A stretch of 33,805 bases of DNA from a virus: the IMG/VR virus record IMGVR_UViG_3300001748_000001; one strand, 5' to 3'. The position numbers and the translations under genes were made by a program. How positions within the stretch are numbered: position 1 is the first letter of the stretch; each line of letters opens with the position of its first letter. Of the stretch, positions 1 through 33,805 are shown piece after piece. A model generated the notes under the pieces. That model had not been told where the DNA came from. It ran no database searches and saw only the letters and a list, made by a program, of their open reading frames with translations.

Positions 1-85
1 GTGGAACAACATTAATAGACAATGGTGCTTTAGATGCTGGAGTACCAACAGGAAGTTTAATATTACTTTCAACTCAAACAGCAAG
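1..85. repeat. End overlap: nt 1-85 identical to nt 33721-33805 (circular closure or terminal redundancy of the contig)
   Basis: Direct comparison of both ends gives 85/85 identity. The repeat lies inside a CDS that reads continuously across the junction. Confidence 0.95.
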
Positions 86-620
86 TGCAAGTGCATCTAT
101 TGAATTTACATCTGGTATAGATTCTACTTATGATACTTATGTTTTTAAATTTTATAACATTCATTTAGCATCAGATGACAAAACTTTTACTTTTCAAGCA
201 AGTACTGATGGGGGAAGTTCTTATGGAATAACAACTACAAATTCTAGATTTAACGCAAGTCATAAAGAAGATGATTCATCTACAAGTTTAGGATATGCTT
301 CAAACCAAGATTTAGCACAAAGTACAACTTTTATAAATTTAGCACATGGTATAGGTTCTGATAATGACCAATGTTTTTCAGGAACATTAACAATATATAA
401 TCCTAGTTCAACTACTTTTGTTAAACATTATTTAGCAACAAATTCTATTTGTCATTCTTCAGATAGAATGGATAATACTTTTTTAGGTGGATATTTTAAT
501 ACTACAACAGCATTAAATGCTTTTAAATTTCAAGGTTTTACCATTGCTGGTGGTGGAGGAATAACAACACCAAATATAAACATAGATGATGGAATAATCA
601 AAATGTATGGAGTAAAATAA
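1..620 (+). CDS. Paralog A of a ~200-aa tail-fibre-adjacent protein family. This is the C-terminal part; the gene starts at 33705 and wraps the junction.
   Basis: Open frame from nt 3 to TAA 618-620, missed by the ORF track because it has no in-window start. Translation GTTLIDNGAL..QTASASASIEFTSGIDSTY..STDGGSSY..NPSSTTFVKH aligns with ORFs 630-1229 and 33048-33650. Confidence 0.8.
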   Translation, partial: GTTLIDNGALDAGVPTGSLILLSTQTASASASIEFTSGIDSTYDTYVFKFYNIHLASDDKTFTFQASTDGGSSYGITTTNSRFNASHKEDDSSTSLGYASNQDLAQSTTFINLAHGIGSDNDQCFSGTLTIYNPSSTTFVKHYLATNSICHSSDRMDNTFLGGYFNTTTALNAFKFQGFTIAGGGGITTPNINIDDGIIKMYGVK

Positions 621-629
621 GGAGTAATC

Positions 630-1229
630 ATGGGTTTAATATCTAACGGCACAACAATATTCGACAATGGCTCAATGGCATCTGGCTTTGGTGGTAATTT
701 AAACTTTATCTCAAAACAAACTGCTAGTGCATCTGCTAGTATAGAGTTCACATCTGGTATTGATAGTACATATAAGGAATATGTTTTTTTCTTTAACAAT
801 ATGCACCCTAGTAATGATGTTTCACAATTACAATTTAATATGAGTACAGATGGTGGTTCTAATTATAATGTAACTAAAACATCAACAGCTTTTAGAGCAA
901 GTCACCCAGAAAATGATGCTTTTACTTTTTTGGGTTATCAAGGAAGTTATGACCTTGCACAAGGAACAGGCTTTCAACCTATTACATTAGAAGATGGTAA
1001 TGAAAATGATGAATGTTCATCTGGTTCTTTAACTTTATTCAATCCTTCATCTACAACTTTTGTAAAACATTTTATATCAAGATTTGCTTCTACAACTTAT
1101 TTTCCAGAAATACATGATGTATTTGTTTCTGGTTATGGAAATACTACCAACAGTATTAATGCTATAAAATTTCAATATTCTAGTGGCAACATAGATAGTG
1201 GTCAGATATTGCTATTCGGAGTAAATTAA
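630..1229 (+). CDS. Paralog B of the same family (candidate distal tail / receptor-binding accessory protein)
   Basis: ATG preceded by AAGGAG. Shares ISNGTT, QTASASASIEFTSGIDSTY, STDGGSNYNVTKT, DLAQ, NPSSTTFVKHFISR, GYGNTT and SGNIDSG blocks with the other two copies. Confidence 0.8.
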   Translation: MGLISNGTTIFDNGSMASGFGGNLNFISKQTASASASIEFTSGIDSTYKEYVFFFNNMHPSNDVSQLQFNMSTDGGSNYNVTKTSTAFRASHPENDAFTFLGYQGSYDLAQGTGFQPITLEDGNENDECSSGSLTLFNPSSTTFVKHFISRFASTTYFPEIHDVFVSGYGNTTNSINAIKFQYSSGNIDSGQILLFGVN

Positions 1230-1246
1230 TTTATAAGGAGAACATT

Positions 1247-1543
1247 ATGCACAAATTAGTAAATGGAATACAAGTACCTCTAACACCAGAGGAAATCGCA
1301 CAAAGACAACAAGATGAAATCGCTTGGAACAATGGTGCATTTGATAGAGCTATGGCAGATTTAAGAAGTAAAAGAGATAGACTTCTTGCTTCATGTGATT
1401 ACACAGTACTACAAGATAGCACATACACAGATGCACAAGTTGCTGAATGGGTTATCTATAGACAAGCATTAAGAGATATAACAAATGGTTTAACTACTGT
1501 TGCTGATGTTGAAGCTGTTGTATTCCCAACTAAACCTGCGTAA
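1247..1543 (+). CDS. Tail(-fibre) assembly chaperone-like protein
   Basis: 98 aa with RBS AAGGAG. The C-terminal pattern RDRLLASCDYTVLQDS...WVIYRQALRDIT resembles the phage tail assembly chaperone family (from memory, unverified). It sits directly after the fibre and paralog genes. Confidence 0.55.
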   Translation: MHKLVNGIQVPLTPEEIAQRQQDEIAWNNGAFDRAMADLRSKRDRLLASCDYTVLQDSTYTDAQVAEWVIYRQALRDITNGLTTVADVEAVVFPTKPA

Positions 1544-1764
1544 TGAAATTTATATTAGCCTTTAGCATCTGCTCAGCTATCACAGGCTATTGTAATACTA
1601 CAGCAACCCTACCTACAAAGTTTGACTCCTGGTCTGAGTGTGTAGGTGCAGGTGGTAAACTAATCATTGATGCTTCCATAAAATTAGAAGAACAATTTAA
1701 TACAGATAAATTATATGTAACTTATTTTTGCAATGAGAAGATGACCAATGAGAAAGACAGTTAA
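1543..1764 (+). CDS. Small secreted/membrane Cys-containing protein
   Basis: TAATG overlap with the upstream gene. Hydrophobic N-terminus MKFILAFSICSAITGYC (signal-peptide-like, no canonical lipobox) and several Cys residues. Confidence 0.45.
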   Translation: MKFILAFSICSAITGYCNTTATLPTKFDSWSECVGAGGKLIIDASIKLEEQFNTDKLYVTYFCNEKMTNEKDS

Positions 1765-1996
1765 AAAGAAATCATTAAAACAAGCGGTAGAGGATAACAA
1801 TGCTATCCGTATATCTTACCATGAAAAGGTTTGTGCTGAAAGAATGAAAACCTTATTCAAAGCAATAGATGAAATGAGAAAAGACATCAGAGATTTAAAA
1901 GCTGATGTAAATAAAAGCAAAGGCGGATTCAGAGTTCTACTTCTGATTGGTGGAGCTATAGCTTCCTTGCTAGGCTACATTAAATATAATGGCTAA
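1748..1996 (+). CDS. Small protein with a charged helical N-terminal part and a C-terminal transmembrane anchor
   Basis: 82 aa with C-terminal FRVLLLIGGAIASLLGYI. Overlaps the upstream ORF by 17 nt and lies near the lysis genes. Confidence 0.45.
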   Translation: MRKTVKKKSLKQAVEDNNAIRISYHEKVCAERMKTLFKAIDEMRKDIRDLKADVNKSKGGFRVLLLIGGAIASLLGYIKYNG

Positions 1997-2025
1997 AAAA
2001 AATAAAATTTTTTTCAGAAATTATT

Positions 2026-2331
2026 ATGGCTAACAGAAGAAAAAAGGCAATAGTAGGTTTAACTACCGAACTTGCTGCACAACTCCGACTTGCAAAAGAT
2101 CCTAATATACTTGTGTTCACACCACTTGGCGGTCTTGGTCCAGTAGATATTGTAACTTTAAACATGACAACAGGTGAGTATACTGCTTATGATGTTAAGG
2201 CAAAAAATTATAGAAAGAGAAATAGTTATGTTGCACCCGATGGATATAAAAGAAATCTTAAAGGATCATTTATATCAAGAGGTACAACCAAAGAACAAAA
2301 GAAACTAGGAGTGAAAATAATATACGAATGA
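2026..2331 (+). CDS. Small basic protein, possible PD-(D/E)XK / VRR-NUC-like nuclease fold
   Basis: GPVDIV...(x14)...YDVKAK resembles a D...(D/E)xK motif, and a distal TKEQKKLG resembles the VRR-NUC Q region. Weak assignment made by eye only. Confidence 0.3.
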   Translation: MANRRKKAIVGLTTELAAQLRLAKDPNILVFTPLGGLGPVDIVTLNMTTGEYTAYDVKAKNYRKRNSYVAPDGYKRNLKGSFISRGTTKEQKKLGVKIIYE

Positions 2332-2795
2332 AATTATCAAAGAACTTTACATTAAAAGAAATGACTAAGTCTGATTTTGCAATCAGAAATGGTATCGCTA
2401 ATGAACCTAACATGGATCAGATTGTTAAGTTAAAAGAGTTATGCCAAAAATTATTACAACCCGTTAGAGAAAAGTTTGGTCCAGTAATTGTAACTTCTGG
2501 TTATAGATCTCCAGAACTTTGTGCCAAGATTGGAAGCTCATTGAATAGCCAACACGCAAAAGCAGAGGCGGTAGACTTTGAAGTTATAGGATTTGATAAT
2601 GCAGATATTGCTTATTGGATTAAAGATAACATTGAATGTTGGGATCAAATGATCCTTGAGTTCTATACACCTGGCGAACCTAACTCTGGATGGGTGCATT
2701 GCAGCATATCAGATAAACCTAGAAAACAATTCTTGAGAGCATTTAAAGAAGATGGTAAGACGAAGTACAAACCAATAATTGGAGACATAAGATAA
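2328..2795 (+). CDS. Endolysin, peptidase M15 (VanY / L-Ala-D-Glu peptidase-like) family
   Basis: SGYRS...SQHAKAEAVD (H-x6-D zinc motif) plus distal GWVHCS. ATGA overlap with the upstream gene. Confidence 0.8.
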   Translation: MKLSKNFTLKEMTKSDFAIRNGIANEPNMDQIVKLKELCQKLLQPVREKFGPVIVTSGYRSPELCAKIGSSLNSQHAKAEAVDFEVIGFDNADIAYWIKDNIECWDQMILEFYTPGEPNSGWVHCSISDKPRKQFLRAFKEDGKTKYKPIIGDIR

Positions 2796-2796
2796 A

Positions 2797-3174
2797 ATGT
2801 GGTTGAAATTATTATCGATGGGTATAAAGACGGGTTCTCACCTGTATCAGAATAGACAAAGAACTAAGATGCTTATGTCTGATGCAGAAAGATTACACGC
2901 AGAGAAGTTAGCTAATGGAGAGCTGGAATATAAAAAAGAAATTATTAAGAGCAATGATCAAGGTTTCAAAGATGAATTTGTATTATTGCTTGTATCTGCT
3001 CCTATTCTTTTATTGGTGTGGAGTGTGTTTAGCGACGATCCAGATATTAAATTAAAACTAGACTTATTCTTTGAATACTTTAATGAGCTGCCAATGTGGT
3101 TTCAAATACTATTTGTATCTGTAGTGGGTGCAATTTATGGTATAAAAGGAACTGAATTAATTAAGAGGAAATAA
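2797..3174 (+). CDS. Holin-like membrane protein (two predicted TM helices)
   Basis: Immediately downstream of the endolysin. Hydrophobic segments FVLLLVSAPILLLVWSVF and MWFQILFVSVVGAIYGI. Confidence 0.5.
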   Translation: MWLKLLSMGIKTGSHLYQNRQRTKMLMSDAERLHAEKLANGELEYKKEIIKSNDQGFKDEFVLLLVSAPILLLVWSVFSDDPDIKLKLDLFFEYFNELPMWFQILFVSVVGAIYGIKGTELIKRK

Positions 3175-3175
3175 T

Positions 3176-3292
3176 ATGTCACAACAAATACCTACAATGT
3201 TTGTATCTCAATACAGCAAAAAGAAACCTACACTTCTTGCACAGCAGACTGGTAAGAAGAAAAAGAAAAAGAAATATAAGAAGAAGAAGTAA
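3176..3292 (+). CDS. Tiny Lys-rich protein (38 aa)
   Basis: ATG 1 nt after the holin-like stop. MSQQIPTMFVSQYSKKKPTLLAQQTGKKKKKKKYKKKK. Below the ORF-track cutoff. Confidence 0.35.
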   Translation: MSQQIPTMFVSQYSKKKPTLLAQQTGKKKKKKKYKKKK

Positions 3293-3325
3293 TGGCTTTT
3301 CTAAAGAAAAGAGATAGGTAAACCT

Positions 3326-3460
3326 ATGGCAAAGCAAAAGTTCACACATTTTATACCAAGAGAGAAACCTAAAAAGAGAAAAGGTGTGCATAAAAAATCT
3401 CAATCAAAGTCGGAGAAGAGACAAAAGAAACAAACAAGATACAAAGGTCAAGGTAGATGA
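3326..3460 (+). CDS. Tiny basic protein (44 aa)
   Basis: MAKQKFTHFIPREKPKKRKGVHKKSQSKSEKRQKKQTRYKGQGR. Its TGA overlaps the next ATG (ATGA coupling). Confidence 0.4.
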   Translation: MAKQKFTHFIPREKPKKRKGVHKKSQSKSEKRQKKQTRYKGQGR

Positions 3461-3591
3461 TTGACAGATGGTTATATACTTTTTTTGGTTGGATAGATTC
3501 ATGGTTTTATTGGGTAGAAAAACAATTCATTAAACAAAAGAAGAAAAAAAAGAAAAAGAATAATCCAGATGATTGGAGTGGTATCGTATGA
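3457..3591 (+). CDS. Tiny protein with a Trp/aromatic-rich N-terminus and a poly-Lys tract (44 aa)
   Basis: MIDRWLYTFFGWIDSWFYWVEKQFIKQKKKKKKKNNPDDWSGIV. ATGA overlaps at both ends. Confidence 0.4.
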   Translation: MIDRWLYTFFGWIDSWFYWVEKQFIKQKKKKKKKNNPDDWSGIV

Positions 3592-3752
3592 GAGACACTA
3601 AGATTATTGAAATGTTTAATAAGAAGTTAGAAAAAAAATTAAAAGAACTAGAACTATTTAAACTTCTAAAGAAAGAAGTTAATGTAGGTGCTAATGGTAC
3701 ACAAGATTATGTAATTAAAAAAGGTATCAACAAAGGTAAAGTTGCAAAATGA
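3588..3752 (+). CDS. Small Lys-rich helical protein (54 aa)
   Basis: MRDTKIIEMFNKKLEKKLKELELFKLLKKEV... ATGA overlaps with both neighbours. Confidence 0.4.
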   Translation: MRDTKIIEMFNKKLEKKLKELELFKLLKKEVNVGANGTQDYVIKKGINKGKVAK

Positions 3753-3943
3753 AAATTGATATTAAATGGATTATAGGATTTATAGGTAGTGCATTGTTTG
3801 GTTTATGTACTTGGGTTCTAGTATCTATTGTCGATTTAAAAGAAGATACAAACTATATTAAAGGTGAATTGTTTGGAATTGATAAAGCTATTGGTAGAGT
3901 ATATAATTACATTAATGGAAGCAGAAATAGTCCAGCAGAATAG
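3749..3943 (+). CDS. Small membrane protein (one TM helix)
   Basis: 64 aa. WIIGFIGSALFGLCTWVLVSIV is hydrophobic. Translationally coupled to the upstream ORF. Confidence 0.5.
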   Translation: MKIDIKWIIGFIGSALFGLCTWVLVSIVDLKEDTNYIKGELFGIDKAIGRVYNYINGSRNSPAE

Positions 3944-3945
3944 TT

Positions 3946-4200
3946 ATGGCATATAAAACTAAAGCATGGCAAAGAAAAGCAGGAAAGAATCCTAAAGGTG
4001 GATTGAATGCTAAAGGTAGACGAAGTTATAACAAAGCTACTGGTGGCAATCTAAAAGCACCAAGTAAAAAAGTAGGCAACAAAAGAAGAGCTAGCTTCTG
4101 TGCAAGGATGAAAGGCATGAAGAAGAAATTGACATCAGCTAAGACTGCAAGAGATCCTAACTCAAGAATTAATAAAGCACTTCGTGCTTGGAATTGTTAG
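3946..4200 (+). CDS. Conserved-looking very basic protein of unknown function
   Basis: 84 aa. KAWQRKAGKNPKGGLNAKGR...SFCARMKGMKKKLTSAKTARDPNSRINKALRAWNC resembles a widespread phage/bacterial DUF (from memory, not verified). Confidence 0.55.
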   Translation: MAYKTKAWQRKAGKNPKGGLNAKGRRSYNKATGGNLKAPSKKVGNKRRASFCARMKGMKKKLTSAKTARDPNSRINKALRAWNC

Positions 4201-4493
4201 TGAAAAAAACCTGGGTTAAAAAGAAATCAACAGTATTAGTTTGTGGTTATTGTAAAGAATGCAATAAAGAACTATTGAGTAATCAAGGTGGATGGATTAT
4301 AACCTATACCAAGAAATATTTTTGCCATGATGGTAAAGATGGTTCTTGTTTTGATAATTATTGTGAACGCAAATATAAGGAGAACAACAATGCCAATGGT
4401 AGGAAAAAAGAAGTTCAGCTATACGAAAGCTGGAAAGAAAAAAGCAAAAGCATACGCAAAGAAAAAGGGTATGAAGATGAAATCAAAAGGTAA
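4188..4493 (+). CDS. Cys-rich (zinc-ribbon-like) small protein; start uncertain (TTG 4188 or GTG 4200)
   Basis: CGYCKEC...C...C..C pattern. The 3' third overlaps a well-initiated alternative-frame ORF (4390-4500). Confidence 0.4.
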   Translation: MELLVKKTWVKKKSTVLVCGYCKECNKELLSNQGGWIITYTKKYFCHDGKDGSCFDNYCERKYKENNNANGRKKEVQLYESWKEKSKSIRKEKGYEDEIKR

Positions 4494-4500
4494 ATACTAA
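4390..4500 (+). CDS. Tiny Lys-rich protein (36 aa) nested in another frame of 4188-4493
   Basis: Perfect AAGGAG (4377-4382) 7 nt upstream of the ATG. MPMVGKKKFSYTKAGKKKAKAYAKKKGMKMKSKGKY. Confidence 0.45.
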   Translation: MPMVGKKKFSYTKAGKKKAKAYAKKKGMKMKSKGKY

Positions 4501-4634
4501 TGCCAAAAAAAGGTTTGTACTACAACATCAATCAGCGAAAGAAAAAAGGGATCAGTAGATCTAAAAAGAAATCTACTATCTCTGCTAAAGCATACAGAAA
4601 TATGTTGATGGGTTTTCCTAAGAAGAAGTCTTAG
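4500..4634 (+). CDS. Tiny basic protein (44 aa)
   Basis: TAATG coupling to 4390-4500. MPKKGLYYNINQRKKKGISRSKKKSTISAKAYRNMLMGFPKKKS. Confidence 0.4.
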   Translation: MPKKGLYYNINQRKKKGISRSKKKSTISAKAYRNMLMGFPKKKS

Positions 4635-4803
4635 TTAATCTTTTTATTTTAAACTCTAGCTGCCTAACATACAAACGCATATCATCTAGTTTGTGTTCAA
4701 GATCTTCGATCTTTAATCGATAACGAAGATGCCAATTAACTCCGACTATAGTATTCCTTTTAGTTCTTGAAACTCTTGCCATATCGTTTGCTCCCCATCC
4801 CAA
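4618..4803 (-). CDS. Small coiled-coil protein; the start is more likely the internal ATG at 4782
   Basis: Last ORF of the leftward block. Overlaps the end of the DnaA-like gene and, convergently, 4500-4634. Confidence 0.3.
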   Translation of the reverse strand: MGWGANDMARVSRTKRNTIVGVNWHLRYRLKIEDLEHKLDDMRLYVRQLEFKIKRLTKTSS

Positions 4804-5234
4804 AATCTTTGCTTGTTATGTTTCATTCGTAATGAATGTAAAACTGTTGTATGATCCTGTCCAAAAAATCTACCAATATTAGATAGGTTCATATTATATT
4901 TTTCACTCAATAGATTGTGTATGATGTTTCTAACTCTCACTACATCTTGAGTTCTAGTTTTAGAAAACAAATCTTTCTTACTCACTTGATACCTTTGGCA
5001 GACCTTATCAATAATTAAATATACTTTATCTTTAGGTACAGAATAGGAGTGAGCTATAATCTTTCTTGGTTTAAACTCTTGTTTAGTTTTGCTGATATGA
5101 AACTTGGCTAATCGATAGCCATTCTTAAAAGCATTTTTATAAATTAATTTTTCTTTCTTAGTTAAGCTAGAATAATGTCCAGCTTTCATGGCAAGTTTAA
5201 TCTCTTTAAACTTTGTACTTTCAATTTTAGTCAT
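4746..5234 (-). CDS. DnaA C-terminal (domain IV) DNA-binding domain protein without an AAA+ module
   Basis: SKTRTQDVVRVRNIIHNLLSEKYNMNLSNIGRFFGQDHTTVLHSL matches the DnaA domain IV signature (R..v..R....yL......sl..IG..fg.rDHTTV.h). Confidence 0.75.
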   Translation of the reverse strand: MTKIESTKFKEIKLAMKAGHYSSLTKKEKLIYKNAFKNGYRLAKFHISKTKQEFKPRKIIAHSYSVPKDKVYLIIDKVCQRYQVSKKDLFSKTRTQDVVRVRNIIHNLLSEKYNMNLSNIGRFFGQDHTTVLHSLRMKHNKQRFWDGEQTIWQEFQELKGIL

Positions 5235-5353
5235 AGATCCCCTATAGCCTTTCTTGTTTTTTTACAACTTTAAAGTTAATAGTTTAATTTGCCATTAACT
5301 GTTCTTTTGTCTGCTCAATTTCCCAAAGTAATTTATAAGAATCTTGTTGATAC

Positions 5354-5608
5354 TTATTTACTTTTTGTTTCGCTTCCAGATACTTCCGATGTTTCTTCTC
5401 TTGAAGATCCTTCAGCTTTTGCAGACGCATCTTGATGTTTTCCATCATGCTCCTTTGTTACTTTTGCAAAATCAAATCTAAGATTATGGATCTTGCATTC
5501 TACAAACTCTCCTCTGTTCGAGTTGTTTGCAGCTTTTTGTATATCATCAAAGAGTTCAATCATTTCAAAATGACATTCCCCATTAATAATTCGTTTGTAT
5601 TTTGTCAT
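5354..5608 (-). CDS. Hypothetical protein
   Basis: 84 aa. ATGA overlap with the upstream gene 5605-5901. Acidic/Ser-rich C-terminal tail. Confidence 0.45.
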   Translation of the reverse strand: MTKYKRIINGECHFEMIELFDDIQKAANNSNRGEFVECKIHNLRFDFAKVTKEHDGKHQDASAKAEGSSREETSEVSGSETKSK

Positions 5609-5901
5609 TTTTTATCCTGTTTGTCTATATCTTTTTTATGTAAACTAAATGCCATATCATTATAGATACTCATGTCATGGTAATTATCTGCTTTATATCC
5701 TCGTGTGGATCTAAATAATTTTAATGCCATCATAATATGACCTACTTGGTGTGGTTTAATTCTTTTTTTTAAATTATCAGCAAGGACCAATGTAAACATT
5801 TCTGCTAACATGGTAAAATTATATTCAAAGTTGCCGTAATCTTTTTCTCTATCCTCGACTATTTTTTTTTTAATTTCTTTATCTAGTTCTGTTACTTTCA
5901 T
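5605..5901 (-). CDS. Hypothetical small helical protein
   Basis: 98 aa. The pattern REKDYGNFEYNF...HQVGHIMMALKLFRS...DNYHDMSIY recalls small phage helical DUFs (unverified). Confidence 0.45.
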   Translation of the reverse strand: MKVTELDKEIKKKIVEDREKDYGNFEYNFTMLAEMFTLVLADNLKKRIKPHQVGHIMMALKLFRSTRGYKADNYHDMSIYNDMAFSLHKKDIDKQDKK

Positions 5902-6002
5902 AATTTGTTTTTAAAGGTGTGCCAAAGAAAAAACAAAGAGGGATTGGCAAAGAAAGGGATAGATGCCAAATGTAAACCCTAAAAAACTTCGACACACCAT
6001 TG

Positions 6003-6029
6003 AATTACAATCTAGTATCGATTGTAATT
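6003..6029 (-). terminator. Perfect 10-bp stem / 7-nt loop hairpin at the 3' end of gene 6012-6350 (attenuator, terminator or processing site)
   Basis: AATTACAATC (6003-6012) pairs with GATTGTAATT (6020-6029). On the minus strand a T-run (GTTTTTT) follows about 15 nt downstream. Confidence 0.35.
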
Positions 6030-6350
6030 GTTTTGTTTATAGTCTGAACCTTGACCTTTTGCAAATCTATTATTGCTTCCAAAAGATTTCTGCTGTCCGC
6101 TAGGCTTGGCAGATGTCGATCCAGAATTTGAAGGTGTCAAGACGACATTGATAATACCTGTTGGATTACCTTGTTCATCTAGGTCCTCAAATGCAGCTTG
6201 ATTGTACCAACTTTCCCCTATCTTTACTCCAAGTCTCCAGGTTTTACCCTCTGGACTTTTAGGATTAATTGGTGCAACAAATACTGGTCTGTTGTCTCCT
6301 GCTTGTTTGTCTGCGTTATGTGTAAGTTTTATATATATCTTATCACTCAT
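6012..6350 (-). CDS. Possible ssDNA-binding protein (by position only)
   Basis: 112 aa immediately downstream of the annealase gene (stop/start overlap). Gly/Ser/Asn/Gln-rich tail. No motif recognised. Confidence 0.25.
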   Translation of the reverse strand: MSDKIYIKLTHNADKQAGDNRPVFVAPINPKSPEGKTWRLGVKIGESWYNQAAFEDLDEQGNPTGIINVVLTPSNSGSTSAKPSGQQKSFGSNNRFAKGQGSDYKQNNYNRY

Positions 6351-7060
6351 TATATAACTCCTTGTTGGTTAAGTTTAGTCTCATGCACATCATACAAATC
6401 TGTGACTTGTCGATATACTCTGAGATTTTTATTAGGATCAAATAAGCTAGGATTTTCTTTTCTAAATTTCCTTAGAGCATAAATATCTTTAATAGATTTT
6501 ATGGCATCTCTTACTTGATTCATATCAATGTTCATATCAACATTGGCATGACCTGTACCACTAATAGTGGACCTCTCACTTATGTGAGCTGTACCACTCA
6601 TTCTTTGTTGTGGAATATTGTTAGTAGGTTTAGTGTTAGTTGGTTTAAAAGGTGCTGCCTTATAACCATCATCATTATCCAAACCTGTTTTTAAATTAAG
6701 TGCATTTAAGAATGCGTACTTCTTGGCATAAGACATACCATTACCTGTACCAAACTTATCTAAGTTTCCCATTGCACTACATCCTGTAATATCGACATAG
6801 CTTTCTGGGTTTTCAACATCGTGTATTCTCATTGCACAAGTAACCATGACAAAGTTTTCTTTAATCTCATTGGTGTAATTACAGACAGGATATAATCCAT
6901 TGTTTAGTAATGACTCCATTGCAACCTTTTGTACTTCATCATGTTGTAAAGGATTGAAGTGCATACCAGGAACTTTCTTTCCTTTTGCAACACCCCCCGC
7001 TTCACAAGCTGCTTTGTGTAGTTTTTGATATATGTTTGTTTTCATGCGTCTAACCCCCAT
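6350..7060 (-). CDS. Single-strand annealing protein, Erf/Rad52-like
   Basis: N-terminal NIYQKLHKAACEAGGVAKGKK... and GMSYAKKYAFLNALNLKTGLDNDDG resemble the Erf-family core. Sits between the exonuclease and the SSB candidate. Confidence 0.5.
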   Translation of the reverse strand: MGVRRMKTNIYQKLHKAACEAGGVAKGKKVPGMHFNPLQHDEVQKVAMESLLNNGLYPVCNYTNEIKENFVMVTCAMRIHDVENPESYVDITGCSAMGNLDKFGTGNGMSYAKKYAFLNALNLKTGLDNDDGYKAAPFKPTNTKPTNNIPQQRMSGTAHISERSTISGTGHANVDMNIDMNQVRDAIKSIKDIYALRKFRKENPSLFDPNKNLRVYRQVTDLYDVHETKLNQQGVI

Positions 7061-7956
7061 AGTTGTTTGATTTGTTTTTTTTGATCGTCTATTAAATCCC
7101 TATAATAAAAAGGATGATTTAATTCTGGTGGTTCTGCAAAGTTTGCAATCTTTTTAAGATCGCCTTTACAAAATACAATTAACTCTTCCCAAGATTTTAT
7201 TCTTTGGATCATTAGATTGTATTGGTCCTCTAAATATTTTGGATTGAGTTGATAATATTCTTTGTCAAATATTTTATATTCAACTTCATTTACATAAACT
7301 AAGTAAGGTATTCTATTGGTACAATGATAATAGAAAGCTACTTGTTTAATGTGCATTGGATCGGGTTCTGTTGGCAGCTGTGTTGTTGCCATGTAGTACT
7401 CATCTTTGTTTCTTCTCTTCTTTAAACTTGGTGGTTTGGTTTTAACTTCTAAAAATTTGGTATTTGATTCCATGTCAATTCTACCAATAATATCGAATAA
7501 CATTCCATCATCTTTTTTAGATACATATCGTTCAGCAACTAAATCTTCACCACCAAAAATTTTAATAACAGCTTCTGTTAAATGTTTTATTGTTGGATGT
7601 GCAAACTCTACCATCATATCTCTTGCAAGTTTATCTTTATCATCTACTGGTGGAGTAAGTTTATTTATCTCATCAAGTTCTTGTTGAAAGACATCATCAT
7701 AATCTTTATTCTCTAATGTTATTTTTTTATCGCCTTGAAATAAAACTTGACACAATAATCTTTGAGCTGTGTTATTAACTAAGTTTCCAAATGGTGCTTT
7801 GTATCGTATTAAAAAACTTCTTCTAAGTTCTTGTGGTAAAGAATAGTTTAATAAAAATCTTGTAAAGTTTTGGCTTGAAGATGGCGACCAATGGTCCAGA
7901 CCTTTACCCCCATTGAAGTTGGTAAAGTATTGTTTTAGGTTTTCTTTTGTAATCAT
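7042..7956 (-). CDS. PD-(D/E)XK (RecB/Cas4/lambda-Exo-like) exonuclease
   Basis: GRIDM...(x12)...LEVKTK (D...ExK) and downstream HIKQVAFYY (QxxxY). First gene of the leftward recombination block. Confidence 0.5.
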   Translation of the reverse strand: MITKENLKQYFTNFNGGKGLDHWSPSSSQNFTRFLLNYSLPQELRRSFLIRYKAPFGNLVNNTAQRLLCQVLFQGDKKITLENKDYDDVFQQELDEINKLTPPVDDKDKLARDMMVEFAHPTIKHLTEAVIKIFGGEDLVAERYVSKKDDGMLFDIIGRIDMESNTKFLEVKTKPPSLKKRRNKDEYYMATTQLPTEPDPMHIKQVAFYYHCTNRIPYLVYVNEVEYKIFDKEYYQLNPKYLEDQYNLMIQRIKSWEELIVFCKGDLKKIANFAEPPELNHPFYYRDLIDDQKKQIKQLWGLDA

Positions 7957-8001
7957 TTTTTCCTTTGTTGTTTTTTACACAAATTAACAGAATAAAACTT
8001 G

Positions 8002-8029
8002 TTGTCAAACTAAAAATCCATGCTATATA
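8002..8029 (+). promoter_or_regulatory. Sigma70-like promoter for the rightward early block (TTGTCA - 16 nt - TGcTATATA)
   Basis: TTGTCA at 8002-8007 and an extended -10 TGCTATATA at 8021-8029. The complement of the -35 region reads TTGACA for the divergent leftward block. Confidence 0.35.
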
Positions 8030-8065
8030 AATACACATAGTATAATAAAACAAAGGAGAAATTAA

Positions 8066-8299
8066 ATGACACTAGCTGAATGGCGAAAGAAACAAAACAT
8101 ATCCCACTATACACTAGGACAGATGTTGGGATTTAGATCTATAAATCCCGCAACAAACTCACAACGATATTGCCTTGAGAGTAAAGAAAAAAGATTTCCA
8201 AAACCAAGTACAGTTAAAAAAATTTTGGAAGTGACTAAAGGTGAAGTTAAGATTGAAGATCTTTACCAGGCTTGGTGGGAATATGAAAAAGCAAAGTAA
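8066..8299 (+). CDS. Cro/XRE-like helix-turn-helix regulator
   Basis: 77 aa with RBS AAGGAG. LAEWRKKQNISHYTLGQMLGF is HTH-like. First gene after the divergent intergenic region. Confidence 0.5.
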   Translation: MTLAEWRKKQNISHYTLGQMLGFRSINPATNSQRYCLESKEKRFPKPSTVKKILEVTKGEVKIEDLYQAWWEYEKAK

Positions 8300-8552
8300 T
8301 AAACTACCTTATAAAAAAGTAAGAATTATTTGGCAAGATATTTGTAGCTCATCACAATGGTATGATGACTTGCAAGATGTGGATAACTTTGATTTTTCTT
8401 GGTGCGAAGACATAGGATATTTATATGAAAAAACTCCGAAGAAGATTACCATATTTAGTAGTTATTCTTATGATGGTAATAAGTTATCTGTTGGTAATAT
8501 ATCTTGCTATCCAAGATGTGTAGTTAAAAAAATAATATATGAAAAACAATAG
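8283..8552 (+). CDS. Hypothetical protein (the track ORF 8241-8552 probably starts at ATG 8283)
   Basis: MKKQSNKLPYKKVRIIWQDICSS... GGTGGG lies upstream of ATG 8283. Confidence 0.45.
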   Translation: MKKQSNKLPYKKVRIIWQDICSSSQWYDDLQDVDNFDFSWCEDIGYLYEKTPKKITIFSSYSYDGNKLSVGNISCYPRCVVKKIIYEKQ

Positions 8553-8558
8553 GAGAAA

Positions 8559-9389
8559 ATGATGATTGATAAAAATAGAAAAAAAAGTTTAACAGTAATT
8601 AGTTTAGGTGCTGGTGTTCAAAGTTCTGCAATGGCAATCATGGCAGCTAAAGGAGATTTACCAGAACCAGATTGTGCAATATTTGCAGACACAGGTTATG
8701 AACCTAAAATGGTTTATGCTTACCTTGAATTATTAAAAAAGATTTTACCTTACCCAATTCATATTGTTGCTAAAGGTAATATTAAAAAAGATATGTTAGA
8801 TTCAATAGATAATGGTACTAGATTTCCAACAGCTCCTTTCTTTACTAAGAATGCTGAGACAGGAAAAAAAGGTATGTTGCGTAGACAATGTACTAATGAT
8901 TATAAAATCCAACCTATTAGACAAAAGATAAGACAGCTTTCTAATGTAGCTAAAGGTAAACATTTTCCAAAAGATAAATATGTTGAGCAATGGATCGGCA
9001 TTTCAACTGATGAAATACAAAGAATGAAACCTGCTAGAGACAAATATATTTACAATCGACATCCTTTAATTGAAGCTAAAATGTCAAGACAAGATTGCCT
9101 TGATTATCTTAAAAAGAATGACATCCCTTTACCAGAAAAATCAGCTTGTATTGTATGTCCATACCACAATGATGCTTACTGGCATTTTATGAAAACTGAA
9201 AGACCAAGTGAGTTTGCGGATGCTGTAGAGTTTGATAAAAAAATTAGAACAGGTTCAAGAAACATAAGAGACAAATTATATCTTCATAGAAAATGTATTC
9301 CTTTAGATGAAGTTGAGTTTAATAAAAAGGAAACAGATAAACAACTTGATATGTTCAATAATGAATGCGAAGGAATGTGTGGGGTTTAG
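8559..9389 (+). CDS. PP-loop ATP-pyrophosphatase / PAPS-reductase-like protein with a C-terminal Cys cluster
   Basis: N-terminal SLGAGVQSSAMA (variant of the SGGxDS PP-loop). CIVCPYH and terminal NECEGMCGV cysteines. RBS AGGAG. Confidence 0.65.
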   Translation: MMIDKNRKKSLTVISLGAGVQSSAMAIMAAKGDLPEPDCAIFADTGYEPKMVYAYLELLKKILPYPIHIVAKGNIKKDMLDSIDNGTRFPTAPFFTKNAETGKKGMLRRQCTNDYKIQPIRQKIRQLSNVAKGKHFPKDKYVEQWIGISTDEIQRMKPARDKYIYNRHPLIEAKMSRQDCLDYLKKNDIPLPEKSACIVCPYHNDAYWHFMKTERPSEFADAVEFDKKIRTGSRNIRDKLYLHRKCIPLDEVEFNKKETDKQLDMFNNECEGMCGV

Positions 9390-9390
9390 T

Positions 9391-9612
9391 ATGAAAGAGT
9401 TTGATCGAATGAGACAAAAATTAATTGATCTTGAAGAGATTAATTTTACTAGTGATGAATACCATTCAGTATTTCAGATGGCAGCTTATGATCTGCTTAC
9501 TCACTCTGAAATGAGAAGTTTAATCTTAGCTTTCTGTGAAAAACTTAATCCAGAATTATCACCAAGAGAGTATGATAACATTAAAGATCACCATGTGGAT
9601 TTACCAGAATGA
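9391..9612 (+). CDS. Hypothetical protein (73 aa)
   Basis: ATG 2 nt after the PAPS-reductase-like stop, in frame with track ORF 9307-9612. Confidence 0.45.
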   Translation: MKEFDRMRQKLIDLEEINFTSDEYHSVFQMAAYDLLTHSEMRSLILAFCEKLNPELSPREYDNIKDHHVDLPE

Positions 9613-9788
9613 CCTACTCAACTATCTTTGATGATGCTGAATTAAAATCAGAATTAAAACGATACAAGAGAGAAGTGGATAAGCTAAGAAAAATAATTGA
9701 CATACTTGAAACTGATTTATCTGTCAAAGAGTATGAGATCAGACAACTAAAAGAAAGGTTAAAAAAATATGGAGTTAAAACTTCTTGA
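9609..9788 (+). CDS. Small coiled-coil protein (59 aa)
   Basis: ATGA overlap with 9391-9612. ...ELKRYKREVDKLRKIIDILETDLSVKEYEIRQLKERLKKYG. Overlaps the MTase start by 20 nt. Confidence 0.4.
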   Translation: MTYSTIFDDAELKSELKRYKREVDKLRKIIDILETDLSVKEYEIRQLKERLKKYGVKTS

Positions 9789-10752
9789 TTTATTTAGTGG
9801 CATAGGTGGATTTAGTTTAGGATTAGAATCTACAGGATATTTTAAAACGATTGCATTCGTAGAGAAAGATAAGTTTTGCCGTGAAGTATTAAAGAAAAAT
9901 TTTCCAAACATAACAATAGAAAGTGAGGTTAGAGATGTCAAAGGAGACAAGTACAAAGCAGATATTATTACAGGGGGATTTCCATGCCAACCATTCTCAG
10001 TTGCGGGAAAAAGAAAAGGAACAGATGATGACCGCTACCTCTGGGATGAAACTATTAGAATTATCAGAGAGACAAAACCAAGATGGTTTATTGGGGAAAA
10101 TGTTGAAGGAATTATTAACATCCAAAACGGCATGGTCCTCAGACAGGTGTGTGATGACTTGGAAGAAGAGGGTTTCGAAGTCCAATGTCTTGTTATACCA
10201 GCTAGTGGCATCGGTGCGTGGCATCAAAGGAAAAGAGTCTGGATTCTTGCCTACTCCAAACACAATGGATCACATAGACAGAAAAGGAATGAGACCATCG
10301 AGAGCAGCAACCAATCGAAAGAGTGGTTATCTGTCGGAGATAATCAAGATGTACCCAACACCAACTCAAGACTCGGCAAACGAGAGACAGAACAAATACA
10401 AACAAGGGGGAATGCCACTACCATTAGCGGTAAAGATGTACCCAACACCATCAGCGAGTTGCGAGATGGATGTAGTAGCACCACCAGAAACAGTACAACA
10501 AAACTCTCAAGGGTGGAGTGTGACGAGAGTAAAAACAGGTACAAAGTTTGGTGTGAAGTTGAACGATGTAGTGAACAAGGTACACGAAAAACATGGTGGC
10601 AAACTCAATCCAAATTTTGTAGAATTCCTCATGGCTTATCCACAAGATTGGACAAAGATCGAAAGAACAGAATAAAATCATTGGGTAATTCTATTGTTCC
10701 TCTTATTGCACGACAACTTGGATTAGCTATTATAAAAGCAGAACAAGAATAA
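9769..10752 (+). CDS. DNA (cytosine-5) methyltransferase, ORF1: motifs I-VIII and X in this frame, with a hydrophilic low-complexity middle
   Basis: FSGIGG (I), GGFPCQPFSVAGKRKG (IV), ENVEG (VI), GAWHQRKRVWILAY (VIII), LGNSIVP (X). RBS AGAAAGG. Confidence 0.8.
   Translation: MELKLLDLFSGIGGFSLGLESTGYFKTIAFVEKDKFCREVLKKNFPNITIESEVRDVKGDKYKADIITGGFPCQPFSVAGKRKGTDDDRYLWDETIRIIRETKPRWFIGENVEGIINIQNGMVLRQVCDDLEEEGFEVQCLVIPASGIGAWHQRKRVWILAYSKHNGSHRQKRNETIESSNQSKEWLSVGDNQDVPNTNSRLGKRETEQIQTRGNATTISGKDVPNTISELRDGCSSTTRNSTTKLSRVECDESKNRYKVWCEVERCSEQGTRKTWWQTQSKFCRIPHGLSTRLDKDRKNRIKSLGNSIVPLIARQLGLAIIKAEQE
9935..10675 (+). CDS. ORF2, nested entirely in the +1 frame of the MTase gene: PTP-repeat / LNPxFVEFLMxYPxxWT (TRD plus motif IX-like) protein
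   Basis: GAGG (9925-9928) 6 nt before ATG 9935. FLPTPNTMD, MYPTPTQDS, MYPTPSAS and KLNPNFVEFLMAYPQDWT. A-ending codon usage in its 3' two-thirds matches the rest of the genome. Confidence 0.5.
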   Translation: MSKETSTKQILLQGDFHANHSQLREKEKEQMMTATSGMKLLELSERQNQDGLLGKMLKELLTSKTAWSSDRCVMTWKKRVSKSNVLLYQLVASVRGIKGKESGFLPTPNTMDHIDRKGMRPSRAATNRKSGYLSEIIKMYPTPTQDSANERQNKYKQGGMPLPLAVKMYPTPSASCEMDVVAPPETVQQNSQGWSVTRVKTGTKFGVKLNDVVNKVHEKHGGKLNPNFVEFLMAYPQDWTKIERTE

Positions 10753-11126
10753 TGGCTAGATATACTTATGCCTTTAGCAATGGCAGCTATAACGATTGGC
10801 ACAGAAAATATGATGGTATTGCCATGATTGATGTGGATAGTATTGAAGTTTGTCCTAAATGTTATGAACCTTTGGCAATCCTTGAGACCTGTTTTGACAA
10901 GGGACAAAAATACAAGGCTACAAACCTCTGTAATACCCTTGCTAGACGGCTAAACATACCCTGTTTTTTAGTTTTTTATAAAAATACGACACCAACTACC
11001 CTAACCTTTAGGATCAAGCGAATAACAAGCTCTCAGACAGATTTTCAGTATATGAATGAAGATGAATGGGTATCAATACTGTATGAAATACAGGACCAAC
11101 ACAGAAAGGTATGTAAAATTGATTAA
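10752..11126 (+). CDS. Hypothetical protein with a CxxC motif
   Basis: TAATG overlap with the MTase stop. IDVDSIEVCPKCYEPLAILE... Confidence 0.5.
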   Translation: MARYTYAFSNGSYNDWHRKYDGIAMIDVDSIEVCPKCYEPLAILETCFDKGQKYKATNLCNTLARRLNIPCFLVFYKNTTPTTLTFRIKRITSSQTDFQYMNEDEWVSILYEIQDQHRKVCKID

Positions 11127-11799
11127 AACACGAGGTTTTTTACACTTAACTTATAAGCTATACCATTATTTAGACAAACTTGGCGAAAGAAAGGCAACTT
11201 GTTTATGTGTTTATCTTGCTTTACTTAAATATGCTTGGAAAAAAAACGATTATGTCTGTCATATCCGACATTCAACTTTAGAAAAAGATACTATGCTTTC
11301 AAGACCTACAATCAAACGATGTCTTGACACTTTAGAGACTTTAAATGTTATAAAATCTGTTCGAGGAAAGTCTGGCAAGACCTATGCTGTAAATGATAAG
11401 TTTTTAAAGGAAGAAAAAGCTATGATAGTAAATAATGAGCTATCTAATGTAAATAAAAGAGCTATATTAGAAGAAACAACATACCAATATAATAATATTA
11501 ATAAAATTATAGGTATGTATAGATCAGATAAGGATAAAATGATCTTAGAATTAGCCAAGCTACCCCTGTCAGACCTTAAAGCAGATACTAACAATGTTTA
11601 TTATTGTAAGTTAGCCATTCAAAAGAAAGAGGAACTTGCTCGTGAAAAAAATACAACTTATGTTAGTAGTGATAAGATATTATCAGCTCTTAAAAAGATT
11701 GGGAAGATGTCCAATCCTAGATACCGAGAGAAAGTAGAATTTAATAAAAGAAATTCGCTTGATTGGAAAGGAAGACCTATTGCCAAAGATAAAGATTAG
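11056..11799 (+). CDS. Winged-helix DNA-binding protein, possible replication initiator/organiser; start uncertain (ATG 11056/11083 or TTG 11119)
   Basis: ...CLCVYLALLKYAWKKNDYVCHIRHSTLEKDTMLSRPTIKRCLDTLETLNVIKSVRG resembles wHTH replication-initiator N-domains. Confidence 0.35.
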   Translation: MKMNGYQYCMKYRTNTERYVKLIKTRGFLHLTYKLYHYLDKLGERKATCLCVYLALLKYAWKKNDYVCHIRHSTLEKDTMLSRPTIKRCLDTLETLNVIKSVRGKSGKTYAVNDKFLKEEKAMIVNNELSNVNKRAILEETTYQYNNINKIIGMYRSDKDKMILELAKLPLSDLKADTNNVYYCKLAIQKKEELAREKNTTYVSSDKILSALKKIGKMSNPRYREKVEFNKRNSLDWKGRPIAKDKD

Positions 11800-12196
11800 A
11801 TGTGAGGCTATAGCCAAACACAGCGGTAAAAGATGTAGATGTTTGGGTAGATTTATCCCTACCTCAAGAAGAATACTGTGTCCTTATCATAAGGGGGGTA
11901 AGTCTTGGGATAATAAAACTAGGAAGTATAAAGGCTTGTATAAAAACGATAAAGTACCTATACAAAACAAGATTAAACTATTAAAAAACCTAAAGAATTT
12001 TAGAGATAAAACAGATGACGAAATCAAAGAGTATATCCTCAAAGAAGAAGAACGAGCTGCTAAGTCTAACCGATACCGAACAAAGTACTATGCTAGGTCA
12101 TTTAGTCGATGGAACAACCGCTTACGAAATAGCAAAAGAACTACAGATCAGCTTGAAAACTTTATACGATTACTTGGACAAAAATCCAAAGTTTAA
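11759..12196 (+). CDS. Very basic protein with an N-terminal Cys/His motif (non-ATG start in the track)
   Basis: RCEAIAKHSGKRCRCLG...CPYHKGG. The 3' 182 nt overlap ORF 12015-12488 in another frame. Confidence 0.35.
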   Translation: MIGKEDLLPKIKIRCEAIAKHSGKRCRCLGRFIPTSRRILCPYHKGGKSWDNKTRKYKGLYKNDKVPIQNKIKLLKNLKNFRDKTDDEIKEYILKEEERAAKSNRYRTKYYARSFSRWNNRLRNSKRTTDQLENFIRLLGQKSKV

Positions 12197-12488
12197 GGAC
12201 CAATTTAATAAGGCACAAGAACGAGGGGTTAAAACTTTAGTAGAAAAAATGTGTGTTATTTTTAATTCCGATGTTCAAGAATTATCTAATGAAGAACTAT
12301 TGTTTTTAAGAGAGAAACAAAATTGGTTAAAGTTTATTGCACCTAGATTGTCTTCTTTGTTTGTTGAAAAAACTAAGCAAGAGGTCAAGCAAGATACTAC
12401 TTTAAGGGTAATGTGGGAAGATAATCAAGATGATTTGATTGATGTGAGTGCCGAAGACATTCCGACACCCACAGAAATTAAAGATTAA
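12015..12488 (+). CDS. HTH protein resembling a terminase small subunit
   Basis: LTDTEQSTMLGHLVDGTTAYEIAKELQISLKTLYDYLDKNPKFKDQFNKAQERG is typical of the TerS N-terminal HTH. It is 3.2 kb away from TerL. Confidence 0.4.
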   Translation: MTKSKSISSKKKNELLSLTDTEQSTMLGHLVDGTTAYEIAKELQISLKTLYDYLDKNPKFKDQFNKAQERGVKTLVEKMCVIFNSDVQELSNEELLFLREKQNWLKFIAPRLSSLFVEKTKQEVKQDTTLRVMWEDNQDDLIDVSAEDIPTPTEIKD

Positions 12489-12637
12489 TTTTTAATTATT
12501 TGTTTTAAATATTTCTTTGCTTTTACTTTGTCTTTAACAAAGATAAATCTTTTTTTTATAATCTTATTTAAAAAACTTTCTAATTCTTGGTTAGAAAACT
12601 TTTTAATTTTTTGATTTGGGTAGTCTATTATATACAT
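12485..12637 (-). CDS. Small hypothetical protein (50 aa), last gene of the AT-rich leftward cassette
   Basis: AGAAAGGAAACC precedes the ATG (minus strand). MYIIDYPNQKIKKFSNQELESFLNKIIKKRFIFVKDKVKAKKYLKQIIKN. Confidence 0.35.
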   Translation of the reverse strand: MYIIDYPNQKIKKFSNQELESFLNKIIKKRFIFVKDKVKAKKYLKQIIKN

Positions 12638-12729
12638 GGTTTCCTTTCTGTTTATTTTTATAATGAGTGTAAATAATTCCTTTTACATTCAAAATATTTA
12701 TAAGTGTTTGTCTTTGTAGCTCTCTAATA

Positions 12730-12969
12730 TTATTTTTTTTTACTACTGACATAGTTTTTTAATCGTAAGTAATTAATATATTTATTCATATTAAGCTGCA
12801 ACCAATTAAATTTTTTGTACCATACTTTCTTAACCTCATTGTTTTGGCATCGTTCAATGGTGTCAATGAGATTTGTTTCAAAAAATTTTAATTCTTGTTT
12901 TTCATAGTCATTAAGAATTATATTTTCTTTAGGTATATCTAATTGATACAGTCTTTGTTCGTCTATCAT
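12730..12969 (-). CDS. Hypothetical protein
   Basis: 79-aa ORF preceded by an AAAGGACC-type RBS. Part of the co-oriented cassette. Confidence 0.45.
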   Translation of the reverse strand: MIDEQRLYQLDIPKENIILNDYEKQELKFFETNLIDTIERCQNNEVKKVWYKKFNWLQLNMNKYINYLRLKNYVSSKKK

Positions 12970-12980
12970 AATGGTCCTTT

Positions 12981-13217
12981 CTAGTATTCAAATACTTCAT
13001 AGTCATAATCTTTTGGTAAGTTAAAAATGTACTTAACTTGACCAAAACAAATAACTATTTTAATTATTTTATTTTTTATTTTACCTATCTTTTTTCTTAA
13101 ATAGTTATCATTACGAGTATTACATTCAACTACTTCATAATCGTAGTCTTCTGGTATCTCATAAGCATATTGAAACTTACCATCTTCCATTCTTATACAC
13201 ATTGTGTTGTCGTTCAT
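12981..13217 (-). CDS. Hypothetical protein with an internal repeat (P.DYDYEV.EC/Y occurs twice)
   Basis: 78 aa. IPEDYDYEVVEC and LPKDYDYEVFEY. TAATG coupling to the upstream ORF. Confidence 0.45.
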   Translation of the reverse strand: MNDNTMCIRMEDGKFQYAYEIPEDYDYEVVECNTRNDNYLRKKIGKIKNKIIKIVICFGQVKYIFNLPKDYDYEVFEY

Positions 13218-13387
13218 TATTCCTCGCTTTCTGTATCATCTTGAATTGTTAATTCTACTTGCTCATCAACTTCAATTATTGTTTCATATTGGCAACCATA
13301 CAAAGTATGGTCTTTCATATAATAAAATCTTAAATCTTTATTTTGATCACAAGATTTTAATTTTTTTATTAACTCTTTAACTTTCAT
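13217..13387 (-). CDS. Small acidic hypothetical protein (56 aa)
   Basis: MKVKELIKKLKSCDQNKDLRFYYMKDHTLYGCQYETIIEVDEQVELTIQDDTESEE. TAATG overlaps at both ends. Confidence 0.4.
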   Translation of the reverse strand: MKVKELIKKLKSCDQNKDLRFYYMKDHTLYGCQYETIIEVDEQVELTIQDDTESEE

Positions 13388-13506
13388 TATTTACCTACCT
13401 TTCTTATTTTAATTAATACATCTTGAAAATCTTCGAAATCATAAAAGTTTTTTTTGTATTTCTTTTTTAAGATCTCGGTAATTGATTTGTAGTTTTTTGC
13501 TTTCAT
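13387..13506 (-). CDS. Small hypothetical protein (39 aa)
   Basis: MKAKNYKSITEILKKKYKKNFYDFEDFQDVLIKIRKVGK. RBS AAAGAAAGGATAAT. Confidence 0.35.
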   Translation of the reverse strand: MKAKNYKSITEILKKKYKKNFYDFEDFQDVLIKIRKVGK

Positions 13507-13519
13507 ATTATCCTTTCTT

Positions 13520-13858
13520 TTATGCTACTTCTTGACTATCTAATTGATCTCTATAATCCTGGACAATTTCCTCGCCAATTATATAGACATACATATTAAC
13601 AATTTTTTCTGGATCACTAAAATCAGTATGGATCTCGCCAAAATTAAATTGCTCATACTCTTTTATGATTTCAATAATGTTAAATACTTGATTACCTAAC
13701 CATTGTTTAGCTTCATAAGTACCTACAATATAGTAATCAGTATTAAAAATATCGTGATGTAAATCGTCAATATTCTCTCTTATTTCTTTATCTGTTAAGT
13801 CGTTGATGTAATCATCAAAGTGAGCTTTGATCTCATCGTATTTATATTGCTTTGTCAT
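13520..13858 (-). CDS. Strongly acidic hypothetical protein (early, candidate host-takeover/anti-defence)
   Basis: 112 aa with 26 Asp/Glu versus 9 Lys/Arg by my count. Preceded by the conserved AGAAAGGTAAAACAATG cassette. Confidence 0.55.
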   Translation of the reverse strand: MTKQYKYDEIKAHFDDYINDLTDKEIRENIDDLHHDIFNTDYYIVGTYEAKQWLGNQVFNIIEIIKEYEQFNFGEIHTDFSDPEKIVNMYVYIIGEEIVQDYRDQLDSQEVA

Positions 13859-13906
13859 TGTTTTACCTTTCTGTTTTTTTTGTTTATCTTATATCTATTT
13901 TGTATA

Positions 13907-14434
13907 TTATGCAACTTCTTTATCTTTTAATAAATGTATTTCAAAATCAATCTCATTATATGAAATCTCTTTTTCATTAAATTTATTGCAAATATATTCT
14001 AATACATACATGATTAGCTTATTGTCTTTATTGCTTAGAGCATCATCATAAGTATAAAAAGATATAAACCCGCTACAACTTGTGGTCCTGTCTTTTAAAA
14101 AAGATAAAAAATCATTATCTTTTATTAAAATATTATTTAATGAATTAGCTTCATTGGTGTCAATTTTACAATCAATTACATCTGTGTCATAATTGTAATA
14201 TTGCGGTGACCATAATTTTATATTTTTAAAATCAATATCAATTAAGTACTCATCTAAAATATAACTTTTTAATTTATAACAATACTCATCAATATAAGAT
14301 TGAAATGTTTTTTTATAATCAACTTGATCAAAATTGTACTCATAGGCTTCAACCATAAAGTCTATATTATGATCATGTATTGACTCATAAAAACCGCCAA
14401 AGTGTATTGAGGTGTCTATATATTTTTTTTTCAT
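13907..14434 (-). CDS. Acidic hypothetical protein
   Basis: 175 aa. HFGGFYESIHDHNIDF N-terminal motif. Same conserved 17-nt initiation cassette. Ends in ..KEVA, as its neighbour ends in ..QEVA. Confidence 0.55.
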   Translation of the reverse strand: MKKKYIDTSIHFGGFYESIHDHNIDFMVEAYEYNFDQVDYKKTFQSYIDEYCYKLKSYILDEYLIDIDFKNIKLWSPQYYNYDTDVIDCKIDTNEANSLNNILIKDNDFLSFLKDRTTSCSGFISFYTYDDALSNKDNKLIMYVLEYICNKFNEKEISYNEIDFEIHLLKDKEVA

Positions 14435-14506
14435 TGTTTTACCTTTCTATTGTTTTATATACATGACTATATATCTAATTTGTATATAGTCAAGTATATT
14501 GGTTAA

Positions 14507-14695
14507 TTAATTTTTAATTAGTTTTACTTGTCTATACATATAACCATTATCAAGTAATTGACTTGTTTTAATACAGATATTTCTATTAACTAATCGATCA
14601 ACTATTTTTTTAGTCATACGATCATTAGAATACCATTGCCATTTATTATCGTATTTTTTTATAAAATTTATTAGATCTATATCACATTGCTTCAT
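14507..14695 (-). CDS. Hypothetical protein
   Basis: 62 aa with the same 17-nt initiation cassette. Confidence 0.5.
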   Translation of the reverse strand: MKQCDIDLINFIKKYDNKWQWYSNDRMTKKIVDRLVNRNICIKTSQLLDNGYMYRQVKLIKN

Positions 14696-14713
14696 TGTTT
14701 TACCTTTCTATTT

Positions 14714-14911
14714 TTATTTGCTTAATACTTCGCCAGTTGCTTCTCTAAATTTAATCTCATTAAAATTTGGATTATCTTTTTTTAAATATTGGCAAAGATC
14801 GATCATAAACTCACCATTTTTAATAACATGAGTTAAACCTCTATTCATATTTGCAATAGAGCTGTTTTTATTAATAATCTTTGCTAATGCTATGTAGTCT
14901 TTTTTTGTCAT
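14714..14911 (-). CDS. Hypothetical protein, first gene of the leftward AT-rich cassette
   Basis: 65 aa with the same 17-nt initiation cassette. Confidence 0.5.
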   Translation of the reverse strand: MTKKDYIALAKIINKNSSIANMNRGLTHVIKNGEFMIDLCQYLKKDNPNFNEIKFREATGEVLSK

Positions 14912-15071
14912 TGTTTTACCTTTCTTTGTTTGTTTATAATTGAGTTATACAGTATGGATATATTATTGCAACAATAAAATTAAAAATAATTAATGACAGA
15001 TTGACGCATTAAAGATTAGAATAGTTATAAACTAAATTGTTGCATAAATGCAATAGTGTTGCAAATATACA

Positions 15072-15255
15072 ATGGACCAATAAGTATTGGATCTATAAAT
15101 TGAAAGTTGAAAGTTGAAAGGTTAAAAAAGTTTAAAGATCAAAGGTTGATAAAGTTAAAAGATTAATAAAGTTACTATTCTAATCCATCAAGCTATTTAT
15201 TTTTATTCCCATAAAAAATCGGTCAATAATACTGACCTATTTATTATTGGTCCAT
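15072..15255. repeat. Iteron-like repeat region bounded by a 12-nt inverted repeat (candidate origin / regulatory region)
   Basis: ATGGACCAATAA (15072-15083) versus TTATTGGTCCAT (15244-15255). Inside are 3 perfect tandem TTGAAAG copies (15100-15120), then AAAG(G)TT motifs every ~10-15 nt. Hairpin GGTCA-N7-TGACC at 15221-15237. Confidence 0.6.
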
Positions 15256-15350
15256 AAATAAAGATTTTTAATTATTACTTCTGATAACATTTTCTTATCA
15301 CTACACCGAATTATATAATTTAATGTAGGTTAGATCTAATTTTTTGAAAC

Positions 15351-15455
15351 TTGCCTACCCCATACCCCCTAAAAATGCGTGTGCGTTTATTATATATATA
15401 TACATGGGACTCGAGGACTCCCTTAGACAGACAGTTAGTTAGTTTTGCACAGCAA
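15351..15455. other. GC-richer island with micro-repeats upstream of the terminase genes (candidate packaging site / genome terminus / promoter)
   Basis: CCCCATACCCCC, GCGTGTGCG, (TA)6 at 15391-15402, GGACTC-GA-GGACTC at 15407-15420, AGACAGACAG and GTTAGTTAGTT at 15425-15444. Confidence 0.3.
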
Positions 15456-15489
15456 CAATTTTACTTTAAAATAATTCTAAATAAGCTAG

Positions 15490-15690
15490 ATGTGGTATAT
15501 GAACTATTTTTCATCAGAAGATATGGATTGTGTTTGCTACATTGAAGAGAAAACAAACAATGTAGTAATCAAGTTCTTTGGTATGGATAACCAGGATTCA
15601 GCTGAACTATTCACAATCTATGTGATGAACAGACTAGGCTTTGAATATAATTCACTTAGCTATGAGATGCCTAGCAAAGCAGTTCACTAG
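15490..15690 (+). CDS. Hypothetical protein upstream of TerL (alternative start ATG 15499)
   Basis: 66-aa ORF ending 5 nt before the TerL ATG. Confidence 0.35.
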   Translation: MWYMNYFSSEDMDCVCYIEEKTNNVVIKFFGMDNQDSAELFTIYVMNRLGFEYNSLSYEMPSKAVH

Positions 15691-15695
15691 AAGCT

Positions 15696-16967
15696 ATGGA
15701 TATTAAAATACCCTATACACCAAGACGACACCAATCCTACTTGCACAAACAGATTTCCAGATACAGATGGAATGTGCTTGTATGTCATAGAAGGTTTGGC
15801 AAAACAGTATGTATGATCAACCACCTAATTAGGTCAGCATTGCTGTCCAATCAGAAAAACCCAAGATTTGCTTACATTGCACCAACCTTCAAACAAGCAA
15901 AAAGTATTGCATGGGATTACATGAAACAGTTCACGGCAAAAATTCCCTATACTAAATTTAACGAAACAGAACTAAGAGTTGATTTACCTAATGGCAGCAG
16001 AATAACATTACTTGGTTCAGAAAACTCAGATGGCTTGAGGGGTATATACCTAGATGGGTGTGTCATCGATGAGTATGCGAATGTAAATTCAAAACTATTC
16101 CCAGAAATTATTAGACCTGCACTATCAGATAGAAAAGGTTATTGCGTATTTATTGGTACTCCAGCAGGAATGAACAACAACTTTTACGAATTATTTCAAC
16201 ACGCACAAGGTGCAGAAGATTGGTTCTCCTACAAGGCAAAAGCATCAGAAACTAAGATTGTAGATGAAGATGAGCTTATCAAGGCAAAAGAGGTTATGGG
16301 TGAAAAGAAGTATCAGCAAGAGTTTGAATGCGATTGGATTGCCAACATTGAGGGTGCAGTATATGGAGACATTATTGCTAAGATGGAAGATGATAAGCAA
16401 ATAGCACGAGTGCCATACGATCCATCATTACCTGTCAATACTTCTTGGGATTTAGGGGTATCAGATCATACTGCCATAATCTTTTTTCAGCAATTAGGAA
16501 GAGCAGTAAACATTATTGATTACTATGAGGAACGAGGTCAAGGTTTGCCACACTATGTGCAAGTTATTAATGAAAAAGATTACATCTACAAAGATCACTT
16601 TGCACCACATGACATTGAAGTTACAGATTTCAGTAATGGCAAAACGAGACGAGAGGTAGCCTACCAATTAGGGGTGCGGTTCAAGGTAGTGCCAAAAATA
16701 CCACTCGAAGATGGAATCCACGCAACCTCAATGACCTTGCCAAGAACCTTCATCGATGTAGACCATTGCAAAAAATTGATAGATGCGTTAAGACATTACC
16801 ACAGGAAGTATATTGATAAGAACAGAATGTTTAGATCAAAGCCTGTGCATGATTGGAGTTCCCATGCTTGTGATGCAATGCGTTACCTAGCTGTTGGACT
16901 ACAAGAAATAAATACTAGACAAACTGCACCACAAAGTGTAGCAGATAATAATTACAATATTATTTGA
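15696..16967 (+). CDS. terL: Terminase large subunit
   Basis: Walker A-like HRRFGKT and Walker B-like LDGCVIDEYA. C-terminal nuclease-type acidic motifs (WDLGVSDHTA, HDWSSHACDAMRY). Confidence 0.85.
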   Translation: MDIKIPYTPRRHQSYLHKQISRYRWNVLVCHRRFGKTVCMINHLIRSALLSNQKNPRFAYIAPTFKQAKSIAWDYMKQFTAKIPYTKFNETELRVDLPNGSRITLLGSENSDGLRGIYLDGCVIDEYANVNSKLFPEIIRPALSDRKGYCVFIGTPAGMNNNFYELFQHAQGAEDWFSYKAKASETKIVDEDELIKAKEVMGEKKYQQEFECDWIANIEGAVYGDIIAKMEDDKQIARVPYDPSLPVNTSWDLGVSDHTAIIFFQQLGRAVNIIDYYEERGQGLPHYVQVINEKDYIYKDHFAPHDIEVTDFSNGKTRREVAYQLGVRFKVVPKIPLEDGIHATSMTLPRTFIDVDHCKKLIDALRHYHRKYIDKNRMFRSKPVHDWSSHACDAMRYLAVGLQEINTRQTAPQSVADNNYNII

Positions 16968-16975
16968 GGATTTTT

Positions 16976-17197
16976 ATGGGATCAATATTTAAACCAAAAA
17001 TGCCACCACTACCACCTGTTCAACCTTTGCCAGAACCGCCTAAAGCAGAACTGTCGCCAGAGGAAGAAGCAAGAATACAAGCTGAACAAGCTGCAATGGA
17101 AAGAAGAAGAAAAGGTAGAAAGTCTACTATTCTTACTGGACCACTTGGTGTGCAAGAATCTGAAGAAACAAAACTTAAAACTTTATTAGGAGAGTAA
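16976..17197 (+). CDS. Small Pro-rich protein with the C-terminal GRKSTILTGPLG...LLGE motif
   Basis: GAGGA 5 nt upstream of ATG 16976 (the track ORF starts at TTG 16964). Shares a C-terminal motif with 17373-17864. Confidence 0.5.
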   Translation: MGSIFKPKMPPLPPVQPLPEPPKAELSPEEEARIQAEQAAMERRRKGRKSTILTGPLGVQESEETKLKTLLGE

Positions 17198-17371
17198 TGT
17201 TTAAAAAGATTTTAAATTTTTTTAAAAAAAAAGAAGAAGATGTTTTGTATTTAAAAGAAGAAGTAAAGTTTAATAACACAGATGATTTACAATCTTCAGT
17301 AGATAGCGATAAAGTTTTTAATAAAAAAGATACTAAAGAAACTAAATCATCTTTAACATTTGGAAAATAAG
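17198..17371 (+). CDS. Small hypothetical protein (57 aa)
   Basis: Fills the gap exactly between the neighbouring genes (TAATG at the 5' end, 1 nt before the next ATG). The antisense track ORF 17175-17423 is a less likely alternative. Confidence 0.4.
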
Positions 17372-17372
17372 T

Positions 17373-17864
17373 ATGGGTTCTAATTCTGGATCTAATGGTG
17401 GCGGTGGTAGAACTGGTCCACAAGAGTTAGGTTTAACAACTAGAAAAAGCTCTGTGCAAAAAGGAGTTGAGAAGGTTGGAGATTTTATAAAAGGTGGTGG
17501 TATATTAGGTTCAGTTGTTAGAGGAATATCTACAGGAATTAAAAAATCAAAACAAAATGTTTTAGACTATGAAGGTCAAGCAGCAGGAGTAACTCCTATG
17601 CGTTCACCAATGACAACAGGAAGAGATGGTGGTAATGGTGGCGGAGCAATGGGAACAAGTGGTCAAGTCGTACAAGCACCTCAACCAGTTGCATCACCCA
17701 CTACAGTAGAAGTTTCACAAGTTAGTGCAGCAGATGCAGAAGATCCTATTCTATTAAGAAAAAGAAAAACATTAGCAAGAGGAAGATCATTAACAATAGC
17801 TACAGGACCAACAGGTGCAACAGGTAGCTTGACTTTAGGCAAACCAAGTTTATTAGGTAGATAA
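17373..17864 (+). CDS. Gly-rich, probably disordered virion/assembly protein with the C-terminal GRSLTIATGPTG...LLGR motif
   Basis: 163 aa with a low-complexity Gly/Ser/Thr composition. TAATG coupling to the portal gene. Confidence 0.55.
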   Translation: MGSNSGSNGGGGRTGPQELGLTTRKSSVQKGVEKVGDFIKGGGILGSVVRGISTGIKKSKQNVLDYEGQAAGVTPMRSPMTTGRDGGNGGGAMGTSGQVVQAPQPVASPTTVEVSQVSAADAEDPILLRKRKTLARGRSLTIATGPTGATGSLTLGKPSLLGR

Positions 17865-19492
17865 TGGCACAAACAGATTTAACAAAAAGTTTATTAAAAC
17901 GATTTGATCGTTTAAAATCTCAAAGACAAAATTGGGAAACCCACTGGCAAGAAGTTGCAGATTATATGCAACCAAGAAAAGCAGATGTAACTAAATTAAG
18001 ATCAAGAGGTGATAAACGAACTGAACTTATTTTTGATTCCTCTCCATTACAAGCAGTAGAACTTTTAGCAGCATCATTACATGGTATGCTAACTAACCCA
18101 TCAACTCCTTGGTTCTCTTTAAGATTCAAAGAAGATGAAATGGAAAATGAGGATGAAGCAAAAGAATGGTTAGAGTCTGCAACAGAAACAATGTATGCAG
18201 CATTTAATAAATCAAACTTCCAACAAGAAATTTTTGAACTGTATCACGATCTAATTACTTTTGGTACAGCAGCAATGTATATTGAGGAAGATGCAGATGA
18301 TATTATAAAATTTTCTACAAGACACATTAATGAAATCTTTATTGCTGAAAATGATAAAGGTAGAATTGATACAGTATTTAGAAAATTTAAACTTTCAGCA
18401 AGAGCTGCAATACAACAATTTGGTACTGGAATATCAACTAAGATTGATACAATCAATAATAAAAATCCTTACGATGAAGTAGAAATTATTCATGCAGTAT
18501 ATCCAAGATCAGATTTTAATCCTAAGAAACAAGATAAAGCAAATATGCCATTTGAATCTGTGTATATTGAATATGCTAGTGGTGAACAATTATCTGTATC
18601 TGGATTTAAAGAATTTCCATTTGTAGTACCAAGATATTTAAAAGCATCACACGAAATTTATGGAAGATCACCTGCAATGACCGCATTGCCAGATGTCAAG
18701 ATGCTAAATGAAATGTCTAAAACTACAATCAAGTCTGCACAGAAACAAGTTGATCCACCTTTACTTGTTCCAGATGATGGATTTATATTACCAGTAAGAA
18801 CAGTACCTGGTGGTTTAAATTTTTATAGAAGTGGTACAAGAGATAGAATTGAAGCATTAAACATTGGAGCAAATACTCCATTAGGTTTAAACATGGAAGA
18901 GCAAAGAAGAAACTCAATTCGAAATGCGTTCTATGTAAATCAATTAATGATGCAGAGTGGTCCACAAATGACAGCAACAGAAGTTATCCAAAGAAACGAA
19001 GAGAAGATGAGATTACTTGGTCCAGTTTTGGGTAGACTTCAATCTGAATTATTAAAACCATTAATTGATAGAACTTTTAATATTATACTTAGAAAGAATT
19101 TATTTAGACCAGCTCCAGACTTTTTATCTGGTAAAGATATTGAAATCGAATATGTATCTCCATTAGCTAAAGCACAGAAGTCTAGTGAACTACAATCGAT
19201 TATGAGAGCAATAGAAATCATGGGTAGCTTATCTAATGTTGCTCCAGTATTCGATCATATCAATATGGATAAACTCGTTAGACACTTAGCAGACATTGTT
19301 GGTGTTCCACAAAAAGTTTTAAAACCACAATCTCAATTAAATGCTGAACGACAACAAGCACAAGCTCAACAAGAACAAATGCAACAAATGCAACAGCTAC
19401 AACAAGTAGCGGAAGCAGGGGGAAAAATAGCACCATTAGCAAAAGCACTTCCAGAGGAAGCTAAAGCAGTTGCCAATGCTGATGCTGAGTAA
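17864..19492 (+). CDS. Portal protein (podovirus head-to-tail connector type)
   Basis: 542 aa in the position after TerL. N-terminal RLKSQRQNWETHWQEVADYMQPRK is typical of T7-gp8-like connectors. Q-rich acidic C-terminus. Confidence 0.8.
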   Translation: MAQTDLTKSLLKRFDRLKSQRQNWETHWQEVADYMQPRKADVTKLRSRGDKRTELIFDSSPLQAVELLAASLHGMLTNPSTPWFSLRFKEDEMENEDEAKEWLESATETMYAAFNKSNFQQEIFELYHDLITFGTAAMYIEEDADDIIKFSTRHINEIFIAENDKGRIDTVFRKFKLSARAAIQQFGTGISTKIDTINNKNPYDEVEIIHAVYPRSDFNPKKQDKANMPFESVYIEYASGEQLSVSGFKEFPFVVPRYLKASHEIYGRSPAMTALPDVKMLNEMSKTTIKSAQKQVDPPLLVPDDGFILPVRTVPGGLNFYRSGTRDRIEALNIGANTPLGLNMEEQRRNSIRNAFYVNQLMMQSGPQMTATEVIQRNEEKMRLLGPVLGRLQSELLKPLIDRTFNIILRKNLFRPAPDFLSGKDIEIEYVSPLAKAQKSSELQSIMRAIEIMGSLSNVAPVFDHINMDKLVRHLADIVGVPQKVLKPQSQLNAERQQAQAQQEQMQQMQQLQQVAEAGGKIAPLAKALPEEAKAVANADAE

Positions 19493-19728
19493 TGAATGAT
19501 TTAAAACAATTTGAAAAACAAATAAAAGGTTTAAGGGAAGCATATCAAAGAATTTTTAATTCAGATGATGGTAAAATTATTATCTCTGATTTAGAAAAAC
19601 GATGCCACTTTTGGTCTACCACTAATGTTAAAGGGGATAGCCATGAAAGTGCATACATGGAAGGTCAAAGGAGTGTACTTCTATTTATTAAATCAATGCT
19701 CCAAAATGATAACACAAAAGGTAAATAA
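19492..19728 (+). CDS. Bbp19-like small conserved protein
   Basis: DDGKIIISDLEKRC...ESAYMEGQRSVLLFIKSML resembles the Bordetella phage BPP-1 Bbp19 family (from memory). TAATG coupling to the portal gene. Confidence 0.45.
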   Translation: MNDLKQFEKQIKGLREAYQRIFNSDDGKIIISDLEKRCHFWSTTNVKGDSHESAYMEGQRSVLLFIKSMLQNDNTKGK

Positions 19729-19730
19729 CT

Positions 19731-20591
19731 ATGTCACAAGAACAGATAACACAGGAAACTGTGCCTGTAGCAGAGACAACACAAACTACTACAGAAACAC
19801 AAACACCAATTTCTTCTACTACTGAACAACCTACTGTTGCGAAGTCTTGGAAAGAAGCAATCTCAGAAGAGTTTAGAAGTGATCCAAATATATCTAAATT
19901 TACAGAGATTGATGCACTAGCTAAATCTTATATCAATGCAACTAAAATGATTGGTCAAGATAAAGTTGCAGTGCCAAATAATAATTCAACAGAAGATCAA
20001 TGGAATGAAGTTTATTCTAAATTAGGTAGACCAGAATCTCCAGATAAGTATGAACTTAATGCTAAATCTGATGTTGTACCTATTGATGAAACTGCAATCA
20101 AAAACTTTGCCGAGACCTCACATAAGTTAGGTTTAAATAATAGACAAGCACAAGGTATCTTAGAGTTTTACAAAAACTCGATGGAAGGATCTGCACAACA
20201 ATCAAAGATTGATATGGAAACTGCACAAGCAAATGCTGAACAACAACTAAGACAAGAGTGGGGTAAAACATTTGAAGATAATGTTAGAAAAGCAGGTTCA
20301 TTAGCTAAAGCAAATCTAGGTGTAGAAGTATTAGATATGCAATTACAAGATGGAACACGATTAGGAGATCATCCAGATATTATAAAAGGATTTGCAAAAA
20401 TTGCAGATATGATGTCTGAAGATAAAATTGTTTCAACTGAATCTGAAAATGTCAATCAAGGTAAAGATATTGAATCTGAAATATCTTCGATTGTAAATGA
20501 TAAGAATAGTCCATATTGGAATAAAGGTCATCCAGATCATGACAAGATTGTTCAACAAGTATTTACATTAAGGTCAATGCTCAATGGATAA
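19731..20591 (+). CDS. Scaffolding protein
   Basis: 286 aa, acidic and helical, lying between the portal and the major capsid gene. Confidence 0.55.
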   Translation: MSQEQITQETVPVAETTQTTTETQTPISSTTEQPTVAKSWKEAISEEFRSDPNISKFTEIDALAKSYINATKMIGQDKVAVPNNNSTEDQWNEVYSKLGRPESPDKYELNAKSDVVPIDETAIKNFAETSHKLGLNNRQAQGILEFYKNSMEGSAQQSKIDMETAQANAEQQLRQEWGKTFEDNVRKAGSLAKANLGVEVLDMQLQDGTRLGDHPDIIKGFAKIADMMSEDKIVSTESENVNQGKDIESEISSIVNDKNSPYWNKGHPDHDKIVQQVFTLRSMLNG

Positions 20592-20781
20592 TAATTTAAC
20601 TGATGCTGAATTAAGATTGGAGATTCTCAGAATCGTTAAAGAAAATGGTACTGAGAATCAACGATCAAATCCCTTGCCAATCTGTGAGGAATATTATAAA
20701 TGGGTTTCTAAGGAGAATGAAAGTTCTCCTAAGAAAAGAAAGACAATTCGTAAATCGAACCTTTCTGACAGTAAGGAATAG
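20584..20781 (+). CDS. Hypothetical protein
   Basis: 65-aa ORF overlapping the scaffold stop by 8 nt. Confidence 0.4.
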   Translation: MDNNLTDAELRLEILRIVKENGTENQRSNPLPICEEYYKWVSKENESSPKKRKTIRKSNLSDSKE

Positions 20782-20879
20782 ACTACAGTCTAACAGACTT
20801 TAAATGCAAGAGATGCCTGTCGTATGACAGAGAACCTTTCTGATTGTTTAACTATAACTAATAACTAAAGGAGACAAAT

Positions 20880-21743
20880 ATGTCTAACCAAATAACTACA
20901 GCATTTGTGCAGCAGTATTCTGCTAACATTCAAATGCTATCTCAACAAATGGGATCGTTATTAAGAGATAAAGTTCGTCTTGAAAGTGTTGTAGGTAAGA
21001 ATGCGTTCTTTGACCAAGTTGGTTCTGTAACTGCGGTTAAAAGAACTAGCAGACATGGCGACACTCCACAAATTGATACTCCTCATGCGAGAAGAAGAGT
21101 TTCATTAGTGGATTATGAATTCGCTGACCTAATAGACGATCAAGATAAAGTAAGACTCTTAATTGATCCTACATCTTCTTATGCTCAAGCTGCTGCTTAT
21201 GCAATGGGTAGAGCTATGGATGATGAAATAATCAGTGCTGCATTAGGAACTGCATTCACTGGCGAAACTGGTTCAACTTCAACTCCGTTACCTTCTTCTC
21301 AGAAGATAACTGAAGGTGGATCAGTTGGTTTAACTGTTGCTAAGTTAAGAAATACAAAAGAAATTCTTGACTTAAATTCTGTTGATCCGTCAATCGCTAG
21401 ATACATTGTGGTAGGTCCTAAACAAATCACTGATTTATTAGGAACAACTGAGGTAACAAGTTCTGATTTCAACACTGTTAAAGCATTAGCAAATGGTGAA
21501 ATCAACTCATTCCTTGGTTTTAACTTTATCGTGTCTAACAGACTAAACACAACTGGTTCTAACAGACAGTGCATAGCTTATGCAATGGATGGTATCGGTC
21601 TAGGTGTTGGTAAAGATGTTACAGCAAGAATAGACGAGAGAGCTGACAAAGGTTATGCTACTCAAGTTTACTACTGTGCATCTTTCGGTGCAACTAGAAT
21701 GGAAGAAGAAAAAGTTGTTGAAATCCAAGCATACGAAGCATAA
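20880..21743 (+). CDS. Major capsid protein
   Basis: Strong RBS AAGGAG. Positioned after the scaffold, with a terminator after the following gene. 287 aa. Confidence 0.7.
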   Translation: MSNQITTAFVQQYSANIQMLSQQMGSLLRDKVRLESVVGKNAFFDQVGSVTAVKRTSRHGDTPQIDTPHARRRVSLVDYEFADLIDDQDKVRLLIDPTSSYAQAAAYAMGRAMDDEIISAALGTAFTGETGSTSTPLPSSQKITEGGSVGLTVAKLRNTKEILDLNSVDPSIARYIVVGPKQITDLLGTTEVTSSDFNTVKALANGEINSFLGFNFIVSNRLNTTGSNRQCIAYAMDGIGLGVGKDVTARIDERADKGYATQVYYCASFGATRMEEEKVVEIQAYEA

Positions 21744-21761
21744 TCATAAAGGAGAATAATT

Positions 21762-22166
21762 ATGGCTAATGGAACTAATTACCAATTAAGCGAAAACACT
21801 CCTAAGGATATGGTTGATGTATCGCAATGGGGTGGAAAGTTAAGAGTACAGTACGACACTTACGAAGCATCTTCTTTTGGAGCAGGAACAATTAATGTTG
21901 CTAAGTTACCAAAAGGTGCAATCGTATATGATGTAGTGTTACACGCAGACGACATGGGAACAGGTACAACTGCTACTGTGGGTGATGCGGGTGATGCTGA
22001 CAGATTTATAACATCTGTTGATACTGCATCTTCTGCTACTTTAACTAGATTGAATGCTATCGCTGGTTTTGGTTATGAATATTCAGATGCGTCTGACATA
22101 ATCATTACTACGACTGGTACTTCAACTGGTACTTTCAAAATAGCAATATTCTATGTTGTAGAATAA
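21762..22166 (+). CDS. Head decoration / cement-type protein
   Basis: 134 aa directly after the MCP with RBS AAGGAG. Gly/Thr/Ala-rich beta-type sequence. Followed by a strong terminator. Confidence 0.4.
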   Translation: MANGTNYQLSENTPKDMVDVSQWGGKLRVQYDTYEASSFGAGTINVAKLPKGAIVYDVVLHADDMGTGTTATVGDAGDADRFITSVDTASSATLTRLNAIAGFGYEYSDASDIIITTTGTSTGTFKIAIFYVVE

Positions 22167-22177
22167 TCTATTACTTA

Positions 22178-22205
22178 GATGGGGGAGCAATCCCCCATCT
22201 TTCTT
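22178..22205 (+). terminator. Rho-independent terminator after the capsid genes
   Basis: 9-bp stem GATGGGGGA/TCCCCCATC with a GCAA (GNRA) tetraloop, followed by TTTCTTAT. Confidence 0.75.
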
Positions 22206-22415
22206 ATGAAACAAATAAAAGATTTAAAAACAATACTACATTTTAAAAAAGGGGATTATGTTTACAGATATGTTCTAGTAGACAGATTTAAGAATACTTC
22301 TAAAGTACATTATGGTTTTGATTCAAAACTAGAAAGAACTGAACACGAAATATTTGCATTAGAAGATAATAGAAAACTCAGAAGAAAGTATATTATTAAA
22401 AATGACAACAAGTGA
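22206..22415 (+). CDS. Small hypothetical protein, tandem paralog 1
   Basis: The track ATG at 22179 lies inside the terminator stem, so ATG 22206 is more plausible. Shares LHFKKGDYVYRYVLVD with the next ORF. Confidence 0.45.
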   Translation: MKQIKDLKTILHFKKGDYVYRYVLVDRFKNTSKVHYGFDSKLERTEHEIFALEDNRKLRRKYIIKNDNK

Positions 22416-22626
22416 CTTTGATCCTAGAAATTTAGGATTGTATAAAGAACCTAAAGATTTATTGCATTTTCAATGGCAAGACGATACTAAGGTATATAGA
22501 TATGCTTTAGTTGAAATTATTGACGAAAAAGATATTAATAGTAGAACCAAGCAGAAAAAAGATGAGTTGCAATTAACTCAAAAAGAAATATGGAGTAAGT
22601 ATGGCATCAGTAGTAGATATTTGTAA
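22402..22626 (+). CDS. Small hypothetical protein, tandem paralog 2
   Basis: LLHFQWQDDTKVYRYALVE matches the preceding ORF. Confidence 0.45.
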   Translation: MTTSDFDPRNLGLYKEPKDLLHFQWQDDTKVYRYALVEIIDEKDINSRTKQKKDELQLTQKEIWSKYGISSRYL

Positions 22627-23182
22627 TGGAGCATTAAATCAACTTGGTGCATCCACAATCTTAACTTTGACAGAAGATTCTAAGAATGCAAGGCTTTGCA
22701 ATGCAAGATATACCCAAGTAAGAGATTCAGTATTTAGATCTCATCCATGGAATTGTTTACAAAAAAGAGTTCAACTTGCTGCAGATACAGATACTCCAGC
22801 ATGGGGATTTACACAACAATATACTTTACCTGCAGATTGTTTAAGAGTTTTAACTATACTTGATTATGATGCAGATTATAAAATTGAAGGTAGAAAAATT
22901 TTAACTGATAACTCTAACATGAAAATACTTTACATAGCAAGAATTACTGATCCTAATGAATACGATGAATTATTAAGAGAAACATTATCAGCTGCACTTG
23001 CGGCAGACATTGCTTATGCAGTAACAAGTTCTAATCCAACAGCTTCTAATATGTATAATTTATTTAAAGATAAATTAAAAGAAGCAAGATTTGTAGATGC
23101 CACTGAAGGTCAAAATCAAAATCCAGAAAAAGGTATGGCAGATGTTGTTGGTGCTGATACATTTATTAATTCAAGGTTTTAA
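22601..23182 (+). CDS. Head-tail adaptor / tail tubular protein A (T7 gp11-like)
   Basis: N-terminal VVDICNGALNQLGASTILTLTEDSKNARLCNARY...HPWNC is typical of this family. RBS GGAG. Confidence 0.6.
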   Translation: MASVVDICNGALNQLGASTILTLTEDSKNARLCNARYTQVRDSVFRSHPWNCLQKRVQLAADTDTPAWGFTQQYTLPADCLRVLTILDYDADYKIEGRKILTDNSNMKILYIARITDPNEYDELLRETLSAALAADIAYAVTSSNPTASNMYNLFKDKLKEARFVDATEGQNQNPEKGMADVVGADTFINSRF

Positions 23183-23185
23183 TTA

Positions 23186-25420
23186 ATGGCACGAGTTGCA
23201 GTACAACTAACCAATTTTACTGGTGGTGAATTATCACCAAGACTAGATGGTCGTAATGATCTAGCTAAATATCCTACAGGATGCAAGACATTAGAGAATA
23301 TGATTATCTACCCACATGGTAGTGCTGCAAGAAGAAGTGGTACACAATATGTAGCGGAAGTAAAAGATTCTACAAAAGAAACAAGATTGATTCCTTTTGA
23401 ATTTTCTACAACACAAACTTACATACTTGAGTTTGGCGATCAGTATATTAGATTTTATAAAGACAATGGTCAAATATTATCGGGTGGTTCAGCTTATGAA
23501 ATATCTTCACCTTATTTAGAAGCAGAACTTTTTGATATTAAATATGCTCAATCTGCTGATGTGATGTATATCTGTCATCCAAGTCATCCAGTACAAAAGC
23601 TATCAAGAACAGGTCATACTGCCTGGACACTAACAGATGTTGATTTTCAAAATGGACCATTCATGGATCACAATATCTCAACAACTACATTAACACCTTC
23701 ACATACTGCAGTTGGATCTAGTGGTAATTTAACTCTATCATCAACTACTGGAGTTAATAATGATCAAGGTTGGTTATCTACTGATGTAGATAGATTAGTT
23801 CATTTTAAAGATGGTCATTATAAAATTACTTCAGTAACTTCAACAACAGTTGCTGTAGCTACATCTATAGTTGCTCCTTCTTCTAGTTCTGCTGATACAG
23901 ATTTTGCATTAGGATCATTTTCAGATACTACAGGTCATCCTTCTTGCGTAACCTTTTTTGAACAAAGATTAGTATTCGCTGCAACATTATCACAACCACA
24001 AACATTATTCTTTTCTAAGTCTGGTGATTATGAAAACATGGATGATAACTATCATGGAACAGTAGCAGATGATGATGCAATCATTTACACTATTGCTTCT
24101 AACCAAGTAAACGCAATCAGATTTATGACCGCTACAAGAACTTTAATCATTGGTACAGCTGGTGGTGAGTTTGCAGTTAGTGGTGGTGGAACTGATATTG
24201 CAATCACACCTACAAACATATTAATTAAAAAACAATCTAACAATGGTGCTGCAAATGTTGATGCACTTGCTGTTGGTAATGCTACTTTGTTTTTACAAAG
24301 AGCTAAAAGAAAATTAAGAGAACTAGCTTACAACTTTGATGTTGATGGTTATATTGCTCCAGACTTAACTATCCTTGCAGAACACATTTCAGAAGGTGGA
24401 TTCAAACAACTATCGTATCAACAAGAACCTAATCAAATTATTTGGTGTGTTAGAACTGATGGTCAGTTAGTTGGACTCACTTATCAAAGAGAACAACAAG
24501 TTGTTGCTTGGCATAGACATATATTCGGTGGATCATTTGGAAGTGGTAATGCAGTTTGTGAAAGTGCTGCTACTATTCCAACAGATGATTCAGAATATCA
24601 AAGCTGGGTTATTGTAAAAAGAACGATTAATGGAACGACTAAAAGATATATTGAATATATTCATAATTATGATTTTGATGAAACAGATGATACTTCATTT
24701 AATTTTTTAGATTCACAATTAAATTATAGTGGTGCAACATCTACATTAGATGGAGCAATTACAGATTCTGATACAACAATTACTTTAGATGATGCTTCTA
24801 GTTTTACAACAACAGGTACAATTAAAATTGGAACTGAAATAATTACTTATACTGGTAAATCATCAAATGATTTAACAGGATGCACAAGAGGTACAAATGG
24901 TACTACAGCAGCTGCTCATGTAGATGCTAAAGAAGTTTTACAAGTTGTAAGTTCTCTTTCTGGACTTTCTCATCTTGAAGGTGAAACAGTTTCAATATTA
25001 GGTGATGGTGCAACTCATCCAAATAAAACTGTAAGTTCTGCAGCAATAACTTTAGATCGTTTTGTTAATAAAGCTAAAGTTGGTTTGCCATACACATCTT
25101 TATTACAAACAATGAGAATAGATGCAGGTTCACAAGATGGTACATCACAAGCTAAAACAAAAAGAATATTTGATATTACTATAAGACTTTATGAATCGAT
25201 TGGTGTAGAGGTTGGTCCAGACTTATCTAATATGGAACGAATACCATTTAGATCTTCTGCAAATCCTATGGATAGTGGTATAGCAGTATTTACTGGAGAT
25301 AAAGAAGTAGAGTTCAGAGGTAATTATGAAACTGATGGATTTATTTATGTTCGACAAACACAACCTTTACCTTTGACAATATTATCTTTATATCCAAGAT
25401 TACAAACAAACGATGGATAA
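23186..25420 (+). CDS. Tail tubular protein B / nozzle (T7 gp12-like)
   Basis: 744 aa. N-terminal FTGGELSPRLDGRNDLAKYPTGCKTLENMIIYPHGSAARRSGTQYV is typical of podovirus nozzle proteins. Confidence 0.6.
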   Translation: MARVAVQLTNFTGGELSPRLDGRNDLAKYPTGCKTLENMIIYPHGSAARRSGTQYVAEVKDSTKETRLIPFEFSTTQTYILEFGDQYIRFYKDNGQILSGGSAYEISSPYLEAELFDIKYAQSADVMYICHPSHPVQKLSRTGHTAWTLTDVDFQNGPFMDHNISTTTLTPSHTAVGSSGNLTLSSTTGVNNDQGWLSTDVDRLVHFKDGHYKITSVTSTTVAVATSIVAPSSSSADTDFALGSFSDTTGHPSCVTFFEQRLVFAATLSQPQTLFFSKSGDYENMDDNYHGTVADDDAIIYTIASNQVNAIRFMTATRTLIIGTAGGEFAVSGGGTDIAITPTNILIKKQSNNGAANVDALAVGNATLFLQRAKRKLRELAYNFDVDGYIAPDLTILAEHISEGGFKQLSYQQEPNQIIWCVRTDGQLVGLTYQREQQVVAWHRHIFGGSFGSGNAVCESAATIPTDDSEYQSWVIVKRTINGTTKRYIEYIHNYDFDETDDTSFNFLDSQLNYSGATSTLDGAITDSDTTITLDDASSFTTTGTIKIGTEIITYTGKSSNDLTGCTRGTNGTTAAAHVDAKEVLQVVSSLSGLSHLEGETVSILGDGATHPNKTVSSAAITLDRFVNKAKVGLPYTSLLQTMRIDAGSQDGTSQAKTKRIFDITIRLYESIGVEVGPDLSNMERIPFRSSANPMDSGIAVFTGDKEVEFRGNYETDGFIYVRQTQPLPLTILSLYPRLQTNDG

Positions 25421-25865
25421 CATATTAAATATTGTTAAATACAAAGGAGAACATGGTCAATACATTATGAAACAAAAAATGAATCATGTATTGATGGATA
25501 AAGATATGGAATTTGATGGTAACCCAATGAACTTAGAACAAGATAACTTAGCATTTACTGGTATGATTGATGGTGAACCTATCTTTGCAGCAGGTATGAA
25601 AATTGTTTGGGGGAGTGTTGCAGAGGGTTGGGTAATTGCAACAAATAAAGTTTTACAACATCCACTTCTTGTTGCACGAGCTATTAAGAAAGATTTTGCA
25701 AGAGTTGCTAAAGAAAACAATATCAAAAGAGTTCAAACTGCTGTAAGAGCTGACTATACAACTGGTTTAAAATTTGCTAAATGGTTAGGTTTACAGGAAG
25801 AAGGATTAATGAGAAAATTTGGTTTCGATGGTTCTGATCAATATATGTATGCGAGGATATTTTAA
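25413..25865 (+). CDS. GNAT-fold-like protein in the T7 gp13 position
   Basis: The C-terminal RVQTAVRADYTTGLKFAKWLGLQEEGLMRKFGFDGSDQYMYA resembles the GNAT beta-alpha-beta end. By eye only. Confidence 0.35.
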   Translation: MDNILNIVKYKGEHGQYIMKQKMNHVLMDKDMEFDGNPMNLEQDNLAFTGMIDGEPIFAAGMKIVWGSVAEGWVIATNKVLQHPLLVARAIKKDFARVAKENNIKRVQTAVRADYTTGLKFAKWLGLQEEGLMRKFGFDGSDQYMYARIF

Positions 25866-25867
25866 TT

Positions 25868-26326
25868 ATGGGATGGACAGCAGCATTAACCGCAGCAACA
25901 GCAGTAACATCAGTAGCCGCAGCAAGACAGGCATCAGCAGCTGGTAAATACAATCAAGCTATTCAAGAAAGAAATGCACAAGTTGCAGAACAAGAAGCTG
26001 AACAAATTGAAAGACAAAAAGAATTTGATATTGCTAAATTTGATCAACAGTTCGCACAACTACAAGGTCAAACTAAAACAAGAATATTATTTTCTGGTGC
26101 AGAACTTTCTGGTTCTGGATTAAGAATATTAAGACAGAATGCAGAACAAGCAGAAATTGAAAAAGACATTATAGATTATAATGCAAAAATAGGTCAAGCA
26201 AGAAAATTTGAAGAAGCTAACTTTTCAAGAATGCAAGGTCAAGTTGCTAGAAATCAAGCTCGATCTGCTGAACTTGGATATTATGCACAAGCAGGTACAA
26301 GTTTATTAAGAGGATTTGGAGAATAA
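25868..26326 (+). CDS. Internal virion / ejection protein (gp14 position)
   Basis: Ala/Thr-rich hydrophobic N-terminus WTAALTAATAVTSVAAA followed by Q/E-rich coiled coil. Assigned by synteny. Confidence 0.4.
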   Translation: MGWTAALTAATAVTSVAAARQASAAGKYNQAIQERNAQVAEQEAEQIERQKEFDIAKFDQQFAQLQGQTKTRILFSGAELSGSGLRILRQNAEQAEIEKDIIDYNAKIGQARKFEEANFSRMQGQVARNQARSAELGYYAQAGTSLLRGFGE

Positions 26327-26327
26327 T

Positions 26328-27731
26328 ATGCCAAAGATTCCTACATTCACAGCACAGGGTAGACCTACCGCAGAAGCACCAAGTGTTAGAACTGGTATTC
26401 AGATTTCACCTACTGCCACACCTGCTGCTGGATTACTTCCAGCTTTAAATGAATTAACAGATTACTCAATAAAAAAAAGAGATACTGCCGAAAAAGTAGA
26501 AGCTGCAAAAAAAGTTTTTGAAATAAAAGGTGAACTTGATAAATATTTAGAAGCTGAAAAAGAAAATATTAATGATGAAGATGCAATCAGTAATTTTAAA
26601 AATAAATATAATAATTACATTAATCAACAATTACTTGGTGTAAAAAATAATAGAGTTAAAAAAAGAATACAACAAAATTTAGATTTAGAATATTCAGAGT
26701 ATGTTTATAATATTAAAAACAATTCTTACAAAGCATTAGAAACAGAAAGTTTAACAACAATCAATAATGAAATAAATTCTTTATCTGGCAAATATGCAAC
26801 ATCAGATAATCCAATATTAAAAGTTAAATATAAAACACAAGCAAAAGAAAAAGTCAGACAGTTTGCTGAAGATTTTGACTTACCAAAAAATGTATTAGAT
26901 AAAAAATTAGAAGCTGTTGATAGAGATTTTTTATTAGCGGATATGCAACAATTTGCTGGTAAAATAAATGGTGCTTCTGAAATTAAAAACTTAGATGATA
27001 GTTTAAATGGAAGTAAATTTTTAAATGACCAAGATTTTTCAACTGGTGTTTATAATGCTTACAATTCAAAAATATCTGAACTTACAGTAAAAGGTGATCC
27101 AAATTCTGACTATGATAGAGCTGTAGAATTATTAGATGAATTAAAAGACTTTGAAAGATCAAATGGTTATAAAGTTAAGACAGGAGATATATCCGTTAAG
27201 ATTGATAGCTTAGAACAAAAAATATTAAATGAACAAATATCTCACGATAAGATAATAAGAACTCAAGGAGATAATAAATTATTTTATGGATATGCCAATG
27301 ATTTAAAAGATAGTTTATCTAAAAGTATTGCTGATCCTTTTGGACAACCAGAATTACAAGATAGATTAGCAGCAGTAGAAATTGAACAAGAATTTGATAA
27401 AAGAATAAAAGAATATACTTTAGCAAATCCAGAAGCAACTTTAGCTGAAAAACAAGCCTATGCTAGATCAACAACTTATGTTTTAAAAAGTAAATATGAA
27501 GATAATAAAATAGAAAAAGCATCTACATTTAATTTACAACAAAGTGATACAGAAATTTTATCACAGTATAACGATACTGTTAATGATATGAAAAAATTAT
27601 CAGAAGGTACATTAGATCAAGATACAATAGAATCTTATGAAAGTTTAGCAAGAGCTAATGGTTATCAAGATATTCAATCATTTATGAATGATTACTTACC
27701 ATTATTGAAATCTCAAATTCAAGGACAATAA
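26328..27731 (+). CDS. Internal virion / ejection protein (gp15 position)
   Basis: GGAG 6 nt before ATG 26328 (the track start 26316 is TTG). 467 aa, helical. Assigned by synteny. Confidence 0.4.
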   Translation: MPKIPTFTAQGRPTAEAPSVRTGIQISPTATPAAGLLPALNELTDYSIKKRDTAEKVEAAKKVFEIKGELDKYLEAEKENINDEDAISNFKNKYNNYINQQLLGVKNNRVKKRIQQNLDLEYSEYVYNIKNNSYKALETESLTTINNEINSLSGKYATSDNPILKVKYKTQAKEKVRQFAEDFDLPKNVLDKKLEAVDRDFLLADMQQFAGKINGASEIKNLDDSLNGSKFLNDQDFSTGVYNAYNSKISELTVKGDPNSDYDRAVELLDELKDFERSNGYKVKTGDISVKIDSLEQKILNEQISHDKIIRTQGDNKLFYGYANDLKDSLSKSIADPFGQPELQDRLAAVEIEQEFDKRIKEYTLANPEATLAEKQAYARSTTYVLKSKYEDNKIEKASTFNLQQSDTEILSQYNDTVNDMKKLSEGTLDQDTIESYESLARANGYQDIQSFMNDYLPLLKSQIQGQ

Positions 27732-30700
27732 ATGGCTAATGAATTTTCTCCAGAGGTTCTAAATTTATTAGAAACCTTCAATAAAGAAACTATAAAAATA
27801 GAACCAGTTAATTCTGGTTTAGTAAAAAATCCAGATCAAGAAGATGTAAACTATTGGAATATTGCAACAGATATGGCTTTATCTGCACCACAGGGTATTG
27901 TTAATGCAGTTGAAGAACAAGGTGATTTTTTAGATGAAAATATAGTTTCATTGGGTGGATTAGAATTTGGGGATAAAGATGGTAAATTAACATTTAAAGA
28001 TTTTATTCCAAAATATGTTTCACCTTCAAAATGGAAAGCAGAAGAGTATTCAAAAAAAAGACAATTACCAGTATTTCATAAACCAGAAACATTAGCTGGA
28101 GATATGACAGAAGGAGTTACAAGATTTCTTACTGGCTTTGCAGGACCAGCTAAATTTTTAAAAGGTGCAGGTCTAGCAGGTACATCTGCAAAAGCAATTT
28201 CAAGAGGTATGGTTGCAGGTGCTGTTGCTGATCTTACTGTCTTTGATCCAAACGAAGGTAGACTATCAGATATGTTAATAGAATTTGATTCACCTGTTTT
28301 AAATAATGCGGTTACTCAATATCTGGCTACAGATAAAAATGATGGTGAAATGGAAGGTAGATTAAAAAATGTTTTAGAGGGAATGTTACTTGGTGGAGTA
28401 GCTGAATCTATATTTTATGGAATAAAAGGTTTTAAAAAAATGAAACAAACAAAAGATTTAGATAAGAGAGCTGTATTACAAAAAAGAGCAGATGAAATTA
28501 TTAAAGATGCACAAAAAGGAAGAAAGTCAAAAAGATTAAGAAAATTTGCATTAGAAGATAATGATGCAATTAATACTAAAGAAGCATTAAAAGTAATTAC
28601 TAAATCAAAGGAAACTGCAAAACAAGATGCAGAACTTTGGTTAAAAAAAATATTAAATACCAAATCATTTACAGGTGGTGAACAAGTATTAAGAACAATA
28701 GATAATATTGTTGATAATGGTTTTGATGATCTTACAAAAGAATTTTTAGAAAATGATGTATTGGCAAATGATGTTGCATTGGAACTTGCAGAGATTGCGG
28801 GTAGAGATCAGAAAGAAGTATTAAAAGCTATTACAAAAGAAGGTGTAAGATCTAAAGATGCAACAGTTAGAATGCTTACCAATAAAATGTTTTTACAACA
28901 ATTAGGTCAAGATTATATAGATGTATCTGCAAAATATTTAGATGAGTTTGGAGAGAATGTAGACAAATGGTCTAAAGAAGCTAAAGAAGAAATGGCTTTA
29001 AGAGGTAAAGTTATTCAAGAAACAACTTATGCTTTGAAAGAACAAATCAGAAGTGCTGCTAGAGTTACACAAGCAGGAAGAATTAAAGTTACACGATCTG
29101 GTGGTAAAATTTTAGAAGTAGAAGATATTGCTAATAATATAAAAAACTTCAATGCTAATCCTGCTGTACTTGCAAAAAAAATAAAAGATATGAAACCTAA
29201 AGATGCAATCCATGAAATTGCAAAAACTAAATCTCAAAAAACTATAGAAGTATTTAACTCATTATATATCAACTCATTGCTTTCTGGAACTTACACTCAT
29301 GCTGTAAACTTTTTATCTAACTCTTATGAATTATTATTAAGACCATTAGAACAAATTTCTGGTGGTGCTTTAAGAGGCGATATTAGATCAATAAGAACTG
29401 GATTTGCACAATACCAAGGAATGTTATTTACAATGGGTGATACCATAAAAGCAGTTGGTACAGCATTAAGACAAGGAGATGCAATTCTTGATCCATTATC
29501 AAGAACACAAGATAACTTGAGAATTGTAAATGGAAAAGCTGTTAGACCTATTAGTGGTTCTAATCTTGGATTTAATGGTAAAGTTGGAACAGCAATAGAT
29601 TGGTTGGGTTTTGTATCAGAATTACCAACAAGATTACTTATGGGTTCTGATGAATTATTTAAACAAATGAATTACAGAGGAAGATTATTTGCATCAGCAA
29701 TCGATAATACTTTAGAACTTGGTTTAGATATTAGTTCAAAAGAAGGTAAAGCAAATATAGATAAAATATTTAAAGAAGGTTTTGATAAAAATGGAATGGC
29801 AAATGTAAAAGATAATGCAATAGCAGCTGAAGCATTACAACAATCAAGAATATCTACATTTACAAATACATTAGAAGATGGAAGATTTTTAAATATTGGT
29901 GGTGCATGGCAAAAGTTTTTACAAAAAGCACCATACCTAAGATTCCTATCTCCTTTTGTTAGAACCCCAACAAACTTATGGAGACAATTTGAAACTCGTA
30001 TTCCTGTATATGGTGGATTTACAAAACCTATGCGAGACCTTTGGAGAACAGGAGATCGTAGAGCAAGAGCTGAAGTTTTGGGTAGACAAATATTTGGAAC
30101 TTCTGCTGCATTTTATGCTTATCATTTAACTCAATCTTCAGTTACTGATAAAAATGGAAATGTATATCCAAAGATTACAGGAGAAGGACCAAAAGATTTT
30201 AATGTTAAAAAAACATGGTTAAATAATGGATGGCAACCTTATTCTATTGCACAACAAAATAAAGATGGAAGTATAACTTATAAACAATACAATAGAATGG
30301 ATCCTCGATTTTATATCTTTGGAATTATGGCAGATATAAATGAAAATAATTTAAACATTAATGATGAATCAAAAGAAAATATGTTTGCTGTTGCAGTTAT
30401 TTCTGCAATGAAATCTGCTACTAATAAATCATATTTAAGAGGTATATCTGATGGTATGGAACTTATTGAAAGACCTACTGTAGAAAATTTTGAAAAATAT
30501 TTTGGTAGACAAATAGGTAATGCAATTCCTTATCAAGCATTAATAGGTCAAGGTATTCCAGGTATTACAGAATATGATTCTGATATGTTAGAAGCTAGAG
30601 GATTTGTTGATGAAATTATTAAGAAAGCACCATTTATAAATAAAACAGAATATTTAGAAGTAAGAAGAGATATACTTACAGGAGAACCTATTGAAAGAAC

Positions 30701-31226
30701 TCCTAATGCAATATATTTTAATCCAGAAGGTGGATTATCATTTTTAGGATTAACACAAGGACCATTTTTAGTTGGAAGAAAAATAGATGTTAAAGATGAT
30801 CCTGTTACATTAGAGATTGCAAGATTAAAAGTATCTTTGCCAGATCCACCAAAGATTAAAGAAAGAAAAGTACAATTATTAGATTATAAAATTAATGATC
30901 AATCTGCTTATGATTATTGGATAGAAAGAATTGGTAAAACAGAAATAAGAGGTATAACTTTAAAAGATAAATTAGACCAAACATTCAATTCTTTAGCTTA
31001 TAAAAGAAGAAAAGAAGGAGATGAAGATTTTGATGGTGGTAAAGAAAAAACTATTCAAAAGATATTTCTTGTATATAAAAAACAGGCTTATGGTGATATG
31101 CTTAAAAAATATGAAGAAGTAGATAAAGCTATCAAAGAAGCTAAGAAAGAGAAATATGGATTTTTAAAACCTATGAGATTAGGAGAAATTAAAGAAGAAC
31201 CAAAAGAACTATTGCCTAGAATGTAA
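27732..31226 (+). CDS. Large internal virion / ejection protein (gp16 position)
   Basis: 1164 aa, the largest gene, lying between the gp15-position gene and the tail fibre. No catalytic motif recognised by eye. Confidence 0.45.
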   Translation: MANEFSPEVLNLLETFNKETIKIEPVNSGLVKNPDQEDVNYWNIATDMALSAPQGIVNAVEEQGDFLDENIVSLGGLEFGDKDGKLTFKDFIPKYVSPSKWKAEEYSKKRQLPVFHKPETLAGDMTEGVTRFLTGFAGPAKFLKGAGLAGTSAKAISRGMVAGAVADLTVFDPNEGRLSDMLIEFDSPVLNNAVTQYLATDKNDGEMEGRLKNVLEGMLLGGVAESIFYGIKGFKKMKQTKDLDKRAVLQKRADEIIKDAQKGRKSKRLRKFALEDNDAINTKEALKVITKSKETAKQDAELWLKKILNTKSFTGGEQVLRTIDNIVDNGFDDLTKEFLENDVLANDVALELAEIAGRDQKEVLKAITKEGVRSKDATVRMLTNKMFLQQLGQDYIDVSAKYLDEFGENVDKWSKEAKEEMALRGKVIQETTYALKEQIRSAARVTQAGRIKVTRSGGKILEVEDIANNIKNFNANPAVLAKKIKDMKPKDAIHEIAKTKSQKTIEVFNSLYINSLLSGTYTHAVNFLSNSYELLLRPLEQISGGALRGDIRSIRTGFAQYQGMLFTMGDTIKAVGTALRQGDAILDPLSRTQDNLRIVNGKAVRPISGSNLGFNGKVGTAIDWLGFVSELPTRLLMGSDELFKQMNYRGRLFASAIDNTLELGLDISSKEGKANIDKIFKEGFDKNGMANVKDNAIAAEALQQSRISTFTNTLEDGRFLNIGGAWQKFLQKAPYLRFLSPFVRTPTNLWRQFETRIPVYGGFTKPMRDLWRTGDRRARAEVLGRQIFGTSAAFYAYHLTQSSVTDKNGNVYPKITGEGPKDFNVKKTWLNNGWQPYSIAQQNKDGSITYKQYNRMDPRFYIFGIMADINENNLNINDESKENMFAVAVISAMKSATNKSYLRGISDGMELIERPTVENFEKYFGRQIGNAIPYQALIGQGIPGITEYDSDMLEARGFVDEIIKKAPFINKTEYLEVRRDILTGEPIERTPNAIYFNPEGGLSFLGLTQGPFLVGRKIDVKDDPVTLEIARLKVSLPDPPKIKERKVQLLDYKINDQSAYDYWIERIGKTEIRGITLKDKLDQTFNSLAYKRRKEGDEDFDGGKEKTIQKIFLVYKKQAYGDMLKKYEEVDKAIKEAKKEKYGFLKPMRLGEIKEEPKELLPRM

Positions 31227-31248
31227 ATTAACTATATAGAGAAACAAT

Positions 31249-33045
31249 ATGACAATATCATCTACTACAGTAAAGAACTCATACTCTGGAAATGGTACAC
31301 TTGATACCTTCAACTACACTTTTAAGATCTTTGCTGACACAGATTTACAGGTTATCATTAGGGATGCTACAGCTACTGAAACAGTTAAAACTTTAACGAC
31401 TCATTATACAGTAACAGGTGCAGGTTCTGCTTCTGGTGGAACTATAGTTTTCACCGCAGGTAATATACCAAGTGCAACTGAAACTGTAGTAATTAGAAGA
31501 GCTGTTCCGCAAACCCAAGCGATTGATTATATCGCTAATGATCCATTCCCTGCGGAATCACACGAAGAGGGTTTGGATCGTTCAATGATGACACTACAAC
31601 AACTTCAAGAAGAAGTTGATCGATCTATAAAACTATCAAGAACAAATACTATGACCTCTACAGAGTTTGCTGTAGGTGCAACAAATAGAGCAAATAAAAT
31701 TTTAGCATTTGATACCAATGGAGAAATTTCTGTAACACAAGAGCTTGGAACTTTTGTAGGAAATTGGTCATCAAGTACAGACTTTAATGGAAGAGATATT
31801 GTAAAAGATACTACCAATAATAATATTTATATTGCAAATACAGCACATACATCTTCTGGTTCTTTGCCAATCAGTTCTAATACAGATGTTGCTAAATGGG
31901 ATTTATTAGTAGATGCTGCTAGTGCTACATCATCTGCTACTGCTGCAGCATCATCTGCAACTGCCGCTGCCTCTTCTGCTACAGCTGCTGCAACCTCAGA
32001 AACAAATGCCGCAACCTCTGAGACTAATGCTGCAACTTCAGAATCAAATGCAAGTACATCTGAAACTAATGCCGCTTCAAGTGCTACTTCTGCTGCATCT
32101 TCAGCTACATCAGCATCTACATCCGCAACTACTGCTACAACTAAAGCAAGTGAAGCATCTACATCAGCAACCAATGCAGCAACTTCTGAGACAAATGCAG
32201 CATCTTCTGCAACCTCTGCTGCTAGTTCTGCTACAACAGCTACGACTAAAGCAAGTGAGGCTAGTACTTCTGCGACTAATGCGGCAACAAGTGAAACCAA
32301 TGCTGCATCAAGTGCTAGTGCTGCTAGTACTTCAGAAACAAATGCAGCAACATCAGCGACAACTGCTAGTAATGCTGCTACAGCTGCACAAGCTGCACAA
32401 ACTGCTGCTGAACTCGCTGCTGATAATTTCGATGATACTTATTTAGGTGCAAAAGCTAGTGATCCTACAGTTGATAATGATGGTGATCCACTAACTGCAG
32501 GAGATTTATATTTTAATACAAGCTCAAATGAAGTTAAATATTATAATGGAACTTCTTGGTCTGCAATATCACCTGGTATTACAGATATAGTTTCAGATAC
32601 TACACCACAATTAGGTGGTAGCTTAGATGTTAATGGTAATTCAATCGTATCAGTTTCAAATGGAAATATCTCAATCACTCCTGATGGAACAGGTAAAGTT
32701 ATTATAGATGGTTTATCACACCCAACAGCAGATGGAACTAATGGTCAAGCATTAGTAACTGATGGTGCTGGAAATTTATCTTTTGGAGATGTTTCAGTAA
32801 GTCTAAGTGCAGTAGGAGAATCAATTATCCCAGCAACAACTGATACTTATGATCTAGGTTCATCATCTTTTGTATGGAGAAACATATACACAGGAGATTT
32901 ACATTTATCTAACGAAGCAAAATCAGAGGGTAATTCTGTAGATGGCACTAAAGGTAATTGGACTATTCAAGAGGGTGCTGACGATCTATTTATTGTTAAT
33001 AACAAATCAGGCAAGAAATATAAGTTCAAACTAGAGGAGATTTAA
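31249..33045 (+). CDS. Tail fibre
   Basis: N-terminal NSYSGNGTLDTFNYTFKIF..DLQV (fibre anchor-like), a ~170-aa Ala/Ser/Thr periodic shaft, and a C-terminal DTYDLGSSSFVWRNIYTGDLHL module. Confidence 0.7.
   Translation: MTISSTTVKNSYSGNGTLDTFNYTFKIFADTDLQVIIRDATATETVKTLTTHYTVTGAGSASGGTIVFTAGNIPSATETVVIRRAVPQTQAIDYIANDPFPAESHEEGLDRSMMTLQQLQEEVDRSIKLSRTNTMTSTEFAVGATNRANKILAFDTNGEISVTQELGTFVGNWSSSTDFNGRDIVKDTTNNNIYIANTAHTSSGSLPISSNTDVAKWDLLVDAASATSSATAAASSATAAASSATAAATSETNAATSETNAATSESNASTSETNAASSATSAASSATSASTSATTATTKASEASTSATNAATSETNAASSATSAASSATTATTKASEASTSATNAATSETNAASSASAASTSETNAATSATTASNAATAAQAAQTAAELAADNFDDTYLGAKASDPTVDNDGDPLTAGDLYFNTSSNEVKYYNGTSWSAISPGITDIVSDTTPQLGGSLDVNGNSIVSVSNGNISITPDGTGKVIIDGLSHPTADGTNGQALVTDGAGNLSFGDVSVSLSAVGESIIPATTDTYDLGSSSFVWRNIYTGDLHLSNEAKSEGNSVDGTKGNWTIQEGADDLFIVNNKSGKKYKFKLEEI
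31915..32420 (+). repeat. Low-complexity Ala/Ser/Thr/Glu/Asn periodic coding repeat within the tail fibre
   Basis: SSATAAA x3 and TSETNAA x several. The 28-aa unit TTATTKASEASTSATNAATSETNAASSA is repeated at 32128 and 32233. Confidence 0.85.
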
Positions 33046-33047
33046 AC

Positions 33048-33650
33048 ATGGCTTTTATCTCCAATGGCACTACGATTTTAGATAATGGTGCATTTGATGT
33101 TCCATTAGGAGGTCTAGTTTTATTATCTGAACAAACAGCATCAGCTTCAGCATCAATATCATTTACAAGTGGAATAGATAGTAGTTATCCAATATATCGT
33201 TTTGAATTTATTAATATCCACCCAGCAACTAATGATGTAGAATTTCAATTTAATTTTTCAACAGATGGTGGTTCTAACTACAATGTTACAAAAACAACTA
33301 CTGCATTTGAAAGTTATCATTCAGAAAGTGGTTCTGTTTCAGATGTAGCATATTTATCAGCAGATGATTTAGCACAGTCTACATCAAATCAAAAATTAAC
33401 AAGAAGAACAGGAAATAATAATGATGAATCTGCTAGTGGTTATTTACACTTATTCAATCCATCTTCCACAACTTTTGTAAAACATTTTATATCTAGAGTT
33501 CATAGTTATCATCAATCAGATTTAGCATATACTATGTTTGTTGCTGGATATGGAAACACTACATCAGCAATAAATGGTGTAAGATTTCAAATGTCATCTG
33601 GCAACATAGATTCTGGCACAATAAAACTATATGGAATAAAGGACAGTTAA
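33048..33650 (+). CDS. Paralog C of the ~200-aa tail-fibre-adjacent family
   Basis: Starts 2 nt after the tail fibre stop. MAFISNGTTILDNG...QTASASASISFTSGIDSSY...NPSSTTFVKHFISR...SGNIDSG. Confidence 0.8.
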   Translation: MAFISNGTTILDNGAFDVPLGGLVLLSEQTASASASISFTSGIDSSYPIYRFEFINIHPATNDVEFQFNFSTDGGSNYNVTKTTTAFESYHSESGSVSDVAYLSADDLAQSTSNQKLTRRTGNNNDESASGYLHLFNPSSTTFVKHFISRVHSYHQSDLAYTMFVAGYGNTTSAINGVRFQMSSGNIDSGTIKLYGIKDS

Positions 33651-33704
33651 AATGGCTTTACACTCATTACATTCGTATAAAGAAATTCGCAAAGGAGTTT
33701 GCTC

Positions 33705-33805
33705 ATGGCAGTAGTATCAGGTGGAACAACATTAATAGACAATGGTGCTTTAGATGCTGGAGTACCAACAGGAAGTTTAATATTACTTTCAACTCAAACA
33801 GCAAG
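33705..33805 (+). CDS. Paralog A, N-terminal part (continues at nt 1-620 through the circular junction; 211 aa in total)
   Basis: AAGGAG (33692-33697) 7 nt before ATG 33705. MAVVSGGTTLIDNGAL... is in phase with the open frame at nt 3-620. Confidence 0.75.
   Translation, partial: MAVVSGGTTLIDNGALDAGVPTGSLILLSTQTA
33721..33805. repeat. End overlap, second copy (identical to nt 1-85)
   Basis: 85/85 identity with the window start. Confidence 0.95.

What the first reader, a model, noticed from the sequence alone, without database searches (positions are those of the whole stretch)
1..1229. Three tandem, diverged ~200-aa paralogs directly after the tail fibre and before a fibre-chaperone-like gene
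On the circle the copies are C (33048-33650), A (33705 -> junction -> 620) and B (630-1229). They share conserved blocks: ISNGTT.DNG, QTASASASI.FTSGIDS.Y, STDGGS.Y, DLAQ.T, ND..SG.L.L/I-F/Y-NPSSTTFVKH, GY.NTT..NA.KFQ and (in B and C) SGNIDSG. These blocks are separated by divergent segments. Copy A also has a distinct Gly-rich C-terminus (FTIAGGGGITTPNINIDDG). Conserved framework blocks with variable inter-block segments, located between the fibre and a chaperone, suggest interchangeable receptor-binding or fibre-tip modules or a host-range expansion array. I do not recognise the family.
Basis: seen in the sequence. Interest (0 to 1): 0.62.

Follow-up and report, generated by a model that had tools for sequence, protein, structure and literature searches.

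The report
Three-gene tail-fibre tip module, pelagiphage
Three related genes in this ocean virus of SAR11 bacteria probably encode the host-binding knobs that plug onto the end of its tail fibre, and the same set of three plus a folding helper is kept in nearly all relatives, so it is likely a key, so far undescribed part of how very abundant marine viruses recognise their hosts.

Summary
The window is a circularly assembled HTVC010P-type Pelagibacter podophage with an 85-nt end overlap. Copies C, A and B (200, 211 and 199 aa; 51-58% identical) lie between the tail fibre and a Phage_tail_APC chaperone.

- **Family.** All three belong to phrog_14820 (function unknown). They have no Pfam or PDB relative.
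- **Fold.** AlphaFold gives a confident beta-sandwich behind a disordered ~20-aa N-terminal tail.
- **Position in relatives.** In 116 of 119 longer homologs the domain is the extreme C-terminus of a fibre protein, in some cases behind a T7-fibre N-terminal domain.
- **Copy number.** 57 of 62 complete arrays have exactly three copies. There are three old ortholog types, and the chaperone follows the array in 61 of 63 loci.
- **N-tails.** The three N-tails of one genome belong to one class. That class matches the C-terminal domain of the upstream protein; here this is a 73-aa fibre end shared with cyanophages.

I read the module as stand-alone fibre-tip heads that dock through their N-tails. I favour one of each type per fibre end (a heterotrimer), but this is unproven. 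A variable "host-range array" is not supported. This scan has noted analogous three-paralog sets behind fibres on other DNA, in unrelated protein families.

The parts
31249..33045 (+). Tail fibre gene (598 aa). It has a T7 gp17-like N-terminal attachment part and an Ala/Ser/Thr-rich shaft. A conserved 73-aa C-terminal end domain (aa 526-598, nt 32824-33042) is the proposed dock for the three heads.
   Evidence: PHROG tail families match aa 1-171 and 222-454. PDB hits are Dpo31/Dpo36 tail fibres (aa 1-516) and T7 gp17 (aa 301-410). Aa 526-598 match the C-terminus of cyanophage P-SCSP1u fibre gp28 (8i4m) at E 4e-20. The same end domain precedes every class I array.
33048..33650 (+). Copy C (200 aa), 'D' type: ends in IKDS and has Pro at alignment position 48. 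Disordered N-tail MAFISNGTTILDNG..., then a beta-sandwich head.
   Evidence: phrog_14820 E 3.8e-78. AlphaFold pLDDT 91.8, pTM 0.85, 11 strands, residues 1-20 below pLDDT 50. Type assignment.
33705..33805 (+). Copy A, 5' part (start codon at 33705). Bases 33721-33805 are the same DNA as 1-85 (assembly overlap).
1..620 (+). Copy A, remainder (211 aa in all), 'S/K' type: ends in YGVK and has Asp at position 48. Carries a rare 11-residue Gly-rich insertion at nt ~534-572.
   Evidence: phrog_14820 E 1.8e-58. AlphaFold pLDDT 91.3, pTM 0.85, same fold, with the insertion lengthening the last hairpin. The insertion is present in 2 of 230 members.
630..1229 (+). Copy B (199 aa), 'N' type: ends in FGVN and has Lys-Glu at positions 48-49.
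   Evidence: phrog_14820 E 1.8e-69. Lies in the position-3 clade (98-99% support).
1247..1543 (+). Tail-fibre assembly chaperone-like gene (98 aa), the fourth member of the module.
   Evidence: Pfam PF16778 E 4.3e-15, 55.7 bits against a cut-off of 26.6. PHROG tail fibre assembly families. PDB 2kz6 E 5e-9. A homolog lies within 150 nt downstream of the array in 61 of 63 loci.

Best explanation
The three genes encode stand-alone distal head (tip) proteins of the tail fibre. Each is a ~180-aa beta-sandwich domain behind a ~20-aa flexible N-terminal tail.

**Shown**
- The same domain is the C-terminal tip of one-piece fibres in other phages.
- The set of three plus a Tfa-like chaperone is a conserved four-gene module.
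- The three tails in a genome are of one class, and that class tracks the C-terminal domain of the upstream protein.

**Inferred**
- The tails are docking peptides that plug the heads onto the trimeric fibre's conserved 73-aa end domain.
- The downstream chaperone helps the heads fold and oligomerise.
- The pole carrying the variable segments contacts the SAR11 surface.

**Favoured sub-model (inferred, untested)**
One head of each type (D, S/K, N) sits on each fibre end as a 1:1:1 heterotrimer, comparable to the A/B/C heads of C1q. This would give an asymmetric binding face made of three independently evolving subunits.

The confidence given here (0.4) is for the whole statement including the heterotrimer; the fibre-tip reading alone I put at about 0.8.
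For: **Tip position**
- 116 of 119 longer homologs carry the domain at the extreme C-terminus.
- Their N-terminal partners include Phage_T7_tail PF03906, YadA stalk, Gly_rich_2 and DUF5907. Collagen PF01391 is recorded for several homologs.
- BFVD fold matches are fibre C-termini.
- In L043 and L070 a 'tail fiber' PHROG is fused to the domain.

**Module**
- Exactly three copies in 57 of 62 complete arrays.
- Chaperone directly downstream in 61 of 63 loci.
- The module is present in HTVC010P-type phages, in the T7-like HTVC019P and next to a lambda-J-like gene.

**Three types**
- 13 label changes against 63.7 for shuffled labels on a body-only tree.
- Signature column 48 is P, D or K, in 85-98% of each type.

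**Docking**
- All three tails of an array share a class. Class I occurs with the ..KYKFKLEEI fibre end (24 complete triple arrays plus 5 shorter or partly classified ones). Class III occurs with an Ig-like ..RYLRL end (13 of 13).
- L024 carries a head body 91% identical to copy A but with a class III tail.
- The same fibre end domain in cyanophages is followed, start overlapping stop, by unrelated small proteins and often by a homologous chaperone.

**Heterotrimer hints**
- The number three is nearly fixed.
- Column 48 is Asp in 149 of 208 one-piece fibre tips and in nearly every domain of 2- and 3-domain chains. In the stand-alone trios it is P/D/K in 35 of 57 arrays and D/K/K in 10 of 57.
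- The type-specific features are column 48/49 and the C-terminal tail.
Against: - There is no direct evidence of virion presence, of docking, or of any oligomer. The tools here fold single chains only.
- Chains with two tandem domains (about 14) are commoner than chains with three (7), and they have no third copy nearby. Tandem domains can therefore work without a closed three-part unit.
- Single-copy arrays exist (phage Lederberg; the extra head in L033), so the domain probably homotrimerises.
- Lys or Arg at column 48 occurs in 33 one-piece fibre tips, so it is tolerated in presumed homotrimers.
- Divergence of the three copies between genomes is only weakly correlated (r 0.27-0.40), and ortholog identity (about 0.55) barely exceeds paralog identity (0.53).
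- Column 48 was picked after the fact as the only type-specific column.
- Class III and IV arrays do not map one-to-one onto the three types.
Confidence: 0.4

Rival explanations
1. There are three separate homotrimeric tips. Each paralog forms its own homotrimer, and the three kinds compete for the same dock on the six fibres. A virion would then carry a mixture of tips and could bind several receptor variants.
For: - The domain must homotrimerise in one-piece fibres, and probably does in single-copy arrays.
- All three tails share one docking class, as competition for one site would require.
- The bodies diverge nearly independently, and single bodies are exchanged between phages: L024 against the window is 91%, 66% and 56% identical for the three copies.
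- Lys or Arg at column 48 is tolerated in one-piece fibres.
Against: - Sets of independent tips usually vary in number. Here 57 of 62 arrays have exactly three, with one of each old type, across unrelated phage backbones.
- The ancestral Asp at column 48 has been replaced in two of the three types, whereas tandem domains in single chains keep it.
Confidence: 0.28
2. The heads form a serial chain. The three paralogs make three homotrimeric rings stacked one after another on the fibre axis (fibre-C3-A3-B3). This would be a non-covalent version of the 2- and 3-domain single-chain fibres.
For: - Natural chains with 2 or 3 tandem copies and short linkers sit at fibre C-termini, for example P0274 behind a short collagen-like Gly-X-Y run, seen by reading the sequence.
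- The fixed number and the largely fixed order of the genes fit this model.
Against: - The tails of copies 2 and 3 change class together with the upstream protein's end domain. The head poles they would have to bind are invariant across classes.
- The order of the first two types is swapped between class I and class II arrays.
- Stand-alone copies differ at column 48, whereas stacked domains in single chains all keep Asp.
Confidence: 0.12
3. The proteins are not receptor binders. In this reading they are fibre-associated enzymes (for example glycan-cleaving or glycan-modifying jelly-roll proteins) or another virion or assembly component. Their invariant polar loops would form an active or metal-binding site.
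For: - Many invariant polar residues sit in loops: H58, H91, E93, D107, Q110, K145, H146, Y168, N170, D188.
- Weak fold resemblance to galectins and GH16 glucanases.
Against: - No enzyme family matches by sequence or profile.
- Foldseek finds nothing in the PDB at E <= 0.001, and the best TM-scores are 0.38-0.48.
- All context and fusions are those of fibre tips.
- Three paralogs that all keep the same conserved residues is not the usual pattern for an enzyme.
Confidence: 0.08

Closest known systems
gp38-type adhesin on the gp37 long tail fibre of T2/T6/S16-like phages, and fibre plus Tfa chaperone modules of lambda, Mu and P2 (from established knowledge)
   Same: - A separately encoded small protein, placed directly after the fibre gene, forms or completes the receptor-binding tip.
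- A small assembly chaperone gene sits next to it.
- The module is exchanged between phages.
   Different: - There is no sequence relationship: no Pfam GP38 or Caudo_TAP hit.
- Here there are three paralogous beta-sandwich heads rather than one Gly-rich adhesin.
- Docking appears to use a short N-terminal peptide.
- The chaperone is of the Phage_tail_APC type.
Complement C1q globular head (A, B and C chains) and the C1q/TNF trimer family; C1q-domain putative receptor-binding proteins of pelagiphages (Mizuno et al. 2014, PMC3909814)
   Same: - Three paralogous beta-sandwich subunits encoded in tandem, which would form one head on a trimeric stalk.
- C1q-domain genes occupy the same neighbourhood in related pelagiphages; in Lederberg one lies immediately upstream of the single copy.
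   Different: - The fold relationship is not demonstrated: Foldseek to RANKL gives E 1.1e-3 and TM 0.15.
- There is no collagen stalk in the same chain.
- Heterotrimer formation is only inferred.
Branched or modular receptor-binding proteins of podoviruses (for example dual tailspike systems with N-terminal adaptor domains; PMC13579863 gives an overview)
   Same: - Conserved N-terminal docking parts are combined with exchangeable distal bodies.
- The docking part co-varies with its partner protein.
   Different: - The docking part here is a ~20-45 aa peptide, not a folded adaptor domain.
- Three paralogs share it.
- The number of heads is fixed rather than variable.
Fibre gp28 of cyanophage P-SCSP1u (PDB 8i4m; PMC10575957)
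   Same: - The last 73 aa of the window's fibre are 60-65% identical to the end of gp28.
- In both phages the next gene starts at the fibre's stop codon.
   Different: - The cyanophage gene that follows (150 aa) is unrelated to this family.
- The distal fibre was not resolved in the cryo-EM map, so that work gives no structural information on the dock.

Membership tests
phrog_14820 (PHROG family of unknown function) | Full-length match to the family profile | tested here: met
   E 1.8e-58 (A), 1.8e-69 (B) and 3.8e-78 (C), covering profile positions ~10-206 of 206.
Tail-fibre distal (receptor-binding) head domains | Homologous domain located at the C-terminal end of proteins with a fibre attachment or shaft part | tested here: met
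   116 of 119 longer homologs end with the domain. PF03906 Phage_T7_tail is at the N-terminus of P0220, P0227 and P0230. The phrog_18673 'tail fiber' fusion occurs in L043 and L070.
Tail-fibre distal (receptor-binding) head domains | Compact all-beta fold with one variable pole | tested here: inconclusive
   The beta-sandwich models are confident. Conserved and variable segments alternate along the chain, as expected if each kind lies at one pole. No coordinates were available to confirm the clustering.
Tail-fibre distal (receptor-binding) head domains | Presence in virions and binding to the host surface | not testable with these tools
   I found no proteomic or binding data in the papers searched.
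C1q/TNF superfamily | Significant sequence or fold match to C1q or TNF domains | tested here: not met
   No Pfam hit and no PDB sequence or profile hit. Foldseek's best hit is RANKL at E 1.1e-3, probability 0.35 and TM 0.15-0.17.
C1q/TNF superfamily | Trimer (for C1q, a heterotrimer) of the head domains | not testable with these tools
   Only single-chain prediction was available.
gp38 adhesins (Pfam PF05268 / PF21721) | Match to the GP38 or Gp38_N profiles | tested here: not met
   No Pfam family at E <= 0.01 for any of the three copies.
Galectin / concanavalin-like lectins | Fold match with significant score | tested here: inconclusive
   Galectin CRDs give probability 0.85-0.97 but E > 1e-3, TM 0.33-0.48 and 7-11% identity.
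Phage_tail_APC (PF16778) tail-fibre assembly chaperones (downstream gene 1247-1543) | Profile match above Pfam's curated cut-off | tested here: met
   55.7 bits against a cut-off of 26.6, E 4.3e-15. Supported by PHROG tail fibre assembly families.

The most novel reading that the evidence does not exclude
Many pelagiphages, among the most abundant viruses in the ocean, recognise SAR11 with an obligate C1q-like heterotrimeric knob. The knob would be made of three paralogous stand-alone proteins. They would plug through short N-terminal peptides onto a universal adaptor domain at the fibre end, with the help of a dedicated chaperone. 'Three paralogs behind a fibre' would then be a general, repeatedly evolved way to build asymmetric receptor-binding tips on threefold-symmetric fibres.
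Probability: 0.38. Interest if true: 0.75.

Novelty: new variant of a known kind. Interest (0 to 1): 0.55.

Why it matters
- **Ecological weight.** HTVC010P-type and related pelagiphages are among the most numerous viruses on Earth. Their receptor-binding proteins and the SAR11 receptors are unknown.
- **Size of the family.** It is very large: 15,182 clusters at 50% identity at E <= 1e-3. Its members are annotated only as hypothetical proteins.
- **Concrete candidates.** Assigning the family to the fibre tip, with a defined docking peptide, adaptor domain and chaperone, gives specific targets for adsorption, structural and host-range studies. It also gives a marker for reading host-recognition diversity in viromes.
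- **If the heterotrimer holds.** As far as I know this would be the first phage fibre tip shown to be built from three different chains. It would explain why trios of paralogs recur behind fibre genes.

Tried and rejected
- **Sequence and profile searches.** Pfam, PDB with a single sequence and PDB with a 150-sequence profile gave nothing for the three proteins.
- **Fold search.** Foldseek against the PDB gave no match at E <= 0.001. I did not accept the galectin or TNF resemblances as membership.
- **'Conserved strands, variable loops'.** Entropy of strands and non-strand positions does not differ (p = 0.33). The conserved blocks are mostly loops.
- **Rosetta-stone test.** I looked for natural fusions. 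Chains with three domains exist, but so do chains with two domains and no third copy nearby, so the test is ambiguous.
- **Apparent fusions.** P0009 and P0095 turned out to be chimeras of neighbouring copies.
- **Recent divergence in variable segments.** Only 8 informative pairs were available and they showed no enrichment.
- **Type-specific residues.** Only column 48/49 and the C-terminal tail qualify.
- **Tree bias.** The first tree included the N-tails and could have grouped copies by tail class. I rebuilt it on the bodies only.
- **Literature.** I found no description of the trio in the pelagiphage papers I read.

Full report
**What the window is**

The first 85 nt repeat the last 85 nt, so this is a circular or permuted assembly of 33,720 nt. 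Megablast places it among HTVC010P-type Pelagibacter podophages, with about 80% identity over the structural genes to HTVC035P, Lederberg, Greip and others.

The late genes run in this order:
- terminase, portal, capsid and tail tube genes;
- a 1164-aa internal virion protein;
- the tail fibre (31249-33045);
- the three paralogs;
- a 98-aa chaperone-like gene (1247-1543);
- small genes and an M15 endolysin.

- C (33048-33650), A (33705-33720 + 1-620) and B (630-1229) are 200, 211 and 199 aa. They are 51-58% identical to each other.
- Each matches phrog_14820, a family with no assigned function, at E 1e-58 to 1e-78.
- None matches Pfam or any PDB sequence, even when a 150-sequence profile is used.
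- The Gly-rich stretch in A is an 11-residue insertion. Only one other of 230 members shares it.

**Fold**

AlphaFold2 with a 150-sequence alignment gives copy C a mean pLDDT of 91.8 and pTM 0.85. The model has 11 beta strands from residue 23 onward, behind a low-confidence N-terminal tail. Copy A folds the same way (pLDDT 91.3); its insertion lengthens the last hairpin.

Foldseek finds no solved structure at E <= 0.001. Galectin domains superpose best (TM 0.38-0.48). The lowest E-values go to a TNF-family protein and to viral jelly-rolls, with poor superposition. The fold is therefore a beta-sandwich of jelly-roll type with no solved relative.

Against predicted viral structures there are 107 matches at E <= 0.001. 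Many are the C-terminal part of longer proteins named tail fiber, lambda Stf repeat, collagen repeat or fibronectin.

**Where the domain sits in other proteins**

- Among longer homologs, 116 of 119 carry the domain at the very C-terminus.
- N-terminal partners include the T7 tail-fibre N-terminal domain (three proteins, above Pfam's cut-off), YadA stalk, Gly_rich_2 and DUF5907. Collagen repeats appear among the precomputed Pfam domains of further homologs.
- In loci L043 and L070 a 'tail fiber' PHROG is fused to the domain, right next to a stand-alone trio.
- The family is very large: 15,182 clusters at 50% identity at E <= 1e-3, and 7,777 at 1e-10.

This places the domain at the distal end of trimeric fibres, where receptor-binding domains sit.

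**A conserved four-gene module**

- HTVC010P, HTVC034P and the T7-like HTVC019P each have three copies followed by a ~97-aa gene. Lederberg has one copy, preceded by a C1q-domain gene.
- In 80 IMG/VR loci, 57 of 62 arrays that are not cut by a contig end have exactly three copies. The others have 1 (three loci), 2 (one) or 4 (one).
- A homolog of the window's chaperone lies within 150 nt downstream of the array in 61 of 63 loci with room for it. In the remaining two it lies 509 nt downstream or directly upstream.
- The distance from the fibre gene to the array varies from 2 nt to about 3 kb. The chaperone therefore travels with the trio, not with the fibre gene.

**Three old types**

- Position in the array is strongly clustered on the tree: 17 changes against 81.7 for shuffled labels.
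- With the N-tails removed, the types D, S/K and N in class I and II arrays need 13 changes against 63.7.
- The window's order is D-K-N. HTVC010P's order is S-D-N.
- The only type-specific features are the C-terminal tail (IKDS; YGV[S/K]; G[VI][NA]) and alignment column 48/49 (YPIY; YD.Y; YKEY), conserved in 85-98% of each type.
- Otherwise the bodies are very diverse. Orthologs between genomes are about 55% identical and paralogs within a genome about 53%. Divergence of the three copies is weakly correlated (r 0.27-0.40), so the arrays are mosaics.

**The N-terminal tails**

All copies of one array share one tail class:

| Class | Tail motif | Protein encoded just upstream |
|---|---|---|
| I | M[AG]xIS[NG]GTTxxDNG (the window) | ends in ..SGKKYKFKLEE[IV] in 29 loci |
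| II | MALxxxNNNS[IL]SA[IV]T (HTVC010P) | small proteins |
| III | ~45 aa, MGxITRSxANNITT | Ig-like domain ending ..RYLRL, in all 13 class III loci |
| IV | MSTYNAI | follows a lambda-J-like gene |

Bodies and tails recombine. L024 carries a body 91% identical to copy A behind a class III tail.

The class I partner is the last 73 aa of the window's fibre. It matches the C-terminus of the P-SCSP1u fibre gp28 at E 4e-20. It also occurs in 45 cyanophage records, among them T4-like cyanomyoviruses. In the eight cyanophage records I opened, the next gene nearly always starts at or right after the stop codon. It encodes a small protein unrelated to this family, present as one copy or as two paralogs. 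In P-GSP1, P-RSP2 and S-RS29 a homolog of the chaperone follows. The distal fibre was not resolved in the P-SCSP1u map (PMC10575957).

I infer that the fibre end is a portable adaptor and that the tails are the plugs.

**Polarity of the head**

Conserved segments are at 40-48, 72-81, 103-112, 137-144, 170-176 and the C-terminus. Variable segments are at 60-65, 93-99, 113-129 and 149-165. The two kinds alternate along the chain. In an up-and-down sandwich this would put them at opposite poles. This is an inference from the secondary-structure string, because no coordinates were available. I could not tell at which pole the N-tail emerges.

**How the three work together**

This question remains unresolved. 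The evidence bearing on a 1:1:1 heterotrimer is as follows.

For the heterotrimer:
- The number three is almost fixed, with one copy of each type, on unrelated phage backbones.
- The three tails are alike, as expected if they bind three equivalent sites of a homotrimeric fibre end.
- Column 48 is Asp in 149 of 208 one-piece fibre tips and in nearly every domain of multi-domain chains. In the trios it is P/D/K in 35 of 57 arrays and D/K/K in 10 of 57.

Against the heterotrimer:
- Single chains with two tandem domains (about 14) outnumber those with three (7), and none has four or more. The two-domain chains have no third copy nearby.
- Single-copy arrays exist.
- Lys or Arg at column 48 occurs in 33 one-piece fibre tips.
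- The three bodies evolve almost independently.

A serial stack of three homotrimers is disfavoured. The tails of copies 2 and 3 change class together with the upstream protein, although the head surfaces they would have to bind do not change.

My odds are:
- fibre-tip module overall, about 0.8;
- within that, heterotrimer about 0.4, three competing homotrimers about 0.28, serial stack about 0.12;
- another role, about 0.08.

**Comparison with known systems and novelty**

The layout works like fibre + gp38 adhesin + chaperone modules and like modular receptor-binding proteins with docking parts. The three proteins belong to none of those families (membership tests above). I found no description of the trio in the literature I searched.

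Earlier notes of this scan report trios of paralogs behind fibre genes in other, unrelated protein families. I did not test those notes and do not count them as support.

I rate the finding a new variant of a known kind.

Noticed in passing
window 1-85 and 33721-33805: The two ends of the window are identical over 85 nt. This is a circular or terminally redundant assembly with a true length of 33,720 nt. Copy A spans the junction.
   Followed up: yes
window 32824-33042 (fibre aa 526-598): This 73-aa fibre end domain is shared at 50-66% identity with 45 cyanophage records, both podoviruses and T4-like myoviruses. In the eight cyanophage records opened it is nearly always followed, at or right after its stop codon, by small tip-like genes of unrelated families. 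It looks like a portable adaptor for separately encoded fibre tips.
   Followed up: partly
L091 (Synechococcus phage S-RS29) 2294-3985; L087 (S-CAM4) 3737-6353: In these cyanomyoviruses the protein carrying the same end domain is followed by two tandem paralogs (142 aa twice; 434 and 427 aa). In S-RS29 an annotated tail assembly chaperone homologous to the window's comes next.
   Followed up: partly
P0280, P0339, P0284, P0274, P0271, P0388; L096 7001-8956: These are natural single chains with exactly three tandem copies of the domain, and about 14 more have two; none has four or more. P0280 is the last gene of a siphovirus tail module. Linkers are 0-12 aa of Gly/Ala/Ser in most. P0271 has ~40-aa repeat spacers between domains. 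P0274 has a short collagen-like run before the first domain.
   Followed up: partly
L033 2053-4601; L039 2-4325: These are rare arrays with four copies (one extra head with a class III tail, then a class II trio) and five copies (2 + 3, separated by a tail-fibre-like gene).
   Followed up: no
L055/L056 (IMG/VR contigs): The trio plus chaperone also occurs behind a lambda-J-like central fibre gene and a tailspike-adaptor-like 181-aa protein, with a fourth tail class (MSTYNAI...). The module therefore moves between phage morphotypes.
   Followed up: no
L001, L028, L042, L080, L086: small genes upstream of class II arrays or after cyanophage tips: Small proteins ending in ..W...I..VK..(N/Y)PKE resemble the end of the Phage_tail_APC chaperone. 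They may be a second chaperone family in these modules.
   Followed up: no
window 31900-32450 (fibre aa ~222-400): The fibre has a long Ala/Ser/Thr-rich repetitive shaft. It aligns weakly with the T7 gp17 shaft segment next to the N-terminal domain (PDB 7boz, E 2.6e-4).
   Followed up: no

What the first reader, a model, noticed from the sequence alone, without database searches (positions are those of the whole stretch)
9769..10752. Methyltransferase locus readable in two frames for ~740 nt: a complete ORF (TRD plus motif IX-like) nested in the +1 frame of a complete C5-MTase ORF
- ORF1 (9769-10752) carries C5-MTase motifs I (FSGIGG), IV (GGFPCQPFS), VI (ENVEG), VIII (GAWHQRKRVWILAY) and X (LGNSIVP). 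Its middle ~130 codons are a hydrophilic, low-complexity stretch.
- ORF2 (9935-10675) is in the +1 frame and has its own GAGG-N6-ATG. It is uninterrupted for 246 codons in an AT-rich genome.
- ORF2 encodes FLPTPNTMD, MYPTPTQDS, MYPTPSAS and KLNPNFVEFLMAYPQDWT. As I remember them, these are the PTP-repeat target-recognition region and the motif-IX equivalent (..EWLMGFP..WT) of single-chain phage C5-MTases.
- So the canonical order I-VIII / TRD / IX / X is split between frames: frame 1, then frame 2, then frame 1.
- The same nucleotides spell a recognisable motif in each frame: VWILAY versus GFLPTP (10240-10258), DVPNT versus MYPTP twice, and RIPHGLSTRLD versus FLMAYPQDWT.
- Third-position usage supports the frame switching. 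In 9935-10240, frame 1 looks like the rest of the genome and frame 2 is G-ending. In ~10255-10650, frame 2 is A-ending like the genome and frame 1 is C-ending.
- Both off-frame stretches nevertheless remain open. As a rough estimate assuming ~5-6% stops per random codon, that has a probability of about 1e-3 or less for each stretch.
- Hypothesis A: a split MTase whose catalytic and TRD/motif-IX subunits are encoded in overlapping frames. Two-polypeptide C5-MTases exist, for example M.AquI.
- Hypothesis B: one polypeptide made by two recoding events. Speculative sites are CUU-G at 10246-10249 for a +1 shift and A-AAG at 10654-10657 for a -1 shift.
- Hypothesis C: two assembly indels.
Basis: partly seen in the sequence, partly recalled or inferred. 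Interest (0 to 1): 0.88.

Follow-up and report, generated by a model that had tools for sequence, protein, structure and literature searches.

The report
Two-subunit cytosine methyltransferase, nested genes
One stretch of this marine phage genome is read in two frames to make the two halves of a single DNA cytosine methyltransferase; one enzyme (M.EcoHK31I, 1995) was already known to work this way, and here the layout proves to be conserved across thousands of phage and prophage genes.

Summary
ORF1 (9769-10752, 327 aa) is a C5-MTase with motifs I-VIII and X. ORF2 (9935-10675, 246 aa) lies in its +1 frame behind its own GAGG-N6-ATG.

It is not chance and not an assembly error:
- The third frame has 23 stops across the overlap.
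- The same two-frame layout occurs in about 70 distinct marine viral contigs with 43 different variable-region lengths, in cultured phages of six host genera, and in 73 of 74 bacterial loci examined.
- The ORF2 start codon and Shine-Dalgarno site are conserved.

Codon-position conservation shows three regimes. ORF1 alone is constrained outside the overlap. Both frames are constrained over motifs IV-VIII. Only the ORF2 frame is constrained between motifs VIII and X, where ORF1 is merely kept open.

Joining the ORF2 motif (LNP..LMxxP..WT) to ORF1's motif X recreates a canonical motif IX-X block (E=1.2e-5 against solved DRM methyltransferases). ORF1 alone does not.

Best explanation: a heterodimeric C5-MTase. 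Alpha is the catalytic domain plus a filler linker. Beta supplies an N-terminal domain, the variable PTP-repeat region and motif IX. This is the M.EcoHK31I architecture.

Recoding and indel hypotheses are rejected. Activity, translation of beta and the structure remain untested; both AlphaFold models failed.

The parts
9769..10752 (+). Alpha gene (ORF1, 327 aa): the C5-MTase catalytic subunit with motifs I-VIII and X. The stop codon is included.
   Evidence: PF00145, 3.4e-57; phrog_363, 1.7e-70; TIGR00675. The exact protein was called as a gene in the source contig.
9793..9810 (+). Alpha motif I, FSGIGG (AdoMet binding).
   Evidence: Translation. Amino-acid identity across 62 loci is 0.96 in this block.
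9925..9928 (+). Shine-Dalgarno GAGG for beta, embedded in the alpha coding sequence 6 nt upstream of the beta ATG.
   Evidence: GAGG or GAGGAGG is conserved in front of the ATG in about 70 marine loci, and Paenibacillus phage Tadhana has GGGAGG.
9935..10675 (+). Beta gene (ORF2, 246 aa), in the +1 frame and wholly inside alpha. The stop codon is included.
   Evidence: 1018 homologues called as separate proteins; phrog_1008, 3e-28 over the full length; 19,869 representatives at E<=1e-3. It was not called in the source contig.
9935..10243 (+). Beta N-terminal domain (residues 1-103). It is double-coded with alpha motifs IV (9973-9999, GGFPCQPFS), VI (10096-10110, ENVEG) and VIII (10213-10254).
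   Evidence: Pairwise identity at alpha third positions is 0.78 here, against 0.62 in the non-overlapping alpha codons 1-52 at the same amino-acid identity of 0.82. It is conserved down to Paenibacillus, Escherichia and Acinetobacter phages.
10244..10594 (+). Beta variable region: three (hh)PTPxxxD modules (FLPTPNTMD, MYPTPTQDS, MYPTPSAS). It is the inferred target-recognition part.
   Evidence: In alpha numbering the nucleotide identities are pos1 0.60, pos2 0.76, pos3 0.73, so the beta frame is the selected one. The length varies from 75 to 212 codons (43 distinct lengths) among 69 marine loci.
10255..10593 (+). Alpha linker (residues ~163-275): the alpha-frame reading of the beta variable region. 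It is hydrophilic, its sequence is not conserved, and it is only kept free of stops.
   Evidence: Alpha amino-acid identity is 0.24-0.57. The hydrophobic fraction is 0.20 against 0.42 in the core. There are no stops in 69 marine loci, while synonymous permutation of the beta codons gives a median of 6.3. T is depleted at the beta wobble position.
10595..10654 (+). Beta motif IX, GGKLNPNFVEFLMAYPQDWT. It is double-coded with the alpha sequence WWQTQSKFCRIPHGLSTRLD.
   Evidence: A profile of beta motif IX joined to alpha motif X hits the IX-X block of solved DRM C5-MTases (4onj/4onq, E=1.2e-5); an alpha-only profile does not. A Pfam fragment test points the same way. Alpha positions 2 and 3 have identity 0.92 here.
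10681..10701 (+). Alpha motif X, LGNSIVP, downstream of the beta stop. This part is coded in one frame only.
   Evidence: After the beta stop the third-position identity falls back to 0.53.

Best explanation
The locus encodes a heterodimeric DNA cytosine-5 methyltransferase from two nested genes on the same strand.

Alpha (ORF1) is the large catalytic domain.
- It carries the AdoMet-binding and catalytic motifs I-VIII, and motif X at its C-terminus.
- These are joined by a linker of about 110 residues. The linker is hydrophilic and unconstrained in sequence.
- The linker exists only because the ribosome must read through this stretch to reach motif X.

Beta (ORF2) starts at its own GAGG-N6-ATG, 166 nt inside alpha, in the +1 frame. 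It supplies what alpha lacks:
- a conserved N-terminal domain of about 100 residues, inferred by analogy with M.EcoHK31I beta to hold the two chains together;
- a modular, fast-evolving PTP-repeat region in the position of the target-recognition domain;
- motif IX.

Together the two chains would rebuild the usual large-domain plus small-domain enzyme. No restriction enzyme is seen among the flanking genes I checked, so the enzyme would most likely methylate the phage genome to evade host restriction.

Shown: both ORFs, their conservation, the frame-specific constraint, the conserved beta start, and the motif IX/X assignment.
Inferred: translation of beta, heterodimer formation, the role of the PTP region in specificity, and the biological role.
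For: Conservation of the layout
- In 80 of 81 related marine loci (the exception is cut by a contig end), alpha is one open frame carrying motifs IV and X. A +1 ORF carrying the LNP motif is found in 79 of them.
- Among 69 distinct marine loci with 43 different variable-region lengths, the alpha frame has no stops. Synonymous permutation of the beta codons gives a median of 6.3 stops, and the third frame has a median of 22.
- The same +1 nesting occurs in Paenibacillus phage Tadhana, where both CDS are annotated (gp54/gp55). It also occurs in Escherichia, Vibrio and Acinetobacter phages and in 73 of 74 bacterial loci.

Beta start
- The ATG sits at +163 to +166 and is preceded by GAGG or GAGGAGG in about 70 loci.

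Frame-specific constraint
- Identity at alpha third positions is 0.62 and 0.53 outside the overlap.
- It is 0.78 over the beta N-terminal domain.
- Between motifs VIII and IX the least conserved position is alpha position 1, which is the beta wobble position (0.60).

Beta is a family of its own
- phrog_1008 matches at 3e-28 over the full length.
- There are 1018 close homologues called as separate proteins and 19,869 cluster representatives. None has a full PF00145 domain.

Motif IX sits in beta and motif X in alpha
- The joined profile hits the IX-X block of solved C5-MTases at E=1.2e-5, against 1.1 for alpha alone.
- The Pfam fragment test gives E=0.009 for the join and nothing for the other fragments.

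Beta is read to its own end
- The beta tail after motif IX is conserved in proteobacterial loci (TDLxPLxMDKFxxWxxxH).
- In close marine relatives beta runs about 165 aa beyond the alpha stop.

Precedent
- The M.EcoHK31I beta chain is encoded in another frame inside alpha. Alpha has motifs I-VIII and X, beta has motif IX, and both are needed for activity (PMC2836561, PMC3404938).
Against: - There is no direct evidence that beta is translated in this phage, or that either chain is active.
- AlphaFold gave no usable model of beta (pLDDT 40.8 with 64 sequences) or of a single-chain chimera (pLDDT 31.7). The small-domain fold of beta is therefore not shown.
- The beta profile finds nothing among PDB sequences on its own.
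- Full-length ORF1 scores slightly higher against PF00145 than my three-segment chimera does (194.8 against 185.8 bits).
- Part of the amino-acid conservation of the beta N-terminal domain is forced by conservation of alpha motifs IV-VIII. Within-segment codon permutation alone does not make its openness improbable in the single window (P=0.16). The case for that segment rests on the excess third-position conservation, the conserved start and the breadth of conservation.
Confidence: 0.85

Rival explanations
1. A single polypeptide is made by two programmed recoding events. The ribosome shifts +1 after motif VIII and -1 after motif IX, giving a canonical I-VIII / TRD / IX / X chain.
For: The virtual chimera has the canonical motif order. 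The beta-IX plus alpha-X join matches single-chain C5-MTases.
Against: - Recoding does not need the alpha frame to stay open through 75-212 variable codons. It also does not need the beta frame to stay open, conserved and equipped with an SD-ATG 300 nt upstream of the shift. Both are conserved.
- A canonical -1 heptamer occurs between motifs IX and X in only 1 of 135 loci.
- The proposed +1 site (CUU-G at 10246-10249) lies where relatives differ by substitutions and indels: GKESGFLPTP, GKESGLWLTP, GKESGLSDIMYPTP.
- The beta tail beyond the would-be shift is conserved or extended by about 165 aa.
- M.EcoHK31I works as two separately expressed chains.
Confidence: 0.04
2. Alpha alone is the working methyltransferase, with its own region between motifs VIII and X acting as the TRD. 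Beta is a separate overprinted protein with another role, for example a regulator or anti-defence factor. A variant of this idea is that beta contributes only motif IX, as published for M.EcoHK31I.
For: Full-length ORF1 matches PF00145 end to end. The M.EcoHK31I literature places the predicted TRD in alpha. Beta has no Pfam or NCBIfam family.
Against: - The alpha region between VIII and X shows no constraint of its own. Amino-acid identity is 0.24-0.57, and its first codon position is the least conserved, as expected for a beta wobble position.
- That region is hydrophilic, with a hydrophobic fraction of 0.20-0.22.
- Alpha lacks motif IX, and the only motif IX is in beta.
- The variable modules are coherent peptides only in the beta frame.
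Confidence: 0.08
3. The feature is an artefact or decay product: two assembly indels or a pseudogene, or ORF2 is a chance open frame.
For: ORF2 was not called as a gene in the source contig. A few relatives do carry frameshifts: the alpha N-terminus in L001 and the fused proteins P0087 and P0313.
Against: - The same layout recurs in more than 130 independent sequences from different samples, phages and bacterial phyla.
- Both frames show purifying selection.
- A stop-free alternative frame under resampling has probability below 5e-5 with genome codon usage, and 1e-4 for segment B by permutation.
Confidence: 0.01

Closest known systems
M.EcoHK31I (E. coli, YGGCCR; Lee, Kam & Shaw 1995, as described in PMC2836561 and PMC3404938)
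   Same: - It is a C5-MTase made of two polypeptides.
- Beta is encoded entirely inside the alpha gene in another reading frame.
[quoted passage not shown]
- The beta N-terminal part is needed for association with alpha.
   Different: - The published description puts the predicted TRD in alpha. Here the variable region is under selection only in the beta frame.
- Beta is longer here (246 aa against 176 aa) and its N-terminal domain is double-coded with alpha motifs IV-VIII.
- This locus has no restriction enzyme among the flanking genes I checked in a phage genome, whereas M.EcoHK31I belongs to a restriction-modification system.
- Sequence homology to M.EcoHK31I could not be tested. It may be a member of the same large family.
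Paenibacillus larvae phage nested methyltransferase pair (e.g. Tadhana gp54/gp55, NC_048691)
   Same: - It is homologous: tblastn of ORF2 gives 31% identity over 94% of the query, E=6e-19.
- Beta lies in the +1 frame inside alpha, with an SD-ATG at +202.
- Both CDS are annotated as DNA methyltransferase.
   Different: - The host (Firmicutes) and the variable region differ.
- Neither of the two comparative-genomics papers found discusses the nesting. One was checked by term search (PMC6070908); the other was seen only as an abstract start (PMC5056774).
M.AquI (two-subunit C5-MTase)
   Same: It is a C5-MTase split within the variable region into two polypeptides that assemble.
   Different: [quoted passage not shown]
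- Here motif X stays on alpha, and beta is nested out of frame within alpha.
- A Paraburkholderia variant found here (L139, L142) does carry motif X in the beta frame and is closer to the M.AquI split.
Canonical monomeric C5-MTases (M.HhaI, M.HaeIII) and the DRM/Dnmt3-type motif IX-X block
   Same: - Alpha residues 3-163 align with M.HhaI 12-172 (E=6e-23).
- Beta motif IX joined to alpha motif X aligns with the DRM sequence L.P.EVEMLLGFP.NHT...RYKSLGNS.
   Different: Those enzymes are one chain read in one frame. Here the small-domain part is read in another frame and released as a separate protein.

Membership tests
C5 DNA methyltransferase (PF00145 / TIGR00675) | Motifs I (FxGxG), IV (PCQ, catalytic Cys), VI (ENV) and VIII (QxRxR) in one chain | tested here: met
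   ORF1 matches PF00145 at 3.4e-57, TIGR00675 at 164 bits against a cut-off of 100.65, and M.HhaI at 6e-23 over motifs I-VIII.
C5 DNA methyltransferase (PF00145 / TIGR00675) | Motifs IX and X in the same chain as motifs I-VIII | tested here: not met
   Motif X (LGNSIVP) is in ORF1. The motif IX equivalent is only in ORF2. The alpha-only C-terminal profile or fragment gives no significant hit, while the joined one does.
M.EcoHK31I-type nested two-polypeptide C5-MTase | Beta ORF lies entirely within the alpha gene, on the same strand, in a different frame | tested here: met
   ORF2 (9935-10675) lies inside ORF1 (9769-10752) in the +1 frame. The layout is conserved in more than 130 loci.
M.EcoHK31I-type nested two-polypeptide C5-MTase | Alpha has motifs I-VIII and X; beta supplies motif IX | tested here: met
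M.EcoHK31I-type nested two-polypeptide C5-MTase | TRD located in alpha (as published for M.EcoHK31I) | tested here: not met
   The region between motifs VIII and X is constrained only in the beta frame. The alpha reading is unconserved and hydrophilic.
M.EcoHK31I-type nested two-polypeptide C5-MTase | Both polypeptides are made and both are required for methylation | not testable with these tools
   This needs expression and methylation assays. Only indirect support is available: the conserved SD-ATG and purifying selection on both frames.
M.EcoHK31I-type nested two-polypeptide C5-MTase | Sequence homology to M.EcoHK31I alpha and beta | not tested
The 1995 paper (PMC306636) is not held and no supplement text is held.
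phrog_363 / phrog_1008 phage DNA methyltransferase families | Full-length profile match | tested here: met
   ORF1 matches phrog_363 at 1.7e-70. ORF2 matches phrog_1008 at 3e-28, covering residues 3-242.
M.AquI-type split C5-MTase | Motifs IX and X together on the small subunit | tested here: not met
   Motif X is in the alpha frame, downstream of the beta stop.
Programmed ribosomal frameshift gene | A conserved slippery site at the frame junctions, with the zero frame closing soon after the shift site | tested here: not met
   An X_XXY_YYZ heptamer occurs in 1 of 135 loci. The +1 junction is not conserved. Both frames stay open for hundreds of nucleotides beyond the junctions.

The most novel reading that the evidence does not exclude
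This locus would be one member of a very large and so far unmodelled family of double-coded C5-MTase genes in phages and prophages.
- The beta profile finds about 20,000 cluster representatives at 50% identity, and beta has no Pfam or NCBIfam model.
- In this family 740-900 nt are read in two frames over wide phylogenetic distances.
- The whole small domain (N-terminal docking domain, modular PTP recognition repeats and motif IX) would be a separate subunit.
- The alpha linker would be a rare case of protein sequence selected only to contain no stop codon.
- The variable modules would be exchanged between phages while satisfying both frames.

If this has not been described, it would be one of the longest and most widespread same-strand overlapping gene pairs in prokaryotic viruses. 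It might also mean the published placement of the TRD in M.EcoHK31I alpha needs revision.
Probability: 0.4. Interest if true: 0.75.

Novelty: new variant of a known kind. Interest (0 to 1): 0.62.

Why it matters
- Long same-strand overlapping genes are considered rare in prokaryotes and their viruses, and standard gene callers suppress them. Beta was not called in this contig.
- Here both products are halves of one enzyme, so the overlap has a clear structural logic. The small domain of a C5-MTase is an insertion between two parts of the large domain. Reading the insertion in another frame releases it as a separate, exchangeable specificity subunit while motif X stays attached to the catalytic chain.
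- Annotation pipelines would gain from a beta-family model. Methylome predictions for marine phages should treat the beta variable region, not the alpha linker, as the likely specificity determinant.
- The family offers a natural data set for studying evolution under double-frame constraint.

Tried and rejected
- AlphaFold2 of beta with a 64-sequence alignment gave pLDDT 40.8. A single-sequence alpha-beta-alpha chimera gave pLDDT 31.7. Both were too poor for fold search, so no Foldseek run was made.
- The beta profile against PDB sequences gave no hit even at E<=10.
- NCBIfam and Pfam on ORF2 gave nothing.
- The search for related loci on genome contigs with the mixed alignment A1 failed because no stretch was conserved enough. 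It was repeated successfully with a single Acinetobacter-phage beta.
- I looked for single-chain relatives with I-VIII, TRD and IX in one frame. The only candidates were P0087 and P0313. P0087 switches frame inside motif IV and loses the PCQ cysteine. P0313 switches just after motif I. Both are therefore frameshift fusions, not true single chains. Ten long beta-family proteins had no full PF00145 domain.
- Literature searches for a description of the family-wide nesting found only the M.EcoHK31I work, plus Paenibacillus phage papers that list two methyltransferases without comment. The 1995 M.EcoHK31I paper is not held.
- tblastn of beta against plasmids gave only 4 records and was not informative about M.EcoHK31I.
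Full report
**1. What is in the sequence**

The window is a 33,805-nt contig at 32% GC. It resembles HTVC010P-type Pelagibacter podophages.

- ORF1 (9769-10752, 327 aa) is a cytosine-5 DNA methyltransferase. It matches PF00145 at 3.4e-57, TIGR00675 at 6e-48 and phrog_363 at 1.7e-70. Residues 3-163 align with M.HhaI motifs I-VIII at 6e-23.
- ORF2 lies in the +1 frame. It is open from 9923, has an ATG at 9935 preceded by GAGG at 9925-9928, and ends with TAA at 10673-10675. It is 246 codons long and lies wholly inside ORF1.

**2. It is not chance**

- The third frame has 23 stops across the 741-nt overlap; the two coding frames have none.
- Redrawing synonymous codons from the window's own usage while keeping one protein fixed gives a mean of 6.9 stops (segment 9934-10245, ORF2 frame) and 16 stops (10247-10672, ORF1 frame). 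No stop-free draw occurred in 20,000.
- The stricter within-segment permutation gives P=0.16 and P=1e-4 respectively.
- Base usage shows how stops are avoided. T at the ORF2 wobble position, which would begin an ORF1-frame stop, falls from the genomic 0.40 to 0.17. C at the ORF1 wobble position rises from 0.07 to 0.22-0.25.

**3. Conservation**

- A scan of viral contigs with ORF1 found 171 relatives, of which 80 were kept.
- In 80 of 81 related marine loci (L001-L081; the exception is cut by a contig end), motifs IV and X sit in one open frame. A +1 ORF carrying the LNP..LM motif was found in 79 of them.
- Among 69 distinct marine sequences, the stretch between motif VIII and the LNP motif has 43 different lengths (75-212 codons). 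The ORF1 frame never contains a stop there. Permuting synonymous ORF2 codons gives a median of 6.3 stops, with P(0) at most 0.02 per locus. The third frame has a median of 22 stops.
- The ORF2 ATG sits at +163 to +166 from the ORF1 ATG and follows GAGG or GAGGAGG in about 70 loci.
- tblastn of ORF2 finds 77 cultured-phage records, from Paenibacillus larvae, Escherichia, Vibrio, Lacticaseibacillus, Bacteroides, Klebsiella and Acinetobacter phages. In the four examined, the match lies in the +1 frame inside the annotated C5-MTase CDS. In Paenibacillus phage Tadhana both nested CDS are annotated, as gp54 and gp55.
- A scan of bacterial genomes with the Acinetobacter-phage beta found 180 relatives. 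In 73 of 74 loci carrying both motifs, beta is +1 inside alpha. In 67 of these, motif X is in the same alpha frame.
- The beta profile finds 19,869 cluster representatives at E<=1e-3 among 1.84 billion.
- Assembly error, pseudogene and chance are therefore excluded.

**4. Which frame is under selection where**

I used a codon alignment of 62 distinct marine loci. The three nucleotide columns give pairwise identity at ORF1 codon positions 1, 2 and 3.

| Region | ORF1 codons | Amino-acid identity | Pos1 | Pos2 | Pos3 |
|---|---|---|---|---|---|
| Before ORF2 (non-overlap) | 1-52 | 0.82 | 0.82 | 0.88 | 0.62 |
| Motifs IV-VIII, overlapping the ORF2 N-terminus | 56-160 | 0.82 | 0.84 | 0.92 | 0.78 |
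| Between motif VIII and the LNP motif | 161-285 | 0.49 | 0.60 | 0.76 | 0.73 |
| LNP / motif IX zone | 286-302 | 0.79 | 0.78 | 0.92 | 0.92 |
| After the ORF2 stop | 303-327 | 0.77 | 0.77 | 0.89 | 0.53 |

- Outside the overlap, the pattern is that of ordinary single-frame coding in ORF1.
- Over codons 56-160, amino-acid identity is the same as in codons 1-52 but third-position identity is higher, reaching 0.89-0.92 over codons 131-150. The ORF1 wobble position is the ORF2 second codon position, so ORF2 is also constrained here.
- Between motif VIII and the LNP motif, the least conserved position is the ORF2 wobble position. ORF2 is the selected frame there, and ORF1 amino-acid identity falls to 0.24-0.57.
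- The ORF1 reading of that stretch is hydrophilic: hydrophobic fraction 0.20 in the window and a median of 0.22 across 133 loci, against 0.42-0.43 in the core. It is kept open but is otherwise free to vary.

**5. What the two products are**

- ORF2 relatives are called as independent proteins starting at the same N-terminus. They match phrog_1008 ("DNA methyltransferase") over their full length.
- They have no Pfam or NCBIfam family.
- None carries a full PF00145 domain. The two apparent fusions are P0087, which changes frame inside motif IV, and P0313, which changes frame just after motif I.
- The family alignment shows three parts:
  - a conserved N-terminal domain of about 100 residues (TSG.K.LE...G...KML..LL....W.S..C..TWK..VSKSNVLLFQL.ASV.GIKGKESG);
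  - a variable number of (hh)PTPxxxD modules;
  - an invariant G.LNP.F.E.LMG.P..WT.
- A profile built by joining that last motif to the ORF1 tail hits the motif IX-X block of solved C5-MTases: tobacco DRM 4onj/4onq at E=1.2e-5 and DRM2 at 1.3e-3. The aligned DRM sequence is L.P.EVEMLLGFP.NHT...RYKSLGNS.
- The ORF1-only profile of the same nucleotides reaches only E=1.1, over motif X alone.
- A Pfam fragment test agrees. The joined fragment hits PF00145 positions 268-324 (E=0.009); alpha-only, the alpha tail and beta-only give nothing.

**6. Mechanism**

- The best-supported model is a heterodimer: alpha is the catalytic large domain, and beta is the small domain plus an N-terminal domain.
- This is the architecture established experimentally for M.EcoHK31I. 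There beta is encoded entirely in another frame within alpha, alpha has motifs I-VIII and X, beta has motif IX, both are required, and N-terminal deletions of beta weaken association (PMC2836561, PMC3404938).
- By analogy I infer that the beta N-terminal domain docks on alpha. This is not shown.
- The flanking genes I checked are a PAPS-reductase-like gene and a replication-initiator-like gene, not a restriction enzyme. An orphan anti-restriction role in the phage is therefore the likely biology (inferred).

**7. Rivals**

- *Double recoding into one chain.*
  - It would need neither off-frame stretch to stay open and conserved, nor an SD-ATG 300 nt upstream of the shift.
  - A -1 heptamer occurs in 1 of 135 loci, and the proposed +1 site lies in an indel-rich stretch.
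  - The beta tail beyond the supposed return shift is conserved in proteobacterial loci.
  - In close marine relatives the tail is extended by about 165 aa past the alpha stop.
- *Alpha alone being functional, with its own TRD.* This is contradicted by the lack of alpha-frame constraint between motifs VIII and X.
- *Artefact.* This is excluded by the comparative data.

**8. Comparison with what is known, and novelty**

- The kind is known: M.EcoHK31I since 1995. Homologous nested pairs are already annotated in Paenibacillus phage genomes.
- Three things differ from the published description.
  - The variable, TRD-position region is selected in the beta frame, not the alpha frame.
  - The beta N-terminal domain is double-coded with the catalytic motifs.
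  - The arrangement is a very large family across phages and prophages of many phyla.
- In this paper library I found no description of that breadth. The library is incomplete.
- I could not test whether M.EcoHK31I itself belongs to the family.
- I therefore rate the locus as a new variant of a known kind, with moderate to high interest.

**9. Limits**

- No structural support was obtained: both AlphaFold models were of very low confidence, and the beta profile alone finds nothing in the PDB.
- Translation of beta, heterodimer formation, target specificity and biological role are inferences.

Noticed in passing
L002 1652-2902; proteins P0001-P0012, P0028, P0050, P0094: In close marine relatives (about 90% identity), beta has no stop at the position of the window's TAA. 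It continues about 165 aa past the alpha stop, double-coding motif X on the way (KSLGNSIFP in alpha, KVSETQSFH in beta). The extra C-terminal domain contains another RTPTAMD motif and has no PHROG hit. The window lacks this extension.
   Followed up: partly
L086 1497-2408 (Acinetobacter seifertii) and many Pseudomonas/Acinetobacter loci L086-L119: In proteobacterial prophage versions the beta ATG lies 4 nt after the alpha ATG (alpha MNELALFAGAGGG, beta MSWLFSQALVAEY). Both starts presumably share one ribosome-binding site, and about 900 nt, nearly the whole gene including motif I, is read in two frames.
   Followed up: partly
L139 1357-2589 and L142 (Paraburkholderia caffeinilytica, chromosomes 1 and 2): This is a variant architecture. 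The alpha frame closes after motif VIII (209-aa open stretch). The beta frame (411-aa open stretch) carries motif IX and, about 60 residues later, motif X (RIEALGNGQVP). It is an M.AquI-like split that still overlaps. It is present in two copies, so it is unlikely to be a sequencing error.
   Followed up: no
L120 1461-2426 and L144 1365-2351: In two unrelated MAGs the alpha frame is broken by a single in-frame stop between motif VIII and motif X, while beta is intact. This could be decay, readthrough or a three-piece enzyme.
   Followed up: no
L001 (KT997847) 1971-2899: This is the closest GenBank phage (Chosvirus KM23C739). The record annotates the alpha N-terminus (80 aa) and beta as two methyltransferase CDS. 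The alpha frame there is shifted after motif I and the rest of alpha is unannotated.
   Followed up: partly
window 9609-9788, 10750-10754 and 11056-11126: The genes are tightly packed. The upstream 59-aa ORF overlaps the alpha start by 20 nt. The alpha stop and the next ATG share one base (TAATG). The 124-aa ORF (10752-11126), which matches hypothetical proteins of cultured pelagiphages, overlaps by 71 nt the start of a replication-initiator-like ORF (11056-11799; phrog_678, 8e-9).
   Followed up: no
window 8559-9389: A PAPS-reductase-like gene (phrog_424, 1.9e-54) lies about 380 nt upstream of the methyltransferase. A 101-aa ORF (9307-9612) overlaps its 3' end by 83 nt in another frame.
   Followed up: no
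PDB 8dfu_B: The chimeric motif IX-X profile also hit an 84-aa chain deposited as 'Pilin protein' (E=7.7e-4), aligning ...WSIGWT.........RIKRVGNS.... This is probably chance, but it is unexplained.
   Followed up: no
proteins P0016, P0080, P0118 against window ORF2: The number and order of PTP modules differ between otherwise 60-80% identical beta proteins, from about 2 to 6 or more modules, and some modules are duplicated nearly verbatim in P0118. This suggests module shuffling or duplication. It recalls the tandem TRDs of multispecific Bacillus phage MTases, but that comparison is from memory and was not tested.
   Followed up: no
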